The translations under genes were made by a program, and so were the position numbers. From Candidatus Multivoradales bacterium (GTDB lineage: Bacteria; Acidobacteriota; Thermoanaerobaculia; Multivoradales; Multivoraceae), in assembly GCA_965223325.1 (NCBI GenBank), contig CBDCWI010000002.1:1184001-1248000 (forward strand): DNA of 64,000 nt, in the 5' to 3' direction. Shown piece after piece: positions 1 through 64,000 of the stretch (its first letter is position 1; the number at the start of each line of letters is the position of its first letter). Under the pieces are notes generated by a model that was given only the letters and a program-made list of their open reading frames with translations, did not search any database and was not told the origin of the DNA.

Positions 1-1413
1 GTGGTCGTCGATCCTCGAGCGACGCCCCTGGCCAAACAAGCCGATCTGTGGATTGCTCCCCGACCCGGCAGCGACCTCGCCCTCGCCCTGGCGCTCATTC
101 GCGAGCTCTACTCCGGCGGTCACGCCGATGACGCCTTTCTCTCGGCGCACACCCGCAACGCCTCTGAACTCCGCCAGTGCGCCCAGCCCTGGACGCTCGA
201 GCGAACCGCCCGGACCACCGACGTCCCGGCGGCGGACATCGAGCGCTTCGCTACGCTCTACCGCAGTTCGAACCCGGCGGTGATTCGCTGCGGATGGGGT
301 GTCGAGCGCAACCGCAACGGCGGCTCGGCGGTCGCCGCGATCCTGGCGCTCCCGGCGGTTGCCGGCAAGTTCGCGGTGCGAGGCGGCGGCTACACCATGA
401 GCAACAGTGGCGCCTGGGACTTTCCGGATCTCGAAGACGAAACGCCTCCCGGGACACGTCGCGAGGTCAACATGAATCAGATGGGCAGCGCACTCACCGC
501 GCTCGATCCGCCGATCGAGGTTCTCTTCGTCTACAACTGCAACCCGCTCGCTACCCTTCCCAACCAGCAAGCAGTGCAGCGCGGTCTAGAGCGCGACGAC
601 TTGTTCACCGTCGTGTTCGACCCGGTGATGACCGACACGGCGCGCTACGCCGACGTCGTGCTCCCCGCAACGACCTTTCTCGAGCATCATGACCTCGCAC
701 GCGGCTACGGCGCATTCGCCATGCACGAGGTTCGTCCGGTGATCGAACCCATCGGTCAGGCGCGACCAAACCACCACGTCTTCGCTGATCTGCTCGACCG
801 TTTGAACCTCTCGACTGACGACGAAGACAGCACCCTCAGGAGCTTCCGGAACCGCCTTCTCGAAGAGCTTCCGGAACAGCGAGAGCAGCTCGCGAGCGAA
901 GGCATCGCTCGCCCGCCGGCGGGCTCGCACCCGGTTCAATTCGTCGACGTCTTCCCCAACACTCCAGACCGGAGAATCGATCTGTTCCCGGAGTCGTTGA
1001 ACGAAGAGGCACCGCTCGGACTGTTCGGGTTCCATACCGACCCTGGAAGCGAGGAGTACCCCCTCGCCCTGATCTCTCCGGCGGGTCCAAACCGCATCTC
1101 CTCGACCTTCGGCCAGCTCGACCAGCGCCTGATTCCGCTCGTCATGCACCCCGACGACGCGAGTGCGAGAGGACTCACCCCTGGCGAGCGCATTCGGGTG
1201 TGGAACGCGCTGGGTGAAGTGGTCTGTCACGTCGAGGTCTCGCGCGCGGTCCGGCCCGGAGTGGTGGCGCTCGAGAAGGGGCTCTGGCGCCACCACACCG
1301 AGAGCGGAACGAGCTCGAATTCCCTCGTTCCCGAGGCGCTGACCGACCTCGGAGGTGGCGCCTGCTTCAACGACGCGCGCGTCCAGGTCGAAGCGGCCCC
1401 TCCCAGGAGCTGA
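1..1413 (+). CDS. Molybdopterin-dependent oxidoreductase (DMSO reductase superfamily), 5'-truncated by the window edge
   Basis: Motifs VVDPR..T.LA..AD.W, RPGSDLALAL, TDTARYADVVLPAT and a C-terminal molydop-binding domain (MHPDDASARG...VRPGVV). Confidence 0.9.
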   Translation: MVVDPRATPLAKQADLWIAPRPGSDLALALALIRELYSGGHADDAFLSAHTRNASELRQCAQPWTLERTARTTDVPAADIERFATLYRSSNPAVIRCGWGVERNRNGGSAVAAILALPAVAGKFAVRGGGYTMSNSGAWDFPDLEDETPPGTRREVNMNQMGSALTALDPPIEVLFVYNCNPLATLPNQQAVQRGLERDDLFTVVFDPVMTDTARYADVVLPATTFLEHHDLARGYGAFAMHEVRPVIEPIGQARPNHHVFADLLDRLNLSTDDEDSTLRSFRNRLLEELPEQREQLASEGIARPPAGSHPVQFVDVFPNTPDRRIDLFPESLNEEAPLGLFGFHTDPGSEEYPLALISPAGPNRISSTFGQLDQRLIPLVMHPDDASARGLTPGERIRVWNALGEVVCHVEVSRAVRPGVVALEKGLWRHHTESGTSSNSLVPEALTDLGGGACFNDARVQVEAAPPRS

Positions 1414-1565
1414 CCGCCAAGGAAAGCGCGATATACTGCTTTTTGCGATTCAGCGATGTGTCCCCGAACGCGCCGCAGGCAGTTCGCTGGCACACCCGCC
1501 CGTTCCAGGGCATCACCAGCTCTTGCGGCTCGCCAGTACGCCTGGCTCCTTGGTGACCCCCCGCC

Positions 1566-3473
1566 ATGACTCAGACCGACCATTTGCCCAGCGCCCCGGC
1601 TCAATCGGCTGGTCTCGATGCAGCCGAGCGATTCGAGGCACAGGCCCGGATCCTCGATCTCTTCCGCCTCGACCGCTCCCTCGGGGAGACCCTGGGGGAT
1701 GTCTGCCGGTTGATCGAGGCCAGCTGCCCGAATTCGCGCTGCGCCATCCTGATCTGCGAACCGAAGGGCACCCGTCTGGCGGCCGCGCCGAACCTCTCAG
1801 AGCCGGTTCGCCAGGCGCTCGAAGGCGTACCCACCCACCAGGGCGACCAGAAATCGACCGCCGCGATGGCCGCCCTCGCGGCAACCACCGGGCACCCGGT
1901 GTTCATCGAGCAGATCTCATCGCACGCCGCCTGGGAGGGTTACCGTGACGCCTTCCTCGAGGAAACCCTCTCCGCCTGCTGGTCGATTCCTCTCCTCGGC
2001 CGCGCCGATGGCGAGGTCGTGGGAACAATCGACCTCTTCCAGTCGGAAGAGCGCGAACCGACCGAAGAGGAACGCCAGATCCTCGCCGCCGCCGCCGACC
2101 TGACGCGGGCGGTTCTGCAACGCCTCGAAATGCTCGAGGATCTCGTCCGCCAGACCCAGTACGACTCTCTGACCGGTCTTCCCAACCGCACGCTCTTCGC
2201 GCGTCGCCTTGGCGCCCTCATCGCCCGCGAACGCGAGGAGCGCTCGGAGTATCGCTTCGCGGTCGTTGCGCTGGACATCGACCAGCTCAAGAACATCAAC
2301 GACACCCTCGGTTTCAACATGGGCGACTACCTCTTGCGCGCCATCGGCAAGCGGCTGGTCGATTGCGTGCGCAAGGACGACACGGTAGCTCGCACCAGCG
2401 GTGACGAGTTCCTGCTCCTCCTGCGCGATATCCACCGCAACGACGACGTGGCGATGATCGCGCAGAAGATCCGCCAGCAGATCAACTCGCCATACGACTT
2501 CGATGGTCAGGGACTGTTCGTCACCGCGACTCTGGGCATTTCGGTTTACCCCTGGGATGGCGAAGACGGTCAGACTCTCCTGCGAAACGCCGAGACCGCC
2601 CTTTCGCACGCCAAAGATCTCGGTGGCAGCGGCTACCAGTTTTTCCGCCCCACCATGGTGCGCAACAAGCCCACCTTCGACGATTGGTGGCACCGTTCGA
2701 AGCTCGCCTCCGACCTACGCCACGCGCTCTCGAAGGAAGAGTTCGAGCTCTACTACCAGCTCAAGTACGACACCGAAGGCAAACACATCCTCGGTGCCGA
2801 GGCCTTGATCCGCTGGAACCATCCCGAGCTCGGCCTGCTCTTGCCGGGCAAGTTCATCCCGATGTCAGAGCAAACCGGCGAGATCATCCCGATGGGCGCC
2901 TGGGCTCTCGAAACCGCCTGCCGTCAAAACAAGGCGTGGCAAGACGCCGGCCTCTTTCGTGCCCCGGTTGCGGTCAACGTCACCGCCCAACAGTTCCGAC
3001 AGAGCGACCTCATCGACCTGATCGTGCGGGTGCTCGACGAAACCGGCCTCGGTCCGGCCTACCTCGAGCTCGAAATCACCGAAAGCCTGGCCATGGAGGG
3101 CGGCGCCAAGTCACTCAGTCGCCTCCAGGCCCTCGCCGATCTCGGCGTAAGTCTCACCATCGACGACTTCGGAACCGGCTTCTCGTCGCTCAGCTACCTG
3201 AGCCGCTACCCGATTCACACCCTCAAGATCGACCGGTCCTTCATCAAGGACATCGGAACCGGCAACGAAAACGATCACGACAGTCGTTCGCTGGTGCTCG
3301 CGATCCTTTCGGTGGCCAAGGCCCTGCAACTGGTGACCGTCGCCGAGGGCGTGGAAACCGAAGAGCAGCTCGAGTTCATGCGCGAACACAGCTGCGATCA
3401 AATCCAGGGTTTCCTGCTCGCTCGGCCCGAAGCTGTCGAACCGCTGACAGACCGCCTCTTCAAGCGCTCCTGA
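1566..3473 (+). CDS. GAF-GGDEF-EAL c-di-GMP signalling protein
   Basis: N-terminal GAF (ACWSIPL..GEVVGT), DSLTGLPNR, variant SGDEF motif, EALIRW and DDFGTGFSSL of an intact EAL domain. Confidence 0.92.
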   Translation: MTQTDHLPSAPAQSAGLDAAERFEAQARILDLFRLDRSLGETLGDVCRLIEASCPNSRCAILICEPKGTRLAAAPNLSEPVRQALEGVPTHQGDQKSTAAMAALAATTGHPVFIEQISSHAAWEGYRDAFLEETLSACWSIPLLGRADGEVVGTIDLFQSEEREPTEEERQILAAAADLTRAVLQRLEMLEDLVRQTQYDSLTGLPNRTLFARRLGALIAREREERSEYRFAVVALDIDQLKNINDTLGFNMGDYLLRAIGKRLVDCVRKDDTVARTSGDEFLLLLRDIHRNDDVAMIAQKIRQQINSPYDFDGQGLFVTATLGISVYPWDGEDGQTLLRNAETALSHAKDLGGSGYQFFRPTMVRNKPTFDDWWHRSKLASDLRHALSKEEFELYYQLKYDTEGKHILGAEALIRWNHPELGLLLPGKFIPMSEQTGEIIPMGAWALETACRQNKAWQDAGLFRAPVAVNVTAQQFRQSDLIDLIVRVLDETGLGPAYLELEITESLAMEGGAKSLSRLQALADLGVSLTIDDFGTGFSSLSYLSRYPIHTLKIDRSFIKDIGTGNENDHDSRSLVLAILSVAKALQLVTVAEGVETEEQLEFMREHSCDQIQGFLLARPEAVEPLTDRLFKRS

Positions 3474-3489
3474 ACTCCAGCAAACCAGT

Positions 3490-4590
3490 TCACCGACCCG
3501 CCGTCTGCTCGACACCGAGTTCATGCCAGCGGGCATCGATATCGAGCTCGGCGAGTTCTTCGGCGCGCGAATAGAAGCACGGTAACTCACCGTCGCACGC
3601 CTCGAGCTCGCGTTCGAGGGGATCGACCAGCAGCCAGTAGGCACTCACGCTGGCCAGATCGGCATTGTCGAGCTCGCCTTCGAAGAAGCGGCGCCAGGGA
3701 ACCCGCTCGCGCTCGAGGTACTCGTCGCGCATGGAGGCGAACAGCTCGGCTTTCTGAACTCGCTGGGTCGACGGCTCGAGCGCGGCGTTCCGGTAGACCT
3801 CTCTGAGCCGCTCGCGGTAGCGCAGGAGAAGTGCTACGACCTCGCGTTCGTCCTCCTGGCGCTGCTTGTACTCCGCCCATAGCGCTTCGTCTTTCTCGTT
3901 CTCTTCGAGCCAGCGCTCGACCCCCGCCATCTCGACGACAGTCGCAAACGATTCGTTGAACACCGTATCGCCGGGTGCGTAGACGACCTGGTGGGAGAGC
4001 TCGTGAAAGAGAAGACCAGCGAGGTCGGCCTCCGGAAGGCCAACGAAGGTATTGAGGACGGGATCTGCAAACCACCCCAACGTCGAGTACGCCGTCACGC
4101 CGCCGACAGACACGTCCCAACCACGCGCGGCCAGCCGATCGGCATAGCGCTCGGCGCGCTCCTTCTTGAAGTAGCCCCGGTAGGAAACACAACCGGCAAC
4201 TGGAAAACACCAGACCCGCGGCACCACCGAAAACTCCGGCGCTGCCACCACGTTCCAGGTCACGTACGGGCGCCCAAGATCGACGTAGGTTCGGTAGCTC
4301 TTGTTGTCTGGAAGGGAAAGGCGTCGAGTGGCGAAGTCGCGCATCGCCAGGATGCCCTCGAGCTTTCTCGTCAACCCTGGATCGAGATCACCGCTGGCGA
4401 GCAAGCGGTCGATCGGTTGGCGCTCGAGCAGAACCCGCGCTCCGCCACTCGCCGCCTGGGTGTAGTAGGAGAGCGACGAGCAGCCCAGAACCAACCCGAG
4501 CAGCAAGCTGAGGAGTAGTCCGCGCACAAGCAGGCGGCGTAGAAACGCCTTCGGGGACGGACCAATCATCTCCTGCTCGTTCGATATCAT
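3490..4590 (-). CDS. Putative zinc aminopeptidase lipoprotein (DUF2265-like)
   Basis: Lipobox-like LVLGC, WCFPVAGCVSYRGYF, AYSTLGWF.DP, HELSH + FNESFA. Start taken at ATG 4590 after GAGGGGG. Confidence 0.85.
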   Translation of the reverse strand: MISNEQEMIGPSPKAFLRRLLVRGLLLSLLLGLVLGCSSLSYYTQAASGGARVLLERQPIDRLLASGDLDPGLTRKLEGILAMRDFATRRLSLPDNKSYRTYVDLGRPYVTWNVVAAPEFSVVPRVWCFPVAGCVSYRGYFKKERAERYADRLAARGWDVSVGGVTAYSTLGWFADPVLNTFVGLPEADLAGLLFHELSHQVVYAPGDTVFNESFATVVEMAGVERWLEENEKDEALWAEYKQRQEDEREVVALLLRYRERLREVYRNAALEPSTQRVQKAELFASMRDEYLERERVPWRRFFEGELDNADLASVSAYWLLVDPLERELEACDGELPCFYSRAEELAELDIDARWHELGVEQTAGR

Positions 4591-4735
4591 CCCCCTCACC
4601 CTCTCCGAATCGACCTTCTGAAAGCCTCAAGCCCCGGCGGCACCAGGCGTGGATAAACCGAGATCCAACAGAAGCTTAGACCGATCTTGCGCCGATGTGA
4701 CTTGCGGTCGTACAAGGTGATCAAAGGCTGGGAAG

Positions 4736-5320
4736 ATGAACGACGAAAGACCCGCGGACGAAGAACTGGTCAGCGCGGCAAAGAGCGCCCCTGACGGGGA
4801 CATGAAAGCTTTCAACGAACTCGTTCGGATTCACAGAGGCCGCGTGCTGGCCAACTGTCGCTTCATCTCTCGCTCTCCGAATGACGCCGAAGACCTCGCC
4901 CAGGAAGTCTTCGTCAAAGCCTACTTCGCCTTGCCGAGGTTTGAAGGCAGATCGACCTTCAAGACCTGGATTCAGAGAATCAAGATCAACCACTGCCTCA
5001 ACTTCCTCGACAAACGTCGCGGTAAGGAATGGCTGAACGTTGAAGACCCCAGCCTGATGCACCACGAAGCCCTGCAGTTCGAATCACGCGCCGAACGCCT
5101 GACGATTGCCATGAGCGAGCGCGCGCGCATCGAGCGCATCCTCGACGAGCTCAACGAGACCCTGCGTGTACCGCTCGTCCTGCGTGACTCCGACGGCTGT
5201 TCCTACCAGGAGATCGCCGAGCAGTTGGGGATCAGCCTTTCGGCAGTCAAGATGCGTATCAAGCGCGCCCGCGAACAGTTCCGCGAGCTCTGGGAACAAC
5301 AAGAAGCAGGTGCAGCGTGA
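4736..5320 (+). CDS. ECF-family RNA polymerase sigma factor
   Basis: Region 2 (DAEDLAQEVFVKAY...F.G.STFKTWI.RI..N) and region 4 (SYQEIAEQLGISLSAVKMRIKRAR). Confidence 0.93.
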   Translation: MNDERPADEELVSAAKSAPDGDMKAFNELVRIHRGRVLANCRFISRSPNDAEDLAQEVFVKAYFALPRFEGRSTFKTWIQRIKINHCLNFLDKRRGKEWLNVEDPSLMHHEALQFESRAERLTIAMSERARIERILDELNETLRVPLVLRDSDGCSYQEIAEQLGISLSAVKMRIKRAREQFRELWEQQEAGAA

Positions 5321-5664
5321 CGATCGATGGCGGCTACGACGGTTACGACGGCGACCCCGTCGACGGCGTCGATCACCAGACGATCGAGACTGGTGAACCG
5401 ATCGGTGTTCTGGTCGATGTCGAGCTGCCGGCCAGCACCGGATTCATCGATGGCCTCAGGCGTCGCATTGAACGCCGCCGCCTGGCGAACACCGTCACCG
5501 GTCTCGCCTGGAACGGCCCCATCGTGGTTCTGCTCGAGATGTTGGGCGCCTTGTTTCAGCTCATCGGAATCGAATACCGTCATGAGGACGCGATCGACAC
5601 CACAGATCCATCCTCACCCCGCAGTTCACCGAGGGCTTCCCGCCGGAGGGACAGTAACCGATGA
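5317..5664 (+). CDS. Small hypothetical membrane-associated protein, putative anti-sigma-like
   Basis: GTGA overlap with the sigma stop and ATGA overlap with the next gene; one hydrophobic segment (PIVVLLEMLGALFQLIG). Confidence 0.65.
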   Translation: MTIDGGYDGYDGDPVDGVDHQTIETGEPIGVLVDVELPASTGFIDGLRRRIERRRLANTVTGLAWNGPIVVLLEMLGALFQLIGIEYRHEDAIDTTDPSSPRSSPRASRRRDSNR

Positions 5665-6488
5665 GTACGCTCGAACTTCTGCGAGAGCAGCTCCTCCAGA
5701 CCTGGCACGATCTCCTGACCAGCATCGTCGACTCGCTACCGGTGGTCCTGGTCGGTATCGCACTCGTCCTTCTGGCCCTTCTGATCGCCCGGTTGGTGCG
5801 CTGGGGGACCCGGGTTGCGCTCGAGCGCGTCCACTTCGACAGGGCAATCGAACGGCTCGGTCTCGATCGCTCGCTACGGCAGTTCGGAATCACCAAGCCG
5901 CTCAGCCAACTGATCCCGACTGCCGTCTACTGGTTGCTCCTCTTCCTCTTCGCGCGGACTTTCGCCGACAACCTCGGCCTGACTCCGGTCTCAGAGGCGC
6001 TCGGCACCTCACTCTCCTACGTCCCGAACATTATCGCCGCCATCGCCGTGCTACTCGCCGGGAGCTTGATGGCGCAGTTCGCTGGCTCCGGTGTCGCACA
6101 GGCCAGCGAGTCGGCAGGCCTGGAGTTCGGTCCCGCCCTCGGTCGCCTGGTTTCGGCCCTGATCCTTTTCGTCGCCATCATCATGGCCATCAGCCAGCTT
6201 CGTATCGACACCGACATCGTTCGAATCGTCACCGCCTGCTCCCTGGCCGGCGTCGCCCTCGCCTTCGCTTTGTCCTTCGGCCTGGGAATGCGTAGTACCG
6301 TCGAACAGATCCTCGCCGGCTTCTATGTGCGTAAGGTTCTCGACGTCGGGGACCGTGTCGAGGTCCACGGCGAGACCGCAGAACTGCAGGCCATCACTCC
6401 CACGCTCGCGGTTCTCGAACGTGACGGCAAGCGCTGGCTGGTTCCCAACTCGGCCCTCTCCAAACCCGGCTCACCTCCGGAGTCTTGA
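5661..6488 (+). CDS. Short MscS/CmpX-like mechanosensitive channel family protein
   Basis: TM_helix-type repeats (SLPVVLVGIALVLLALLIAR; YVPNIIAAIAVLL), ALAFALSFGLG, ILAGFY..K...GDRVEV and VPNS of the MscS beta domain; no C-terminal alpha/beta domain. Confidence 0.85.
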   Translation: MSTLELLREQLLQTWHDLLTSIVDSLPVVLVGIALVLLALLIARLVRWGTRVALERVHFDRAIERLGLDRSLRQFGITKPLSQLIPTAVYWLLLFLFARTFADNLGLTPVSEALGTSLSYVPNIIAAIAVLLAGSLMAQFAGSGVAQASESAGLEFGPALGRLVSALILFVAIIMAISQLRIDTDIVRIVTACSLAGVALAFALSFGLGMRSTVEQILAGFYVRKVLDVGDRVEVHGETAELQAITPTLAVLERDGKRWLVPNSALSKPGSPPES

Positions 6489-6668
6489 CCCGAACAGCAG
6501 TCGCGCCGCGAATCCCCATCGCCTAAGCGAACCTCCCGGCAGGGCGGGACCGTTTCGCCGCCTTGTACGAACAACCCTCGCCCCGCGGCGGGAGGTTGCG
6601 ACACAGAACTCGATCCATACCGTTTCTATCCCTACAAAACCTCCACACCGATCAAGAGGATCTACTCC

Positions 6669-7550
6669 ATGAATCTCCGCCTCAAGAACCATCTCGCCCG
6701 CGCCGCTGTGGCGCTCCTGGTCGCAGCCAGCCTCCCCGCCCTCGCTCTCGCCCACGAAGAAGCAGAGGAGAGGGAGTTCGGTTGGTTCGATACCGGCGAG
6801 CTCGCCTTCGTCCAGACCGACGGCAACTCCGAGGCCAGCAGCCTTTCGCTGCGCAACAACCTGAGCCGCGTCTGGGAAGACGCCACCTTCACACTCAACC
6901 TCGGTGCTCTGCGCGCCGAGTCGACTGACATCCGACGCTTCGCCGTCGGAACTCCCGACGCCTTCGCCATCCGCGAGGAGAAGCGCTCCGACCTGACCGC
7001 CGAGAACTACTTCATCCGCGGACGCTACGACCGGCAGATCACCGACTCGCTCTTCTGGTACGCCGGCGCCGGTTGGGAGAAGAACGAGTTCGCAGGCTTC
7101 GACAGCCGAACCGTGCTCACAGCCGGTGTCGGCAACATCTGGTTCGAAGAAGACGCCGCGCGGTGGCGCACCTGGTACGGCGCCACCTGGACCTCCCAGG
7201 ACGACATCGTCCCCAACCCCGAGATCGACGACAGCTTCATTGGCCTCCAGTTCGGCTCCGACTACGCCCGCCAGCTCGGCGCCAACTCGCTCTACGAGAG
7301 CCTGCTCGTCGTCGACCTCAACATCGACGAAACCGAAGACTGGCGTGCCGACTTCGTCAACTCCATCACCACCAGCATGACCAACCACCTCGCCCTCAAA
7401 GTCAGCCTGCAGATTCTGTACGACAACCTGCCGGCCCTCGAAGCCGTCGAGCTCATCGACATCACCGGCGCCTCGACCGGCACCGAAGTCTTCGGTTCGC
7501 TGGACGAGATGGACACCCTCCTGACCGCCTCGCTGGTCGTTAGTTTCTAG
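6669..7550 (+). CDS. DUF481 (YdiY-like) outer-membrane beta-barrel protein
   Basis: Signal peptide (LPALALA), GELAFVQTDGNSEASSL, alternating beta-strand pattern, C-terminal Phe. Confidence 0.8.
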   Translation: MNLRLKNHLARAAVALLVAASLPALALAHEEAEEREFGWFDTGELAFVQTDGNSEASSLSLRNNLSRVWEDATFTLNLGALRAESTDIRRFAVGTPDAFAIREEKRSDLTAENYFIRGRYDRQITDSLFWYAGAGWEKNEFAGFDSRTVLTAGVGNIWFEEDAARWRTWYGATWTSQDDIVPNPEIDDSFIGLQFGSDYARQLGANSLYESLLVVDLNIDETEDWRADFVNSITTSMTNHLALKVSLQILYDNLPALEAVELIDITGASTGTEVFGSLDEMDTLLTASLVVSF

Positions 7551-7552
7551 GG

Positions 7553-7667
7553 GTCTAGCGTTCCCGTGGTTTGCGGCCTTTGGGACGCGCCCGTGTTGGT
7601 GTGAGGTGGTGTTGATGGAGAGACGACCCAGCGATCGAGGTTCGTCGTTACCACGGGAACGCTAGAC
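7553..7667. mobile_element. MITE/REP-like element with 18-bp perfect terminal inverted repeats containing CTAG
   Basis: GTCTAGCGTTCCCGTGGT (7553-7570) is the exact reverse complement of ACCACGGGAACGCTAGAC (7650-7667). Confidence 0.6.
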
Positions 7668-7951
7668 GTCACATCGGCCGCGCAAGCGGTCCAACGCGCG
7701 GGCCGCCGCCGCAGGCGAACGCCCTGTACCTGCGATCGGCACACTGCAAGGGGCCGGCGCGCGCGGCGGATTCTGGGCTCCGATCGAACGACGGCTCCGA
7801 AGCCAGCGATGCGAAGACCGCCGCGCAGGAGGAGGAGCTGCCCGAATGGCACACGACCGTTGGGGACGCGCCCGTGTTGGTGAGAGGTGGTGTTGATGGA
7901 GAGACGATCCAGCGATCGAGGCTCGTCGTTACCACGGGAACGCTAGACGTC
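7582..7951. repeat. 89-bp direct repeat, two copies (7582-7670 and 7863-7951)
   Basis: GGGACGCGCCCGTGTTGGTG...ACCACGGGAACGCTAGACGTC repeated at 281-bp offset with 3 mismatches. Confidence 0.95.
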
Positions 7952-8055
7952 GTCGAAACCGGAAATCAACAAATTCAAAGATTTCTATTCTTCGTGCTAA
8001 GATAGACGCGGTCCGAGCCCCACACCCACCGACCCCCCGGCCCGCCTACCGCCCG

Positions 8056-9369
8056 ATGAAAACCATCCTCCTCGTCGACTTTGACCGCGAGCTCCTGGAG
8101 TCGCAGGCGCGGGCCTTCCGCGCCCACCGCACTGCCTGGGAGCTCCTGCTTGCCGAGAATGGCCACCAAGCGGTCCAGGTTCTCGAGAACCGCGCGATCG
8201 ACCTCCTCTTCACGGCCCTCGAGATGCCGGTCATGGACGGTTTCGAGCTCATGAGTCACGTCCTGCGCCTGCAGCCTGATGTCCCCGTCGTCATGTTCGC
8301 ACCCGCCGAGAGCGGCCTGGCGCCCGAAACGCTCGACATCCCCGGCACCTGTGACGTGCTCGTCAAACCGCTCTCGACCGACGGTGCGTTCAACTATGCA
8401 CGCACACACTTCGCCCGCGGACTTCGCGGCCACCTGAGCGGCATCAGCCTCTCCGGTGCCCTTCAGCTTCTCCACCTCGAGCAGCGCAGCTGCACGGTCA
8501 CGGTTCGCAAGAAGGGTCAGGTCGGCACCTTCGAACTGCAAGATGGAGTCCTCACGCACGCTTCCGTCGGAGGTCTCAAAGGCGAGGAAGCTGCGATCCA
8601 GATCCTCACCTGGCGCCACCCCGACCTCGAAGTCGTGGGACTCGCCACCAGCCCGTTTCACACCGTCAGTCAGCCGCTCGAAGGTCTGTTGATGGAAGCC
8701 GCGCGCCAGCACGACGAGTCGCGTCGTGACCTGCCCGACCTCTCCAGCCGGTGGCTGGCGAAAACCGAAGGCTCGAGCTACATCCCGCCGTTCGAACTCC
8801 GGCCGAAGCAAAGCCGCACCGTGCGCAGCCTGCTCCAGCGCGTCATGATGATCGAGGGCACCCTCGGCGTCGGCCTGATGGACACCCGCTCGGCCTCCTG
8901 CGTCATGAGCGAGAGCGTCCGACTGAAGGAGTCTTTCGACGAGCAGGCGGCCCAGACCGTCATGCTGGTGCGCGATCGTCGCTACGGGCTCGGAGCCGAC
9001 TCGGGCGATCCGAGTCTCGATCGAATGGTCGTGGAGCTGCACCGCCACATCGAGGTGTTTCAAAGCCTGGAGGGCGTTCCGCTCGGCCTCTACCTCCTGG
9101 GACGCCGGCACCTGACCGTGCCATCAGAGGCGATCGAAACCATCGAGCGCATCGCCGCCAAGATCAGCGACGTGCTGGTCGACCCCGATCCCGCCCAAAG
9201 CAACCTGCCGCGGCTGATCAAGACCGCACCGGCCAACTCAGACAAGAGCCGTGAGCGACCAACCGACTCGACGACGAGAAAGCGCACCGACCCTCCCGCC
9301 GGAGAGAACGCTTCAGTCGTTGACGAGGACGACCCGGTTCCGCCCCTGACGGCTCGCAACCGTCAGTGA
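8056..9369 (+). CDS. Pseudo-receiver + DUF4388 (PATAN-like) + Roadblock/LC7-like protein
   Basis: REC fold (ILLVD..DLLFTALEMPVMDGFEL..KP), DUF4388-like (GHLSGISL..LQLL..E..SCTV..G.L.HA..GEEA..IL.W) and Roadblock-like (IEGTLGVGLMD...LYLLG). Confidence 0.75.
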   Translation: MKTILLVDFDRELLESQARAFRAHRTAWELLLAENGHQAVQVLENRAIDLLFTALEMPVMDGFELMSHVLRLQPDVPVVMFAPAESGLAPETLDIPGTCDVLVKPLSTDGAFNYARTHFARGLRGHLSGISLSGALQLLHLEQRSCTVTVRKKGQVGTFELQDGVLTHASVGGLKGEEAAIQILTWRHPDLEVVGLATSPFHTVSQPLEGLLMEAARQHDESRRDLPDLSSRWLAKTEGSSYIPPFELRPKQSRTVRSLLQRVMMIEGTLGVGLMDTRSASCVMSESVRLKESFDEQAAQTVMLVRDRRYGLGADSGDPSLDRMVVELHRHIEVFQSLEGVPLGLYLLGRRHLTVPSEAIETIERIAAKISDVLVDPDPAQSNLPRLIKTAPANSDKSRERPTDSTTRKRTDPPAGENASVVDEDDPVPPLTARNRQ

Positions 9370-10986
9370 TCGGCGCGCATCTTCGTGCAGCTCGACCGCC
9401 AGGTCGTATCCCGGCAAAGCGGCGATGCCTGCCGTAAAGCTGGCGTGGAAGGTTCCTTCCGAAGACCGATGCGGTAGCTCCGAGAACAGCGCACGAATCT
9501 CGTCGAGAACCCGCAACGCACCCTTGCCGGGCGTGTCCGGCATGATGACGCCGAACTCCTCACCGCCCCATCTACCCACCAGGTCGGTCTTGCGCAGCCG
9601 TTGGGTCAGGAGCCCGGCGAGGCTCTTGATGACGCCGTCGCCGGTGAGGTAGCCGTAGCGTTCGTTGATCGACCGCAGGTTGTCGAGATCGATGATCGCG
9701 TAGGAGAACGACCGCTGGTGGCGCGCCGACTGTTCGAACTCGGCTTCGAGACGTTGCATGAACTCGGTGTGGTTGAGAACCCCAGTCAAACTGTCGTGCG
9801 ACAAGAAGTAGCGTAGAGACCTGCTGCGCTGGGCGTGGTAGCTGACCGTCGACACCAGCGATTCGAGATCCTCGGGATCGTCCACCAGATCGTCGGCACC
9901 CGAGCGCATGATCCCCAGCTGCACGTCGACCGGTGCCCCCTCGCTCAGAAACACGATCGGTACGTGAATGTAGGCGTCGCTCTGACGAATGATCGCTGCC
10001 AGCTCGGGGCCCGTCACTTCGGGTAGATCAACATTGAGCAGTACGACATCGGGTTGGAAGTCCACCAGCTCCTTGAGCGCTCGGTCGGGCTGGGTCGCGA
10101 TCGCTGCGGTCATGCCAGAGCGCTGGAGCACCAGAGAGTGGCGCAGGGCGTCCTGGTAGCTCTGTTGCACGACCAGAACGCGGAAGGGATCGCTGGGTTG
10201 AGAGTGGGTCAAGACCTCGAGCCGCTCGACCAGCTTGCGAATGCTGGGGGGCGAGGTCAAGAAGACATCAACGCCGGCACGCACCGCTTCGAGCCTGGTC
10301 TGTAAGTCGGAGCGCACTGAGATCAGGACCACCGGCATCGACAGGTTCCGTCGCCGCAGCTCGTCGACAAACTCGCGCGTCTCGGCAACGACAGGAGCAA
10401 AGGGGTCGGCATCGACGATCAACACCGCCGGCGACTCATCCAGGCGCTCGAGCGGCTCCCGTGCATCGGCGAACGCCCGCACGAGATAGCCAAAGCAGCC
10501 GAGCTGAAAGCTGAGATCGGCCGCCAGGGAGCTGTTGCGGGTCACCAGAAAGAGGAGGCGCCGGGACTTCGTGGGCTCGAACGGCAGCACGTCTCTGTCA
10601 TCGTTGGTCATCGCGGCGGCCTCGATCTCACCGGTTCCATCGTGGTCTTCGGCATCGAAGCACGCCTCTCGAAGTTCGGCCACCTCGGCCATCAGCCGAT
10701 CTCTATCCAGGTCCTGTTCTTCTTCGGTTGCCTCGATCTGCGCCAACATCGAAACCAGATTGCGCGCCTTCTCCGACAGGCGATCGTAACCAAAGATCGC
10801 TCCACTCCCAGCCAGGCTGTGGGCCATCAAGCGCAGCGAGCGGAGCGCATCGCGCCAACCGATCTCCGGCAACGCCCGACTGGCGCTCTCGATCTGCGCG
10901 ATGCGGTGCGGAAGCTGCTGGGCGTAGGCCCGACGCAGCGAGCGCAGACGTTGCGCCATCGGGCGTTCGGTCGGTTCCGAGGACAT
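9313..10986 (-). CDS. Hpt-REC-REC-GGDEF diguanylate cyclase
   Basis: Hpt motif AHSLAGSGAIFG, two REC domains, DSLTGVLN, RKTD I-site, GGEEF. Confidence 0.9.
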   Translation of the reverse strand: MSSEPTERPMAQRLRSLRRAYAQQLPHRIAQIESASRALPEIGWRDALRSLRLMAHSLAGSGAIFGYDRLSEKARNLVSMLAQIEATEEEQDLDRDRLMAEVAELREACFDAEDHDGTGEIEAAAMTNDDRDVLPFEPTKSRRLLFLVTRNSSLAADLSFQLGCFGYLVRAFADAREPLERLDESPAVLIVDADPFAPVVAETREFVDELRRRNLSMPVVLISVRSDLQTRLEAVRAGVDVFLTSPPSIRKLVERLEVLTHSQPSDPFRVLVVQQSYQDALRHSLVLQRSGMTAAIATQPDRALKELVDFQPDVVLLNVDLPEVTGPELAAIIRQSDAYIHVPIVFLSEGAPVDVQLGIMRSGADDLVDDPEDLESLVSTVSYHAQRSRSLRYFLSHDSLTGVLNHTEFMQRLEAEFEQSARHQRSFSYAIIDLDNLRSINERYGYLTGDGVIKSLAGLLTQRLRKTDLVGRWGGEEFGVIMPDTPGKGALRVLDEIRALFSELPHRSSEGTFHASFTAGIAALPGYDLAVELHEDARRSLTVASRQGRNRVVLVND

Positions 10987-11214
10987 GGTTGGGGATCCGG
11001 AGGGAGGGGTGAATCGGGGCAGGCGAGGAGCAGGGCAACCAAGACACACGAACCGGCGCGGCCCCGGAAGGGCAGCTGGAGTCGAAGGGACGGGCTTCCC
11101 CGCTCCTACGAATCGTACCGAAACTACGGAAAAAGGAACAGTCGCCGAAAACGAGGGGCCAATCCCCTCGATCGAATCGCTTTTTCCTCCAAATAGCTTG
11201 TTTTCGGACGGCGC

Positions 11215-11538
11215 TCAGTCGCCGGCAGCGAACCGGATAAGGCGCTTCTCGGGGTCGGGATGGGCGCGATACAGAATCGCCACCCGGCCGACGAGCCCGG
11301 CGAGGGCGGCGCCGAGCCGCGCCGCGAGCTCGGTCGCCACCTGTTTGCGCTCCTCGCGGTCCAGCTGCAGGCGGATCTTGATCAACTCGTGCACTGCGAG
11401 TGCCTGATCGATCTCAGCTACTACCCCGTCGCTCAGACCACTACGCCCGACGAACCCCACCGGCTCGAGGTTGTGGGCCATGCCCCGCAGGCGCTTGCGC
11501 TCGCCGCTGGTGAGCGCGACCTTCTCTCCCTCCGACAT
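11215..11538 (-). CDS. yhbY: YhbY/CRM-domain RNA-binding ribosome assembly protein
   Basis: LTSGERKRLRGMAHNLEP..VGRSG...HELIKI...VGRVAILYR. Confidence 0.9.
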   Translation of the reverse strand: MSEGEKVALTSGERKRLRGMAHNLEPVGFVGRSGLSDGVVAEIDQALAVHELIKIRLQLDREERKQVATELAARLGAALAGLVGRVAILYRAHPDPEKRLIRFAAGD

Positions 11539-11556
11539 TCCTCCATCCTATGAGAT

Positions 11557-12768
11557 TCAGTACGACGCTTCGCGCGAGCGCACCCGGGTGCCGCCTGTGA
11601 CCCGGGCCGACGGATGCACGACAACCATCTCTCCCTGCTCGAGGCCCGACTGGATCTGGGCGATGCGTCCCGTGCGGTGGCCGACCGTGACGGTGCGCGC
11701 CATCGCCTTGCCACCCGTTGTCACGTACACCGCCCAGGAGTCATCTGAGTTGCGAAACAGGCTTCCGGCTGGAACCTGGAGGACCTCGTCGCTCTCGAAG
11801 ATGACCACCCGGACCTCGACCCGGTACCCGTCGCCCAGCCCATCGGGGACTTCACCCAGCGCAACGATCACATTCACCCGTTGCTCCTCGACGCCGAGCG
11901 CCGAGATACGCGTGAAGCCCGAGGGTTCAACGCGTTCCACCCGCCCTGCCAGGGAGTGATCGCCGCCCCAACGCTCGATCAGAACGCGCTGGCCCGCTCG
12001 AATGCGGACCGCATCAGACGATAGGTAGTCCGAGATCACCTCGAGGTCTCTCGGATCTCCAACTTCGATGAGCGCTTCGCCAGCTGGCACGATCGCCTCA
12101 CTCTCGCGCAAGCGCCGCAAGACGACGCCATCGATCGGCGACCGCAACGCGATACTGCCAGCCGGAGTGTTCCCGGTGCTCGTGGCGGAACCAGGACCGC
12201 CATGAATCAACCGCGCGCGGGCGACTTCGAGGCCATGCTGTGCGGTGGCGACCGCAAAACGTGCGGCTTCGAGGGCCTCGCGACGGGTCTCAGTGTCGAG
12301 CTCTGCGGCATCGAGGCGCTCGACCGAAACGATGCCTTCCTCAGCCAGCCGGCGCGCACGCACGACCTCTGCGGTGGCGAACTCGAGCTCCTCCTGGCGC
12401 TGACGCTCGGTCGCTCGCGCCTGCCCCAGGGTTGCCTCGGCAGCGTCAATGGCGGCGCGCGCCTCGGCGCGCGAGCGAATATCGAGCAGGGCAGGATCGC
12501 TGGGCTTGAAGGTGGCGAGCGGAGTCTCGCCCGCCACCACCCGATCCCCGGGTTCGAGCTCGATGCGCAGAATACGACCCGCGAACGGTGCCGAGACCGA
12601 AAAGCGCTCGCGCACCCTGGTCTCACCCTCTTCGTCGAGGGTCACCAACATCGGCGCCAAACGGACCTCCGCGGTGTCGACCGGAGTCGCGGGATCACGC
12701 AATGCCCACCCCACTGCGACCAGCACGAGAAGCAGGATCAGAAGCATCAACCAACGGCGTCGGGTCAT
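11557..12768 (-). CDS. Periplasmic adaptor (HlyD/MFP) of ABC exporter
   Basis: N-terminal TM segment, lipoyl-like hairpin (VSAPFAG; LRSPIDG), ISALGVEEQRVNV. Confidence 0.88.
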   Translation of the reverse strand: MTRRRWLMLLILLLVLVAVGWALRDPATPVDTAEVRLAPMLVTLDEEGETRVRERFSVSAPFAGRILRIELEPGDRVVAGETPLATFKPSDPALLDIRSRAEARAAIDAAEATLGQARATERQRQEELEFATAEVVRARRLAEEGIVSVERLDAAELDTETRREALEAARFAVATAQHGLEVARARLIHGGPGSATSTGNTPAGSIALRSPIDGVVLRRLRESEAIVPAGEALIEVGDPRDLEVISDYLSSDAVRIRAGQRVLIERWGGDHSLAGRVERVEPSGFTRISALGVEEQRVNVIVALGEVPDGLGDGYRVEVRVVIFESDEVLQVPAGSLFRNSDDSWAVYVTTGGKAMARTVTVGHRTGRIAQIQSGLEQGEMVVVHPSARVTGGTRVRSREASY

Positions 12769-12827
12769 CTCTTTCTTCCTCGTTCCCAAACGTAGAGTTG
12801 ATCGTCAAAAGAGCGCCATCGTCGCCG

Positions 12828-15209
12828 TCACTCGCGGGTCTTTAGAACGGCGATCAGGTCGAGCCTGTCGAGTCGCCGCCGAACCAGGAGCGCTGACACC
12901 GCGGTGCCGGCGCAGACGGTGAGCGCTGCAACCATGAAGTTCTTCGGCGTGACGACCAGGGGAATACGAAACGCCTCGGTATCGAGACCCGAAACCGCCG
13001 CCGCCACTAGACCGTAGCCAATCAGCGCGCCGAGCGGTAGCGAAATCAACGTCAGAAGTGCCAACTCGCCGAGCAAGATGAACGAGATCTCGCGACGTGT
13101 GAAACCCATCACCCGCAGACTGGCGAGATCGCGGTTGCGTTCCGAGAGCGAGATCCGAGCGCCGTTGTAGACCACACCAAAAGAGATCACGGTTGCAAAG
13201 AACAAAAAGAACGCCGACATGAACCCCATGTTCTCAGCGAAGAACTCATCGAAGTTCTCGAGCACGCCCTTGCGCGTGACGACACCAGCAACCGCCGGCG
13301 TTTCTTTCAAGTAGCTCATCAGGCGATCGTGATCGCGCGTGTCGACCTGAAGCACCGCTCCGGTGATGGTTTCGCCCTCGCGCAGTAGTGAACGCAGACT
13401 GTCGATCTCCATCCAGGCACCCAACCCGACGTAGTCATCGACCAGCCCTCGGACGGGTACGCGACGTCGCGGCCGCTGGCCCTCGAGGACCTCGACTTCG
13501 ATCCAGGAGCCAACCTTCACACCGAGGTCCCGCCCCAACTTGGCGGACATCACCAGGCCGTCGGGCGGCAGGGTGACCGGACGGCCACGGGCGTCGACGA
13601 CTCGCTCGAGCGTGGCGCCGGCAGGAAGACCCCGAATGCCGATTTCCTTCGACCGTTGCTCGAAACGAAAGCGGGCAGCAACCGAGCGGTTGGGCTCGAC
13701 CGACAGGACTCCTGGCATGCGCTCGAACTCGAACCCCGAGGCGGCACTCGCCGGTTCGTAGAGAGCGACGGTGACGTCTTGCCGTTGCGCGGCGTCGAAC
13801 TGCAGATCGATCATGTGATCAATGGCGTCGAACATGAAGCCGCCGACCAGCATGATCGAACCGGCAAGCGAGATCGCAAGAACCGTGAGGCTGGTGCGCA
13901 CCGGCAGGCGGGTGATGTTGCGAACGATCATGCGCACCGGTTGCGGCCAGTCGCGGGCACCGCTCCACAGTCGCTCGACCCACGAACGACCGAAACTCGT
14001 CGGAGCCGCTGGGCGCATCGCTTCCGCAGGAGGCAGCGTGACTGCGCTTCGCACCGCCCGAACCGCGCCGACGACCGCCGCCAGAAGCGCCACGCCCAGC
14101 GCTCCGAGAAGCGTCGCCGGGCGCCAGTTGCGTTCGAGGAAAGGCAGCTGGAAGAACTCGACGTACATATCGAGCCATGCCTCGCTCATCATCAAACCAC
14201 CGAACAGTCCGAAAGCGGTTCCGAGGCAGGCGACCAGCACTGCCCACTTGACGAAATGCAACCCGATTTCGAGGGCGCTGTACCCCAACGCTTTCAGCTG
14301 TGCGATCTGCTCGCGCTGCACCGCCACCAGTCTGGTGAGCACCAGGTTGAGGAGAAAGGCTGCGACCGCGAGAAAGATCGTGGGCACGACGATCGCCATT
14401 CGCGAAAGCTGATCGAGCTCGTTTTGCAGGTACCAGTGCGACATCTGCAGGCGGCGCGGAATCGCACCGCGCCCACCGTAGCGCTCGAGTACCGCGTCGA
14501 GACGATCGAGTACCTCGTCCTCCACTGCACCGGGCGAAAGGGTGAGCGCCACGTCGTTCCAGGCACCGTCCATCTCGAACGCCGTAGCCAGCGGCTTTCT
14601 GGCCATCCACAAGATGCCGAAGCGGCGCGCGTCGGGGATCAGGTCGCCGGGCGCCATGGTGTAGATGAACTCGGGGGACAACGCAACGCCAACAATCCGG
14701 AAGGCCTTGCGACGGCCATTGAGGATCGCCACGATCGCATCGCCTGGTCCAAGCCCGTGAGCGTCGGCAAAGGCTTCGTTGACGAGAACTTCGTCGTCTT
14801 CGCGCGGGTCGAGGGCCCGCCCGCGGCGCAGAAAGAAGGCGTTGAGCCGCGGCTCGGATTCTTCGCCGCCAATGCCAACCGGAACCGACACCAGGCGACC
14901 GCGCGCCGGCTCCACCATGCCCTCGACGTCGAGAGTGACATCGGCGACAACCCGCGTGTCGACAACCGCGACGCCGGGGATCTGCGCCACACGCTCGGCG
15001 ACCGGATCGGGCACGCGCACGGCGCCGGCGAAGACCTCAGCGAAACGGTAACGATCGTAATAGGCGCTCTGGGTCTCGAACAGCGAATCGAACGTTGCCA
15101 CCGAGCCAACGTACAAACTGATCCCGGCCCCGATCACCGCCGCAATCGCGAAAGCCATTCCGCGGCTGCCCCAGAGATCGCGCAGAAGCTTGCGGTCGAG
15201 TGCTCGCAT
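12828..15209 (-). CDS. ABC transporter permease with two FtsX/MacB-type domains
   Basis: MRALDRKLLRDLW start, QREQIAQLKALGY and ERNRDLASLRVMGFT repeats, C-terminal LKTRE. Confidence 0.9.
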   Translation of the reverse strand: MRALDRKLLRDLWGSRGMAFAIAAVIGAGISLYVGSVATFDSLFETQSAYYDRYRFAEVFAGAVRVPDPVAERVAQIPGVAVVDTRVVADVTLDVEGMVEPARGRLVSVPVGIGGEESEPRLNAFFLRRGRALDPREDDEVLVNEAFADAHGLGPGDAIVAILNGRRKAFRIVGVALSPEFIYTMAPGDLIPDARRFGILWMARKPLATAFEMDGAWNDVALTLSPGAVEDEVLDRLDAVLERYGGRGAIPRRLQMSHWYLQNELDQLSRMAIVVPTIFLAVAAFLLNLVLTRLVAVQREQIAQLKALGYSALEIGLHFVKWAVLVACLGTAFGLFGGLMMSEAWLDMYVEFFQLPFLERNWRPATLLGALGVALLAAVVGAVRAVRSAVTLPPAEAMRPAAPTSFGRSWVERLWSGARDWPQPVRMIVRNITRLPVRTSLTVLAISLAGSIMLVGGFMFDAIDHMIDLQFDAAQRQDVTVALYEPASAASGFEFERMPGVLSVEPNRSVAARFRFEQRSKEIGIRGLPAGATLERVVDARGRPVTLPPDGLVMSAKLGRDLGVKVGSWIEVEVLEGQRPRRRVPVRGLVDDYVGLGAWMEIDSLRSLLREGETITGAVLQVDTRDHDRLMSYLKETPAVAGVVTRKGVLENFDEFFAENMGFMSAFFLFFATVISFGVVYNGARISLSERNRDLASLRVMGFTRREISFILLGELALLTLISLPLGALIGYGLVAAAVSGLDTEAFRIPLVVTPKNFMVAALTVCAGTAVSALLVRRRLDRLDLIAVLKTRE

Positions 15210-15220
15210 CGCCCTTAGAC

Positions 15221-15946
<726 letters not shown>

Positions 15947-16173
15947 CGTTCGGGCTCATCGGACATTTTGACCTCTCAAAATTTCTTCCTGGTTCCTACG
16001 CTACTCCTCCGTCTCGCGGCGGTCAATCGACCTGCGCACCACCGGGCACGACACACGGGACAAAGCCCGCTCTGTCGAGGGTCGCGGGAACAGGTTCATG
16101 ACGAAAGAGGGGCATTGGAGACCCTTTTCAATCTTTTTATCGAGAAAAACTAGAATTCATATAAAATCTAGCC

Positions 16174-16428
16174 ATGTCGAACACGCTCTACCTGGGAAAC
16201 CTGCCCGCCCACACGCGCGACCAGGACCTCTTCAAGCTGATCCAGGCGACCGAACCGGCCCAGCTCCCCAAAGTGCGCCTTTCGCGACCTGGCGATGCGC
16301 CGCGTTACGCTTTCGTCGACCTCACCGACCCGCAAGAAGCCGAACGGCTGGCGGCCCAACTCCAAGGCGCCGACCTCGCGGGGCGACGACTGACCGTGCT
16401 GGTGCTCCAGTCAAGAGCCACCGCCTGA
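16174..16428 (+). CDS. Single-RRM RNA-binding protein
   Basis: RNP2 LYLGNL and RNP1 RYAFVDL, 84 aa. Confidence 0.8.
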   Translation: MSNTLYLGNLPAHTRDQDLFKLIQATEPAQLPKVRLSRPGDAPRYAFVDLTDPQEAERLAAQLQGADLAGRRLTVLVLQSRATA

Positions 16429-16506
16429 GTCGAACCCGCGAGTAGCGCCCCGACCGGGGACCTCGATCCGCTCCCCAGCACCGGGAGAGGATTCGTCCCC
16501 GCCAGC

Positions 16507-17169
16507 TCAGCCGCAAAGCGACAGGCCGACGAGCGCCCCGAGCTCAGACAGAGCATCATCCGGCTCGACGACCTTGATCGTGTGCATGCCGAGAGCCCGG
16601 GCACTCTTCAGGTTGGCGCCAATGTCATCGAGGAACGCAGTTTGATCGAGCGCCACGCCCACGACCTCGCAAGCGTGCCGGTAGATCCGCGGATCGGGCT
16701 TGCGCATTCCCAGAACGCTCGACTCGAGGAAGTGATCGAAGTGCTGTGCCAGCCCTTGGCGCTCGTCTCCTCGACTGGCTGAGCGACTGCCTTCGTCGCT
16801 GGCCCAGTTGTTGGTCAGCGCTGCGACCAACAGGCCGGCTGCGCGAAGACGCTTGATGGCCTCGAGCATCACCGGGCGAGGGGCGGACTCGGCGGCGATC
16901 TCGGCAAACATCTCGACCGACGAGAAGCGCGGCCCGGCACCCCGGCACTCCTCGTCGAAGGCGGCATGAAAGGCCGGTCCGAGGGTCAGCTCACCGCGTT
17001 CGAGCCGGTGCCAGGCAGCGTCGGGAGCCGACCCCATGACCTGACGGTTGACAAAACCGACCTCGATGCCGCGCTGGCGCTCGAAGCGTTCAATGGCGTG
17101 CAGCGGAGATCCCAACACAACGCCCCCGAGATCGAAAATGACAGCTTTGATGTTTACTTCCTGGCTCAT
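16507..17169 (-). CDS. HAD-family hydrolase (sEH/ACAD10 N-terminal-like phosphatase)
   Basis: AVIFDLGGV, ALTNNW, KPDPRIY, FLDDIGANL. Start at ATG 17169. Confidence 0.9.
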   Translation of the reverse strand: MSQEVNIKAVIFDLGGVVLGSPLHAIERFERQRGIEVGFVNRQVMGSAPDAAWHRLERGELTLGPAFHAAFDEECRGAGPRFSSVEMFAEIAAESAPRPVMLEAIKRLRAAGLLVAALTNNWASDEGSRSASRGDERQGLAQHFDHFLESSVLGMRKPDPRIYRHACEVVGVALDQTAFLDDIGANLKSARALGMHTIKVVEPDDALSELGALVGLSLCG

Positions 17170-17429
17170 ACGGTGGACGATATCCGCCGCCAGAGCGTGG
17201 CGGGGCCTGAAATCAACAGTTGGCTGTCCAGATTCGAGTGTTAAGGTACGGCCACTTCCGAGACAACCGGTTCCGCTTGGTGCGACCGAGGCCCTCTGGG
17301 CCTTGTCGGAAGGCAGTTCTATTTCGCCCGTTTTCGTCCGCGTCTCGAGCTTCGGAGTCGACACCCGAACCTTCCATCCACCAACATTCTACGGGGTCAG
17401 AAAACGCGCCTCAGGGGCTCAAAACGAGC

Positions 17430-17447
17430 TTGTGAAAGTTTTCACAA
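17430..17447. promoter_or_regulatory. Rex operator, TTGTGAA-N4-TTCACAA
   Basis: TTGTGAAAGTTTTCACAA is an exact match to the Rex consensus; the palindrome extends to 17428-17449. Confidence 0.8.
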
Positions 17448-17710
17448 GCGACTATCGTGAACCTCGGTAGCGCCAATCTGGAATTGCGAGACACGTCGTG
17501 CCTCGCAGTTCGCTCCCGGCGAGCCAAGAACAACGAACGTCACCAACGGCAGACGGCGCACTGTTTCGAGGAAGCGAAGTCATGCAAGCGACGGCCGTCC
17601 ACGTGGTCCCGCCTCGCCAGCAGTCTCTCGCTCGCAACCAGTACGCGCCTCCTGAAGCGGTCCGCAGCAATGCGGGCTACCCAGACGGGACCTGAGGACA
17701 AGACCAAGAC

Positions 17711-18370
17711 ATGCCGCACATCTTTCCGCGTAGCGCCAACCAGATCGCCTTCGCGAGCATCGTGCTCACATTGCTGGGAGCAGCGGTCGCAGGAGCCCTG
17801 CTCTTCGCGCTCGACCGCTCGCCATACCACACCAAGCAGGGTGAATTCATCGAGCAAGACGTTCCCTTCTCCCATGATCACCACATCGAGGCGCTCGGTC
17901 TCGACTGTCGCTACTGCCATACGACAGTCGAAGAGTCCCGCTTCGCCGGGATCCCACCCACAGCGACCTGCATGAACTGCCACAAGCAGATCTGGGCCGA
18001 CACCGACATGCTCAAACCAGTGCGCGATAGCTGGCAGAGCGGCGAGCCCCTGGCGTGGAAACGCGTCTACGATCTGCCGGACTTCGTCTACTTCAACCAC
18101 AGCGTGCACATCGCCAAGGGCGTTGGCTGTCAGAGCTGTCACGGCAAAGTCAACGAGATGCCGTTGGTGGTGCAGGAGCACTCGTTGCAAATGCGTTGGT
18201 GCCTCGACTGCCACCGGCACCCCGAAGACCACGTGCGCCCCGCAGACGAGGTGTTCAACATGGATTGGACGCCGGCCGACGAAGGCATGACACAGCGTGA
18301 TCTGGGTACCCAGTTGGTGGCCGAGAACGGCATCCAGTCGCTCGAGCATTGCTACACCTGCCACCGGTGA
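17711..18370 (+). CDS. actA: Alternative complex III pentaheme cytochrome c subunit
   Basis: N-terminal TM segment, QDVPFSH.HH and five CxxCH motifs (CRYCH, CMNCH, CQSCH, CLDCH, CYTCH). Confidence 0.93.
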   Translation: MPHIFPRSANQIAFASIVLTLLGAAVAGALLFALDRSPYHTKQGEFIEQDVPFSHDHHIEALGLDCRYCHTTVEESRFAGIPPTATCMNCHKQIWADTDMLKPVRDSWQSGEPLAWKRVYDLPDFVYFNHSVHIAKGVGCQSCHGKVNEMPLVVQEHSLQMRWCLDCHRHPEDHVRPADEVFNMDWTPADEGMTQRDLGTQLVAENGIQSLEHCYTCHR

Positions 18371-18518
18371 TGAGCCCCGCGCCGATCTTGCCTGTGACCG
18401 ATGACTTACTTGCCAGCACGATGATTCCTACGATGAACAGCGACGTTCGTGGCCACGGCCACGCCCTGGCGCTGGAGTTTGCGATACCCGCGGCCTGTGA
18501 CCGCACGGGAGGGAACCG

Positions 18519-21500
18519 TTGAAGATCCTCAACGATCACGACGTCCTCGCTGAGGACCATGAAGACCGCGCCACTTCTCACATCGCTGAAGCGGCGCCTG
18601 GGCAAGCGACCGGCGACGAATCGGAGAACACGCCGCGCTACTGGGTGGGCCTCGAAGATCTCGCCAACACTCCGGAGTTCCGGGAGCGGGTGGCCAACGA
18701 GTTTCCACGCTACGCGCCTCAGGAGTGGGAAGACGACGCGAGCCGTCGCGACTTCCTGAAGCTCTCGGGAGCATCGGTTGCACTGGCTGGTTTGACTGCA
18801 TGTACCCGTCAGCCGAGCGAACGGATCATTCCGTACGTCGAACAGCCCGACGGCGTCATCTATGGCAAGCCCGACTACTACGCCACCACCTTTCCGCTCG
18901 CCGGCTACGGCCAGGCAGTCATTGCCAAGAGTCGCGAAGGCCGCCCGATCAAACTGTCGGGAAACCCCGGCGCCCCGTCGAGCAAAGGCGGGACCGGCCT
19001 GGTGGCACAGTCCGAAATCCTGCGGCTCTACGACCCGGATCGCAAGCAGGGCTCGAGCTACCTCGGTCGTCTGCAGCCGTGGGCCACGGTGGTCGCCGAG
19101 TTGCGCGCCCCACTCCTGGCGCAGCAAGCCATTGGCGGCGAGGGCCTGGCTATTCTGACTGGTGCCCAGAGCGGCCCCACCTTCGAGCGCCTGATGGGAG
19201 CCGTCAAAGAGCGCCTCCCGCGCGCGCGCTGGTTCCAGTACGACGCTCTGGCGCGCGACGAGGCCCGCGAAGCAGCCCGACGCGCCTTCGGTCGCGACGC
19301 CTGCGTGCACTACGACCTCGCGAAGGCCGATGTGGTGCTGGCGCTCGATGCCGACTTCCTCAACGAGGGTCCAGGCCACGTGCGCTACGCCTCAGACTTT
19401 GCGGCCCGCCGTCAGGTCGCTGCGCCCGGCGACTCGATGAACCGGCTCTACGCACTCGAGACGTCGCTCTCGGGCACCGGCGCCACCGCCGATCACCGGC
19501 GCAGCGTCTCGGCCCACGACCTGGCCACCTTCACCGTGGCCCTCGCGGCTCGACTCGGCGTCTCCGGTTCGAACGCCGGCCTCGAGGACGACATGCTGCG
19601 TCGCTGGCTCGATGCGGTCAGCGAAGACCTGGGCGCCCACCGCGGCCGCAGTCTGGTCATCGCGGGCGACTACGCGCCGGTGGAACTTCAGGTCCTGGCG
19701 CTGGCGATCAACCAGGCGCTCGGAAACATCGGGGAAACCGTCATCGTCACCGACCCGGTCCTACTGGGCGGAGACGGCCAGGCCGGCCTGCGTGACCTCG
19801 CCGCAGCAATGGAAGGCGGCGACGTTCAGGCGCTCTTCGTGCTCGGCGCAAACCCGGTCTATGACAGCGCGGCCGACATCGACTTCGGCGCCGCAATGGA
19901 AAACGTCGACCTGCGGGTGCACGTCGGCCTCCACACCGACGAGACAGCCGCCCTCTGCCACTGGCAGATCGGCGGCACTCACTTCCTCGAAAGTTGGGGC
20001 GACTGCCGATCCTTCGATGGCACCCTGTCGGTCATTCAGCCGCTCATCGAACCCCTCTACGACGGCAAGAGCGATCTCGAGATTCTGGCTCTCATCGCGG
20101 GCCAGACGAACGTGTCGAGCTACGACCTGGTGCGCAACAACTGGCGCGACCTCGGCTACGGCGAAGGCGCCTGGCGGCGCGCCCTGCACGACGGTTACGT
20201 CGCCGACTCGGCCTTAGCGCACAGCGGTGGTGGGGTCTCCAGCGGTGCCGCGAGCGCCGCCGCCAGCGCACTGGCCCAGAAGGGCGCTTCAGCGAGCGAC
20301 GGCTACGACGTCCAGTTCCGTCCCGACCCGGCAATCCGCGACGGCCGCTACGCCAACAACGGCTGGCTGCAAGAGGTGCCCAGGCCGATCACTCTCCTGA
20401 CCTGGGACAACGCCGCGATCGTCGCTCCCGCCGATGCCGAGCACCTCGGAACGCAAACCGGCGACGTCGTCTGGCTACAGGACCCCAACAGCGAGCGTCG
20501 CCTCGACCTGCCGGTCCTCGTGCAGCCAGGCCAACCACGCGGCACGATCACCGTCCACATCGGCTACGGCCGCGCAATGGGCGGCCGGGTCGCTGACGGT
20601 GTGGGCTCGAACGCCAACCTTCTTCGCACCGCCGACAGCCCCTGGTCGATGAGCGGCGTGACCGTCGAGAAGAGTGGCCGCTTCCACAAGCTGGCAACCA
20701 CCCAGAGCCACTTCGTCATCCGCGACCTCGACTACGAGCTCAAGGACTACCAAGTCGAAGAGGAGCAGGTCGAGAAACGGCACCTGATCAAAGAGGCAAC
20801 GCTCGAGCACTTCCGCGAGGACCCGGAGTTCGCCGCGCATCTCGGCCACAGCCCACCGTTGACGCAACTCTTCCCGCGCTGGAAGTACGAGGGCTACTCC
20901 TGGGGCATGGCGATCGATCTGACGACCTGCACCGGTTGCCAGGCCTGCGTGGTGTCGTGCCAGGCCGAGAACAACATCCCGGTCGTGGGTAGAGAGAAGG
21001 TCATCGAAGGTCGTGAGATGCAGTGGCTGCGCATCGACCGCTACTTCGAAGGCCCGATCGACCAACCGCGCATTCATCATCAACCGATGCCCTGCCAGCA
21101 GTGCGAGCAGGCCCCCTGCGAGGTGGTTTGCCCGGTGGCTGCGACGGTCCACGGACCGGAAGGCCTCAACCAGATGATCTACAACCGTTGCGTCGGTACG
21201 CGCTACTGCTCCAACAACTGCCCCTTCAAGGTGCGGCGCTTCAACTTCCTGCAGTACAACTACCACGACATCCCGGTGCTCGACCTGGCCCAGAACCCCG
21301 AAGTGAGCGTCCGTGCTCGCGGTGTGATGGAAAAGTGCACCTACTGCGTGCAACGCATCAACGCCGCACGCGGCGACGCCAAAGTCGCTGGCCGGCGTAT
21401 TCACGATGGCGAGGTGCAGACTGCCTGCCAGGAAGCCTGCCCGACCAACGCGATCACCTTCGGCGACCTCAACGACGCCAACTCCGAGGTCAACCGGAAG

Positions 21501-21698
21501 AAGGCGCTGCCGACCAACTACACGTTGCTCGACGAGCTGCAGGTGCTGCCGCGCACCAGCTACCTGGCGCGCATCGCCAACGTCAACCCGGCACTTGCCG
21601 AGCAAGAACCCTACTGGGGCGCCCATGGCTCCCACGAACCAGCCACGGACGCGACACATGACGGCGGCGACCACGCCGGCAGCGAGGAGGCTCACTGA
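18519..21698 (+). CDS. actB: Alternative complex III subunit B (molybdopterin-oxidoreductase-like domain + Fe-S domain)
   Basis: Internal Tat/lipoprotein signal SRRDFLKL...LTAC, REGRPIKL.GNP, C-terminal Fe-S motifs (CTGCQACVVSC, CQQCEQAPCEVVCP, CVGTRYCSNNCP, KCTYC). TTG start with GGAGG. Confidence 0.93.
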   Translation: MKILNDHDVLAEDHEDRATSHIAEAAPGQATGDESENTPRYWVGLEDLANTPEFRERVANEFPRYAPQEWEDDASRRDFLKLSGASVALAGLTACTRQPSERIIPYVEQPDGVIYGKPDYYATTFPLAGYGQAVIAKSREGRPIKLSGNPGAPSSKGGTGLVAQSEILRLYDPDRKQGSSYLGRLQPWATVVAELRAPLLAQQAIGGEGLAILTGAQSGPTFERLMGAVKERLPRARWFQYDALARDEAREAARRAFGRDACVHYDLAKADVVLALDADFLNEGPGHVRYASDFAARRQVAAPGDSMNRLYALETSLSGTGATADHRRSVSAHDLATFTVALAARLGVSGSNAGLEDDMLRRWLDAVSEDLGAHRGRSLVIAGDYAPVELQVLALAINQALGNIGETVIVTDPVLLGGDGQAGLRDLAAAMEGGDVQALFVLGANPVYDSAADIDFGAAMENVDLRVHVGLHTDETAALCHWQIGGTHFLESWGDCRSFDGTLSVIQPLIEPLYDGKSDLEILALIAGQTNVSSYDLVRNNWRDLGYGEGAWRRALHDGYVADSALAHSGGGVSSGAASAAASALAQKGASASDGYDVQFRPDPAIRDGRYANNGWLQEVPRPITLLTWDNAAIVAPADAEHLGTQTGDVVWLQDPNSERRLDLPVLVQPGQPRGTITVHIGYGRAMGGRVADGVGSNANLLRTADSPWSMSGVTVEKSGRFHKLATTQSHFVIRDLDYELKDYQVEEEQVEKRHLIKEATLEHFREDPEFAAHLGHSPPLTQLFPRWKYEGYSWGMAIDLTTCTGCQACVVSCQAENNIPVVGREKVIEGREMQWLRIDRYFEGPIDQPRIHHQPMPCQQCEQAPCEVVCPVAATVHGPEGLNQMIYNRCVGTRYCSNNCPFKVRRFNFLQYNYHDIPVLDLAQNPEVSVRARGVMEKCTYCVQRINAARGDAKVAGRRIHDGEVQTACQEACPTNAITFGDLNDANSEVNRKKALPTNYTLLDELQVLPRTSYLARIANVNPALAEQEPYWGAHGSHEPATDATHDGGDHAGSEEAH

Positions 21699-23089
21699 TG
21701 GCCCTTGCGGAAAAGAAGGAGAGTCACGACTCCATCCAGGACATCCAGCCGCCGGTCTTCGTACCGCCGGAAGAAAACCCGGCGACGATCACCGAGACCA
21801 TCTCGGGTGTCATCTTCGGCAAGACCTATCTATGGTGGATCCTGGCGCTGGGAGTGAGTTTCTCGCTCCTCAGCATCGGCGGCCTCGCCCTGACCTGGCT
21901 GCTTCTGAAGGGTGTCGGCATCTGGGGCGTCAACGTTCCAGTCGCCTGGGGCTTCGCGATCATCAACTTCGTCTGGTGGATCGGTATCGGACACGCCGGC
22001 ACCTTGATCTCGGCGATCCTGTTGCTCCTGCAGCAGGAGTGGCGCACCTCGATCAACCGGTTCGCGGAAGCGATGACCCTGTTCGCAGTCGCCTGTGCGG
22101 GCATCTTCCCGATCTTCCACACCGGTCGCCCGTGGCTGGCGTACTGGCTCCTTCCCTACCCCAACTCGATGAGCCTGTGGCCGAACTTCCGGTCGCCGCT
22201 GATCTGGGACGTGTTCGCGGTTTCGACCTATTTCACGATCTCGCTCGTCTTCTGGTACACCGGCCTGGTTCCCGATCTCGCCACCATGCGCGATCGCGCC
22301 AAGAAGCCCTGGCTGAAGCGGATCTACGGCCTGTTCGCGCTCGGTTGGCGGGGCGCTGCCAACCACTGGCACAACTACGAAAAGGCCTACCTCCTGCTCG
22401 CCGGCCTTTCGACGCCGCTGGTGCTCTCCGTCCACTCCGTCGTTTCGTTCGACTTTGCGGTCGCCCAGCTGCCGGGCTGGCACGCCACGATCTTCCCGCC
22501 CTACTTCGTTGCCGGCGCCATCTACGCCGGCTTCGCGATGGTGCTCACCTTGATGATCCCGCTGCGCATCATCTTCAAGCTCGAGAACTACATCACCACC
22601 AAGCATCTCGAGAACTGCGGCAAGGTCATGCTGGTCACCGGTCTGATCGTTGCCTACGGCTACATGACCGAGATCTTCATGGCCTGGTACTCGGGCAACG
22701 TCTTCGAGCGTTTCATGATGTACAACCGGGTGTTCGGCCAGTCGTGGTGGGCCTACTGGGCGCTCATGTTGTGCAACCTCATCGTTCCGCAGCTGATGTG
22801 GATCCGCCGTTTCCGGCGGTCGATGTTCTGGCTGTTCTTCGTCAGCCAGTTCGTCAACGTCGGCATGTGGCTCGAGCGCTTCGTCATCGTCGTCACCAGC
22901 CTCCAGCGCGACTTCCTGGTCAGCTCCTGGGGCAACTACCGCGGGACGATCTGGGACTGGGCTGCCTACATTGGCACCATCGGTCTCTTCCTCTCGCTCA
23001 TCTTCATCTTCATCCGCATCCTTCCGGCGATCTCGATCTTCGAGATCAAGACCGTCTCGAAGGAAGGCAAGTCGGTGGGGCATCACTAG
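21698..23089 (+). CDS. actC: Alternative complex III quinol-binding NrfD/PsrC-type subunit
   Basis: WGFAIINFVWWIGIGHAGTLISA, NRFAEAMT, SPLIWD, VHSVVSFDF, ERFVIV. Confidence 0.95.
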   Translation: MALAEKKESHDSIQDIQPPVFVPPEENPATITETISGVIFGKTYLWWILALGVSFSLLSIGGLALTWLLLKGVGIWGVNVPVAWGFAIINFVWWIGIGHAGTLISAILLLLQQEWRTSINRFAEAMTLFAVACAGIFPIFHTGRPWLAYWLLPYPNSMSLWPNFRSPLIWDVFAVSTYFTISLVFWYTGLVPDLATMRDRAKKPWLKRIYGLFALGWRGAANHWHNYEKAYLLLAGLSTPLVLSVHSVVSFDFAVAQLPGWHATIFPPYFVAGAIYAGFAMVLTLMIPLRIIFKLENYITTKHLENCGKVMLVTGLIVAYGYMTEIFMAWYSGNVFERFMMYNRVFGQSWWAYWALMLCNLIVPQLMWIRRFRRSMFWLFFVSQFVNVGMWLERFVIVVTSLQRDFLVSSWGNYRGTIWDWAAYIGTIGLFLSLIFIFIRILPAISIFEIKTVSKEGKSVGHH

Positions 23090-23668
23090 ATGGCAAACAC
23101 AGAACATTCCGTGACCGGGCACTCCATGACCGGGAACAATGACGAACTCTTCGGCGTCGCCGCCAGCTTCGCTGACCCCCAGGACCTCGTGGCTGCCGCC
23201 GAGAAGGTCTACGACCAGGGTTACCGCGACATCAACACCTACACGCCCTACCCGATCGAGGGCGCCTGGGAAGCCATCGGCCATCATCGTTCGCCGATGT
23301 CGATGATCACCCTGATCGGCGGTGTCACCGGCTGCCTCGCAGCGTTCGGCTTCCTGACCTGGGCGTCGGTGATCGACTACCCGCTCAACGTCGGCGGACG
23401 ACCGACGTTCTCCTGGCCAGCCTGGATCCCGCCGACCTTCGAGACCACGATTCTGTTTGCCGGTCTCTCGGCCGCCATCGGCATGTTCCTGGTCAACGGC
23501 CTGCCAAAGCCCTATCACCCGATGTTCGGTATGCCGGGATTCGAGCGCGCCACCCAGGACCGCTATGTGCTCTGCATCGAGGCCACTGATCCCAAGTTCG
23601 ACCGCAGCGCAGCGGCTGAGTTGCTGCGCGGTTTCGACCCCGAGGAGGTGCACGAAGTTGCGCACTGA
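23090..23668 (+). CDS. actD: Alternative complex III subunit D (DUF3341)
   Basis: YTPYPIEG, DYPLNVGGRP..SWPA.IP.TFE.TIL, NGLP.PYHP.F. Confidence 0.92.
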   Translation: MANTEHSVTGHSMTGNNDELFGVAASFADPQDLVAAAEKVYDQGYRDINTYTPYPIEGAWEAIGHHRSPMSMITLIGGVTGCLAAFGFLTWASVIDYPLNVGGRPTFSWPAWIPPTFETTILFAGLSAAIGMFLVNGLPKPYHPMFGMPGFERATQDRYVLCIEATDPKFDRSAAAELLRGFDPEEVHEVAH

Positions 23669-24317
23669 TTCCCTGATTCACCGCTCTCGATTGATCGCCG
23701 TCATCGCTGCCGGCCTGGCCCTCGCTGGCCTCGGTTGCCGGCAAGACATGCACGATCAACCGAAGCTCGAGCCCCTCGAGTGGAGCGCCTTCTTCCCTGA
23801 CGGCCGTGGTTCCAGGCAAGCCCCGGCGCACACCATCGCGCGTGGAACGTTGCCGAACTCGAGCCCACTGTTTACCGGTGTCGAGGACAACGGTGAGTTC
23901 GTCTCCGCCCTCCCGGTACAGCTCAGCGCCGAGCTCCTCGATCGCGGCGAAGAGCGCTTCAACATCTACTGCACTCCCTGCCACGACCGCGCCGGCGGCG
24001 GCCGCGGCATGATCGTCGAGCGCGGCTTCCGTCAGCCTCCGAGCTACCACGAGGACCGTCTGCTCGAGATGCCGGTGGGCTATCTCTTCGACGTCATCAC
24101 CAACGGCTACGGCCAGATGTCTGGCTACTCTGCGCAGATCAAGCCGGCCGACCGCTGGGCGATCACCGCCTGGATCCGCGTGCTGCAGAAGAGCCAGAAC
24201 GTTGATCGAACGGAACTCACCGGCGACGAGCTCCGTCTCGTCGCCGACGGTGCGGTCGTCGTCGCCGAAGACGAGACGCACGCCAACGACTCCCACGCCG
24301 CAGAAGAGGCCCACTGA
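23658..24317 (+). CDS. actE: Alternative complex III monoheme cytochrome c lipoprotein
   Basis: TTG start after GAGGAGG, lipobox LGC-RQDMHDQPK, CTPCH, distal M (G.GQM), DRWAI. Confidence 0.92.
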   Translation: MRTDSLIHRSRLIAVIAAGLALAGLGCRQDMHDQPKLEPLEWSAFFPDGRGSRQAPAHTIARGTLPNSSPLFTGVEDNGEFVSALPVQLSAELLDRGEERFNIYCTPCHDRAGGGRGMIVERGFRQPPSYHEDRLLEMPVGYLFDVITNGYGQMSGYSAQIKPADRWAITAWIRVLQKSQNVDRTELTGDELRLVADGAVVVAEDETHANDSHAAEEAH

Positions 24318-25513
24318 TGGAAGCGAACACAATCTCCGGTGTTGACCCGCAGCGCTACCTGCTGCCAGACACCTACAAGAGCTCGCAGAACATCGCCCTG
24401 ATGGTCGGCGCGATTGGAACCGTCGCGTGCATCATCGGCTTTCTGACCGACCACAGCCAGTTCTTCAAGTCCTACCTGGTGGGCTGGATGTTCTGGCTGA
24501 TGATCGCCCTCGGCAGCCTCGGCTGGCTGATGATCAACCACCTGACCGCCGGTGGCTGGGGCATCGTGTTGCGACGGCCCTGGGAAGCCGCCTCGCGTAC
24601 CATCCCAGTGCTTGCGATTCTCTCGTTGCCGTTCTTCTTCGGTATGGGAGACATCTTCTCCTGGGCGCGCCCGGAAGCCGCGCAGGACGCGCTCATCCAG
24701 GCCAAGGCGGCGTATCTCGACACCGGCTTCTTCTGGGTGCGCTGGGTCATCTACTTCGGCATTCTCTCGATCTGGGCGTTCCTCCTTTCGGGACGCTCCA
24801 GGCAGCAGGACGAAACCGGAGATCCCAACGCCACCCGCCGGCTGCGCAACCTCTCGGGGCCCGGCCTGGTGCTCTACGTCATCGCGACCTCCTTCATGGC
24901 CTGGGACTGGCTCATGTCTCTCCAGCCCCATTGGTTCTCGAGTCTCTACGGTTTCTGGTTCGTGTCGATGACCGCCCTCTCGGCACTGGCGTTCAGCTGC
25001 ATCCTCGCCTGGTCGCTCGACAAACGCCAACCAATGGTCGATGTCTTCCGCGAGAAGCACTTCCATGACATGGGCAAGCTGGTACTGGCACTCACCATGT
25101 TCTGGGCCTACATGACCCTGTCCCAGTTCCTGATCAGCTGGGCGGGCAACATCCCGGAGTTCATCATCTGGTACACCGAGCGTAACCAGGGTGGTTGGAA
25201 GCCCTACACATACTTCCTGATCATCTTCCACTTCTTCGTGCCCTTCCTGATCCTGCTCTCGGCGGCAATCAAGAAGAGGCCCAGGCAACTCGCTCTAGTC
25301 GCTCTCTACATGCTGGTGATGCAGTGGGTCGACATCTACTGGCAGGCCGGCCCGGCGTGGCACAAGCAGCTCACCATTCATTGGCTCGACTTTGCCGCCG
25401 TGGCAGCAGTTGGTGGCTTCTGGCTGTTCCTCTTCTTCTACGAGCTGCGCAAGCGCACTCTTCTGCCGATCAACGATCCGCACATCATGGAGGTCCTCCC
25501 TCATGAGTCATGA
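24317..25513 (+). CDS. actF: Alternative complex III subunit F
   Basis: Multi-pass membrane protein; DWLMSL.PHWFSS, HD.GKL, W.Y..LSQFLI.W.GNIPE. Confidence 0.92.
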   Translation: MEANTISGVDPQRYLLPDTYKSSQNIALMVGAIGTVACIIGFLTDHSQFFKSYLVGWMFWLMIALGSLGWLMINHLTAGGWGIVLRRPWEAASRTIPVLAILSLPFFFGMGDIFSWARPEAAQDALIQAKAAYLDTGFFWVRWVIYFGILSIWAFLLSGRSRQQDETGDPNATRRLRNLSGPGLVLYVIATSFMAWDWLMSLQPHWFSSLYGFWFVSMTALSALAFSCILAWSLDKRQPMVDVFREKHFHDMGKLVLALTMFWAYMTLSQFLISWAGNIPEFIIWYTERNQGGWKPYTYFLIIFHFFVPFLILLSAAIKKRPRQLALVALYMLVMQWVDIYWQAGPAWHKQLTIHWLDFAAVAAVGGFWLFLFFYELRKRTLLPINDPHIMEVLPHES

Positions 25514-26030
25514 CGAACACAACCCCGCGATGGGCCACGGCTTCGAGCCGGGTTCTGCCGAGAAGGGCCTGCAGTACCGGCTCATCTACTTCGCCCTCAT
25601 GGCGATCATCGCGCTGTGCGTTTTCTTCAGCATGGCGCTGTGGCCAATGGTCAAGGGCATGAGCTACATGGAGGCTCGCGACTCGGACACGCCGCTCCTC
25701 GACGCTCAGCTCGAAACGCTGCGGCCTGCAGGCGCTCTCCTACAACCCGACCCACCCGCCGACCTCGAGCGCCTCGAAAAGCGCGACGACCACCAGCTCA
25801 ACAGCTACGGCTGGGTCGACCAGGCCAGCGGACGCGCTCACATTCCGCTCGAGATCGCACGCCAGAAGGTCCTCGACGAGGGCCTGCCGCAGGCGGCCTA
25901 CGCCTTCCAGAGTCTTCCCGAGAGCAGCATTCACAGCGAGACCTATCCCGAGGGCGTTTCTACCGAGCCGCCCGCCTTCACCGCCGGGACGCAGAACGCC
26001 GCCGAGGAGGAGCACACTGGCGGTCACTGA
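25503..26030 (+). CDS. Small single-TM ACIII-associated protein (ActG-like)
   Basis: One TM segment, LQPDP..DL, LNSYGWVD..G..HIP.E.A; lies between actF and SCO. Confidence 0.75.
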   Translation: MSHDEHNPAMGHGFEPGSAEKGLQYRLIYFALMAIIALCVFFSMALWPMVKGMSYMEARDSDTPLLDAQLETLRPAGALLQPDPPADLERLEKRDDHQLNSYGWVDQASGRAHIPLEIARQKVLDEGLPQAAYAFQSLPESSIHSETYPEGVSTEPPAFTAGTQNAAEEEHTGGH

Positions 26031-26055
26031 CCGCCGCTACCGGACTCGAGCAACC

Positions 26056-26940
26056 ATGATCACACCCAAACCCTTCCCACACCGCTTCGTCAGAGCGTTT
26101 GCGCTGGTGCTCGCGGGCCTTCTCGCCGCGCCGCTCTCGGCACAATCTCAGCGCATGGCGGTGTCGCGCAACAAGGTCACGCCAGACCCCGAGCAGGAGA
26201 ACCGCCTGCCGCCGGAGCTACGAGACCTCGGTTGGGAGCAGAACCTCGGGGCCGCAGTACCCGAGAACCTCGTGTTCACCGACCACAACGGGAACGAGGT
26301 CGAGTTCGCCGACCTGCTCGGGAAGCAGCCGGTGATCCTCGCGCCGGTCTACTACGAGTGCCCGATGCTCTGTTCGCTGGTCCTCGACGGTGTAACGCGT
26401 GGTTTGAAACCGCTCAAGTTCGGCGTCGGAGACGAGTTCCGAGTGGTCGCGTTGTCGATCGATCCGCGTGAAGACGCCGAACTCGCCGCCGCCACCCGTC
26501 AGTCGGCAATCTCACGCTATGGCCGCGACGAAGCCGATCCGGAGGCCTGGACTTTTCTCACCGGCGAGAAGGTTCAGATCGACCAGCTCACCGATGCGGT
26601 CGGCTTCAAGTACGCCTACGACGAGCGCACCGGTCTATACAACCACGCCGGCGGTGTGGTGCTCCTCACTCCGGACGGCAGGGTGTCGCGCTACTTCTAC
26701 GGTGTCGACTACGCACCTCGCGACCTGCGACTCGGACTGGTCGAGGCTGCCGACGAGAAGATCGGTAACGTCGTCGACCAGATCCTGCTGTTTTGCTACC
26801 AGTACGACCCTGCCCTGGGGAAGTACTCCACCGCAGTCACCAATATCGTTCGCGCCGCCGGTGTACTGACCGTAGTCGCCATGGCTCTTTTCATTCTCAT
26901 GATGCTGCGCCGCGAACAGAAGGAGCCCGCCCACGCCTAG
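26056..26940 (+). CDS. SCO/SenC copper chaperone
   Basis: YYECPMLC (CxxxC), conserved His (YNHAG), C-terminal LLFCYQYDP and TM segment. Confidence 0.92.
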   Translation: MITPKPFPHRFVRAFALVLAGLLAAPLSAQSQRMAVSRNKVTPDPEQENRLPPELRDLGWEQNLGAAVPENLVFTDHNGNEVEFADLLGKQPVILAPVYYECPMLCSLVLDGVTRGLKPLKFGVGDEFRVVALSIDPREDAELAAATRQSAISRYGRDEADPEAWTFLTGEKVQIDQLTDAVGFKYAYDERTGLYNHAGGVVLLTPDGRVSRYFYGVDYAPRDLRLGLVEAADEKIGNVVDQILLFCYQYDPALGKYSTAVTNIVRAAGVLTVVAMALFILMMLRREQKEPAHA

Positions 26941-27122
26941 GACCCAACCTCAGTCATTTCGTCGCTTTTGACGCGTTCAGCCTGGAGAGCTTGCCCACCA
27001 ACGAGCTTTCCAGGTTGAGCGAACCGAAGGACCCGAGAGGCCTCAGCCATGGCCCCTCGTGACCCTCAGGTTCGTTTGACACCAACCAGAGACCCCTCGC
27101 CCCCCGGCGGGTGGGAATCGAC

Positions 27123-28190
27123 ATGGAGTCTTCCAGCATGCCAGACATCATCAAGAACGCCCTGCCAGCGCTCTTCGACAACATCCCCCTCCTCCCCGAA
27201 CAGGCATCGACCGTGGCCGGAGAAGTGGACCTCCTGATGATCGCGTGGACCCTGGTCTCGTTCGTTTCGGGCACCACCGTGGTTGCGGTCATCCTGTTCA
27301 TGATGTTCCACTATCGCCGCCGTTCCACCACCGAGACCGGTGGCCCCGAGTTTCACAACCCGATGATCGAAATCATCTCGATGGCGATTCCCTTCGTCGT
27401 CTGCATGGTGATGTTCACCTGGGGCGCCAAGGTCTTTGTCGATCTGAAGCAACCGCCGGCCGACGCGGTGGAGTACTTCGCCTTCGGCAAGCAGTGGATG
27501 TGGAAGTACCAGCACCCCAACGGCAAGCGCCAGATCAACGACCTGACGATCCCGATCAACACCCCGATCAAGGTCACCATGACCTCAGAAGACGTCGTGC
27601 ACGCGTTCTTCGTGCCAGACTTCCGGGTCAAGCAGGACGCCTTCCCAGGCATGTACACAACGGTCTGGTTCGAGGCCACCAAACTCGGTGACTACCATAT
27701 GTTCTGCGCCGAGTACTGCGGCACCGACCACGCCGGCATGGGCGGCACCGTTCACGTCGTGAGCGAGGCCGACTATCAGAACTGGCTGCTCGACGATGAG
27801 CTGAGCCCCGCGCCTTCGACATCGGGTGAACAGCTCTTTACCTCGCTCGCCTGCACCACCTGCCACACCGGTGAAGATTCAGGCCGCGGCCCGGCGCTGC
27901 ACGGCGTTGCCGGCAGCCAGATCGCGCTCGCGAATGGCGAAACCGTTGTCGCCGATGACGCCTTCCTCCGCCAGTCGATCGTCGAGCCGCGCGCTCATGT
28001 GCGAGCCGGTTTCACCGAGCTCATGCCGACCTACCAGGGGCAGGTCACCGAGGAGCAACTCTTCCAGCTGGTCGACTACATCAAGTCCCTAGAAGCACCG
28101 CCCGACACGCTGGCCGACGACCGTGAAGCTGTGACCGTCGCCCCATCCGAAGATCGCACCCCCAACCCCGCCGTCCTTTCTGGAGGCTGA
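27123..28190 (+). CDS. coxB: Cytochrome c oxidase subunit II with fused cytochrome c (caa3-type)
   Basis: QWMW, DVVHAF, CuA motif [13 protein letters not shown]-terminal CTTCH. Start uncertain (27111, 27123 or 27138). Confidence 0.93.
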
Positions 28191-28195
28191 TCGTT

Positions 28196-29851
28196 ATGTC
28201 GACTGCAGCAAGTACCCCAAGGGTTCACTACCTGAACCACGACTTCAGCATCCGCTCGTGGATGCTGTCAATCGACCACAAGCGGATCGCGTGGCTCTAC
28301 CTGGTCACGATCTCGATCTTCTTCGCGATCGGCGGCCTCTTCGCGATGATGGTGCGACTCGAACTGCTCACCGCACAGGGCGATCTCATGAGCGCCGACA
28401 CCTACAACCGGATGTTCACCCAGCACGGTGTGGTGATGATCTTCCTGTTCCTGATCCCGGCGACGCCGGCGGTGATGGGCAACTTCTTGTTGCCGCTCAT
28501 GATCGGGACGGTCGACGTCGCGTTTCCCAAGATCAACCTGCTGAGTTACTACGTCTTCCTCACGGGCGCCATCATCCTGACCGCTGCGATCGTGACCGGC
28601 GGTGTCGACACCGGTTGGACCTTCTACACGCCGCTTTCGTCGACCTACTCGAACTCGGCGGTGATGTTAGGCACGTTTGGCGCGTTCATCACCGGGTTCT
28701 CATCGATTCTGACCGGGGTCAACTTCCTGGTCACCGTTCACAAGATGAGGGCCCCCGGTCTCAACTGGTTCAAGTTGCCACTCTTCGTCTGGTCGATCTA
28801 TGCCACCAGCTTGATCTTCGTCCTCGGCACGCCGGTGGTCGCGATCACCCTCCTCATGCTCTTCGTCGAGCGTGCATTCGGTCTCGGTATCTTCGATCCG
28901 GCGCTGGGCGGCGACCCGATCCTCTTCCAGCATCTCTTCTGGTTCTACTCGCATCCGGCGGTCTACATCATGATCCTGCCGGCGTTCGGCGTGATGTCGG
29001 AAGTCATCACCGCGTTCTCGCGCAAGCGCATCTTCGGCTACTCGTTCGTCGCCTTCTCGAGCGTCGGTATCGCGATTCTCGGCTTCCTGGTGTGGGCGCA
29101 TCACATGTTCACCACCGGTATGTCGGTCTACGCAGCAACGGTGTTCTCGGCGATCACAATGCTGATTGCGGTTCCCACCGCGGTGAAGGTGATCAACTGG
29201 ACGACGACGATGTACCAGGGTTCTGTGTCCTGGGAAACCCCGATGCTCTACGCCGCGGGTTTCCTCGGCCTGTTCCTGATCGGCGGTCTGACCGGCGTCA
29301 TGCTGGCCACTCTCGGCCTCGATGTGCACGTGCACGACACCTACTTCGTCGTTGCGCACTTCCACTACGTGATGGTTGGAGGTGCCATCATGGGCTTCCT
29401 GGCGGCGATCCATTTCTGGTGGCCGAAGATGACCGGTCGCATGTATCCGGCCGGCGTCTCGAAGCTCTCAGCGTTGTTCATCTTTGCCGGCTTCAACCTG
29501 ACGTTCTTCCCGCAGTTCCTACTCGGCTATATGGGAATGCCGCGCCGCTACCACTCCTATCCCGAGGAGTTCGAGGCGCTCAACATCCTGTCGTCGGCCG
29601 GCTCCAGCGTGCTGGGTGTCGGGTACCTGCTGCCCGTCATCTACTTCGGTTGGTCGCTCATCTGGGGCGCTCGCGCACCGTCCAACCCCTGGGGCGCGGT
29701 TGGCCTGGAATGGCAGACCACTTCGCCCCCGCCGGTTCTCAACTTCCACCAAAAGCCCGTGATCACCGAGGCCTACGACTACGACGGCGACATCTACCGA
29801 GATGAGCTCGAGCGTTTGTCCAGGATTCCCGAGGAGGCTCCCGTTGTCTAA
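28196..29851 (+). CDS. coxA: Cytochrome c oxidase subunit I, type A2
   Basis: [22 protein letters not shown] (YS motif of A2 enzymes), WAHH, VAHFHY, GMPRR. Confidence 0.96.
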
Positions 29852-30566
29852 CGCAGCTCACGACGACGCGCATTCGACCCTTGCGCATCATTTCGAGAAC
29901 TACGACCAGCAGCGCGAGGCTGCCTCCCTGGGAATGTGGTTCTTCATGGCCCAGGAGATTCTCTTCTTCGGAGGTGTCTTCCTCCTCTACATGATCTATC
30001 GGATCAGCAACGCCAAGGCATTCGCTCTGGCGAGTTCCGAGTTGGACGTCAAATGGGGTTTCATCAACACCCTCGTGCTGATCGCCAGCTCGGTCACCAT
30101 GGCCCTGGCCGTCAAGCAGGCCCAACTGGGCAAGCGCAAGGCGCTTTGTCTCTTCTTGATCTTCACGATCCTGTTCGGGTTCGTGTTCCTCGGTATCAAG
30201 TACATCGAGTACAGCGCCAAGTTCGAGCACAACACCGTACCGGGACCGTCTTTCGAGTTCCATCCCGATCCAGCCGACGTCGAAAGGCTCGGGCTGACGG
30301 CCGAGGAGCTGGTCAACCTCGAGAGTCGCGCCGAGATGTTCTTTTCGGTCTACTTCATGATGACCGGCCTGCATGCGGTGCACATGATCATCGGCATCGG
30401 CATTGGCATTTGGCTGCTTTTCCCCTCCTGGGCCGGCAAGTTCAACCTCGACTACCACAACCCGATCGAGAACTTCGGGCTCTACTGGCATTTCGTCGAT
30501 CTGGTCTGGATCTTCCTTTTCCCGCTCCTCTACCTTCTGGGGCGCAACATTCACGCCGGCGGCTGA
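29844..30566 (+). CDS. coxC: Cytochrome c oxidase subunit III
   Basis: [38 protein letters not shown] start after GAGGAGG. Confidence 0.93.
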
Positions 30567-30581
30567 GGAGGCTCTTCGCTC

Positions 30582-30989
30582 ATGTCTGACAGCACACACG
30601 CAGCCACCCACGACGACGGGCACCACCCGGTGCACATCTCTCCAGATTGGATGTACCTGGCGGTGTTTGCCGCCCTTGCCGTGCTTACGGTGCTCACCTG
30701 GTGGGTCGCCCAGTTCGACTACGGGGTCTTCAACGACTTCATCGCCCTGGGTATCGCATGTACCAAGGCAACGCTCGTCGTGCTCTTCTTCATGCACGTC
30801 AAGTACGCCGGCAAACTCACCCAGATGATCGTTGTCTGCGCGATCCTGTGGGTCGCCATCATGTTCGCGCTCACCCTGATCGACTACTTGTCACGCTCGA
30901 GTGACATCGTGCCGCGGGTCGTGCCAGTACCCTCATCGATCGATTGGGAAGCGCCAGCGCCCGAACCGGCGCCTGGCGACGCCCACTGA
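30582..30989 (+). CDS. coxD: Cytochrome c oxidase subunit IV (caa3-type)
   Basis: Three TM segments, IA..KA.LV.LFFMHVKY. Confidence 0.88.
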   Translation: MSDSTHAATHDDGHHPVHISPDWMYLAVFAALAVLTVLTWWVAQFDYGVFNDFIALGIACTKATLVVLFFMHVKYAGKLTQMIVVCAILWVAIMFALTLIDYLSRSSDIVPRVVPVPSSIDWEAPAPEPAPGDAH

Positions 30990-31023
30990 CGGTGAAATCA
31001 CTCGGGCGACCCTGAGTACTTCC

Positions 31024-31050
31024 AAGGGCCGGTTTTCACCGGCCCTTCTT
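31024..31050 (+). terminator. Hairpin after the ACIII-caa3 operon
   Basis: AAGGGCCGGT-TTTC-ACCGGCCCTT followed by CTT; weak U tract. Confidence 0.55.
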
Positions 31051-31062
31051 GATGGCTCCTTC

Positions 31063-32388
31063 ATGGCTCACTCGGCAACCGCCGGAGCGACCGCGATGAC
31101 CGAAACTGCGCCCCCTTGCGACCCCGGGCACACCCACGACGACGCCGTCACCTTCGTGCTCGCCCTGGGACCGGCTCTGCACGAGCACGGCGCACCAGCG
31201 CACCGCGTCGAGAGCGCACTCGAAGAAGTAGCCCAGGCACTCGGCCTCGAGGCGACCTTCCTTTCAACGCCAACCTCCTTGATCTCGAGCTTCAAGGGCG
31301 CCAGTCCGGGAGGAGCCAGTCCGGGCGCGGCCAGCCCGCTCAACGAGAGCACCCACCTGGCACGACTCGAGCCAGCCGAGCCCGATCTCGGCAAACTCTC
31401 CGATCTCGACGCCCTGGCGCGAAGAGTGGTCACGGGCGCGACCGACCCCCGGCAGGGATCGCAGGCGATCGTGGAGGTGGTGTCGAAGCCCGTCCTGTGG
31501 AACGGCGGCTGGCGAACCCTGGGTTTCCTGCTCGCCTCGGCTTCCGCAGCGCGAGTCTTTGGCGGCGGCGGCAGCGAGGTGATCGCCGCTGGCCTCGGCG
31601 GCATTCAGGTGGGTCTCCTGGCCTTTGCCGCCGAGCGCTCAGCTGTTCTGGCGCGACTGTGGGGAGCGACCGGGGCCTTTCTGGTCGCGACCCTGGCAAC
31701 CTACGCCGCAAGTGTCTTTGCTCTCGAGCCGTCGGTCGTGATTGTCTCGGCGCTCATTGTTCTTGTCCCCGGCCTCACCCTGACCGTCAGTGCGACAGAA
31801 CTGGCGCAGGGCAGTCTGGTCTCGGGAACCTCACGGCTGGCCGGAGGTCTGCTCGCCCTCCTCCTGATGGGTTTTGGCGCTTTCCTGGGGACCCGGGCCG
31901 GCCGGCTGGTCATCCGCGCAACCGACGGAGCGGTAGAGTTTCACCCGGGCATGGGTGGCGGCGCCGATCTCCCGGCTTGGACGATGGTCGCAGCCGTCTT
32001 GATGACCGCGCTCGCCTTCACGATCCTTCTCCAGGCCAAGGTGCGGGACACCCCGTGGATCGTCGGCACTGGTCTGTTGACCTGGCTCGTGGCCCAGCAG
32101 GCGGCGGTCTTCGGGACCGAGGTTGGCGCTGCCGCCGGAGCCACGATCCTGGGTGTGACTTCAAACCTCTACAGCCGCGTCCTCCATCGGCCCGCGATCG
32201 TGACCCGCGTCTCCTCGGTGCTCCTTCTGGTTCCGGGTGCGATCGGCTTCCGAGGAGTCGCCTCCTTGCTCCATCACGATACGATTTCGGGCGTCGATGC
32301 GGTGCTCGATGTGGCGACGATCGCCGTCGCAATCGTGGTTGGGTTGCTGCTCGCCAACGCCATCCTGCCACCCCGCAGAACCCTGTAG
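31063..32388 (+). CDS. Threonine/serine exporter family (ThrE/YjjP-YjjB fusion)
   Basis: LH.HGAPAHRVE, PDLGKL, FGGG, LVPG.TL, GSLVSG.SRL, LLLVPG. Confidence 0.88.
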   Translation: MAHSATAGATAMTETAPPCDPGHTHDDAVTFVLALGPALHEHGAPAHRVESALEEVAQALGLEATFLSTPTSLISSFKGASPGGASPGAASPLNESTHLARLEPAEPDLGKLSDLDALARRVVTGATDPRQGSQAIVEVVSKPVLWNGGWRTLGFLLASASAARVFGGGGSEVIAAGLGGIQVGLLAFAAERSAVLARLWGATGAFLVATLATYAASVFALEPSVVIVSALIVLVPGLTLTVSATELAQGSLVSGTSRLAGGLLALLLMGFGAFLGTRAGRLVIRATDGAVEFHPGMGGGADLPAWTMVAAVLMTALAFTILLQAKVRDTPWIVGTGLLTWLVAQQAAVFGTEVGAAAGATILGVTSNLYSRVLHRPAIVTRVSSVLLLVPGAIGFRGVASLLHHDTISGVDAVLDVATIAVAIVVGLLLANAILPPRRTL

Positions 32389-32427
32389 AGGGAGCCTCTG
32401 AAGACCCCTGCTCCTTCCGGACGGCCT

Positions 32428-32901
32428 CTAGTCGCGCGCCGAATCGGACTCTTGAATGGTCATCAGGTAGCTGAGCAAGGCATCGATCGCCGCTTCCACG
32501 TCGACCTCCTGCTCGGCGACCTTGTCCGAACTCGAGAAGACGAGCCCCCATACCGGCATTGCCCGACGACCGTGCCCACGAATCTCGTAGCGTCCATCGA
32601 TCGACGCCCGGACGCGCTCTCGGGGGAAGCCATCGTCTTCTCGTGCGGCAAGAGCCGTCAGGTCGGCCGGCGCGACGCGCAGGATCTCCGCCATTTCTCC
32701 GCTACCCCGGCCAGTTGCTCCGTGGCAACCGGCGCAGTGCACGCGGTAGAGGCGCTCGCCCCGCCGGACTCGCAGCTCGTCGCTCGAACTGGCCACATCG
32801 GTCTGGCACAGGGCAGGTACGGCGGGCGCCACCATGAGCGTCAACGCGCCGAGGAAACGAAGCCCAACCGGCGCTCTCGGGCGATTCAGGGATCTGCGCA
32901 T
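32428..32901 (-). CDS. Monoheme class I cytochrome c
   Basis: Signal peptide, CAGCHG..G.G.G, PADLT, IDGR..HG.R.MPVWG. Start uncertain (up to 32940). Confidence 0.88.
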   Translation of the reverse strand: MRRSLNRPRAPVGLRFLGALTLMVAPAVPALCQTDVASSSDELRVRRGERLYRVHCAGCHGATGRGSGEMAEILRVAPADLTALAAREDDGFPRERVRASIDGRYEIRGHGRRAMPVWGLVFSSSDKVAEQEVDVEAAIDALLSYLMTIQESDSARD

Positions 32902-33171
32902 CACGGAGCTACTCTCCATCTCCCTCATTGATGACTTCATGCTGCGATTGTTCCGGCTCTCGACCGGCAGGCCAAGCTTCGGTTATCCCATAGGTGCCTC
33001 GTAGATACCACGGGTGGCTCCTTCCGCATCCCTTCTGGGAGCATGCGATGGCTTTGTGTCCCATGGCCATCGTGGGGCGGTTCGCCGCCATCCACCATGA
33101 AGGACATCGCAGAACGCCGGACAGCCCAAGCTTGCACTGGTCTGAACCCTGAATCCGAGAGCCGAGCCACC

Positions 33172-34074
33172 ATGCAACCCAAGAAGATTCTCCTGCCGAC
33201 CGACTTCACCGCCGAATCCGTCAAAGCTCTCGAGCGTGGCTTCGACCTCTGTCGGCAATTCGACGCCGAACCGCACTTCGTCCATGTCGTGTTGCAAGTG
33301 GACTACGCGCCCCTCGTCCCACCAGACGTCATGACCGGAAACCTCGGCGATCTCTACGAAGATGTCGCCAAGCGAGCAACAGACTCCTTGCAGGAGATCG
33401 CCGATCGGGTCGCCGTTGGGAGCAATGACTCGGTGGTGCGAGTTCTCACCGGACCCTCGGTCACCCGCACGCTGATCGACTACACCGAGGAACATGACAT
33501 CGACCTCATGGTCGTCGGCACCCACGGCCGCACCGGGGCGAAACGAGTGCTGCTCGGCAGCGAAGCTGAACGGCTGGTGCGCGTTGCCCCATGCCCGGTA
33601 CTCACGGTCGGTCCCGACGTCGACCCCAGGCCGGAGCGGCCGCTCCGCATCCTGGGCGCGCTCGATCTCGCGGATACCAGCCTCGAGGTCGCCCGCAGCG
33701 TACGCGAGCTCAGCGAGCTCTACTCTGCCGACGCTCACTTCATCCACATCGTCGCTCCGGTCATCTTGCCGGCCTACGTCGAGGGCTACACCCAGGTCTC
33801 GGTACCGGTCGACAACCTGCTGGCTCAGGCGAACGAGAAACTGCTCGAGGTCGTCGAAACGGCCGGCGTGGTCGATTCGACACTTCGTGCCTCCTTTGGA
33901 GACACGGCGATCGAAGTCGTCAAGTATGCGAAGGAAACCAACGTCGACCTGATCGTCGTCGCCACCCACGGGCGTAGCGGTTTGCCGCACCTTCTCCTCG
34001 GCTCGGTTGCGGATCGCATCGTCAGGACTGCTCACTGTCCCGTGATGACCGTACGACCCTCGACTTCGGATTGA
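33172..34074 (+). CDS. Tandem-domain universal stress protein
   Basis: KILLPTDF, DLMVVGTHGRTG..R.LLGS.AE..VR.APCPV repeated twice. Confidence 0.93.
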   Translation: MQPKKILLPTDFTAESVKALERGFDLCRQFDAEPHFVHVVLQVDYAPLVPPDVMTGNLGDLYEDVAKRATDSLQEIADRVAVGSNDSVVRVLTGPSVTRTLIDYTEEHDIDLMVVGTHGRTGAKRVLLGSEAERLVRVAPCPVLTVGPDVDPRPERPLRILGALDLADTSLEVARSVRELSELYSADAHFIHIVAPVILPAYVEGYTQVSVPVDNLLAQANEKLLEVVETAGVVDSTLRASFGDTAIEVVKYAKETNVDLIVVATHGRSGLPHLLLGSVADRIVRTAHCPVMTVRPSTSD

Positions 34075-34133
34075 ACTTGGCAGCCAGAGGAGCATCGACA
34101 GCCAACCGTTCGGGTCTTGATAGCGTCGCCCGA

Positions 34134-35651
34134 ATGAACTCCGCGCACACGGACGAGGGGCAGCTGTTTGGGGTCCTTCTCGAGGCGGCAGTCGACGGCA
34201 TCGTCGTGATCGATCGCCGTGGAACCTTGCGCCGTATGAATCACCAGGGGCTCGCCCTCTTCGGTTACGAAGCAGACGAGATCATCGGCAGGAACATCTC
34301 GCAGCTCATGCCTGAGCCCCATGCGAGCCAGCACGACGCCTACGTGAGCCGTTACCTCAAAACAGGTACGAAACGCATCATCGGCATCGGTCGTGAGGTC
34401 CTGGGCAAGCGCAAAGACGGCAGCACCTTCGTCATGGACCTGTCGGTCGGCGAAGGTGAAGTCGACGGGGAGCACTTCTTCATTGGTGTCATGCGCGACC
34501 TCACCGAGCGCAACGCCCTCATCCATGAGCTCCGCGAACGAGAGAGTGAAGTGCGGGGTCTGGTTGAAAACGCACTGGTCGCGACCGGGGCTCTCGACCC
34601 CGAGGGGCGCTTCCTGGGCTGGAACGACTCGTTCGCGCGCGCGCTCCGGACCTCAGATCTGCAAGGCAAGAAGCTCATCGGTTTCCTTCCGACGAATCAG
34701 CAGCGTGACTTCGAACAGGCACTTCGCCGCCTCTCGGAGAGCGGCGAGTCGGAACTGCTCCACGATCGGCGTTTCCAGGTCAATGACGAGGAAACAGACG
34801 AAACACGCGTCGGTGACATTTACCTCTCTCCGGTCCGCGACCTCGACGCCCCCGACGAGCCGATCCATCGGCTCGTAGTCCAGTTCGTCGATCGCACGAC
34901 AGAGGTGCAAGCCGAGCGTGCGGCGCTCGAGGCTCAGAACCGAATCGCCCACCTCAATCGCCTGGGTACGCTCGGTGAAATGGCAGCGGGGATCTCGCAC
35001 GAGGTCAACCAACCCCTGGGCGCGATTTCGAACTATGCACAAGCGGCGCGCTTCATGCTGAGAGCACCCTCGACCGATCCGGAAGCATTGCTCGGCGTGC
35101 TCGAGAAAATCGCCGCCCAGGCAGAACGAGCCGGGAGCGTCATTCGGCGCATGCGCGCGCTGGCAGGCGACACCACTACGGCACGTGAGACCTGCGACCT
35201 CGCCGATTTGATCCATGAGGTCGTTGGGCTGTTCGGGAGCGACGCTCGTTTTGAACTTCCCCGCCTCGATGTCGACCTTGGATCAGACCTACCCGAAGTC
35301 CGAGTCGACCGCGTCCAGATTCAACAGGTGCTCTTGAACTTGCTGCGCAACGCCCTCGATGCCATGGCCGATGTGCCAGTCTACGACCGCCAGCTTCGGC
35401 TCGAGTGTCAGGGTGAACCGAGCCACGTCACCATCAGCGTCGTAGACCGTGGTCACGGCATCATCCCGGAGATCGCCGATCAGCTGACCGACCCGTTCTT
35501 CTCGACCAAAGAGCACGGAATGGGTATGGGCCTGGCTATCTGTGCTTCGATCGTTTCCTCTCACGCCGGCAAGCTCTGGCACTCCGCCAACGAGCCGGCC
35601 CCCGGTGCCACCTTCCATGTTCAACTTCCACTACCGGTTACCTCATCATGA
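34134..35651 (+). CDS. fixL: Heme-PAS O2 sensor histidine kinase, FixL-like (two PAS domains)
   Basis: LMPEPHASQHDAYVSRY...RIIGIGREV.G.RKDG (proximal His, distal Arg), SHEVNQPL H-box, N/G1/F/G2 boxes. Confidence 0.88.
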   Translation: MNSAHTDEGQLFGVLLEAAVDGIVVIDRRGTLRRMNHQGLALFGYEADEIIGRNISQLMPEPHASQHDAYVSRYLKTGTKRIIGIGREVLGKRKDGSTFVMDLSVGEGEVDGEHFFIGVMRDLTERNALIHELRERESEVRGLVENALVATGALDPEGRFLGWNDSFARALRTSDLQGKKLIGFLPTNQQRDFEQALRRLSESGESELLHDRRFQVNDEETDETRVGDIYLSPVRDLDAPDEPIHRLVVQFVDRTTEVQAERAALEAQNRIAHLNRLGTLGEMAAGISHEVNQPLGAISNYAQAARFMLRAPSTDPEALLGVLEKIAAQAERAGSVIRRMRALAGDTTTARETCDLADLIHEVVGLFGSDARFELPRLDVDLGSDLPEVRVDRVQIQQVLLNLLRNALDAMADVPVYDRQLRLECQGEPSHVTISVVDRGHGIIPEIADQLTDPFFSTKEHGMGMGLAICASIVSSHAGKLWHSANEPAPGATFHVQLPLPVTSS

Positions 35652-36262
35652 CTAGTACTCCTCTACAGACAGTCTTCATCGTCGACGATGACGAGGCCTT
35701 TGCCGACTCGGTCTCGGTTCTGTGCCAATCCGTTGGCATCGCCTCGCAGACTTTCGAGTCTGCCGAAGAGTTTCTCGAGGAATTCGTACCCTCCTGGAAC
35801 GGTTGTCTGGTGCTCGACGTGCGCATGCCCAGGAAAAGCGGGCTAGATCTCTACAAGGAGCTCACCGAACTCGGCAACACCATGCCGGTGATCTTCATCA
35901 CCGGTCACGGGGACATCGGGATGGCGGTCAGCGCGATGAAAGACGGGGCCTTCGACTTTTTGACCAAGCCGTTCTCACATCAGGAACTTCTCGATCGAAT
36001 CCACACCGCGCTCGCCGGCGCGAGCAGAGAGCGAGCTGCCGGTGCCGAGCGGGCCGAGCTCTCTACCCGTCACCAGGGGCTGACGCCGCGCGAAAGCGAG
36101 GTCTTCGACCTGGTGGTCGCCGGCAACGCCAACAAGGTCATCGCCAGCCGTCTCGGAATCAGCCAGCGGACCGTCGAGCTTCACCGGGCCCAGGTGATGG
36201 CGAAGATGAAGGCCGATTCCCTGGCCGACCTGGTGCGCATGGCGGTCGCGATCGGTCAATAG
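35648..36262 (+). CDS. fixJ: FixJ-family response regulator (REC-LuxR HTH)
   Basis: VDDD, LDVRMP, ITGHGD..MAV.AMK.GA.DFL.KP, LTPRE.EV..NKVIA.RLGIS.RTVE.HRA.VM.KM. Confidence 0.92.
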   Translation: MTSTPLQTVFIVDDDEAFADSVSVLCQSVGIASQTFESAEEFLEEFVPSWNGCLVLDVRMPRKSGLDLYKELTELGNTMPVIFITGHGDIGMAVSAMKDGAFDFLTKPFSHQELLDRIHTALAGASRERAAGAERAELSTRHQGLTPRESEVFDLVVAGNANKVIASRLGISQRTVELHRAQVMAKMKADSLADLVRMAVAIGQ

Positions 36263-36381
36263 GCGACCGCGGCCAAACGCCGGCCGTGGCGAACCCTAGA
36301 GCCGCTTCGTGTTCGGGCGCCCTACCCTCTTCATGCCCTCGGCGCGCTCTGCGAGACCCCTAGGGCCCGCCAGCACCGCTC

Positions 36382-36966
36382 TCAGTGCGGGTGGTGGATC
36401 CCCTCCGAAGGCATCTCGGGCTTGTACTCCTGATGACAAGCCTCGCAGGCCGCAATGATGCTGTCGCCGGCCCGAAGGACGCGCTCGAGGTCGCGAGCCT
36501 GGGCCCCGGCATAACCTTCCATTGCGGCATCGGTCATGAGACGGGCCTGTTGCTGCCACGGCAGCTGCCGCACCCAGCCGTCATCGGAAGGTCCGGTCCC
36601 GCCGGCGGTGATCGCCGTGCCCGAGATCGCCAGCTGAACGGCGTGATGTTCGACTTCCTGCCAGTCTTTCTCGGTCACTGGAGCACCGCCTTCGCGACCG
36701 AGGTCCCACAGCTCGTGTGCTGAGTGGTCGACCAGCGCCACCATGACCGCGTTGAGACTGAGGGCTGGCTCGACGGCCGGCTCGAGACACCCGAGCTCAC
36801 ACTCCTCGACCGCACTCTTGACAGCAGTTTCGATCTCGTCAGCGGCTGCCGCAGACGTGGTTGCCGCAGACCCGTTGCCTTCCTGCGGCGCACAGGCTGC
36901 AAACGTCAGCAAGCCGAATGCGATCGAGAGACCGGTGAGAGCGAGAAGACCTGAGTTGCGTTCCAT
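36382..36966 (-). CDS. Lipoprotein with C-terminal CxxCH, cytochrome c'-like (class II)
   Basis: Lipobox FAAC, helical body, CEACH near the C-terminus. Confidence 0.72.
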   Translation of the reverse strand: MERNSGLLALTGLSIAFGLLTFAACAPQEGNGSAATTSAAAADEIETAVKSAVEECELGCLEPAVEPALSLNAVMVALVDHSAHELWDLGREGGAPVTEKDWQEVEHHAVQLAISGTAITAGGTGPSDDGWVRQLPWQQQARLMTDAAMEGYAGAQARDLERVLRAGDSIIAACEACHQEYKPEMPSEGIHHPH

Positions 36967-37073
36967 CTTCCTCAACCTCCTTCAAGCGGCCCATCGTGGC
37001 CCTCTTAGAGGGCCATGGGCAAGACGTCTGTTTCTTTCGGTCACCATCGCAGACGGGTGACACCTCGCTCCAG

Positions 37074-37109
37074 TAGGGCTCTCCCGTAACCACCTAGGGG
37101 TTTCCCGAA
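37074..37109. promoter_or_regulatory. Two putative FixJ/NarL-family binding sites
   Basis: TAGGGCTCTCCCGTA (37074-37088) and TAGGGGTTTCCCGAA (37095-37109), 21-bp period, in a divergent promoter region. Confidence 0.5.
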
Positions 37110-37206
37110 CGCACAGCGGTCTCTTGCCTGGATCACGACCTTGGATAAGGTCGATCCAACCGTTCCCCCTTTCGTTTTCACCCACAACCCATGGAGAGCG
37201 CAGCTC

Positions 37207-37590
37207 ATGGCCGACCCCCAGGAATCCGTCTACGACCGAATCGGCGGCAGCGAGGTGATCGATGAACTCGTCACGCAGTTTTACGAAAGGGTGTTTGCTG
37301 ACCCCGAGCTGGCGACGTTCTTCCAGGACACTGCCCGGGAGAAGCTGATCAAGATGCAGCGCGAGTTCTTCGCCGCCGCACTCGGCGGACCGATCAAGTA
37401 CTCCGGTTTGTCACTGGCCCACGCGCACCATGGCCGCGGCATCCGCCGCCGACACTTCCAGCGCTACGTCGGCCACCTGGTCGATACCCTGGAGGGAATG
37501 AACGTTGGCGACGATGAGATGCGCGACGTCATCGAAAGGGTCGACACCTACGTTACGGAAATCACCGGCTCGATGGGCGATGCCGGATAG
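37207..37590 (+). CDS. Group I truncated hemoglobin (GlbN/trHbN-like)
   Basis: SVYDRIGG, FY.RV.ADP.L..FF, LGGP.KY.G..L..AH, HF. Confidence 0.9.
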   Translation: MADPQESVYDRIGGSEVIDELVTQFYERVFADPELATFFQDTAREKLIKMQREFFAAALGGPIKYSGLSLAHAHHGRGIRRRHFQRYVGHLVDTLEGMNVGDDEMRDVIERVDTYVTEITGSMGDAG

Positions 37591-37615
37591 GCGGCAGGCG
37601 CGAGGAAGGAGCGAG

Positions 37616-37651
37616 AAAAAAATAGACCGACCCTTGTTCCGAGAGTCGGCC
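37616..37651 (-). terminator. Intrinsic terminator on the minus strand
   Basis: Minus strand reads GGCCGACUCU-CGGAACA-AGGGUCGGUC-UAUUUUUUU. Confidence 0.8.
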
Positions 37652-37787
37652 TTTCATAAGGAGAGTCTGCTTGTCCGGGCGGATGAGAACGGCGGAACGC
37701 ACAGGAACTGCCATCAGGGGAATGGGCACCTCGGGGACGATGGTTAAGTGCCAATACGCTCCACCGTTCTCACCCACCGCCAGACAC
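37616..37787 (-). ncRNA. Candidate sigma54-dependent small RNA (~170 nt), family unrecognised
   Basis: Promoter, long stem with G-U pairs on the minus strand, and terminator are collinear; no credible ORF. Confidence 0.65.
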
Positions 37788-37797
37788 CCCTCCCTAG

Positions 37798-37814
37798 AGC
37801 AACCCCCGTGCCAG
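37798..37814 (-). promoter_or_regulatory. Sigma54 -24/-12 promoter
   Basis: Minus strand CTGGCACGGGGGTTGCT matches the consensus YTGGCACG-N4-TTGCW exactly. Confidence 0.8.
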
Positions 37815-38057
37815 CCCGCTCCAGGCTGCAGGAAAAGGCCTCCAACCCTGTATCTTCCGCCGGTTCAACCCTTTAGAGACGGGCCTCTGGGTCGGCTCGA
37901 GGCCTCCTGGCTCCCCCTGCTTCGCCGGCGGTGCTCCAGATCGAAGCACGCCAACAAGCTGGGCACAGACCGCTCAGTTCCGGTCCGGCGCAACCGATAC
38001 ACCTGAGCTACAATACATTTAATAGTCTGCATATTTGTACTATTTCTCTCAAGGAGG

Positions 38058-39710
38058 GTGCCTGTGTCACTCGACCGGTTCTTGTTCGCCAGCGGCCTGC
38101 TCTGGCTCGTCGCCATCTTCTTTGCCCTTGCGGCCAGGGGCCAGGGCTGGGACCAAACGATCTGGGTCCTCCAGCAACACCCCAGCGCTTCCGACGCCAA
38201 CCCGGGCAGTCAAAGCCTGCCACTCGAGACCATCCAGGAAGCCGTCGACCGGGCTCTCGTCAACAAGCGCGCCGAGCGCTCGACCCGCGTCGTCATTGGA
38301 GCGGGTCTCTACCGCGAGTCCGTTCTCTTCGACCGCTACACCAACCACCCCAGCAATCAACCGGGCAACTCGACGGCGATGCTGGTCGAGCGCGACCCCG
38401 ACATAGAGCCCGGATCGGTCGTTATCTCGGGAGCCGACCTGTGGACAGACTGGAGCGCGGCCGGTGAAGGCCGGTTCACACACGCCTGGCCTCACGATTG
38501 GGGCGAGGCAGCCAGCGACCCGACGGGGGTTCCGCCGCTCTCTCAGCGCCGTGAGATGGTCATTGTCGACGGCCAGATGTTGCGCCAGGTAGCCGCACCC
38601 GAGGAGCTCGGGCCCGGCACCTTCTTCGTCGATGAGGCGGCAGATCTCCTCACCCTCGAGACCAGCGACGGTCAACTGGGAAACGTCGAGGTCGCGGTCC
38701 GCGAGCGACTCTGGTGGCTGGAGTTCGAGAGCAACATCACGATACGCGGACTGTCTTTCGAGCACGCCTCGACGCCGTGGCTAAACGGTTACGGTGCGGT
38801 CCGCACGAGCGGCGGTCAAAACGTCACCTTCGAAGACCTGGTCATCCGCTTCGTCAATGGCAACGGGATCTATCTAGAAGGCGAAGACCTGACCCTCAGG
38901 CGGGCGGACCTTTCGGACGTGGGCTACAACGCCTGGGCGACCTTCCACGCCAAGAACGTGCTCATCGAAGACATCGTCGCCAACCGCAACAACTGGCGCG
39001 GCAAGCTCACGGGCTGGGCCAGCTGGTCGGTCGGCAACAAGCTGTTCGGTATCCATGGGCTCACGCTCCGCCGTTACAGCGCCCACGACAACTTCGGTCG
39101 CGGTCTCTGGCTTGACTACGACCTCCAGGACGTCCTCATCGAAGACATCGAACTAGAGGGCAACAGCCGCGATGGCATCTTCATCGAGGCCAGTCCGGGC
39201 CCCATCGTCATCCGCCGCGCCCGTATCTGTGGCAATGGCGAGTACGGCATCCTGACGGCCAACTCGATGGACACGACCCTCGATCGCGTCACCGTATGTG
39301 ATAACCAGCAGGCGGCCCTCATGGTCTCGGGAGAAGACGACGGACGCACGATCACCGACTGGGAGACCGGCACGCAGCACACCCTCTTCCTCGACAACTG
39401 GACCATCCTCGCCTCGTGCTTTGCCGGCAAAGAGGACTTCCTGTTCGCGACCACCCTCGACAACAGCTGGTCGACCTGGCTCGCCAACCTGAACTCCGGC
39501 TGGAACGACTGGCGGCACGATCAAACCGCGCTCGCCTTCCGCCTCCAACATGGCGAGGTGGTCGACTTCGAGGGCTTTCGAAGCCAAACCGGCGAAGGCT
39601 CTCGGTCTCTCTTCGCCATGACCGACGCCTCAGCCTGCCGACCCTTCCTGTTCGTCGACGACTTCGAGAGTGGCGCGCTGGGCCGCTGGTGGTTGGCGCG
39701 TGGCAGTTGA
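38058..39710 (+). CDS. Secreted right-handed beta-helix (pectin-lyase-like) protein with C-terminal FxDDFESG motif
   Basis: Signal peptide, ASDANPGS..PL.TIQ.A, GLYRE, PbH1-like repeats (GLWLDYD, GIFIEAS), strong AAGGAGGG RBS. Confidence 0.85.
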   Translation: MPVSLDRFLFASGLLWLVAIFFALAARGQGWDQTIWVLQQHPSASDANPGSQSLPLETIQEAVDRALVNKRAERSTRVVIGAGLYRESVLFDRYTNHPSNQPGNSTAMLVERDPDIEPGSVVISGADLWTDWSAAGEGRFTHAWPHDWGEAASDPTGVPPLSQRREMVIVDGQMLRQVAAPEELGPGTFFVDEAADLLTLETSDGQLGNVEVAVRERLWWLEFESNITIRGLSFEHASTPWLNGYGAVRTSGGQNVTFEDLVIRFVNGNGIYLEGEDLTLRRADLSDVGYNAWATFHAKNVLIEDIVANRNNWRGKLTGWASWSVGNKLFGIHGLTLRRYSAHDNFGRGLWLDYDLQDVLIEDIELEGNSRDGIFIEASPGPIVIRRARICGNGEYGILTANSMDTTLDRVTVCDNQQAALMVSGEDDGRTITDWETGTQHTLFLDNWTILASCFAGKEDFLFATTLDNSWSTWLANLNSGWNDWRHDQTALAFRLQHGEVVDFEGFRSQTGEGSRSLFAMTDASACRPFLFVDDFESGALGRWWLARGS

Positions 39711-39861
39711 GGCTCGAGCGGCGCGCAACCGATCGAGGAACCTCATGTTCTCTGGTTGATACGCTTCTGCCTGGGTCTACGGCCCACCTTCCCAACCACC
39801 CTCCAGGAAACGGTCCCCGATGCCTCCCAAGCCCGCCAGCGCCACCGAAGGCGCTCCAACA

Positions 39862-40704
39862 ATGATCATTCCCAACGGCACGCGGATCGAGGTCGACGGC
39901 CACAATCAGCTTTCGATTCGGACTCCCGGCAACCTCGTGCTTCAGAACTCCGGTTCGTACGGCACCATCGAGTCGGCCACCGGCTCGATTCGCATCGAGC
40001 CCAACGTCCAGGTCGAAGCGGTTACCGTAGAGTGCGCCGACGTCTGCTACATCCAGGGCAGCCTCACGGCGTGGAAGGTCAAGGCTCGCTCGATCGAGCT
40101 CGAGGAGTCGGCCCGCGCCCACATCATCCTGCAGGAGACCGAGAGTCTGCACATTGGGCGCGAGGCTCGGATGGTGGGCAACTTCCGGTCGGAGAAGGAG
40201 CTCTTCCTGCTGCTCTCACGCTTCGCCAAACAACTGCGCGGCATGCCCTTCTACAACGAAAAACGCATGTCAGTTCCCCAGGACATGATTGCCGGCGCCG
40301 AGGCGGTGCTCGACATCACCAGCACCGGCAGTTCGCCGGCAGCGGCGCCCGAGCACGATCCCTATGCCGGGCGCTACGGGCATCCCGAGGCGGCACCCAT
40401 CGCAGCGAACCTCGCAGAAGACGCTGCCCCGCCGGCACCCGCACCGGGTGGTGACGAACTGCCCGAGGGCCTCTTGTTTGCCCTCGTACTGCTCGAGCGC
40501 GAAGGTGAACGCCCGGGCAACGGCCCGCGCGCCGATCAGGCCGTCAGCCAGCTTCTGAAGCTGCTACGCAGTCGCGACCTCGAAACGCTCGGCGACACCT
40601 ACCATGAGCTCTTCCGGAGTATTGTCGAGCCAAGCGACGACATCAGCCGCGCGCGCGAGATGGTTCACGGGCACTTCTCAACTGCTCCGCAGCCGGCCTC
40701 CTAG
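39862..40704 (+). CDS. Hypothetical protein with bactofilin/beta-solenoid-like N-terminal domain
   Basis: Repeating G.I.I / V.A..V beta units ending in ARMVGNF, Ala/Pro linker, helical C-terminal domain. Confidence 0.6.
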   Translation: MIIPNGTRIEVDGHNQLSIRTPGNLVLQNSGSYGTIESATGSIRIEPNVQVEAVTVECADVCYIQGSLTAWKVKARSIELEESARAHIILQETESLHIGREARMVGNFRSEKELFLLLSRFAKQLRGMPFYNEKRMSVPQDMIAGAEAVLDITSTGSSPAAAPEHDPYAGRYGHPEAAPIAANLAEDAAPPAPAPGGDELPEGLLFALVLLEREGERPGNGPRADQAVSQLLKLLRSRDLETLGDTYHELFRSIVEPSDDISRAREMVHGHFSTAPQPAS

Positions 40705-40723
40705 AAGGGTTGCGAGCCAGCCC

Positions 40724-41794
40724 ATGATGCGGTTTCTGTTTCGGCTCCTCCTGATCCTCCTGGTCGTTGGAGGTCTCTTCTACGTCTACACAGCCAACCG
40801 GGCCGGCGAGTTCCGCTCGCTCGGAGAGCCGGTCGCTCTTGCCTGTGAGTCAGTTTCTGGCATGCCCGGCGCCGAAGACATCACCATCGACTACGCCAGC
40901 CGAACAGCTCTCGTGTCGTCTTTCGATCGTGCCCGGGCCCTCGCGGACGAGAACGTCCTGGGCGCGATCTTTGCGCTTCCCCTCGACGGCGGCGCGCCAC
41001 GGAACCTGACCGCCGACCTCGATCTCGAGCTGCGCCCACACGGGCTTTCGCTCTTGGTCCCGGGCAGCTTGCGCGAAGACCTCACCCAACCGCTCCTGTT
41101 CGTGATCAACCACCCTCTTGATCGCAGCGAACCGGACCGGGTCGAAATCTTTGCCTGGGACGGCGAGCACCTCGCCCACCAGCAGACTCTCTCTCATCCC
41201 TCGTTTCGCAACTTCAACGACCTGGCGGCAGTCGACGTCGACTCCTTCTACGCCACCATGGACCACGGCGGGAGCGGCGCCGCCAATACCATCGAGGACT
41301 ATCTCGGTCTGGATCGCGCCGGCGTCCTCTACTACAACGGCGGGAGTGCCACGCAAGTCGCTTTCGATCTCGGCTATGCCAACGGCATTGCGCTCAGCCG
41401 CGAGGGTCGAGTGGTCTACGTCGCCTCGTCGACGAACGCGAAGATCCACGTCTTTGCGCGCGACGCAACCGCCGGCAGGCTCGAGGAAGTTGCACCGATC
41501 GACCTACCAACCCACCCCGACAACCTCGAGATCGACCGACATGGCAGGCTCTGGATCGGAGCGCACCCTCGCCTGCTGACCTTCGCCCGCCATGCCAGCG
41601 ACCCCGAGCGCCTGTCACCATCCGAGGCGCTCTGGGTCGACCCTGACGGTCAGACCGATCCGCCCATCCGCACTGTCTACCTCGACCCGGGCGACGAACT
41701 CTCGGGGTCGAGCGTTGCAGCGCCCTTCGGCGACCGCATCCTGATCGGCTCGGTCTTCGAACCCCATCTCCTGAACTGCGGCTACGGCCGCTGA
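40724..41794 (+). CDS. Paraoxonase/arylesterase-like six-bladed beta-propeller (SMP-30 family)
   Basis: GAEDI, PHGLS, FVINH, NDL, ANGI, PDNL; N-terminal membrane anchor. Confidence 0.85.
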   Translation: MMRFLFRLLLILLVVGGLFYVYTANRAGEFRSLGEPVALACESVSGMPGAEDITIDYASRTALVSSFDRARALADENVLGAIFALPLDGGAPRNLTADLDLELRPHGLSLLVPGSLREDLTQPLLFVINHPLDRSEPDRVEIFAWDGEHLAHQQTLSHPSFRNFNDLAAVDVDSFYATMDHGGSGAANTIEDYLGLDRAGVLYYNGGSATQVAFDLGYANGIALSREGRVVYVASSTNAKIHVFARDATAGRLEEVAPIDLPTHPDNLEIDRHGRLWIGAHPRLLTFARHASDPERLSPSEALWVDPDGQTDPPIRTVYLDPGDELSGSSVAAPFGDRILIGSVFEPHLLNCGYGR

Positions 41795-41804
41795 TCTGGG
41801 CGCT

Positions 41805-43748
41805 CTACTGGGCTTCTTCGACTTCGAGTAGCTTGCCTGAGGCCAGGCCTTCGCTCACCACCTGGGTTTTGCCGTTCGGCCACACCACTTCGACCTTCTC
41901 CGGCTGCGCACCGCCAAGACCGAACCAGAGCGGCTGCGAGCTCTGTGAGAGATAGCCGGAGCGACCGTCGTGAAGCTGGGTCTGCACACGGCCCTTGGCA
42001 TAGACCCGCACGAGGGCACCCAGACCATCGCGATTCGAGGTCGTTCCGCGTAGCTCGATCGCCAACCAGGTGGTTCGGCGACGCTCGCTCAGGTCGCTGA
42101 CCAGGACCTGCGGCAGGCTGTTCCATTCCCCGGTCACGATGTCGAGATCGCCGTCCCCTTCGATGTCGAAGATCGCAGCCGTCCGCGTTCCCTTCGTTCC
42201 CTCGACCACGTAGCGGCCTCGTCGAGGACCGCAAATGCGTCCGTGGCGCGGCCAGGCTCGGTCGACCTCGTCACCGCAGTCGACGACGAAGTACGGGAGA
42301 TGGAAGTTGCCATCGGCGCGGGGCTCGATTCCGAGCACGAACTCTGCGTGGCGGAAAACCTCGCCCTCATCGTTGAGCAACACCGAGTTCACCGCATAGC
42401 GGTAGGGATAAGCCATGCTCGAGGCGATGAACACGTCGCTCCAACCGTCGGCGTTGAGGTCGCCGACACTCGCCCCCCACGGCCAGTAGTTCTCCGCGTT
42501 GATCTCATCGGAGAGCTCTTCGAAGGGTGCCTCGCCGGTGTTGCGATAGAAGGCGTTGCCGAAAATGTTGTCGTCGCCACCCTGAAGGTGGTTGTCGTCC
42601 CACATCATGATGGCCTTTTCGTACTCTCCCGGCGGATCGACCTCGAGGCTCATGTCGGAGTGCATGTCGGTCAACAGGAGGTCGAGCAGCCCATCGCCGT
42701 TCTGGTCGAGGACCGCCACACCCATCGCACCCCAGGGGGTCTTGGGAAACCACTTGGCCCGCTGTTCGACGAAACGTTCTCCCCCCTGGTTGACCCAGAA
42801 ATGGTCATCTCCCTGCATGTTGAGAACGTAGAGGTCGACCAGACCGTCACCGGTGAAGTCGACCGGCGCTGCATCGCCCGACCAGCTGTCATCGAGAAGA
42901 CCGGTTGCTTCGGTCACATCTTCGAAACGGATCCGGCCTTCCGCCGACTTTCCGAGACCGCGGTACAAACGGCTGGTTTCGGCCCGCTCCGGAAAGAGGT
43001 GACCCGAGAAGGCGTCTTCACGGCCGATGTAGTACCCCCCGGGGCCGCGCTCATCAACTGTGTATGAGCCCACATTGGTCACGAACAGGTCGAGCACCCC
43101 GTCGCGGTCGTAGTCGAAGAAGACGGCACCGGATGAATGCGCCGACTCCTCGAGACCACTTTCGGCGGTCACGTCGCGGAACCGACCCTTGCCGTCGTTC
43201 TCGAACAAGACGTTGCCACCGCGGACGCTGGTGACGAACAGGTCGGGGTCACCGTCGTTGTCGACGTCGGCAAAAGCGCCCGCCACACTGACCCGATCGG
43301 GCAACTCGACACCGACGGCCTTCTGTTCGAACTTGCCACCGCCCTTGTTCTCGTAGAACACGTTGGGGCCGACCTGGTTGAGTTGCAGCATGTCGGACAG
43401 TCCGTCGCCATCGACGTCGGCGAGCAGCAGGCCGTTGCCGTGGTCGTAGTGCACCATCTTCATGCGGCGCCCACCGTCTTCGGTGATGGTGTGTGGCTGG
43501 TCGAGGCCACTCGCCGCCTGCTGATCGGAGAAGGAGAACCCGGTAAAGACTTTCCAATCCTGCGCAGCGGCCAGCTGCGCATCACGACGCTGCGGCAGTT
43601 GACGGATACCGACGTCGACAGCCGGCACTTTGAGGTGTTCGAGTTCTCGAAGCTCCTCTTCGCTGGGTGTTCCTTGAGCCCACAATCCCGCGACTCCGAA
43701 CAAGGCCCCTGTTGCGCAAAGAAGCGCCTGCGGCACGATCATCTTCAT
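41805..43748 (-). CDS. CRTAC1/ASPIC-UnbV family FG-GAP repeat protein
   Basis: Multiple D.D.DG..D Ca-binding repeats, SNRDGLGA.V.V, GYLSQS..LWFGLG, VVWP.G. Confidence 0.88.
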   Translation of the reverse strand: MKMIVPQALLCATGALFGVAGLWAQGTPSEEELRELEHLKVPAVDVGIRQLPQRRDAQLAAAQDWKVFTGFSFSDQQAASGLDQPHTITEDGGRRMKMVHYDHGNGLLLADVDGDGLSDMLQLNQVGPNVFYENKGGGKFEQKAVGVELPDRVSVAGAFADVDNDGDPDLFVTSVRGGNVLFENDGKGRFRDVTAESGLEESAHSSGAVFFDYDRDGVLDLFVTNVGSYTVDERGPGGYYIGREDAFSGHLFPERAETSRLYRGLGKSAEGRIRFEDVTEATGLLDDSWSGDAAPVDFTGDGLVDLYVLNMQGDDHFWVNQGGERFVEQRAKWFPKTPWGAMGVAVLDQNGDGLLDLLLTDMHSDMSLEVDPPGEYEKAIMMWDDNHLQGGDDNIFGNAFYRNTGEAPFEELSDEINAENYWPWGASVGDLNADGWSDVFIASSMAYPYRYAVNSVLLNDEGEVFRHAEFVLGIEPRADGNFHLPYFVVDCGDEVDRAWPRHGRICGPRRGRYVVEGTKGTRTAAIFDIEGDGDLDIVTGEWNSLPQVLVSDLSERRRTTWLAIELRGTTSNRDGLGALVRVYAKGRVQTQLHDGRSGYLSQSSQPLWFGLGGAQPEKVEVVWPNGKTQVVSEGLASGKLLEVEEAQ

Positions 43749-43857
43749 GACGAAAACCCCGTCGGCCGCGGGTGCTGGAGACCGCGGCCAGTTCTTTCTG
43801 TAGCCCTAGAGCCCCATGCTATCCGGTTGCGGGGCCCGGCACGGAAGTGGCCGTCGG

Positions 43858-44925
43858 CTAGCGCTGAATCAAGCGCGGCAGGGGCTCGAAGTCTGCCGAC
43901 GGAGCCTGCCGAGCGCGCACCAGGAGCTCTTCCTCGTCGCTCCAACGATGGTCGAGCATGTAGATGCGCGGATCGAGCGGCGTGAACTCACCGTCCTCGT
44001 TCGATTGACGGATTTCGTAGTGGAGATGGGGGTTGGTGCTCCAGCCCGTGTTGCCGACGGTTCCAATGATGTCGCCCTGCCGAACGCGTTGGCCGGTGCG
44101 CACCTCGACCTGGTCCATGTGCCCGAAAAGGGTGATGAAGCGATCACCGTGGCGCAGTGAGACCATGTTGCCGTAACGCCACCAGGCCACGCTTTGTTTG
44201 AGTGGGTAGCGCCCCGCGAAAGTGACCTTGCCGTCTGCCGGTGCGTAGATCGGCACACCGGTGTGGGCGGCGAGGTCGAGCCCGGCGTGAAAGTCGGCCT
44301 TCTTGGTGAACGGGCTGCGGCGCATGCCAAACGGACTGGTGAGCCGGAAGTCCGAGTCCTGCAGCGGTGACATCGAGGGCACCGTGCGCACCTGATCGGT
44401 GTGGGCGTCTTCGAAGGTCTGGATCTCGCTGAGGAAGGCCTCGAGCACCCGGATCTGCTCACGCACCTCGGATTCGGCGGTGGCGGTGCGTTCGATGTCG
44501 GGGCCGAACGAGCCCGGCAGCTCCAGACCTTCGATCGAGAGCTCGCCCGGGTAGCCACCCTGGCCGATCGACGAGTCGTTCGCCAGACCGTAAGCAAGAT
44601 AGATCTTGTTCATCCGCAGGTTGAGCTCGGCACTGCGGTCGTTCAAGCCACCGAGCCGTCTTTCGAGCGCAATGAGCCGTTCGCCGAGCACTTGACGCGT
44701 CTCGAGCATCGCCTGGCGCTCCTGGGCCTGCAGGTGGGTCTTGATGACCGCCGGTGCGAGCGCCAGACCACCGACAATGAAGCCTACCCACGCGAGGCCC
44801 AGAGCGACCCAGGCCATCACCTTGGCACGGCTCAAGAAGACGTAGCGCACGCCCTTCTGGATGTCGCTGGGGTGGATCTGAATCTCGAGCTGGTGCTTTC
44901 GATCCTGGTTGGTGCTACGTGTCAC
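43858..44925 (-). CDS. M23 family metalloendopeptidase with coiled coil
   Basis: HAGLD, YGN.V...H, STNPHLHYEI; N-terminal TM segment. Confidence 0.92.
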   Translation of the reverse strand: MTRSTNQDRKHQLEIQIHPSDIQKGVRYVFLSRAKVMAWVALGLAWVGFIVGGLALAPAVIKTHLQAQERQAMLETRQVLGERLIALERRLGGLNDRSAELNLRMNKIYLAYGLANDSSIGQGGYPGELSIEGLELPGSFGPDIERTATAESEVREQIRVLEAFLSEIQTFEDAHTDQVRTVPSMSPLQDSDFRLTSPFGMRRSPFTKKADFHAGLDLAAHTGVPIYAPADGKVTFAGRYPLKQSVAWWRYGNMVSLRHGDRFITLFGHMDQVEVRTGQRVRQGDIIGTVGNTGWSTNPHLHYEIRQSNEDGEFTPLDPRIYMLDHRWSDEEELLVRARQAPSADFEPLPRLIQR

Positions 44926-45157
44926 GGGATTGCGTCGAGTTGAAATGGTCGTGTTCTTGTTCGGATCGCTCGGCGGCGCGCTTGCGTCGTGCGGGTCTGG
45001 CCGCTCGTAATTCCAGTTTTATTAGTATACGGATCTATGGATGACCTGTCTCGCTCCGTGGATCCGGGGGGTTTTCGATGAATCTTGCTGAAACAAGTTC
45101 CGTGTGGTCAGGGGATGGGGTCTGAAAGGATCCTCTTGGCGCCTCTATACGCAACTC

Positions 45158-46027
45158 TCATGCCGGGCGCTCAATCTCCCCCGCCGGCTGGTCCGCCAGG
45201 AGTGCCCTCATTTCTTCCTCGCTGGTCGCCGCCTGGATGTGCTCGAGCAAACGCGCGTGAACCTCGGGCCGGCCGCCCACGATGTTGCCACTCGCCAACC
45301 AACCATCATCTCCATCCGTGTCCGAGACCACGCCGCCCGCCTCCTCGATCAGGAGGCCACCGGCCGCTGTGTCCCACGGCGACAGTGCAAACTCGAAAAA
45401 GCCGTCGTAGATTCCCGCCGCGACATGGGCGAGGTCGAGGGCGGCGGCACCGGCGCGCCGCACTCCCTGGGCCTCTAGAAAGACAGAACGAAAAACCTCC
45501 AGATAGGTTTCGAGGGCTGCGTGGGCCCGGAAGGGAAAGCCGGTGGCCAGAAAGGCACCGTCGAGGCCGTCTCGGCGCAGCGAACCGGCACGCTCACCGA
45601 GATCTTCACCGCCCCAACGGGTCCCCCTGCCATAGGTTGCCTCCCAGAGGTCCCCGGTGGTGGGCTGGTAGACCACCGCCGCGACCACGCGCCGCCGATG
45701 GCGCACCGCGATCGAAACGCACCAGGTCGGCAAACCGTGCACAAAGTTGCTGGTGCCATCGAGCGGATCGATGATCCACTCGAAGTCCGAGCCCTCTAGC
45801 GGAACGTCGAGCCCGCCTTCTTCGGCGAGAATGCGATGCCGCGGGCAGGCCTCGCGGATGACCGCGATGATCGCCTCTTCAGTCTCGCGATCGGCACGAG
45901 TCACCAGATCGTTGCGCGCTTTGACGTGGACCTCGAGCCGGGTGTCACGAAACCAGCGCAAGAGGCGCTCGCCACCCGCGTGTGCTGCCCGGATCGCCAG
46001 TGCAGCGAGCGGTTCGTATGTCGACAT
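45158..46027 (-). CDS. suhB: Inositol monophosphatase family (SuhB-like)
   Basis: DLVTRAD, AEE, WIIDPLDGTSNF, RRAGAAALDL, WDTAAG. Confidence 0.9.
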   Translation of the reverse strand: MSTYEPLAALAIRAAHAGGERLLRWFRDTRLEVHVKARNDLVTRADRETEEAIIAVIREACPRHRILAEEGGLDVPLEGSDFEWIIDPLDGTSNFVHGLPTWCVSIAVRHRRRVVAAVVYQPTTGDLWEATYGRGTRWGGEDLGERAGSLRRDGLDGAFLATGFPFRAHAALETYLEVFRSVFLEAQGVRRAGAAALDLAHVAAGIYDGFFEFALSPWDTAAGGLLIEEAGGVVSDTDGDDGWLASGNIVGGRPEVHARLLEHIQAATSEEEMRALLADQPAGEIERPA

Positions 46028-46173
46028 CACATTCTCCTTCACACCAAACAGGCTCCACGATCATCCGCCGCAGGGGACCGAGCCTCGCGGGAATCGGCCC
46101 CCGAGCACAGCGCGAAACAAAGGGGCAGTCAGGTCAAAGTAGAACGATCGAACACCGCATTGAAAGAGCGAGG

Positions 46174-46189
46174 TGCAAAGGGCCTGCCA
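46174..46189 (-). promoter_or_regulatory. Possible sigma54 promoter upstream of the suhB-like gene
   Basis: Minus strand TGGCAGGCCCTTTGCA (GG-N10-GC with TGGCA and TTGCA). Confidence 0.45.
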
Positions 46190-46305
46190 TGGCTGTCATC
46201 CCCTGCGGGCTGCTGTCGCACCCACGCAGCAAGAACCACGGCCAGGGTCGAGAGATCGAACGCCGATCGCCCAGGAAACGGGAAGCTCAACGCCCGGCCG
46301 CCGTT

Positions 46306-47661
46306 TCACGACGCGTCGAGATCAACGGGTCGGCCACCGACGATCGTGCCCGCTGCACCGCCTTTGAGTGTCCAGCCTTTGAACGGAGTGTTTCGCGACC
46401 TGCTCCGAAAAAGGGCAGGATCGATGGTTCGTTCACACTCGAGATCGATCAACGTCACATCGCCGCTGCTACCCGGTGAAAGCGAACCGAGACCAAGGTC
46501 GAAGACCCGCGCCGGTTGGCATGACAACAGGTCAACGAGCCGCGACAGGTCCATCGTGCCAGCCCGCACGAACCGGTCGAGGCAGAGAGCCAGGGTGGTC
46601 TCGAGGCCAACGATGCCATTGGGAGCGGCGATGAAGTCGATGTCCTTTTCGTCTGCGTGATGGGGCGCATGGTCGCTGGCGATGCAATCGATCGTGCCAT
46701 CGAGCAACCCTTCGAGCATCGCATCGCGGTCCGCGGCTGCGCGCAGCGGCGGGTGCATCTTGAAATCCGGGTCGAGCCCCGACTCGAAGACGTCGCGGTC
46801 GGTCAGCAGCAGGTGATGCGCCGACACTTCGGTGGTGACACAAACCCCACGCGCTTTGGCGTCGCGCACCATCGCTACCGCACGCGCCGTCGAGATGTGA
46901 GCCAGGTGGTAGTGGCCGCCGGTATCTTCAGCCAGGCAGAGATCACGCGCGATCATCACGTCGTCGGCCGAGCCAGGGATGCCCGGAACGCCGAGGCGGG
47001 CTGAGTACTCACCTTCGTGCATGACACCGTCGCCGGCCAGGTTCAGGTCTTCGCAGTGCTGGACGACGGGAAGGTTCCAGTGGCGTGCGTGCAGGAGCGC
47101 ATTGCGCATCAGCTCGGCATCGCTGACCGGGCGACCGTCATCCGAGAGCGCCACCGCGCCTGCGGCATGCAGGAGACCAGCCTCCGTCAGCTCGGCGCCC
47201 TCGAGACCACGGCTGATCGCCGCAATCGGGAAGACTCGTGCGAGAAGATGCCGGCGGGCTTCCTTCATCATGTGCTCGGTAACCGACGGCGTGTCGTTGA
47301 CCGGCGCGGTGTTGGGCATGCAGGCAACCGCGGTGAAACCGCCGGCGGCGGCGCTCCGGCAACCGGTCTCGATGGTCTCCTTGTACTCGAAGCCCGGTTC
47401 GCGCAGGTGCACATGAATGTCGATCAGCCCCGGAGTGACGACGAGGCCCTCCGCATCGACAACGCGGTCGCCGTCCCGACGCGCGATTCCTTCGGCGAGC
47501 TCTGAGACCACTCCGTCTTCGATCAACACATCAAGTGAGCGATCGAGCTCCTGGCTGGGGTCGACGACGCGCCCGCCGCGCACCAGAGTCCGTCCAGGAC
47601 AACGAAACGGCTGGGCAAATGGGTGCTCGGGACCGCCGGGCCTGGAAGCTCTGCCTGTCAC
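46306..47661 (-). CDS. pyrC: Dihydroorotase (type I)
   Basis: [38 protein letters not shown]. Confidence 0.93.
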
Positions 47662-48626
47662 GGCAGCGCTCCCCCGACGCGGGTCGCGCGCCTGCCACTG
47701 CCGACGGTCAAGAGGTAGAGCACCGCCATGCGTACCGCGACACCGTTGGCGACCTGTTCGAGAATCACGGAGAACGGGCCATCTGCTACCTCGCTGGAGA
47801 TTTCGACACCGCGGTTCATCGGCCCGGGGTGCATGACGATGACGTCATCGTTGGCGCGTTCCAGGCGTTCGTTGGTCAGCCCGAACATCGCGAAGTACTC
47901 ACGCACGGTAGGAAAAGCTTTGCGACTCTGGCGCTCGAGCTGAATGCGCAACATCATCACCACGTCGGCCCCTTCGAGGGCCTCGTCGAGGCTGGCCGTC
48001 ACCTCGGCACCGAGTGCTTCCGGGCGGGTCGGCAGCATGGTGTGCGGCCCCGCCACGACGACGTTGGCACCCATCCTCTGCAGCAGGTGGATGTTCGAGC
48101 GCACCACTCGGCTATGGGCGATGTCGCCGATGATGGCCACCCGCAGGCCGTCGAGCTTGCCCTTGTGTTGCCGAATGGTGAGTGCGTCGAGCAGAGCCTG
48201 TGTGGGGTGTTCGTGACTGCCGTCACCGGCGTTGATCACCCCAGCCTCGACCCGCCGGGCGACCGCCTGTGGCACTCCGGGGTGGGCGTGACGCAGAACG
48301 ACAACGTCGGGGGCCATCGACTGTAGGTTGCGCACCGTGTCGAGCAGGGTTTCACCCTTAGACAGCGACGACGACCCGGTGCCGAAGTTGATTGCGTCGG
48401 CCGACATGCGTTTGGCCGCGATCTCGAAGCTGGTGCGGGTACGGGTCGAGGGCTCGAAGAAGGCGTTGATGACCGTACGCCCACGCAGCGTAGGCACCTT
48501 CTTGATGGGCCGCGCGGCGACCTCGAGGAATGACTCCGCCGTGTCGAGTATGTGGTCGATCTCGCCGACTTCGAGTTCGTCGGTGCCGAGCAGATCCTTG
48601 CGCTCCCAGAGTGGATCACCTGCCAC
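47658..48626 (-). CDS. pyrB: Aspartate carbamoyltransferase catalytic subunit
   Basis: [46 protein letters not shown]. Confidence 0.97.
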
Positions 48627-48664
48627 GGTCTGACCTCGGCGCTGAGACGCTCGGCGACATTGCT

Positions 48665-49222
48665 CTAGCCGTCACCGGATAGTTCGAGGATCTGTACCGC
48701 TTCATTGTCGTCGGTGCCTTCGTAGGAGACTTTGATCACCTCGCTGTCGGAGGTGCGCACGTACTCGCCGACGTAGTCGGCCTGGATGGGCAGCTCCCGG
48801 TGGCCCCGATCGACCAGGACTGCCAGTTGCACCGCCTGCGGGCGACCGAAGTCCATCAGCGCATCGAGGGCGGCACGCACCGTGCGACCGGTGTAGAGCA
48901 CATCGTCACAAAGCACCACCCAGCAGCCGTCGAGTGAATCTGGCAGGTTGCTTTCTTTCACCACCGGTTGTGGCGCCACCAGCGACAGATCGTCGCGGTA
49001 GAGGGTGATATCGAGAGTACCGAGTGGCACCTCGATCTCTTCGAGCCGCTCCGCCTCGCGCTTCAGGGCCTCCGCCAACGGCACGCCGCGCGTACGAATG
49101 CCGACCAACAAGAGGCTGTCGACGCCCGCCGTCTTCTCGAGGATCTCACCGGCCATACGCCGTGTCACGCGGGCCATCTGGTCCTTGTCGAGAATGGTTG
49201 CCTTGTGGAGCAGGTCCGCCAT
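48665..49222 (-). CDS. pyrR: Bifunctional pyr regulator / uracil phosphoribosyltransferase
   Basis: [40 protein letters not shown]. Confidence 0.96.
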
Positions 49223-49483
49223 CGCGAGTTCTCCGCTTGTCGTGTCCAGGGCCGGAATGCTTCTCTAGGCTTTCTACTTCGAGAGCTCTGAGGAGGGGGC
49301 GCGGGCATCATAGCCCCGCTTCCCGACCGCGTCACCCCACGGATCTCCGCCGTGACGAGAAGGACCTTCAGGCTGTCTCTCGACCCGCAGGGCGCAGCTT
49401 CCGTATGATCGGACGACCCGGCCGCAATCGTGGCTGACCCACTGCCGACCCACCCCTGGATCCCCGCCGCAGAGATTCCTTCG

Positions 49484-50068
49484 ATGTCAAAACGAGATCC
49501 GTCTCCGCCCCGTTCCGAAGACCAGGCTCCGACCTCCGCCAGTCAGCCAGCCGGTCGCTCGGCACGTAACCGTCAGATCCGCTTCCTGGTGATCTTCATC
49601 CTGGTGCTCGGAATCGGATTCACGCTGATCTCGCTCCCGGCGATCAACGACTCGCTGGTGGTGCCCTTCACCGCCGGAATCGCCAAGGTGTCGGCCGGCG
49701 TCCTCGACGTCATCGGGCAAGACGTCACCCTCGACGGCGTGCAGATTCGCAACCAGGCCTTCGCGGTCGAGATTCTCAACGGCTGCAACGGCATCGAAGC
49801 CATGACGATCTTCCTCGCCGCGGTGCTCGCCTACCCCGCCTCCTGGAAATCGAAGGCGATCGGGCTGGTCGGCGGCATGATCGCGATTCAGATCGTCAAC
49901 CTGATTCGAGTGGTGGCGCTTTTCCTGACCGGGGTGTACTGGCCCTCGTTCTTCCACTCATCGCATACCGTCATCTGGCAGACGGTCGTTATTGCTGCCG
50001 CGGTGCTCTTGTGGATCTTCTGGGCGGACCGGCTGGCGGGACCCACCGCCACTCCAGAAGCGGCCTAG
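49484..50068 (+). CDS. xrtH: Exosortase H-like cysteine transpeptidase
   Basis: FAVEI.NGCNGIEA (Cys), NLIRVV.LF (Arg), FHSSH..IWQ (His). Start could be 49430. Confidence 0.8.
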   Translation: MSKRDPSPPRSEDQAPTSASQPAGRSARNRQIRFLVIFILVLGIGFTLISLPAINDSLVVPFTAGIAKVSAGVLDVIGQDVTLDGVQIRNQAFAVEILNGCNGIEAMTIFLAAVLAYPASWKSKAIGLVGGMIAIQIVNLIRVVALFLTGVYWPSFFHSSHTVIWQTVVIAAAVLLWIFWADRLAGPTATPEAA

Positions 50069-50084
50069 AGGTCCGGGCTCCCGC

Positions 50085-50720
50085 ATGGCCGCTGGTCAAT
50101 CGAAACCGGCCCCGTCCCGGAAGTCCCCGGCTGAGTCTGCGCCTCCGGCGACGCTCGACTACCGGCGCTTCCTCTTGCGCTTTTTCGCATTCCTGGTGCC
50201 GGTGATCGTTGTCTGGGTGGCGCTGACACCGGTCTACAACCGCTTCTTGACCCTCGCCACCGAGAATCTCGTCCAGCTGATCGAGAGCCCGGACTACACC
50301 TCCCTCGAACACGTCGAGCGGCACTACTTCCTGATTCAGCACGAGCGCGTTCGTGGAACCGCCAGGGCCGGGTCGGTGTCGTCGGTGCGCATCACCGACA
50401 CTCACTTTCCGTTGCTCTATCTCGCAGCCTTGTTTCTGGCGGTCCCTGGCATCCATCTCAGGAGCCGGCTCGAGCGCCTGGGCCAGGCGCTTCTGGTGAT
50501 GGTCTTCTTCCATCTGCTCGCCCTGGTCTTTCAGGTCCAGTTCGTTCTCGCCCTCCAGGCTGGCGACTGGAGTGCCGAACATTACAGTTCGTTCAGTCGC
50601 AACGCCTGGGCGCTGGGTAAGCATCTCCTCGACCTGCCGTTCAAGTTTGCGATGCCGCTCATTCTGTGGTGCGCCTTCTTCTTCGATCAGCTCCCCGGCG
50701 GGCAGTCCGCCCGCGCTTGA
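50085..50720 (+). CDS. Exosortase H-associated membrane protein
   Basis: Four hydrophobic segments, directly downstream of and co-oriented with xrtH. Confidence 0.65.
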   Translation: MAAGQSKPAPSRKSPAESAPPATLDYRRFLLRFFAFLVPVIVVWVALTPVYNRFLTLATENLVQLIESPDYTSLEHVERHYFLIQHERVRGTARAGSVSSVRITDTHFPLLYLAALFLAVPGIHLRSRLERLGQALLVMVFFHLLALVFQVQFVLALQAGDWSAEHYSSFSRNAWALGKHLLDLPFKFAMPLILWCAFFFDQLPGGQSARA

Positions 50721-50759
50721 TCGCCTGAGGATCGACCAGGCGGGGTTCCCAGAGCGGCG

Positions 50760-50845
50760 TTTTCCACAACGTCTATTCGGTCTAAGTGATGGATCTACCA
50801 CAACCTATTGTGGTTTCGGGGTTCAGAGGCCCCAACCCCTTGTGG
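50760..50845. promoter_or_regulatory. DnaA box plus tandem NrdR-like boxes upstream of smc
   Basis: TTTTCCACA (50760-50768) fits TTWTNCACA; CCACAACCTATTGTGG (50798-50813) and CCCCAACCCCTTGTGG (50830-50845) are 32 bp apart. Confidence 0.6.
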
Positions 50846-50968
50846 TCTTTGGAACGGCGTTGTTATCCTGCGCGGAAGATATGTGCCTCTATCCATGAGC
50901 CCCGGCCCTGCGGCCCGTCTGCGGTTGCAGCTCTGGCGCCTGGTCACCCTAAAGGGAGCCCCTACTCC

Positions 50969-53900
50969 GTGCTCAAGCTCGATCGCCTAGAAATCAGCGG
51001 TTTCAAATCTTTTGTCGATCCGGTGGCGACCGCGTTCGCCGACGGCATCACCTGCATCGTCGGACCGAACGGCTGCGGCAAGTCGAACCTCTCCGAGGCG
51101 ATCACCTGGGTCCTCGGTGAACAAAGCGCCAAGTCCCTGCGTGGCGGTCGCATGGAAGATGTCATCTTCAGCGGCACCGACCAGCGCAAGGCGCTCGGCA
51201 TGGCGGAAGTGAACATGTCGTTTCGCACCGAACCCGGGCACCCGCACGCCGATGACGACGGTCGCATCACCATCGGTCGCCGAGTCTTCCGTTCGGGTGA
51301 AGGCCAGTACCGCCTGAACGACCAGATGGTGCGGCTCAAGGACATCAAGGACGTGCTGATGGACACCGGCCTGGGCGTGCGCGCCTACGCGGTGATCGAA
51401 CAGGGCCGCATCGGCCAGATTCTTTCCGGCAAACCACAGGATCGTCGCAGGCTGATCGAGGAGGCCGCCGGCATCACCCGCTACCGCCAGCGCAAGCGGG
51501 TAGCGGAGCTTAAGCTCCAAGAAGCCTCGGCCAACCTGCTGCGCCTCGACGACATTCTCTCCGAAGTCGAGCGCGCCCTGCGGTCGCTCAAGCGGCAGGC
51601 GAACTCGGCGCGTCGCTACCAGGAGCGCGAACGGGAGTTCCGCCAACTGCTCGAGCGCTTCCTGGTCGCACGCTGGGCGGTCCTCGAGAACGAGCTCACC
51701 GTCCTCAAGCGGGATCTCAGCGAGCGCACAGCGGCCGATGCCGAGCTCGGCCGAGAACTCAACCAGACTCAGCAGGCAGCCAGCGAGGCATTGGACGAGC
51801 TCGACTCACTCGGCAAAGAGCTCGCCAAGCGTCACGAGCGGCAGACTGAGCTCGCCGGTCGCATCGAGGGTCGCCAGGAGTTCGTCAAAGCGACGCGTCA
51901 GACGCTCACCGACATCGATGAGCGTCTGCACTCGGGTACCGCACTGGCCGGCCAGCGCGAACGCGAAATCGAAGCCGCCAGGCAAAGCCTCGGAGCGCTG
52001 TCGTCGCGCGGCGAAGCGCTGGCCTCTGAACGCGACCAGGCGCGCGACGCGGTCCTTCAGGACCAGCGCCGCATCGAGCTCGCCGACGAGCACGCGCGGA
52101 CTACCGCGGCCGAGCTCGAAGATATGCGCGGCCGCCTGATGGCCGCGATGAACCGTGTTTCGGGCCTCCAGAATCGAATGCACCAGCAGCAACTCGAAGC
52201 CGAGAAGGGCACCTACCGCCACGATCATCTGCGGACCGAGCTCGCCGAGCGTCGTGCGCTCTTGGCGAAGGCCCGCGAAACCGCGGAGGCTGCCGAACAC
52301 AAGGTGTCGACCCTCGGCGAGCAAGAGGCGGCACTGGTTGCGCGTCGCAAAGAAGTCGAAGAGAACCTGCAAACGGTCCTCACTCGCGAGGCAGAGACCC
52401 AACGCAACCTCGAAGAGGCGCAAGACCGGCTATCGGTGATGCGTAACCGCCGCACCGTGCTCGAAGAGCTCGAGCGAGCCCAGGTCGAGCGCCGCGCCAA
52501 GATCAAGGAGACGCTCGACGCACAGGGGTTCTCACACCTTCAGTTCCTCGACCAGGTGGTCACGGTGCCGTCGGGCTGGGAGGCGGCACTCGACCTCTGG
52601 TTGGGCCAGCTGCGCGACGCCCTTCTGGTTCCTGGCGATGAGGACGTGATGGCGCTGGCAGAGGCGCTCACGGAGTCGGACTCGAGCGCCACTCTGTTGC
52701 GCGAGACGTCACCGGGTGATCGTTGGTCGGCCGATCTGCCGCGCGATCCGGCGATCAGGAGCAGTCTCGGTGAGGCCCTCGGCCTTCCGCGAGGCTTTGC
52801 CGACTCGCTGCCCCCGGCCTTCCTGGTCGAGGACCGCGACGATGCCGATCGGCTGGCGCGAACTTTCCCTGCGGTTGCCTTCATCAGCCGTGACCGCCTT
52901 TGGGCTCAGAACGGCGTCCTGCATTTGCAGGGACAGCGTGCCGCACCGGGAACGTTGACCCGTCAGCGGGAGCTCACCGATATTCACCAGGGCCTCCCCA
53001 CTCTCGAGGAGCACATCGCAGCCACCAAGACCGAGCGCACTCGATTGGTCGAGGAGCGCACGGCCGCGGCAGCCAATGCTCACCGCCTCGATCAGGAGAT
53101 CGCAGCCTGCCGGCAGGAGTTGGCGGTCGCCGAAGCGCGCAAGCAGGACACGCTCCATCGCCAGCAGCGGGCCGAGGTGGACTGTGACGAGCTCGGCAAC
53201 CAGGAAGGTGAACTGGTTCGCGAGCTCGAGCGGCTCGAAGCGGCGCGCTCGCGTCTGGTCGACGAGCTCACCACCGCTCAGGAGGAACATGCAGCACTCG
53301 AGCAGCACTTCGACCGAGCACAGGCGGTAGCCGACGAGGCACGGGCAGCGCGCGCCGCTCTTGAAACCGAGGGAGCGGGTCGTCGCGGGCGGCTAGAACT
53401 CCTGCAGGAGCGAGTGAGCTCCCACGGCAGCGAGCGCACCCGGCTCGAGGAGCAGATCAAGGGCCTGACCGCAACGCTCGCGGGCTGGCTGAGCGACCGC
53501 GCGATGCTCACCGAGCGCAAGACTTCGCTCCGCACTCAGCTGGAGGCGGCTCAGCTGGAACTGCAAGAAGCGCTCGAGGATCGCTCGGGAGCTGACCAGG
53601 AGCTGGTCGAGAGTCAGCAGGCTCTCGACGACAAGCGGGCCGAGCTTCAGGAAACCGAGAAGCGTCTCAAGGAGATGCGCGAGCGCCGCGAACTCGGGCG
53701 CGAGCAGATCGAGGAGCTGCGGGTGGTCCAGGCGGAGCGCCTTACCGAAGGAGAGCATCTCCAGGACTCGTTCCGGGAGTCTTTTGGGCGCTCGTTGCCG
53801 ATGGAGCCGGAGTTGGAAGAAGAGCTGCGCGAAGAGGCGGCGATGTCTGCCCTCGAAGATCGAGTCTCCGAGCTCAAGCGCGCGCTCGAGAAGATGGGGC

Positions 53901-54517
53901 CGGTGAATGTGCTGGCTGCACACGAGTACGCCGAGCAGGAGGAGCGCTTCGAGTTCTTGAGTGAGCAACGTCAGGACGTGGTGTCTTCGATCACCAGCCT
54001 GCGCAACACGATCAAGGAGCTGAACGACACGTCGACGAAGCGTTTTCTGGAGACGTTCGGCGTCGTCAATGAGGCGTTTGGCCGCATGTTCGTGGACTTG
54101 TTCCAGGGCGGCGAAGCGTTGATGCGCCTGATGGACGAAGACGAACCGCTCGAGTGCGGCATCGAGATCACCGCGCGCCCACCGGGGAAGCGCCCCCAGA
54201 ACATCAATCTGCTCTCTGGTGGCGAGAAGGCGTTGACTGCGATAGCGCTCTTGTTCGCCCTCTTTCAGACGCGCCCGTCACCGTTTTGCATTCTCGACGA
54301 GGTCGACGCGCCGCTCGATGACGCGAACATCCTGCGCTTCGTCAAGACGTTGCGCAAGATGGCCGAGGACACGCAGTTCTTGGTGATCTCGCACAACAAG
54401 CTGACGATGGAAGCGGCGAGTTCGTTGTATGGCGTGACGATGGAAGAGAAGGGCGTTTCGAAGTTGGTGGGCGTAGAGGTCGACAAGATCCACCCCGAAA
54501 AGGCACTCGCCTCGTAG
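50969..54517 (+). CDS. smc: Chromosome segregation protein SMC
   Basis: GFKSF, GPNGCGKSN, SAKSLRG..MEDVIF.G, EEAAG, long coiled coils, G.VN..A, LSGGEK, LDEVDAPLD. GTG start at 50969. Confidence 0.96.
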   Translation: MLKLDRLEISGFKSFVDPVATAFADGITCIVGPNGCGKSNLSEAITWVLGEQSAKSLRGGRMEDVIFSGTDQRKALGMAEVNMSFRTEPGHPHADDDGRITIGRRVFRSGEGQYRLNDQMVRLKDIKDVLMDTGLGVRAYAVIEQGRIGQILSGKPQDRRRLIEEAAGITRYRQRKRVAELKLQEASANLLRLDDILSEVERALRSLKRQANSARRYQEREREFRQLLERFLVARWAVLENELTVLKRDLSERTAADAELGRELNQTQQAASEALDELDSLGKELAKRHERQTELAGRIEGRQEFVKATRQTLTDIDERLHSGTALAGQREREIEAARQSLGALSSRGEALASERDQARDAVLQDQRRIELADEHARTTAAELEDMRGRLMAAMNRVSGLQNRMHQQQLEAEKGTYRHDHLRTELAERRALLAKARETAEAAEHKVSTLGEQEAALVARRKEVEENLQTVLTREAETQRNLEEAQDRLSVMRNRRTVLEELERAQVERRAKIKETLDAQGFSHLQFLDQVVTVPSGWEAALDLWLGQLRDALLVPGDEDVMALAEALTESDSSATLLRETSPGDRWSADLPRDPAIRSSLGEALGLPRGFADSLPPAFLVEDRDDADRLARTFPAVAFISRDRLWAQNGVLHLQGQRAAPGTLTRQRELTDIHQGLPTLEEHIAATKTERTRLVEERTAAAANAHRLDQEIAACRQELAVAEARKQDTLHRQQRAEVDCDELGNQEGELVRELERLEAARSRLVDELTTAQEEHAALEQHFDRAQAVADEARAARAALETEGAGRRGRLELLQERVSSHGSERTRLEEQIKGLTATLAGWLSDRAMLTERKTSLRTQLEAAQLELQEALEDRSGADQELVESQQALDDKRAELQETEKRLKEMRERRELGREQIEELRVVQAERLTEGEHLQDSFRESFGRSLPMEPELEEELREEAAMSALEDRVSELKRALEKMGPVNVLAAHEYAEQEERFEFLSEQRQDVVSSITSLRNTIKELNDTSTKRFLETFGVVNEAFGRMFVDLFQGGEALMRLMDEDEPLECGIEITARPPGKRPQNINLLSGGEKALTAIALLFALFQTRPSPFCILDEVDAPLDDANILRFVKTLRKMAEDTQFLVISHNKLTMEAASSLYGVTMEEKGVSKLVGVEVDKIHPEKALAS

Positions 54518-54596
54518 CGGGGCTCAACCTCCGTCCTTGCCGCTTTCGTTGGTGGTTGGTTTGTGGTGGTTGGTTTAGGGTGGGGTGTTGGGTGGT

Positions 54597-54781
54597 GCCG
54601 CGGCGGAGAACGCGTGGGGCGACGATCCTGGGCACGGCGGCGCTTGTTCGGACTTCGAGGGGTAGCGCCGCCTTCGCTCGACGGCCGCCTGTCGTTTGCC
54701 GCCTGCGATGGATTTGCCATTGCGGCCGTCGAGAGAGCCCTGGATCGTCGCCCCACGCGCCCTCCCCCGCTACCGCGGTAC
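54597..54781. repeat. Branched palindromic intergenic element (REP/MITE-like)
   Basis: 23-bp IR 54611-54633 / 54737-54759 (1 mismatch) enclosing hairpins 54636-54672 and 54677-54733. Confidence 0.75.
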
Positions 54782-54953
54782 ACATGCGCACCCGGCAGCC
54801 AGCGGCATCTAGATGGACGGGGGGTTCGCTTAGGGCGGGGGACCGTGGTGACTGGCACCGCCGGGGTTGGTCTACCCGTCGCTGTGGGAACTGTGGGAAA
54901 CGCGGAGCGTTTTCCAAGCCCTGGGGAATCGCGCGGTCTCGATCCCTTTCCTA

Positions 54954-55871
54954 TCAGGTGGCTGAGGTTGTGGCGCGCCTGCTGCCCAGGACCTGGAGTG
55001 GGGTTGTTTCTACTTCGACGGTTACCGGCAGGGGCAGGCCGGGGTCGCCGTCGATCTGGGTGATTTCGCCGGCGCCTGGATTGATGTTCTCGATCTCTGC
55101 TTGTTGGGCGGTGACGACCCGGATTCTTGGCGATCGGTGGAGGCGACCAGTGGCGAGGTTCGTTAGGTCGCGGGCGAGGTCCCAGAGGTTTTTCCCCTGG
55201 AAGAGGACGAGCCATAGTTGCGGCGCCGAGACGTTGGCTTCGTGGGCGAGGACGAAGCTGCCGCCGTAGAGGCGCGCTTTGGTTACGACGAGAGAGGTGG
55301 CGTGGTGGGTTTGCTCGCCCACGGTGACGCTGTAGCTGTGCTTCCCGAAGTGGAGGGCGTGACGCAGGCCTGAAACGGCGTAGGCGATGCGTCCTACGCG
55401 TTTCTTGAAAGCCAGGTCGACTCCTCCGACGACCCAGGCGTCGAAACCACAGCCGACCATGAGAACGAACCGGCGGCCGTTGACGGTGGCGGGATAGATG
55501 GGCATCGCGGGGCCGGTGGTGAGGGCCTCGGCGAGTCGCTGGGGGTCTTTGTGAAGTCTCAGTTCGCGGGCAAAGACGTTGGTCGTACCGATGGGGAGGA
55601 CGCCCAGAGCGACGCCTGGGTGAGGGACGAGGCCGTTGGTGACTTCGTTGATCGTGCCGTCGCCGCCCGCCGCGACCACAACGTCCCAGGGGGCAATGCT
55701 TCGCTCCTCTGCGACCTGGCGTAGGAAGTGGCACGCATCGTCGGGACCCTTCGTGCCATAGATTTCAACACTGGCTCCACGGGCCCGGAGTGCTTCGGCC
55801 AGCGCTTCCACGATCCCGCGACGACGGCGGCCAGAGGTGGGGTTGTGGAGGATGAGGAGAGACTTAGGCAC
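54954..55871 (-). CDS. Diacylglycerol/lipid kinase family (YegS/DAGK-like)
   Basis: HNPTSG, AAGGDGTINEV.NG, LPIGTTNVFA, GCGFDA, QIDGD. Confidence 0.92.
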   Translation of the reverse strand: MPKSLLILHNPTSGRRRRGIVEALAEALRARGASVEIYGTKGPDDACHFLRQVAEERSIAPWDVVVAAGGDGTINEVTNGLVPHPGVALGVLPIGTTNVFARELRLHKDPQRLAEALTTGPAMPIYPATVNGRRFVLMVGCGFDAWVVGGVDLAFKKRVGRIAYAVSGLRHALHFGKHSYSVTVGEQTHHATSLVVTKARLYGGSFVLAHEANVSAPQLWLVLFQGKNLWDLARDLTNLATGRLHRSPRIRVVTAQQAEIENINPGAGEITQIDGDPGLPLPVTVEVETTPLQVLGSRRATTSAT

Positions 55872-56004
55872 TGTTGTGAAGGAGCTGCTTGGAGGATTGT
55901 GGCTTCTTTGGGCCGTTGAGATCTTCCATACTTCCAGAGATCGACTACCGAGATGTTTGACGCGCGAGAGCCTTGGGCTCTCTTGACTCCCTGGCCCACC
56001 CATC

Positions 56005-57171
56005 ATGACGTCTCCACAAAAACCGCGACGCATCTTGCTCGCGATCACCTCGAGCGGTACCGGCGGCGCAGAGAGCTGGCTGCGCGACCTGGCGCTGGGC
56101 CTCGACCGGCAGCGGATCGAGCCACATGTCTTGTCCCTGCGGCCGCTCGGCGATGCGGGTCATCGTATTCGAGAGGCCGGCGTTCCGACCCAGAGTTTCG
56201 ACATGGACGAGGGTCCCCTGCCGGGTGAGATGTTGCGCGCCCGGGCAAGATTGGCGGGGCTGATCGAGCGCTTCGAGATCGAACTCGTGCATGCGGTGCT
56301 CTACCGCGCTTGTCTGTTGACTGCGATCGCCAGCACCGGTCCCGAGACTCTTCTGGTTCGTGGGCAGCATGCCATGGGTGCGATGAGTGGCCGCCTTCCG
56401 GAGAGGATCCTGCAGGTTGTCGAGCGCCGCTTTCATCACAACATTGCAGTCTCGGCGGCCATCAAGAGACATCTGATCGACAGCGACGGTGTTCCGCCAG
56501 ATGAGATCTCAGTCATTCACAATGGAGTCGACACGCAGCGCTTTGCACCCAGCGAGACCCGCTGGCGCTCCGGCCGCCAACGCTTTGGCTTGCCTTTCGA
56601 TGAACCGGTGGTCGGTTTTGTCGGCAGGCTGCAACGGAAGAAACGAGTCGGTGCCTTGATCGCGGCTTGTCGAGTAGCGGCGGACACCACTCCGTTTCAT
56701 CTCGCGCTCGGCGGTGATGGCAACCAGCGCGACTTCCTGCGCGAGGAGGCGGAGCGACTGGGGATTACCGATCGGGTTCACTTCCTCGGCCCGCTGCAAG
56801 ACCCGGAAGCGCTTCTTGCCTCGATCGATGTGTTTGCCCTGGCTTCTAAAGTCGAGGGCATGCCGATGGCGGCTCTCGAGGCGATGGCGAGCGGGGTTCC
56901 GAGTGTCGCTACTGCGGTCGGTGGGGTGCCGGAACTTCTGTCGGCCAAGGGCGAGAGAGAAGCGTCCGGAGTCCTGGTCGACGGCGCCGCCGAGGGTCTT
57001 GCCCAGCGACTGGCGGCGGCGATCACGGCGCTTCTCGAGAACCCCGAGGAGCGTCAGCGCATGGGGGCAGTCGCCCGCCAGCGAGCCGAGTGCGAACTGT
57101 CCGTGCGCGCGATGATCGAGGCGCATACGCGGCTGTACCTCGAACTCATCGAGGGTTCTAAGCGCGAATGA
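56005..57171 (+). CDS. GT4 (GT-B) glycosyltransferase
   Basis: GGAE, VIHNGVD..RF, VGRL..KK, EGMPMAALEAMASG. Confidence 0.92.
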   Translation: MTSPQKPRRILLAITSSGTGGAESWLRDLALGLDRQRIEPHVLSLRPLGDAGHRIREAGVPTQSFDMDEGPLPGEMLRARARLAGLIERFEIELVHAVLYRACLLTAIASTGPETLLVRGQHAMGAMSGRLPERILQVVERRFHHNIAVSAAIKRHLIDSDGVPPDEISVIHNGVDTQRFAPSETRWRSGRQRFGLPFDEPVVGFVGRLQRKKRVGALIAACRVAADTTPFHLALGGDGNQRDFLREEAERLGITDRVHFLGPLQDPEALLASIDVFALASKVEGMPMAALEAMASGVPSVATAVGGVPELLSAKGEREASGVLVDGAAEGLAQRLAAAITALLENPEERQRMGAVARQRAECELSVRAMIEAHTRLYLELIEGSKRE

Positions 57172-58552
57172 CGTTGTCGTTGGCTTCGCGGTACACGCCG
57201 CGGGAGTCGATAATCAGCGGGGCGTGTTCGAGCACCATTGGCCATTCAATCTCGTCGTGGGCAGTGACGACGACGACCGCGTCCTGCTCGGCGAGCGACT
57301 TCGGATCGAGCGCCACCGACTCCATGACGGGAAGGTCGGGCCACGAACGCATCTCGGGCGCCATCGGCACGTGGGGGTCGTGGTAGGACACGTCGGCACC
57401 GCGCGCGAGGAGCAGGTCCAGTAGCTCGAAGGCAGGACTCTCGCGCGGATCGCCAACGTTCTTCTTGTAGGCCAGACCGAGCAGCATGATCTTGCTGCCC
57501 CGCAGGGGCTTGCCCATGTCGTCGAGTCCGTCGCGTAGTTTGCCGATCACGTACTTCGGCATCTCGACGTTGATCACGCCGGCAAGCTCGACGAAGCGCG
57601 CACTGTTACCCGACTCGCGCGCCTTCCACGCCAGGTAGAAGGGGTCGACCGGAATGCAGTGTCCTCCCCAGCCGGGACCGGGATCAAAGCGCATGAAGCC
57701 GAACGGTTTGGTCTCGGCAGCATCGAGTACTTCGCGCACGTCGATGTCCATGTCCTGGTAGATCATCTTGAGTTCGTTGACGAGCGCGATGTTGACGGCT
57801 CGAAAGATGTTCTCGGTCAGCTTGGTGGCCTCAGCGGCGCGGGTCGAAGACACTTCGACGACGTCCGGAACGATCTGGCGGTAGGCCATCGATGCAACTT
57901 CGGTGCTCTTTCGCCCGACTCCGCCGACGACTTTGGGAATCGACCGGGTGTCGAAGAACTTGTTGCCCGGGTCCTCTCGTTCGGGTGAAAAGGCCAGGAA
58001 GTAGTGCTCGCCGATATCGAGACCGCTGCGCTGGAGAATGGGTTGGACGACTTCTTCGGTCGTACCCGGCCAGGTGGTCGACTCGAGAACCACCAGCTGC
58101 CCCGGGCGCAGGTTGAGTGCGATCTGCTCTGCGGTCTGGCGCACGTAGCGAAGATCCGGATCGCGCTGTGGAGTGAGTGGAGTCGGGACACAGATCAGGA
58201 GCACATCGGGTTCGCCGAGGCGTGCGAAGTCGGCCGTCGCATCCAAATGAACGTCGACATCCTCGAGGCGGTCGCTGGCAATGTGCGGCAGATAGCTATA
58301 GCGATCTTCGATCGCCGCCACCTTCTCGAGGTCGACGTCGAAGCCGAGGGTGAGAAAGTTCTGCTCGGCAAAGGCCAGCTGGAGAGGGAGGCCCACGTAC
58401 CCCAGTCCGATCACGCCGATCGTCGCTTCTCTGGTTTCGAGTCGCTCGAGTAGCTGGGCATGCCAGTCGAACTGAGCGGTCGGCGCGGCGCGGCGAACGA
58501 TCCGAATCTCTGGGCGGCGACGGGAGTTCTGCGTGTCGACAGGAGGGGTCAT
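57158..58552 (-). CDS. Nucleotide-sugar dehydrogenase (UDP-GlcNAc/ManNAc 6-dehydrogenase family)
   Basis: GLGYVG, ICVPTP, LESTT.PGTT, SPEREDPG, KL.EN.FR.VNIA, GGHCIPVDP, GLAYK. Confidence 0.93.
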   Translation of the reverse strand: MTPPVDTQNSRRRPEIRIVRRAAPTAQFDWHAQLLERLETREATIGVIGLGYVGLPLQLAFAEQNFLTLGFDVDLEKVAAIEDRYSYLPHIASDRLEDVDVHLDATADFARLGEPDVLLICVPTPLTPQRDPDLRYVRQTAEQIALNLRPGQLVVLESTTWPGTTEEVVQPILQRSGLDIGEHYFLAFSPEREDPGNKFFDTRSIPKVVGGVGRKSTEVASMAYRQIVPDVVEVSSTRAAEATKLTENIFRAVNIALVNELKMIYQDMDIDVREVLDAAETKPFGFMRFDPGPGWGGHCIPVDPFYLAWKARESGNSARFVELAGVINVEMPKYVIGKLRDGLDDMGKPLRGSKIMLLGLAYKKNVGDPRESPAFELLDLLLARGADVSYHDPHVPMAPEMRSWPDLPVMESVALDPKSLAEQDAVVVVTAHDEIEWPMVLEHAPLIIDSRGVYREANDNVIRA

Positions 58553-58674
58553 ACTGGCTCGTTGGTTGAGGGGATGGGCAGGGGCCAAAGGGCGCACGAA
58601 GTGGCCTGAAGCCACCTCAGCCTCGATTCTAGCTAATCTATCAAAACAAAAAAAGCTCTTGGAGCCGATCCTCT

Positions 58675-59421
58675 GTGTGGTCACGACCCTTTCAGCCGCT
58701 GGGACGGGCTCTGCTGGATTTCCAGAAAGAACCCACCAAGATAGACAGGTTTCCGCTTGTGGTCAATCTGCTCGAGCGTGGAGTGACGTTCGGCACCTCG
58801 CCGATGCCGATGGCCGATGTCCTGCGCCTCGACGGGTTGACCACTCTCGACCGCTCCCACATCGAGCGCGCACGGGGCCGGGTTCTCGACGTCGGTGCCG
58901 GCGGTGGCCCGCTAGCTCTCGCTCTCCTCGCACGGGGCTTTCGGGTCACCGCGCTCGACCCGGAGCCCGAGGTCGCGGCGTTTCTCGTCGCGCGCGGTCT
59001 CGGCGACACCCGCTGCGACGACCTCGACGGCATGGCGGCGGGCGACGAGACCTGGGACACACTCCTCCTGGCGATGAATGGCCTCGGATTCGCTGGAGCA
59101 CGGCGCAACCTTCCGGCGCTGCTTTCGAAGCTCTGTCAGGTCATGGCGCCCGGGGGATGCATCGTGGCCGACTCGGCGAACCTACTCAGCAATGACGACC
59201 CAGAGGAGAAGGAGCGCGCTCACCGACGGTTGGCTGCCGGCCGGGAACCGGGCGAAATCGAAATGGCGCTGACCTACCGCGGCCACACCGGCCCATCGTT
59301 TCCCTGGTTCTACGCCGGGCAAGACGACATCGCCTGGGCCGCCGCACTCTGCGGACTCGAGGGCGAGACCCTCGCTTGCGAGACCGACGGCACCTTCAGC
59401 GTGGCGCTCACCCGAAAGTGA
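58675..59421 (+). CDS. Class I SAM-dependent methyltransferase
   Basis: PLGRALLDF, GRVLDVGAGGG, DTLLL.MNG.G, GEI...Y.G..G..FPW.Y. Confidence 0.85.
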   Translation: MWSRPFQPLGRALLDFQKEPTKIDRFPLVVNLLERGVTFGTSPMPMADVLRLDGLTTLDRSHIERARGRVLDVGAGGGPLALALLARGFRVTALDPEPEVAAFLVARGLGDTRCDDLDGMAAGDETWDTLLLAMNGLGFAGARRNLPALLSKLCQVMAPGGCIVADSANLLSNDDPEEKERAHRRLAAGREPGEIEMALTYRGHTGPSFPWFYAGQDDIAWAAALCGLEGETLACETDGTFSVALTRK

Positions 59422-59525
59422 GGAATCGTCGCAGCCTCTTCCGGTAGGCTCCCTTGACCGAAAACCGATCCGCTGAAAAGAGAGCGCCTAACGGCTCGCC
59501 CACCTTCGTTGACTGGAGGATCGTC

Positions 59526-61505
59526 ATGCGTCGTATCGAGAGCACACTGACTCGCACAACCCTGATCGCCCTTTTGGCACCGGCCCTCTTGTGGGGCTGC
59601 ACCCGGGCCGATACCGACCAAGCGGCGAAAGACACAGAGCGGGAACCGGTGCGCTACGACGCACGCACCTTCCACGAAACCACCTCGATCTCGGGAACCT
59701 CCTTCTCGGCCGACGGCACACGCATTCTGGTCACCAGCGACGCCACCGGCGTCTTCAATGTCTATTCCCAGCCGGTCGCCGGCGGCGAACCGGTCGCCCT
59801 GACCGACTCGACGGTCGACGCGCACTATGCGGTCTCCTGGTTTCCGGCCGATGATCGCTTCCTCTTCTCGGCCGACAAGGGAGGCAACGAGCTCACCCAC
59901 CTCTACGTCCAGGAAGAGGACGGGACGGTCATCGACCTGACGCCAGGCGAATCCGTCAAGGCCTTCTTCGCCGGCTGGAGTGGCGACGACCAGTCGTTCT
60001 ATGTCGCCAGCAACGAGCGCGATCCGCGCGCCTTCGATATCTACGCCTACGCGGTCGCCAAGAGCGGCGACACCTACCCGCGCACTCTTCTGTTCGAGAA
60101 TCCGGGCGACGTACAGCCTGGTGCGATCAGTCGCGACGGGCGCTACATGGCCCTCTCGGAGCCCAGGAGCAACACGCGCAGTGACCTGCACGTGCTCGAG
60201 TTGGCCTCGGGCAAGCGCCAGCGGATCTCCGCCGACAGCGATGGCGAACGAGGCATCCTGGGATTCGCCCCCGACACATCGGCGCTCTACTACTCGACCG
60301 ATGAACACGGTGAGTTCAGCCAGGCCTGGTCCTACGACCTCGCGAGCGATGAGCACTCGATGGTCCTGGCGCCCGACTGGGATGTGTGGAACGTGTCGTT
60401 CTCAGACTCCGGTCGCTATCGGGTGGCGGTGATCAACGAAGACGCTGCGGCACAAGTCTCGATCCTCGAAACGGCGACCGGCAACGAAGTCGAGATTCCC
60501 GGTCTGCCTCCAGGCGACCTCAGCCAGGTGACCTTCTCCGAAGACGAGACGCAAATGGCCTTCTATGTTCGCGGCAGCACCTCGCCAGCAGACCTGTGGA
60601 CATGGCGCATTGGCGAGGAGCGCGCCCGCCGGTTGACGAGCAGCTTGAATCCCCAGATCGACGAGAACGATCTGGTGGCTTCCGAAGTGATTCGCTACCC
60701 GAGCTTCGACGGCCTCGAGATCCCGGCGATCCTCTGGCGTGCGCACTCGGCGACGGCCGAGACGCCCGGACCCGCCATCGTCTTCGTGCACGGGGGCCCG
60801 GGCGGCCAGACGCGCCGCACCTACAACGCCATGCTCCAGCACCTGGTCAACCACGGCTACACCATTCTGGGCGTCAACAACCGCGGCTCCTCTGGCTACG
60901 GCAAGACCTTCTACCACCTCGACGACCGCAAACACGGCGACGTCGACCTCGACGACTGTGTCGAGGCCCGCAACTGGCTGGCCGAACGGGACTGGATCGA
61001 CGGCAACCGCATCGCCATCATGGGAGGTAGCTACGGCGGCTACATGACCGCCGCGGCGCTGGCGTTTCGGCCCGAGGTCTTCGACGCCGGCATCGACATC
61101 TTCGGGGTCACCAACTGGATCCGCACGATCGAGAACACGCCGCCCTGGTGGGGCGTTGGGCGCGACGCGCTGCTCGAAGAGATCGGCGACCCGGGAACCG
61201 AGGATCGCGCCCGGCTCGAGCGCATCTCACCGCTCTTCCACGCCCACAACATCACCAAGCCCCTGCTCGTCATCCAGGGCGCCAACGACCCCCGGGTTCT
61301 AAAGGTCGAGAGTGATGAACTGGTTGCCGCCGCGCGTGAGAACGGTGCGCCGGTCGAATACGTCGTCTTCGACGACGAAGGCCACGGCTTCGCCAAAAAG
61401 GAAAACCGCATCGAAGCCTCAGAGGCCTATCGCCAGTTCCTCGACCGCTACCTCGGCGGGCCTTCCGACGAAACGTCCGACCACGAGCTACCGAGCGGAA
61501 GCTGA
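59526..61505 (+). CDS. S9 family (prolyl oligopeptidase/acylaminoacyl peptidase-like) lipoprotein
   Basis: Lipobox LWGC, beta-propeller, VHGGP, GGSYGG (Ser), NDPRV (Asp), EGHG (His). Confidence 0.93.
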   Translation: MRRIESTLTRTTLIALLAPALLWGCTRADTDQAAKDTEREPVRYDARTFHETTSISGTSFSADGTRILVTSDATGVFNVYSQPVAGGEPVALTDSTVDAHYAVSWFPADDRFLFSADKGGNELTHLYVQEEDGTVIDLTPGESVKAFFAGWSGDDQSFYVASNERDPRAFDIYAYAVAKSGDTYPRTLLFENPGDVQPGAISRDGRYMALSEPRSNTRSDLHVLELASGKRQRISADSDGERGILGFAPDTSALYYSTDEHGEFSQAWSYDLASDEHSMVLAPDWDVWNVSFSDSGRYRVAVINEDAAAQVSILETATGNEVEIPGLPPGDLSQVTFSEDETQMAFYVRGSTSPADLWTWRIGEERARRLTSSLNPQIDENDLVASEVIRYPSFDGLEIPAILWRAHSATAETPGPAIVFVHGGPGGQTRRTYNAMLQHLVNHGYTILGVNNRGSSGYGKTFYHLDDRKHGDVDLDDCVEARNWLAERDWIDGNRIAIMGGSYGGYMTAAALAFRPEVFDAGIDIFGVTNWIRTIENTPPWWGVGRDALLEEIGDPGTEDRARLERISPLFHAHNITKPLLVIQGANDPRVLKVESDELVAAARENGAPVEYVVFDDEGHGFAKKENRIEASEAYRQFLDRYLGGPSDETSDHELPSGS

Positions 61506-61512
61506 GGCGGGG

Positions 61513-63999
61513 TCACTCTCTGAGGGTGAGCGCCGGGGCCACCCGCGCCGCCCGCCTGGCCGGACCAACGGCAGCGAGAACCGCGGTGGTGGCCAACGCT
61601 GCCATCACCAGGAAAAACGACCAGGGGTCGCGCGCCGGAACCGCGAAGAGAAGCGAGTCGAGGCGGGGACTGAGCAAGTAGGCGACGGCGGCTCCAACGA
61701 ACACCGCCCCCACACTGAGCACGAGCGCTCGCGTCAAGACATCGCGTGCGATGTCACCTGGCGACGCTCCCAGTGCCAACCGCACGCCGAACTCCTGGCG
61801 GCGCTGCGCGACGACGAACGCCGCCACGCCGTAGACCCCGAGCAGTGCGAGGCCAAGCGCTGCGAGGGCGAGTACTGCGAGGATCTGCACCAGGGCGCGG
61901 TCCTCTCTCATCGAGCGTCTGACGACACTCTGCATCGAGGCGACGTCGAAGACCGGAACTTCAGGGTCGATCCCGGCCACCAGGCTTTGCACCCGCCCGG
62001 CGAGACCCTCGGGGGACCCGTCGGAACGCACCAGGACCGAGAGCGCTGTCGCCCACTCCTGCTCCTGCGGGAAGTAGATCGCAGCGCGCGGTGGGGTGCG
62101 CGAGTTGACGTGCAACACGTCACCGACGACGCCCACGATCGTCCTCTCGCCGCCGTCTCCCCAGTGGACGTGCACGGACTTGCCGAGTGCCGACTGGCCA
62201 GGCCATTCGGCGCTCGCCAGAGTCCGATTCACGAGCACCACTGGCGGAGCCTCCCGGGTGTCTGAGGGCCTGAAGGCGCGGCCCTCGACCAACGGGATTC
62301 CGGCTGCCTGCAGGTAGTCGCCACGAAGCACCCTGATGTTGGCCGGCGGTGCCTGCCCATCCTCGGGCGGTGGGCGATCTCCCGGGTAGTACGACGTCGC
62401 CGCGCCTACCGAGGTCATCGGCACATGCGAGGCGGCACCCACCGCGGTGACTCCGGGTAGCGAGGCCAGCCCCGCTTCGAGGCGCAAGAAAAAGGTCTCG
62501 GCAGAGGAGCGCTCGATCCGACGCGGTAGGGAAACTTTGAACGACAAGACTCCCTCGGCGTTAAAGCCCTGGTCAACCCGGACCTGTTCGGCCAGCGAGC
62601 GCACCATCAATACCGCACCGACCAACAGCACGACGGCCAGCGCGATCTGCACAAAAACCAGGGCACCCCGCAAAGCACTTCGTCGACGCCCCGGAGAGAT
62701 GGCGCGCCGCAAGAGAGAGGCCGAGTCGCGACGAAGCGCCACCAGAGCCGGCACGAGCCCGAAGAGCAGGCTGCACACAACGAGCAACACGGCCACGAAG
62801 CCAACCACCCGCAAGTCCCACGAAGTCTCGAGGCTGAGCATGTGCTCGGGCAACAAGAGTCGCAGCAGACGTTCGAGCGGCCAGGCCAGGAGCAGCCCCA
62901 GCCCCAGTGCCACTGTCGATGTCACCAGCCCTTCGTTGAGCACCTGGCGCGCGATCCGCCCCTTCCCGGCACCGAGTGCACCCCGGATGGCCACCTCGCG
63001 CGTCCGGGCGCTGGCCCGGACGGTCAGGAGGCTGGCAACGTTGACGCAGACGATCGCGAGGACCAGAAGAACCGCAACCAGGAGCGCCAGCAGCGGCAGT
63101 CGACTCGCCGACCGCACGTGTTCAGCGAGCGGGTAAGCAGCAACCGTCCAGCGTGCGTTGGCCTCGGGGTAAGCCTCCAGCATGCGCTCGGTGAGGATCT
63201 TGGTTTCCAGGGCGACATCGGCGTGCGTCGCTCCGGGCACCCGTCGCCCAATGACCATCAGCCAACGCCCACCGGCAGCCTCCCATTCGGCGGTCACCGG
63301 CAGGGCGGCATAGAGATCGCCGCGGCGCCCGAAGTTGCCGTTGCCGGGTCCCATGTCGAGGGCGAAATCGGCCGGCATCACACCGACGACTTCGGAAGGT
63401 TCGCCGTTGAGCTCGATCTCCTTGCCGACGATTCGCGGGTCGCGGCCGTAGCGTTCGGCCCACAATGCCTCGCCGAGGACGACGACCGAAGCGGCTCCTG
63501 GAAGACCGTCTTCCTCGATGAGCGTGCGCCCCATGAGCGGCGGTCGATCGAGAACGCGGAAGTAGTCAGCGGTGGCCAACCGCATGCGGGCGCGGGCCGC
63601 GGGAGCGTCGGATGCCCCGCCGTCGGTGAGGTTGGTGTCGACGGTGATGAAGCCCGCCACCGCCTCGAGCGTGGTGGTATTGCGTTGCCACAGCAGGAAG
63701 TTGGCTGGGCTGGTGACGTTCTTGAAGGCTCCGCGGTGAACCTGCTCCTCCCAGAGGGTCTCGAGCTCCCCTGGTGCCGCAAAGGGCAGCGCCCGAAGCA
63801 AGACCGCGTTGGTGAGCGAGAAGACGGCAATGGTCGCCGCCAGCCCCAGGGTCAGAATGCCGATCAAGGTGGCGCTCCAACCGGGATAGCGCCGGAACTG
63901 GCGCAGAGCGTAGAGAACGTCAAGGCGAAACTCTGAAGCCCAGATCTCGAAGTTCCTTTGCCGATCGCGTCGCTCGGCAATGCGCAGGCAGTCGTTTTC
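61513..63999 (-). CDS. ADOP-type duplicated ABC permease (FtsX/MacB domains), 5'-truncated by the window edge
   Basis: Frame is open to the edge (…RLDVLYALRQFRRYPG…); ILTLGL...VFS..NAVLLR.LP, REVAIRGALGA, EFGVRLALGA, PARRAARV.P...LR. Confidence 0.9.
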   Translation of the reverse strand, partial: ENDCLRIAERRDRQRNFEIWASEFRLDVLYALRQFRRYPGWSATLIGILTLGLAATIAVFSLTNAVLLRALPFAAPGELETLWEEQVHRGAFKNVTSPANFLLWQRNTTTLEAVAGFITVDTNLTDGGASDAPAARARMRLATADYFRVLDRPPLMGRTLIEEDGLPGAASVVVLGEALWAERYGRDPRIVGKEIELNGEPSEVVGVMPADFALDMGPGNGNFGRRGDLYAALPVTAEWEAAGGRWLMVIGRRVPGATHADVALETKILTERMLEAYPEANARWTVAAYPLAEHVRSASRLPLLALLVAVLLVLAIVCVNVASLLTVRASARTREVAIRGALGAGKGRIARQVLNEGLVTSTVALGLGLLLAWPLERLLRLLLPEHMLSLETSWDLRVVGFVAVLLVVCSLLFGLVPALVALRRDSASLLRRAISPGRRRSALRGALVFVQIALAVVLLVGAVLMVRSLAEQVRVDQGFNAEGVLSFKVSLPRRIERSSAETFFLRLEAGLASLPGVTAVGAASHVPMTSVGAATSYYPGDRPPPEDGQAPPANIRVLRGDYLQAAGIPLVEGRAFRPSDTREAPPVVLVNRTLASAEWPGQSALGKSVHVHWGDGGERTIVGVVGDVLHVNSRTPPRAAIYFPQEQEWATALSVLVRSDGSPEGLAGRVQSLVAGIDPEVPVFDVASMQSVVRRSMREDRALVQILAVLALAALGLALLGVYGVAAFVVAQRRQEFGVRLALGASPGDIARDVLTRALVLSVGAVFVGAAVAYLLSPRLDSLLFAVPARDPWSFFLVMAALATTAVLAAVGPARRAARVAPALTLRE

Positions 64000-64000
64000 G

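Follow-up and report, generated by a model that had tools for sequence, protein, structure and literature searches.

The window, that is, the whole 64,000-nucleotide stretch of DNA that was analysed (G000:C2:1184001-1248000), belongs to a two-contig genome of 6.69 Mb with a G+C content of 64%. Within it, a predicted small RNA gene occupies the minus strand of a 467-bp gap that separates two plus-strand genes, one encoding a bacterial globin and the other a Beta_helix/NosD-like protein (Table 1). For the Beta_helix gene, the GTG at 38064 is a likelier start than 38058, since the sequence AAGGAGG (38051-57, plus strand) abuts 38058 directly and stands 6 nt ahead of 38064. On the globin side, positions 34071-37590 hold genes for a PAS histidine kinase, a GerE (LuxR-type) response regulator, a cytochrome c'-like protein and the truncated globin, a cluster that may form a set for sensing gases or redox state and that is absent from the equivalent locus of the sister species considered below. 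The cytochrome c'-like protein carries a C-terminal CxxCH, and its Pfam match is weak (21.6 bits, below the cut-off). A few contigs of 151-239 nt from four low-share DNA runs are identical to the window, with zero variants.

Table 1. Features of the predicted RNA gene and its immediate neighbours (positions are those of the window).
Feature	Position	Strand	Basis and remarks
Bacterial globin gene	37141-37590	+	Pfam; 3' end faces the RNA gene (convergent)
U-tail AUUUUUUU (U7)	37616..37623	-	Sequence; UAUUUUUUU invariant in the sister species
Intrinsic terminator hairpin, 11 bp, 7-nt loop	37624..37652	-	Terminator search
Linker AGCAGACUCUCCUUAUGAA containing CUCUCCUU (37665-37658)	37653..37671	-	Unpaired probability ~0.8-0.9 in both species
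Long imperfect hairpin, nt 2-116, 115 nt, 25-bp core helix	37672..37786	-	Minimum free energy fold and base-pair probabilities
Apical loop region with C-rich motifs UCCCC, GAGGUGCCCA and UUCCCCU	37718..37737	-	Closed by CCAUCG/UGAUGG
Predicted sRNA, 172 nt	37616..37787	-	Fold; counterpart in the sister species (L009 1630 to 1459) likewise 172 nt
Predicted transcription start, G	37787	-	12 nt downstream of the -12 C (37799), sigma-54 spacing
Sigma-54 type -24/-12 promoter, TGGCAC-GGGGG-TTGCT	37798..37813	-	Sequence match
IHF-like string TCAACCCTTTA (TCAA-N4-TTA)	37865..37875	+	String match
Beta_helix/NosD-like gene	38058-39710	+	Divergent from the RNA gene, on its upstream side

An initial sequence-only reading of this DNA had placed a perfect sigma-54 promoter at 37814-37798 of the minus strand, and the promoter-containing string CTGGCACGGGGGTTGCT is indeed found there. 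The promoter is kept in the sister species (G001, a MAG of the same genus labelled as uncultured Acidobacteriota), where it reads cGGCAC-N5-TTGCT and stands at the same distance to the conserved RNA start. Across this footprint GGCAC and TTGCT are unchanged, three of the five spacer positions are substituted, the segment between -11 and -2 has diverged, and conservation picks up again at GGGUGUCUGG, the predicted start, with zero indels between TTGCT and that sequence. The +1 was placed by standard sigma-54 spacing from the -12 element, and by this spacing both predicted RNAs begin G-UGUCUGG and are 172 nt long. One copy of the motif TGGCAC-N5-TTGCW is present in the 64-kb window, where 0.10 would be expected, and at least one match appears in 9 of 100 shuffles; taken alone, this count is only mildly unusual. 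Genome-wide there are 13 copies, not far above the ~5-10 expected (a rough estimate from base composition and window-shuffle scaling), and 11 of these lie outside crude gene calls, which cover ~75% of the genome. By eye, at least two of the 13 look intragenic, one of them encoding a subtilase-like GTSxAAPH motif. No sigma-70-like promoter was found in 37000-38500.

Comparison of the DNA upstream of the promoter in the two species identified no activator site. For the IHF-like string, the window has the 8-mer AAAGGGTT at -61 relative to the promoter and the sister species has its reverse complement at -62, an arrangement roughly estimated to arise by chance in ~1 in 20 such comparisons. The remaining 7- to 9-mers common to both upstream regions stand at differing distances, and the shared 8- and 9-mers are at or near chance level.

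The genome encodes the proteins that such a promoter would use, as well as Hfq. The gene rpoN, whose absence the sequence-only reading had held would speak against its proposal, is present (Sigma54_DBD, 224.5 bits), as are enhancer-binding proteins (24 Sigma54_activat matches, of which 20 exceed 120 bits) and hfq (62.1 bits, C1:79812-79991). No Sigma54_activat match falls inside the window, the nearest being ~60 kb away, and no activator gene adjoins the RNA gene in the annotated stretch 34071-41794. The glutamine synthetase gene glnA is a textbook sigma-54 target, and a perfect TGGCAC-N5-TTGCT is located ~130 nt upstream of glnA in this genome (C2:3013274, minus strand; L075). The identity of glnA was confirmed by Pfam (Gln-synt_N, Gln-synt_C), an enhancer-binding protein gene lies just downstream (C2:3010500-3011000), and the locus looks like a glnA-ntrC-type arrangement; an NtrC-type site common to glnA and the RNA gene was sought by eye and none was seen. 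Because rpoN, 20 strong enhancer-binding protein matches, the motif at glnA and 11 of 13 motif copies outside the crude gene calls all occur in the same genome, we consider the promoter functional and dependent on an activator, and sigma-54 dependence of the RNA gene appears likely from the sequence data.

Two further occurrences of the motif in the genome were recorded in passing. The version TGGCACGGCCCTTGCT is present at C1:484715 and C1:501598 (minus strand) in two near-identical copies 17 kb apart, each ahead of an ORF, with the ~120 nt upstream and a ~125-nt leader also near-identical, which looks like a duplicated sigma-54-controlled locus. A perfect motif at C2:3266950 (plus strand) is followed by no start codon or called gene within ~390 nt and could belong to a long leader or another non-coding transcript.

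Folding of the minus-strand segment 37790-37612 with RNAfold gave -87.7 kcal/mol (z -5.91, none of 200 shuffles as good), versus -61.5 kcal/mol (z -1.56, 17 of 200 shuffles as good) for the plus strand. The difference arises from eight G.U pairs among the 41 counted pairs of the window RNA, six in the long stem and two in the terminator, which on the plus strand would be A.C mismatches. The strand bias anticipated by the sequence-only reading is thus borne out (z -5.9 versus -1.6), whereas its count of seven such irregularities has to be raised to eight. The stem domain of ~120 nt that it had drawn corresponds to the 115-nt hairpin, located where it had been placed. At the apex, where a CCAUC/GAUGG helix with C-rich loops had been suggested, CCAUCG, GAUGG and GAGGUGCCCA are invariant in the sister species and the other loop motifs are still pyrimidine-rich there (UUCCU, AUCCCCC). 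The GGCACUU/AGGUGCC pseudoknot or alternative helix suggested for the same region is confined to the window RNA, its GCAC being a 4-nt deletion in the sister species, and was not retained. The upper stem as a whole carries this 4-nt deletion and a 2-nt insertion between the species, yet is paired in each. The idea that a UGGCAC in the upper stem mimics the sigma-54 promoter was rejected, this string being present in the window and deleted in the sister species.

Downstream of the long hairpin, the linker AGCAGACUCUCCUUAU (16-20 nt), proposed to be single-stranded, is predicted to be unpaired in both species and is invariant in the sister species, and the longest invariant block of the whole alignment, the 23-nt CCGGACAAGCAGACUCUCCUUAU, takes it in. 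The proposed terminator is likewise present as an 11-pair stem (37652-37624) followed by AUUUUUUU to 37616; the base of the hairpin is A/U-rich, and hairpin plus U-run form the sole terminator-like site in 37000-38500.

A blastn search of 60 relatives returned one true homologue, that of the sister species (81% identity over query positions 69-225). Similarity between the two sequences sets in at GGCAC and is lost after the U-run: from promoter to U-tail 148 of 202 alignment columns are identical, compared with 31 of 89 upstream and 11 of 39 downstream, and for the RNA body alone the mean column identity is 89%. When 20 kb of the sister genome was compared with the window by blastn, the RNA gene was the sole non-coding match, and its identity of 80.6% lies at the upper end of what the coding matches show (66-81%). 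Because these 20 kb match the window on both sides, the locus is ancestral to the genus. The immediate surroundings have been rearranged, with an MBL-fold gene on one side and an arylesterase-like gene on the other in the sister species, and with a pair comprising a 294-aa gene (function not assigned) and the arylesterase-like gene inverted relative to the RNA gene. Large-scale synteny is kept, yet the adjacent genes differ and a neighbouring pair is inverted, which indicates that the RNA unit itself has been retained.

Structural conservation was counted over 41 hand-specified pairs in two sequences, giving 82 cells, of which 81 pair. Four pairs carry changes on both sides, six carry a change on a single side that still allows pairing, and one no longer pairs, a G-C of the core helix that has become A-C in the sister species. 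The terminator contributes nine aligned pairs, three changed on both sides and two on one side, and every cell pairs; helices 1 and 2 contribute 32 pairs, among them one double change, four single changes that leave the pair intact, and the broken pair. In a control in which the partners were slid by 1-3 columns, 36-44% of cells paired and 0 or 1 double change was seen. In a shuffle control, 34 of 500 shuffles reached the observed values; covariation has little power here because there are only two sequences, and most pairs never vary. Both promoter and structure, on whose conservation the sequence-only reading had staked its case, are kept in the single homologue found, as is the terminator.

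The RNA sequence is present in a single copy in each of the two genomes. The unit is thus not a repeat, as the sequence-only reading had considered it might prove to be, and a dispersed repeat of the MITE or REP kind was rejected. A covariance model (R1) built from the two sequences recovered only these two among 57 genomes of the family, together with weak matches in coding DNA (E 0.03-0.9). Among 151 genomes of the order it gave one further match (G179, 28 bits), rejected as a G/C-rich palindromic repeat (L049 1490-1717); a second, similar palindrome copy lies ~170 nt away in that genome, and this may be a REP-like repeat. Among 151 genomes of the class it again gave one further match (G351, scoring 38.6 bits, and 30.9 bits on the opposite strand). 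This is a GC-rich palindrome flanked by divergent genes (L076 1501-1642); it has no GG/GC promoter and no U-tail, is present in one of the 35 genomes of its family and was judged non-homologous. The invariant 23-mer, allowing up to 3 mismatches, was matched in 2 of 300 genomes of the order, and a pattern joining the promoter to CTCTCCTT gave one extra match in the family (G006), which was discarded as it lies inside coding-looking DNA and has no terminator. The genome_contigs collection yielded a match in the sister species only, the metagenome_contigs collection 0 matches to a 19-mer, and the viral_contigs, plasmid and phage collections no match. Matches of 34 nt in several sister-genus genomes (~80% identity, E 0.02-0.6 per genome) were set aside as same-sense matches to a peroxiredoxin coding motif. 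The stretch concerned is part of the 3' arm of the hairpin (37699-37666, minus strand; L014 1501-1534), which, read as codons, gives AVLIRPDKQ and resembles the peroxiredoxin motif VFLIGPDK.

Rfam 15 gave 0 matches in the window at gathering thresholds and, at E<=10, plant miRNA hairpin models only (24-26 bits against thresholds of 137-168), so that the suggestion of an undescribed RNA of ~170 nt stands, with a predicted length of 172 nt. A two-block stem pattern searched in metagenome_contigs had four matches, two of them CyVA-1 RNAs (RF02965) and the others one coding sequence found twice, none of which fits R1. The two CyVA-1 copies (L051:197-283, 60.9 bits; L054:2124-2210, 56.7 bits) carry both core-helix 11-mers, GGGTGAGAACG and CGTTCTCATCC, in their extended closing stem. 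They differ from the window RNA in that the latter has no match to the CyVA-1 model at E<=10 and lacks the conserved CyVA-1 loops, while the copies have no match to R1; the shared 11-mers were judged a coincidence, ~4 chance matches to the pattern being expected in the collection (an estimate). The window RNA is like 6S RNA (RF00013) in its length and its largely double-stranded rod; that identity was rejected, since the 6S model does not match the window RNA and the genome has its canonical 6S RNA at C2:3944112-3944298 (80.8 bits). A CsrA sponge of the CsrB/RsmZ type was also considered, as both terminator loops carry GGA, but no CsrA match was found in the genome, which is 98.2% complete.

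The sequence-only reading had cast the RNA as a trans-acting blocker of ribosome-binding sites, and the search for mRNA targets did not bear this part out, none standing out or being conserved. Tested on 6,999 candidate start regions, the linker gave duplex energies that did not surpass those of nine shuffled linkers. Five sites of 10-11 nt overlap a Shine-Dalgarno sequence; clear orthologues in the sister species exist for two of them, and the extended site is kept in neither. Apart from the RNA gene itself, a target-sense 16-mer with at least 14 of 16 matches occurs in neither genome. Same-sense blastn matches to the 3' arm were rejected because they fall inside coding regions, read as nicotinate phosphoribosyltransferase-like and thymidylate synthase-like, away from start sites.

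Taken together, the locus very likely carries a genuine functional RNA gene, and this is probably a sigma-54-dependent sRNA restricted, among the genomes examined, to one Acidobacteriota genus. The explanation we favour, at a probability of roughly 55%, is an independent 172-nt non-coding RNA gene that would be driven by sigma-54 and act by anti-Shine-Dalgarno pairing. As promoter sequence and conservation suggest, sigma-54 polymerase would bind TGGCAC-N5-TTGCT, and transcription would start solely upon activation of one of the ~20 enhancer-binding proteins in response to a signal. Folding and comparison predict an RNA composed of a 5' hairpin with a C-rich apical loop, the unpaired AGCAGACUCUCCUUAU, and the terminator with its U-tail. 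By analogy with other sRNAs, Hfq may be recruited by the U-tail together with the A/U-rich terminator base, and the CU-rich unpaired segments may pair with purine-rich Shine-Dalgarno regions of distant mRNAs and lower their translation. The layout of hairpin, linker, terminator and U-tail, together with the C-rich loop, suggests such pairing with purine-rich ribosome-binding sites; as a mode of action, anti-Shine-Dalgarno base pairing is put forward tentatively, on analogy, as one possibility.

A sigma-54-driven RNA could also work in another way, with RNase III freeing a 3' fragment that contains the invariant 40 nt, or with a protein being bound or sequestered. The core helix is a near-perfect 25-bp duplex, which is long enough for RNase III, its 3' arm has two changes against four in the 5' arm, the next 23 nt are invariant, and no mRNA target emerged, all of which would fit. 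The difference of four versus two changes is, however, no significant asymmetry, csrA was not found in the 98.2% complete genome, the canonical 6S RNA lies elsewhere, no known protein-binding family in Rfam matches, and base-pairing sRNAs are typically laid out with an exposed CU-rich linker beside a terminator; we therefore regard processing or protein binding as unlikely. A bolder elaboration is a 'pro-sRNA', in which the invariant 3' arm and linker (~40 nt) would be held in the 25-bp duplex by a freer-evolving 5' arm until cleavage or melting releases them, yielding the first sigma-54 riboregulator of Acidobacteriota, with three CU-rich anti-Shine-Dalgarno motifs. If so, one signal to an enhancer-binding protein would be converted into translational repression of many genes, a scheme that we consider decidedly unlikely.

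The remaining alternatives dispense with an independent RNA. Conserved DNA without RNA function, either an orphan sigma-54/activator site next to a palindrome or the relic of a gene fragment, has a precedent in the intragenic and orphan sigma-54 sites known in E. coli (PMC4591121), and the peroxiredoxin-like stretch in the 3' arm would suit a relic. This is nevertheless quite improbable, as the G.U pairs and compensatory changes are consistent with RNA pairing on just one of the two strands, the terminator stem differs in sequence in the sister species yet pairs perfectly, the identity equals or exceeds that of neighbouring coding DNA in a single-copy element, and the E-values of the peroxiredoxin match are at chance level. 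A cis-acting role, as 3'-UTR or terminator of the arylesterase-like gene or as leader of a downstream gene, is prompted by the sister species, in which the arylesterase-like gene lies ~200 nt upstream and the MBL-fold gene ~190 nt downstream of the RNA unit on the same strand. Against it, the unit has its own promoter and strong terminator in both genomes, and in the window no gene could be served in cis because the Beta_helix gene on the upstream side is divergent and the globin gene on the downstream side convergent, which makes such a role highly improbable. Lastly, ORFs of 68, 71 and 111 aa overlap the RNA unit, and the probability that a small protein is encoded on either strand is negligible: GC by codon position looks like that of a coding sequence in none of the ORFs, every reading frame is shifted in the sister species by indels of 4 and 2 nt, and the AUG in the linker is AUC there. 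The 111-aa antisense ORF starting with TTG at 37671 (37671-38006), pointed out by the sequence-only reading, does exist; it is an artefact of G+C-rich sequence, with a GC content by codon position of 0.59/0.64/0.70 versus 0.65/0.39/0.79 for the globin gene and a frame broken in the sister species.

Acidobacteriota are abundant soil bacteria whose RNA regulators are almost wholly uncharted. A 2022 review lists four annotated sRNA families for Acidobacteriota versus 345 for Proteobacteria (PMC9029176, Table 1), and among the titles and abstracts searched no paper was found that ties an Acidobacteriota sRNA to sigma-54 or Hfq. The favoured sRNA gene is a clean promoter-to-terminator unit, usable as a reporter for its activator and signal and as bait for its targets; its reach is limited, the gene having been found in two species of one genus only. 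The gene is probably previously undescribed, while the kind of regulator, the sigma-54 sRNA, is already known.

Rhizobial NfeR1 and the Staphylococcus C-rich-loop sRNAs carry multiple anti-Shine-Dalgarno or C-rich motifs. The window RNA has no homology to them and its motifs differ from one another, whereas it resembles them in presenting the pyrimidine-rich UCCCC, UUCCCCU and CUCUCCUU in unpaired loops and linker, which could pair with GGAG-type sites (NfeR1, 10.1101/2025.11.14.688489; Staphylococcus, PMC9266662). From the proteobacterial sigma-54 sRNAs the window RNA differs in having no sequence or structure match to any of them in Rfam, in coming from a different phylum and from two species of one genus only, and in having no adjoining activator gene in the annotated stretch 34071-41794. 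Pxr of Myxococcus is also a sigma-54-dependent sRNA. Like the sigma-54-dependent trans-acting sRNAs of Proteobacteria, namely Qrr, GlmY/GlmZ, CrcZ/CrcY and NcS25 (PMC10162802, PMC3045617, PMC6292655 and PMC10117139), the predicted RNA gene is small and stands alone between a -24/-12 promoter and an intrinsic terminator, and its genome encodes rpoN, many enhancer-binding proteins and hfq.
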